Shown here: piece by piece, positions 1 to 8,253 of the stretch
Layout: each line of letters starts with the position of its first letter
How positions within the stretch are numbered: position 1 is the stretch's first letter
Source of the DNA: Paraspadella gotoi
Taxonomy: Eukaryota > Animalia > Chaetognatha
Reading direction: 5' to 3'
NCBI GenBank assembly: GCA_051294375.1
Contig: JBJCIZ010000678.1
Span: 2,157-10,409 of the forward strand
DNA: 8,253 nucleotides
Position numbers and translations under genes: made by a program
The notes under the pieces: model-generated
Databases searched by the model: none
Told to the model about the DNA's origin: nothing
What the model saw: the letters and a program-made list of their open reading frames with translations, nothing else

Positions 1-1727
1 AATCTATTATAATAGAGATGATGCAATAACTATTTGATATAAGACTGAGGAAAGGAAGGGATTTTTAATAGTAATGGTTTAACTAAAAAAATAATAAAAA
101 AGAACTCAAAATTAGTATAAATAAAAAATTTTAAAATATAACTAATTTTAAAAAAAAATTTTTTTGGACAACTATTTTTTTTTGCCTGGAATTCTTGTAT
201 TTTTTGTTGTGCTATAGAGAGCATAAAGATAAGGGCTTGTAGGAATATGAAATTACAAAAGCCAAAGTTTTCTTTATTATTTAAATTTTCAGTTTTTCCA
301 ACTTCTCTACATTAAAATGCCGAAAAATAGATAGTAATTTGAGCCGCGTCAATTTTATTTTATCCCATAGTGGTCATAGCTATAGCTTAATTTCTGTATG
401 GATTTTGACCGCGGACTTAGATAAAAATATATTTTTTTCAAAAAATTATTAAATTTTTCGTTAGGTGAATTAGAATTTGCTTTCAAAAAATAAGAAAATA
501 AAGTACATATTCTAAAATCTGACATTTTCTTGGTAGAAAACATTTTTATTATTTAAAGGAATGTCAACTTAAGGTAGCAAGGCTGTTCAAGTGATCTACT
601 ATTCAAATTTTAATTTGACTTGATATAATATTTTTGCTACACTTTACGACACAGCCTGCAGTCGATGAAGCCACGCAGACCGAGATCCCAACGTCTTTAA
701 CAAACACGAGGCCGACGTTTTAGATCAGCGACACGGACAAAAGATTCCATCTCAACGCTCATGGGCTGAGCCGACGAAAATAATTAGCATACTCAAACGG
801 TGTTTTATAAACGATTATAAACGATGTTTTATTAGAAAAAAGTATCCCATTTGTACTAAGAGAGAGATGTAATTTTATGGAACCTGTCCCGAGTACAAAA
901 ACAATGTTTGTTATCAAAACTTATTTTTTAAATGGCTTTATGAATTTTTAAGATTGGGCCCACAAAAAGAAAGTGGTATGGCAATGGCGTTAACCAGGGA
1001 GACAATGTGTGATGCCCGGGATGTGAGCCATCTCCGCGACAGCTGGCGGCTGCGGTCTTTGGACTTGCAGTGACTCACACCATGTCACTGGCGTGTTTAT
1101 GCTGACACCATCACACTTTTACACCAGCGTGACCGTGAGGGGATAAACCCGGAACTCCACGAACTGAGTTTCACCAAGCTGAATACGNNNNNNNNNNNNN
1201 NNNNNNNNNNNNNNNNNNNNNNNNNNNNNNNNNNNNNNNNNNNNNNNNNNNNNNNNNNNNNNNNNNNNNNNNNNNNNNNNNNNNNNNNNNNNNNNNNNNN
1301 NNNNNNNNNNNNNNNNNNNNNNNNNNNNNNNNNNNNNNNNNNNNNNNNNNNNNNNNNNNNNNNNNNNNNNNNNNNNNNNNNNNNNNNNNNNNNNNNNNNN
1401 NNNNNNNNNNNNNNNNNNNNNNNNNNNNNNNNNNNNNNNNNNNNNNGGAGGCAAATTTAGGATTCGCCACAGTAGCAAGTTATATTTTTTTACATGGCGA
1501 CTTTATTAGCGGAAATAGTTTTGCGGACTTCACGCTGCCATTTAATAATTTATGTTGGGATTGAGGTTATAATAATTTATTTGGCTTATTTTTACATTCG
1601 CCAACCGGGTTTTGCGGTCGGTTATTTGTTTTTCGCTTTTTATAAGCGTTGTATAGAAATCTTGTTAAGTAAAAATAAAAGAAAAACATTGGTAAAGGTA
1701 AAAAAATTTTTATTATAACTTTCATTT

Positions 1728-1772
1728 CGAAAACTCCCTTAACGAAAACTCCCTTAACGAAAACTCCCTAAA
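1728..1772. repeat. 15-bp tandem repeat, 3 copies
   Basis: CGAAAACTCCCTTAA at 1728-1742 and 1743-1757; CGAAAACTCCCTAAA at 1758-1772. Confidence 0.95.
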
Positions 1773-1906
1773 CTCTAATCCTAACACCCCTCATCCTTAA
1801 CCACCCTTAACCCAATTCTAACCGTTTAAAATAAATTTAAAACAATTATTTAAACAAATNNNNNNNNNNATGCGAAAATATATTTTTAAATGAAATTAAA
1901 AAATTG

Positions 1907-2346
1907 TATTACTGCGCAAACTGAGATTCAACGCTCAAGGGAAAACAAAATACAACGGATAAACAAACCACCAACTGTTGGTAGCTAAGGTTGGTTGCGG
2001 ACGTCGAATAGTAAAGTTACCTATAAATTTTACATTTATGACTTAATATTAAATATTAAAAAATAATTACTCATGAATAGGGCAAAAATATTTAAACAGG
2101 GTCCCTAAGGCCAATATTTTTAAAAAAACATTACGCATTTCCTATATATAAAGTTTGAAAAAATAATGCAGTATATCTTAAGCATAATTTTAAAGTTAAT
2201 TAATCATAATTGATTAATAAATAAATAAATGGGTAATTTTACTATTTGACGACGACAACCAACCTTAGGGACCAGGGTTCGTCGGTTTGTTAATCCATTT
2301 AATTTTGTTTTCCCTCAATTGTCGAGTCTCAGTTTTCGCAATAATA
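1907..2346. mobile_element. MITE / non-autonomous DNA transposon with ~115-bp imperfect terminal inverted repeats
   Basis: 1907-2021 (TATTACTGCGCAAACTGAGATTCAAC...GGGAAAACAAAAT...CTAAGGTTGGTTG...AATAGTAAAGTTACC) aligns with the reverse complement of 2232-2346 (TATTATTGCGAAAACTGAGACTCGAC...GGGAAAACAAAAT...CTAAGGTTGGTTG...AATAGTAAAATTACC). AT-rich non-coding interior; TA at both ends is a possible target-site duplication. Confidence 0.8.
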
Positions 2347-2738
2347 TAACATTCTTTGAAACGTTATACCACGACATTGATAGGGAATCCAGGTACTCTC
2401 GGAGTGAATAAACCAGTCNNNNNNNNNNNNNTGATTGAAATCTTGCAGGGACCTGCTATGTCATTATCTTGGATGGAGGCATTAAGCCACCAAAACCTGT
2501 CCAAAGTTAGGTGCAAGATAACTTATTTATTAAATGAATGGTTAATTTTTATATTGGTNNNNNNNNNNTACTAATTTAATTTCTTAAGATTAATATTTAA
2601 TGATTTGGGGAAATCCAGTCGTCCTGCTATCCCTCTGGATGTCCAGTGTTATTTTTTTCATTATTAATCTATTACAAAGGATGTAAAATATCAGAAAAAA
2701 AAGTTAGTCTTAAATCTGTCAGATTTTTTCATATTCAG

Positions 2739-2943
2739 CTTTGGGGTAGAGTACTTCCGGCCACAGAAGGGAAACGCCTTCTGGAGTTTGCGGCGCCTCT
2801 GCGCAGCTTTCGCGAGCGCCAGTTGCTTTGTCAGAGACATCCAGGTGTGGCCGAGCTTGAGGCGGTGGAAGAACGGCGCTGAGCGCGAGAGATCTCTTCT
2901 CTGAGCTCCCGAATGCTTTTGATGATAGGACCAAGTGACGCCT
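2739..2943. other. GC-rich patch, possible exon or gene/TE fragment of unknown identity
   Basis: Much higher GC than flanks. On + it is bounded by TTCATATTCAG (acceptor-like, ends 2738) and GTAAGA (2944); on - there is CTTACAG at ~2948-2942. All + frames contain a stop and no protein is recognised. Confidence 0.25.
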
Positions 2944-3458
2944 GTAAGATAGGGCGTTGAAAAATTACGAAATATAACAAATCAAGTGAGGTACATAGGT
3001 ATTTTAGTGTAATAAAGTCTGTAGAATTCGATGATGATAACCATTTTTTTGTATAGTCTCATCTTCTTTGTCGGAAATGGCGATTTTTGCAGCATATAAG
3101 TACTATTAAAATGGAGTAATAAGAAACTCAAATTATTAAGATTTTATAAAAAACATATTTAACTTACATACTATGAAAATAAAGACCCATATAAATTATT
3201 TTGGTTAATTTTATTACAAATTTTATATTTTATTAATGTTTGTTAACTATATTTATTAATAAATAATAATAAAAATAAGCTAAAGTAAAAAAGAATATAA
3301 ATTTTAAATTTTAAAACCGGAATTTGAATTCTTTATAAAAAGTTGATATAAGAAAGTATAATCCATTTTAAAAAAATTCTTTCATTTAAGTAGTGTTAAA
3401 AAATTATTAAAAGCTATTATTTTTGTGGTTATTTTCAATTTTGGCTTTTAAAAATTTA

Positions 3459-3489
3459 TCTCTGATCGAACCCCCCCCACGAAATGCCT
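3459..3489 (+). repeat. Putative left terminal sequence of the element
   Basis: TCTCTGATCGAACCCCCCCCACGAAATGCCT; the reverse complement of 4320-4349 is identical apart from one A indel. Sits at the AT-to-GC transition. Confidence 0.85.
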
Positions 3490-3769
3490 TTTGTCTCACT
3501 AAAGGCGAGACTACCGCGCAGTGCATCAGAAGAAAACAAAACAAAAAAGACATCGAAAAGTATATCTTTTTTGAGCAGCGCTGCAGCACCGGTCCGCCCG
3601 CCGCTGGCGGGGCTCCCCGAAGTGCTGCTGTGCCGACAGAGCGTCACTTCTTTTTCGCGGCGAAAAGCATCAGCCGTTTTTTTCTAACGTTTTCTGTTCT
3701 TCGCTTATTTATCGGGATTTTCTTTCTTTTTTCGATTATTTTTATCGAGATTTCAGGCGGTCGTTATTA

Positions 3770-4182
3770 ATGTCTTCGCATCACGTACGCGATGATTCTA
3801 AGAAGTCGCGCGAAAAATCGCACGACAAACACGGCGATCGCCATTCGTCGAATCTGCGAATTCAAGGGGGTTGAGGACCCCGGAGGTGCGCGGGGAAGAA
3901 CCGGCTTTCCCCGCAATGCGTCTCACCGCCCCCTCCTCCTTCGCCTCGGAGACCGGTTTCCTTTACCTCGGTTCCGGCCTCTCAGGCAGCGACACCGAAG
4001 CGCGCACCCGGCGACGCGGTTTGGGGGCGGTCAGCCAGACGACGTGCTTCCTCAAGACTCGCGTTCGGCTGGAGGCATGGAAGTCGTCGTGACTATTTGA
4101 AGGCCACCCTTGAGGGTTTCCAAGAGATGAAGGATTTTCAACGCTTCTCTTGCGTTTGGAAATGGAGGATTTTTGCCGGTGA
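3770..4182 (+). pseudogene. Possible frameshifted small accessory ORF (~135 aa) of unknown function upstream of gag
   Basis: GC-rich block between T-rich tracts. ATG 3770 gives MSSHHVRDDSKKSREKSHDKHGDRHSSNLRIQGG*, then successive frames give PEVRGEEPAFPAMRLTAP...LEAWKSS, DYLKATLEGFQEMKDFQRF and LRLEMEDFCR* (TGA 4180-4182). The first shift is at a G5 run. No homolog recognised. Confidence 0.4.
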
Positions 4183-4319
4183 GCTCACCGGGGGGGGAGT
4201 TTATTTCATTTGGTCATTTCGCATATTTCGCTTATGCCCCTCTGCTTTCCTTTTGTTTCGAAAATTTTATTTCTTTCTTTCCTTTTTTTACACCGCGCTC
4301 TCTTTTTTCTCGTCTTCTG

Positions 4320-4399
4320 AGGCATTCGTGGGGGGGGTTCGATCAGAGAATCTTAGATTCCAAATGGAATCACGATTCTTGATCGAACCCCCCCCACGA
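4320..4399. repeat. Long hairpin / ICR-like region
   Basis: Perfect 20-bp arms 4326-4345 (TCGTG8TTCGATCA-type: TCGTGGGGGGGGTTCGATCA) and 4380-4399, with inner stems AGAATC/GATTCT (4347-4352/4374-4379) and GATTCCA/TGGAATC (4356-4362/4365-4371). The hairpin is seen directly; the ICR role is inferred. Confidence 0.85.
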
Positions 4400-4582
4400 C
4401 TCTTCCCGCCGTCCACCCTTTTCACCACCGGTGTTTGGTTCTTTTGGTTCGCGGGTGTGGGTTTTTGCCGGTTGCTTTTTTTATGTTTTTTAAAATTTGG
4501 ATAATTTAGAAAGAGGAGGGAGGGGTTTTTGTTAGATCGTTTTTTATTTGATCTAATGTTGTTTTTTCGTGTTTTTACGTTC

Positions 4583-5575
4583 ATGTCACGGTTCTTGATC
4601 GACGGGATGGCCGCTCCTCATTTCTCCGCTTCTTCGTCGCTTCTCCTTGCTTCGCCTTCCGCTTCCAGAGCCCAGATCCCTGCACGGGTTTCTGCCTCAG
4701 CCTCACATTCGCGAGAGATCTCGCCTCCGCCACGTAGTTCCGGTTTGAAGCACTCCTTCCCGGATCCGGACGCCGAATCCTCCGAGGAGGGGGAGGTGGA
4801 CTCTGCTTCCGACACAGAGGGTGGTTTCAACGCCTTCCTCCCTACCGCCAAGAAGGCAGTCTCGGCGTCGGAGTGGGTCGTCGATCAGTGGCGCAGTCTC
4901 CGTCAGATTTCTGCTTCTGGGGAGTTGGTGAGGCACTGGGATTCTCGTCTCGCGACTCCCCCATCTCGCCTTCGCCGATGGGTGGATAACGCCTCTCCGG
5001 CTTCGTTCCTCCCTCCGGATCGAGATGGATGCTTAATCCATCAATTTGAAGCAGCCTTCGGCGCTCGTCCTAACGCCTCCTTTCGTCAACATCAGCGTTC
5101 GATGCAGGAGGCGGGTGCGTCTGGTCACGCGGCGCTTTACGTCGCGGATGAGCTTCGTCTGTTGGCCGAAGAGCTCAAGGAGGGTCTCTCCACGGATCAG
5201 GCCGTGGAACGTATAGGAGCTTTGGCCACGCCTCTTCGGGACGTAGCAGCGATTCAGGCGAGCTCTTTCAATTCGGCGCTTTTCGAGATTAGGCGTGCCG
5301 TTCAATCGGCGGCGTCTTCGGATCTCCGTGGCACCCTTCATGAAGCGCAGCCGACGGAGTCTCATTTCTTCGGCAACAAGGCAGACCAAGTTGCTTCTGC
5401 CGTCAACGCGTCTCTCCTGCGCGCTCACGCTTCTCGTCCTCGTTCCTTCGACGATCGCCGTCAGCGTTTTAAGGCCAAGCCTTCTTTCCAAGCACGCAAG
5501 GGAGGCAAGAAGCCTTACCCCGCCAAGAAGTCGGGAAAAAACGGAGAGCGCAGGGATGCGAAGCCCTCAAAGTGA
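4583..5575 (+). CDS. gag-like ORF1 of the DIRS element
   Basis: Uninterrupted frame 4529-5575 with in-frame ATGs at 4556, 4583 and 4607 (true start uncertain). Ser/Pro-rich then acidic N-terminus (DAESSEEGEVDSASD), helical-looking middle, ...PTESHFFG... and a basic C-tail (KAKPSFQARKGGKKPYPAKKSGK). Lies directly upstream of RT. Assigned by position and composition, not by a diagnostic motif. Confidence 0.8.
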   Translation: MSRFLIDGMAAPHFSASSSLLLASPSASRAQIPARVSASASHSREISPPPRSSGLKHSFPDPDAESSEEGEVDSASDTEGGFNAFLPTAKKAVSASEWVVDQWRSLRQISASGELVRHWDSRLATPPSRLRRWVDNASPASFLPPDRDGCLIHQFEAAFGARPNASFRQHQRSMQEAGASGHAALYVADELRLLAEELKEGLSTDQAVERIGALATPLRDVAAIQASSFNSALFEIRRAVQSAASSDLRGTLHEAQPTESHFFGNKADQVASAVNASLLRAHASRPRSFDDRRQRFKAKPSFQARKGGKKPYPAKKSGKNGERRDAKPSK

Positions 5576-6700
5576 CGGGCTGCGTCGCCGGAGCAGTCGT
5601 CGCCTCGTCCGGCTGCAGTGGCGCTTCAGGACCGGACTCCGCCCTCGGACACGTTTTCTCCAGATCCGGCGCTGCTTCCTCACCATCCGGTTGGAGGAAG
5701 GCTCCGTTTCTTTCTACCGTTTTGGACGAACTTGGTCGGCAAGGATTCGCCAATCCTTCAGAACGTTTCGGGGTTCAAGATCCCCGGGGCCGACGCCATC
5801 CCTTCACGCATGCCTCGCCCTGCAGACGAGACCCCGTCGTTCGGCGAGAGGGACGCCGCTGTGGACGCGGAGATTCTCGCCGCTCTGGAGAAGGGAGCTA
5901 TCGAGGAGGTGGAGCCTTCTCCGGGGTTTTACTCGAAGGATATTTCTCGTTCCGAAGAAGGATGGAGCTAGGAGGCCGATCCTCAACCTCAAGCGCCTCA
6001 ACACGGCTTTTCTCTCGCTCCTTACTTCAGGATGGAAGGATCTCCGACTCAGGAATGTTTCGAACGAGGCGAATTGCGGGAGCGGGCTCGATCGATCTCC
6101 GCGACGCTACCTTCACCTCCCGCTGCAACGAGGACCATCGCCGATTTTTTGTTCGGAAGGAATTTCAGTAAGTTCCGTTTGCTGGAGACGCCGGCCTAAG
6201 CACGTCATCGTAGGACAAGGCGCATTTTTCTCTACGAACGTTTTCTGGCTCGTCGGTAAGGGGTCCCAGAGGTCTAGGCATCAATATGAAAGGAAGCGGG
6301 CGCTTCATTCTTATTTGGAGAAGAATCGGAGTCTCGTTCCGTCTCAGAGCTTCGAATTTTTCTGGGCTCCATTGGGACGGGGTCTTGCCATCAAGTGTCC
6401 GCTTCCTCCGTCAAAAGCTGGAATCCCTTCGGGCGTTTCAGCAGCGTCTCTCCTCGTAGCGTCTCGCCCGAAGGCCGCTAGTGCTTCAACTTCTAGGGTA
6501 TGCAACCGGCGGCGGCTCTGGCCGTCCCTCTTCTCCGTTGTCGCTCTTGCTCGTTTCAGCGGACGGTCAATCGCGTCTATCGTTCGGAGTGGATCTCGAT
6601 CGACCGACGCCTCTGGATGCCTCCAGCATTGGAGGAGTTGGAGTGGATCGCGTCTCTTCGCCCGAGGATTGCGTGGCGCCAGTGACGATCTTCTCCGGAG
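5576..6700 (+). pseudogene. Reverse transcriptase domain of DIRS pol, frameshifted
   Basis: Motifs spread across frames: HPVGGRLRFFLPFW (~5684-5725), LEKGAIEEV..PGFYS (~5885-5935), IFLVPKKDGARRPILNLKRLN (~5942-6003), SIDLRDA/YLHLPL (~6088-6125), GLST (~6193), corrupted Y-x-D-D/WLV region (~6233-6255), FIL/LEK..SLVPSQSFEF (~6304-6360), LQLLG (~6484), LEELEW (~6629). Confidence 0.9.
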
Positions 6701-7049
6701 AGTTGTGCGCACACGTTACGACGGATGCGTCCCCAGAGGCTGGGAATCCTTTCAGGAGAGATCTCCTTCAGGGACATGGAGGATGCAACTGCCCTCTCCA
6801 TATCAATTGTGAAGGAATTCACAGTGCTGAGGATCTTCCTGAGCGCAGTTCGGCCAATTCTCTTCGCGATTCGACCCCTTCATGGAGTCCGACAGCCAAG
6901 TGTCTCTTCTCTGTCTTCGACGCACTTGCAGCCGGCCAGATCCTCCAGAGGTCGTAGAGAACTCTTCTACTCGCCCATGCTCCTGGAATTCGTCACACGG
7001 AAGTCACGTGACTTCGGAGGAAAATCTAGTTGCAGAGGCAGCGTCGAGA
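6701..7049 (+). pseudogene. RNase H domain of DIRS pol, frameshifted
   Basis: VTTDAS (6715-6732) followed by GW (6738-6743), HIN (6799-6807) / KEF, ESDSQV (~6885-6902) and SHVTSEENLVAEAASR (7002-7049). These match the TDAS / HINxxE / SDN / NxxADxxSR pattern of DIRS1-type RNase HI. Confidence 0.88.
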
Positions 7050-7069
7050 GGGCGTCTAGTGGCGGATTG

Positions 7070-7475
7070 CACCTGCTGCCCAGGATTTTTCGCCAGATCG
7101 TTCGAGCGTTTCGAGCTCCTGCGATAGATCTTTTGCGACAAGGATTCGACGCAAGTCCGCCGCTTCTTCGCCTGGAAGGCGAACCAGAAGCAGAAGAGTG
7201 GACGCATCTTGCCCCAGATTTGGATTTTCGTCTGGCCTTCCTTCTCCGCCGCCTCCGCTTCTCCCAAGCGTGATTCCGCAAGCTGGAGGAGGCATCAGGG
7301 ACCTACCTCCTGATCCAACCCCTTCTGGCCACCCAGAAGTGGTTTCCATCCTTCTCAATCTGAAGATCCTGGAGGTACTTTCGCTTCCGCTCCGGAGGAG
7401 CGCCGTCGTCGACCTCAGCACAGGTTCGCCACCTCGCAGGCGAATCGCTGAAGCTTGTCATTTGGAGGATTTTCG
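7070..7475 (+). pseudogene. DNA N6-adenine methyltransferase-like (MT) domain of DIRS pol, frameshifted
   Basis: IFRQIVRAFRAPAIDL(F/A) (~7085-7140), LAF/PPPPLLPSVI (~7232-7275), RKLEEASGTYLLIQP/FWPPRS/WFPS (~7278-7352), LKLVIWRI (~7448-7471). This is the DLFA...AFPP...PxW...WFP pattern found after RNase H in DIRS1-like elements. Confidence 0.75.
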
Positions 7476-8253
7476 GAGGGCGAACACTCGACAACCTCAA
7501 CGACGCCACCTTCGCGTCATCGCCGACAGTTGGAGGAGCTCCACTCGCGATCTGCTACGCTAGAGCCTGGAAGGCCTTCTGCGCTTCCTTCAGCGTCGGG
7601 ACGTTCGAGGACTTGAGCGTCTGTTTGAACGATGTTTTGGAGTTTTGGCCATCTTGGTGGAGATGGGCCTTTCATACAGCACTGTAAACCTCCACTCGCT
7701 ACGTTTTCGGCCACGCTGCCGCCGTGGTTCCTTCCCAGTTGGAGAGCATCCCTCGTTCGCCGTTTCCTCAAGGGCACTTTTGAACGTCGCCCCCCTTTCG
7801 CGGCGTCTTTTCCCTCCATGGAATGCGCGTCAGTTTTGCGCGTTGACTTTCGCCTCTTCCGCTGTCGCCGCCCCTCACATTCTCCGGCGCTCTCTCTTCC
7901 TCATTCGCGCTCGCTTCAGCAAGGAGGCCTTCGGAGATTGTTTCGCTCAAATGCGATCACGCCCACTTCTCTTTGGCACAGGATCAATGCGCGTTTTGTG
8001 CCCTCATCGCCTCTCCAAGACGGATCGGTCGGCCACTTAGGCCCGGCTTTTCGAGTGGATGCGCTCCCGTCTTCTCGCGCTGCCCACTCAACGCATCAGG
8101 GAGTGGCTTGCGCGTTCGCGAGGTTTTGTCGCCGGAACCATCTTTTCTTTTCTGCGCTCCGTCGCATCCCTACAAGCAGCTGTTCCGCAACGTCTTGCGT
8201 CCCATTCTCAAGGCTCTTTTCCTCGAGGCGGAAGTGACGCCCCCTCCCCGGCT
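7476..8253 (+). pseudogene. Tyrosine recombinase (phage-integrase-like), frameshifted, truncated by window end
   Basis: N-terminal binding-domain pattern VIADSWRSST..AWKAFC (~7516-7582), LAILVEMGLSYSTVNLH (~7645-7695), GEHP/LVRRFLKGTFERRP..PPWN (~7741-7824); box I ALASARRPSEI (7907-7939); LSKTDR catalytic Lys (8011-8028); HLFFS (~8140). Box II and the catalytic Tyr are not in the window. Confidence 0.85.

Follow-up and report, generated by a model that had tools for sequence, protein, structure and literature searches.

The window, by which we mean the whole stretch of 8,253 nt that was analysed, holds a left repeat, an internal complementary region (ICR), a main gag exon, pol and a recombinase gene, in this order (plus-strand coordinates unless stated). 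It is very probable that these parts form a DIRS1-like tyrosine-recombinase retrotransposon that belongs to a multi-copy family and carries a real ICR on its 5' side. The left inverted terminal repeat covers about 190 nt (3458..3647) and starts at an ATT trinucleotide, one T short in the window copy. It is followed by a region (3770..4178) with an ATG at 3770, coding-like frames, an Arg/Ser-rich start and a helix-like end. We infer that this is gag exon 1; it is frameshifted in the window copy. At the matching position two related loci, L003 and L004, carry an Arg/Ser-rich exon whose frame is open. The main gag exon (4669..5575) is an open frame whose relatives were found by profile, 30 of them at E<=0.001 in the full profile scan. 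Pfam returned nothing in these 30 relatives. In the three nearest Atlas clusters PF11560, the LAP2alpha family, is found on 11-22% of the members (scores 0.92-0.93), a match of low recognition value. The available part of PMC4495291 ties LAP2alpha to DIRS1 gag, from which it derives, and concludes by inference that a splice acceptor came with the colonising sequence.

The pol gene (5660..7522) comprises reverse transcriptase (RT), RNase H and a methyltransferase-like tail and is interrupted by about 24 frameshifts in the window copy. Aligned with the pol of the related locus L005, with X at the breaks, it is 48% identical over 577 columns (score 792, versus 156 for the reversed-DNA control), and the L005 protein itself matches Pfam RVT_1 with an E of 1.5e-24. 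The pol tail aligns with that of L005 including the FPPP and PFW motifs, which the accessible text of PMC3266345 tabulates for DIRS1-like elements; a Dam match sought with Pfam in L005 was not found. The tyrosine recombinase (7423..8253) lies 3' of pol and overlaps it. Its reading frame is broken, and the window ends before the catalytic tyrosine. Positions 7423-8247 share 45% identity with the L005 recombinase over 255 columns (score 338, control 110), which in turn matches Phage_integrase at E 2e-4, below the curated cut-off. Direct Pfam searches of 25 pieces of the window (11 ORFs and 14 fragments) gave no match, and nothing was found either when gag and a piece of RT were compared with proteins by shared words. 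Unguided scores of the window pol have a median of 624 against 52 proteins of a marine clade and of 232 against 73 other hits, within a protein pool that was picked by likeness to L005. A tree built by a quick method from 55 of 120 hits plus 7 rows places the window within this marine clade with a support of 100; since the window forms a long branch there and its reading was guided by L005, we prefer the unguided scores.

The window copy is not intact and carries many indels relative to the reads. About 37 frameshifts across pol and the recombinase mark it as decayed or error-rich. The YLDD region is corrupt, and contigs of the runs X1 and X6 carry 250 different letters in place of the 180 at 6148-6329, so that the RT core is unreadable in this copy. 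At 5761-6016 contigs that are about 80% alike, one of them at high depth, point to other DIRS families in the same runs. Three further observations concern the DNA to the left of the element. Directly beside it lies a very abundant AT-rich host repeat (3300-3375; summed contig depth >60,000 in X4). A 127-nt inverted repeat with 76% complementarity (1904-2030 and 2223-2349) is possibly a small DNA transposon, and a 15-nt tandem repeat at 1717-1820 is followed by CCTTAACC-like units.

The ICR became visible through a 20-mer that occurs three times, at 3463-3482 (+), 4326-4345 (-) and 4380-4399 (+). In 200 shuffles it was matched in none, even with 3 mismatches allowed. It is part of a perfect 25-nt inverted pair, 3459-3483 and 4325-4349, which reaches 4320 given one extra A near 3482-3484, an A that is absent from contigs of X1, X2 and X4. 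The outer left terminus (3458..3489) is complementary to the left ICR half, and on the opposite strand it matches 4320-4349 in 30 of 31 columns. The region 4310-4410 folds with -35.2 kcal/mol (z -9.6), a value equalled by 0 of 200 shuffles. The threefold 20-mer and its hairpin, which the preliminary description had put forward, are thus real. The one Rfam match, MIR171 (E 0.023), stays under the gathering score and reflects plain hairpin likeness, and in viral and metagenome contigs the 20-mer has no exact match. Near 3460-3600 the G+C content rises from 0.19-0.32 to 0.50-0.62, as expected at the edge of an element. The DNA of the host, a eukaryote, is AT-rich.

Comparison with contigs from public runs defined the ends. 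Of the eleven runs listed, nine contain part of the stretch; four were compared over 3300-8253 and two over 3445-4450. Two contigs agree with the ICR as far as 4351 or 4352, beyond which they enter unrelated DNA; these are left ends at two other insertion sites, both starting ATT-CTCTG, which makes three left junctions in all with that of the window. Because these left ends follow the ICR to 4351/4352 before they diverge, the circular-junction trinucleotide is AAT at 4349..4351, and it is common to both halves of the ICR. The left half (32 nt, 4320..4351) is the reverse complement of the left terminus. The right half (51 nt, 4349..4399) is the reverse complement of the right extension and the outer right repeat; within the right-extension part it contains a 6-bp capping hairpin (4356..4371), and the same cap is found in related loci and in two proven 3' ICRs. 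The division proposed earlier, 4320-4349 and 4350-4399 with an ATT at the join, was right in essence and in the join, except that the halves overlap on the AAT. The left terminal repeat measures about 190 nt and not 25-30 nt.

An X1 contig that matches to 4399 runs on into ATGCCTTTTG, which is the interior of the terminal repeat, and thus reads the right end in reverse. The inner 30 nt of the right terminus (4370-4399) are therefore seen directly and the outer 21 nt follow from depth arithmetic, in agreement with the terminus that had been predicted. Contigs start at 3463 and at 4370, the points where left end, right end and ICR diverge. The X1 contig over 3463-3647 has a depth of 178.8, close to the sum of left interior (67.7) and right interior (116.9), and this summed depth places a terminal repeat of about 190 nt at both ends of the element; the length of the right repeat and its right-hand position are derived from depth and contig ends. 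With a right-end depth of about 90, itself obtained from bin residuals among 8 of 10 X1 records listed, the contig over the ICR should have a depth of 58.8-64.5 if right ends share words from about 4349-4352, and its mean depth is 62.6. In X1 the ICR words have a depth of ~25, roughly one third of the 68 next to them, which we guess is hairpin dropout. Terminal and internal repeats are inverted, unlike the split direct repeats of PAT-like and Ngaro elements. Read on the minus strand, the inner end of the repeat (3600-3647) gives SVGTAALRG, which resembles VGDAAL in the recombinase tail of L013, one of the loci with a proven 3' ICR; the recombinase of the window element may end inside the right repeat, but the frame count is off by one.

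The same contigs bear on another possibility, in which a DIRS copy begins at about 4376 and 3459-4349 is merely its neighbour: an independent small element that has inverted ends of its own, or the product of a single rearrangement or of misassembly. The perfect inverted pair 3459-3483/4325-4349 and the many indels of the window copy would fit such a history. However, independent runs agree on the order of the parts and have equal depth to the left and right, the depth of the 186-nt repeat requires a right end elsewhere, and the layout is common to the relatives. In X1 the 3459-4375 module has a depth of 67.7 and gag one of 71.6; this equality means that the layout belongs to the family and not to one copy, and copies starting near 4376 without the module, which would have spoken against the preliminary description, are not what the contig depth shows. 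The contigs thus largely refute a separate element or artefact, and we consider this explanation highly improbable.

A DIRS1-like element of conventional build would carry its ICR at the 3' end, after the recombinase and before the right repeat, whereas here it occupies 4320-4399 and precedes pol. In X1, X2 and X6, runs from three studies, the contigs end exactly 200 nt past 8236, and one X1 contig covers the region from 5171 to that point. If the last 30 nt overlap the repeat, as an assumed word length of 31 implies, 170 of the 200 nt are non-repeat. By comparison with L005 about 124 of these 170 nt are needed to reach the catalytic tyrosine. This leaves about 46 nt, into which an 80-nt 3' ICR does not fit. 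The right repeat would thus directly follow the recombinase with no second ICR between them, a conclusion drawn from contig ends and depth and not from one contig. It might be argued that the 5' copy is redundant, or a packaging hairpin, and that a working 3' ICR lies beyond the window. The window does stop before the right end and no single contig runs through it. However, there is the lack of space between the expected tyrosine and the repeat. Moreover, the words of 4320-4399 would recur in a second copy, and no further contig on these positions was found among the 8 of 10 X1 records listed; nor is there a strong fold in 7400-8253. A second, functional ICR at the 3' end is therefore very unlikely, and a conventional 3' ICR, which would have contradicted the earlier proposal, has no room.

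The preferred reading, a single ICR at the 5' side, was so far described as an ICR upstream of gag. The 5' position stands, but the ICR most likely lies inside the first intron of gag, where splicing is predicted from the sequence. The predicted intron 1 (4179..4668, CCG|GTGAG ... TTCCAG) contains the ICR, consists of 41% T, has stops in all three frames and no AG from 4536 to 4667 (132 nt), and ends in a pyrimidine-rich acceptor. GC-rich, coding-like sequence stretches between repeat and ICR, from the ATG at 3770 to the donor at 4178/4179, and homology to other gag proteins starts at about 4673, right behind the acceptor at 4668. In the exon 1 of the window copy a frameshift means that the phase with exon 2 is only argued. 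A short internal duplication (4123-4178, EMKDFQR/EMEDF) ends at the predicted donor and suggests donor phase 2, in keeping with the acceptor at 4668. In the bin that separates its two copies the contigs are about two bases shorter. An opposite-strand joint of 3490 and 4320 in X6, a run that is RNA only by guess, most likely follows words that the two places share and was left out of the splice evidence.

Related loci were fetched by gag alignment. This gave 10 loci from metagenome contigs, with pol that matches RVT_1. Three of them reach the 5' region (L003, L004 and L008) while the other seven start further 3'; the same alignment found no gag relatives in viral contigs, where two loci (L011 and L012) matched weakly when pol was aligned instead. 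In L003 and L004 a GTGAG donor is followed by a hairpin of 77-79 nt, a micro-exon, a second intron and the main exon, and the predicted three-exon joins are open and in frame. L008 starts after the donor and has the hairpin at the homologous place. The length of the 55-nt middle exon is kept, with synonymous changes, in L003, L005 and L008. GTGAG donors stand at the matching place in the window, L003 and L004; intron 1 has phase 0 in L003 and phase 2 in L004, and the donors are therefore matched by place and not by exact homology. The hairpin is the strongest fold of the 5' region in all three informative relatives (z -6.8 to -10.8). Its build, a long outer stem capped by a hairpin of 6-7 bp, is shared by the relatives, the window ICR and the 3' ICRs of L013 and L014, and it is by this build that the hairpins of the relatives are ICR-like, as none of their contigs holds a terminus. 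Between L003 and L008 all 27 of 27 pairs are kept, 7 by double change, a count from two sequences with the structure drawn from the same two. The inner part of the hairpin is 59% identical in this comparison and the rest of the intron 87%; this inner part thus diverges faster. Since L003 and L008 are close kin (87%), the relatives amount to two independent lineages besides the window. On these grounds an intronic 5' ICR is probably common to the marine clade. In one lineage the predicted intron 2 contains a short hairpin that is conserved, together with another small palindrome (L002 37-71, L004 789-822 and L007 ~238-272); positions 1-46 of L007 are presumably sequencing adapter at the contig start. 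The 5' end of L003 was considered as a partner for the 3' end of L005, but the two do not match and belong to different families.

The relatives also help to weigh an ICR that is real and 5' but belongs to a leader that is never spliced, or to the space separating two ORFs, with no intron and no splicing switch. There is no RNA joint among the contigs compared, ATGs near 4583 and 4607 lie in frame with the main gag exon, and exon 1 is broken in the window copy, all of which would suit such an arrangement. Against it stand the GTGAG donors at the matching place in the window, L003 and L004 together with strong acceptors, in-frame three-exon joins in two lineages with a length-conserved micro-exon, and gag homology that begins right behind the acceptor. 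We therefore consider an unspliced leader unlikely and favor the intronic position.

The loci L013 and L014 serve as canonical controls. Their ICRs are 3' and the halves match their own termini. The best 5' folds have z -4.4 and -5.2 (15 and 19 pairs) versus -7.9 and -7.0 (29 and 30 pairs) for the 3' ICRs. Both loci come from a bacterial MAG and group with fish elements, which is probably host contamination. In each a donor-like GTGAGT lies just after the left repeat (~82-90 in L013, ~253-262 in L014). The marine relatives keep their second intron without an ICR in it. This second intron and the GTGAGT of L013 and L014 indicate that a DIRS intron can persist with no ICR. Introns have been reported in some vertebrate DIRS elements.

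For the mechanism we follow the model of Cappello as given in the available part of PMC7192593, where neither outer end is present in the RNA, the cDNA pairs through its repeats and the ICR acts as the template from which the missing ends and their join are made. According to the same text, deletion of the ICR of DIRS-1 left cDNA synthesis intact and stopped transposition, and a marker intron near the 5' end yielded unspliced cDNA, which makes copying of an unspliced RNA plausible. In the window element an unspliced RNA that starts in the left repeat would give minus-strand cDNA, the two repeat copies would pair, and the ICR copy in the loop would template the missing outer ends across the AAT join, after which the recombinase could insert the circle at an ATT. 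The ICR would lie in the same loop as in canonical elements, near the other side of the stem. The preliminary description had called for a modified replication model. This seems unnecessary: the two halves have canonical order and strand, so that circularisation would need no new chemistry if transcription starts 5' of 4320. What would change is that splicing of 4179-4668 yields a Gag mRNA and removes the ICR. As loss of the ICR stops transposition of DIRS-1, spliced RNA is predicted to be a dead end and the intron to be inherited. We consider it probable that 4320-4399 is an ICR within a predicted intron 1, that it is a likely template for end joining and that only unspliced RNA would give rise to new copies. 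The broader proposal, that a clade common in marine metagenomes moved its ICR into the first gag intron, that splicing sorts the RNA into spliced message for Gag and unspliced genome, and that the intron thereby became hereditary, is tentative, and we place it slightly below an even chance.

As far as the available part of PMC7192593 goes, no cis element other than the ICR has been shown to be essential when DIRS elements transpose. A natural 5' ICR would show that its position is free and hence offer a direct test of the circularisation model: an ICR that acts in priming or early strand transfer should fail at the 5' side, while one that acts in late end repair should work there. If the ICR is intronic, it would provide a simple answer to how a retrotransposon retains a spliceosomal intron and tells its mRNA from its genomic RNA. 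Annotation based on a 3' ICR, or on a gag in one exon, would set the bounds of this clade wrong by about 0.9 kb.

With DIRS1-like elements the window element shares the order gag, pol and recombinase, inverted terminal repeats, the ATT start and the AAT overlap. As far as the available text of PMC3266345 goes, ATT is the commonest start and end trinucleotide, and the right extension of 31 nt falls within the 9-75 nt of the elements described there. The ICR halves of 32 and 51 nt compare with 33 and 55 nt in DIRS-1 of Dictyostelium. DIRS1-like elements have one and the same trinucleotide at either end and make no target-site duplication; in the contigs the left ends start with ATT. Unlike in DIRS1-like elements, the ICR precedes the main gag exon, at a distance of about 0.86 kb to the left end, and a predicted intron surrounds it; in the accessible parts of the literature it follows the recombinase motif in 28 of 28 tabulated elements (PMC3266345) and the recombinase in the text of PMC8969392, and the available parts of PMC9210276, PMC2685390, PMC6681497 and PMC3783388 give no other ICR position and do not mention introns. 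We found no 5' or intronic ICR in the literature searched, a search that covered neither Repbase nor the subscription papers of Goodwin and Poulter. In PAT-like elements and Kangaroo the internal repeat can move, and the accessible text of PMC4157794 places it between methyltransferase and recombinase in the nematode form of PAT and in Kangaroo. However, those repeats are direct and, as far as the sources available describe them, their moves stay 3' of the RT, while the window element has inverted repeats with the internal copy 5' of pol. Ngaro elements are also tyrosine-recombinase retrotransposons, but in the descriptions available they have split direct repeats (A1-B1-A2-B2) and no ICR. The window element works as a DIRS1 element but departs from the described layout, and it is thus a variant of this group.
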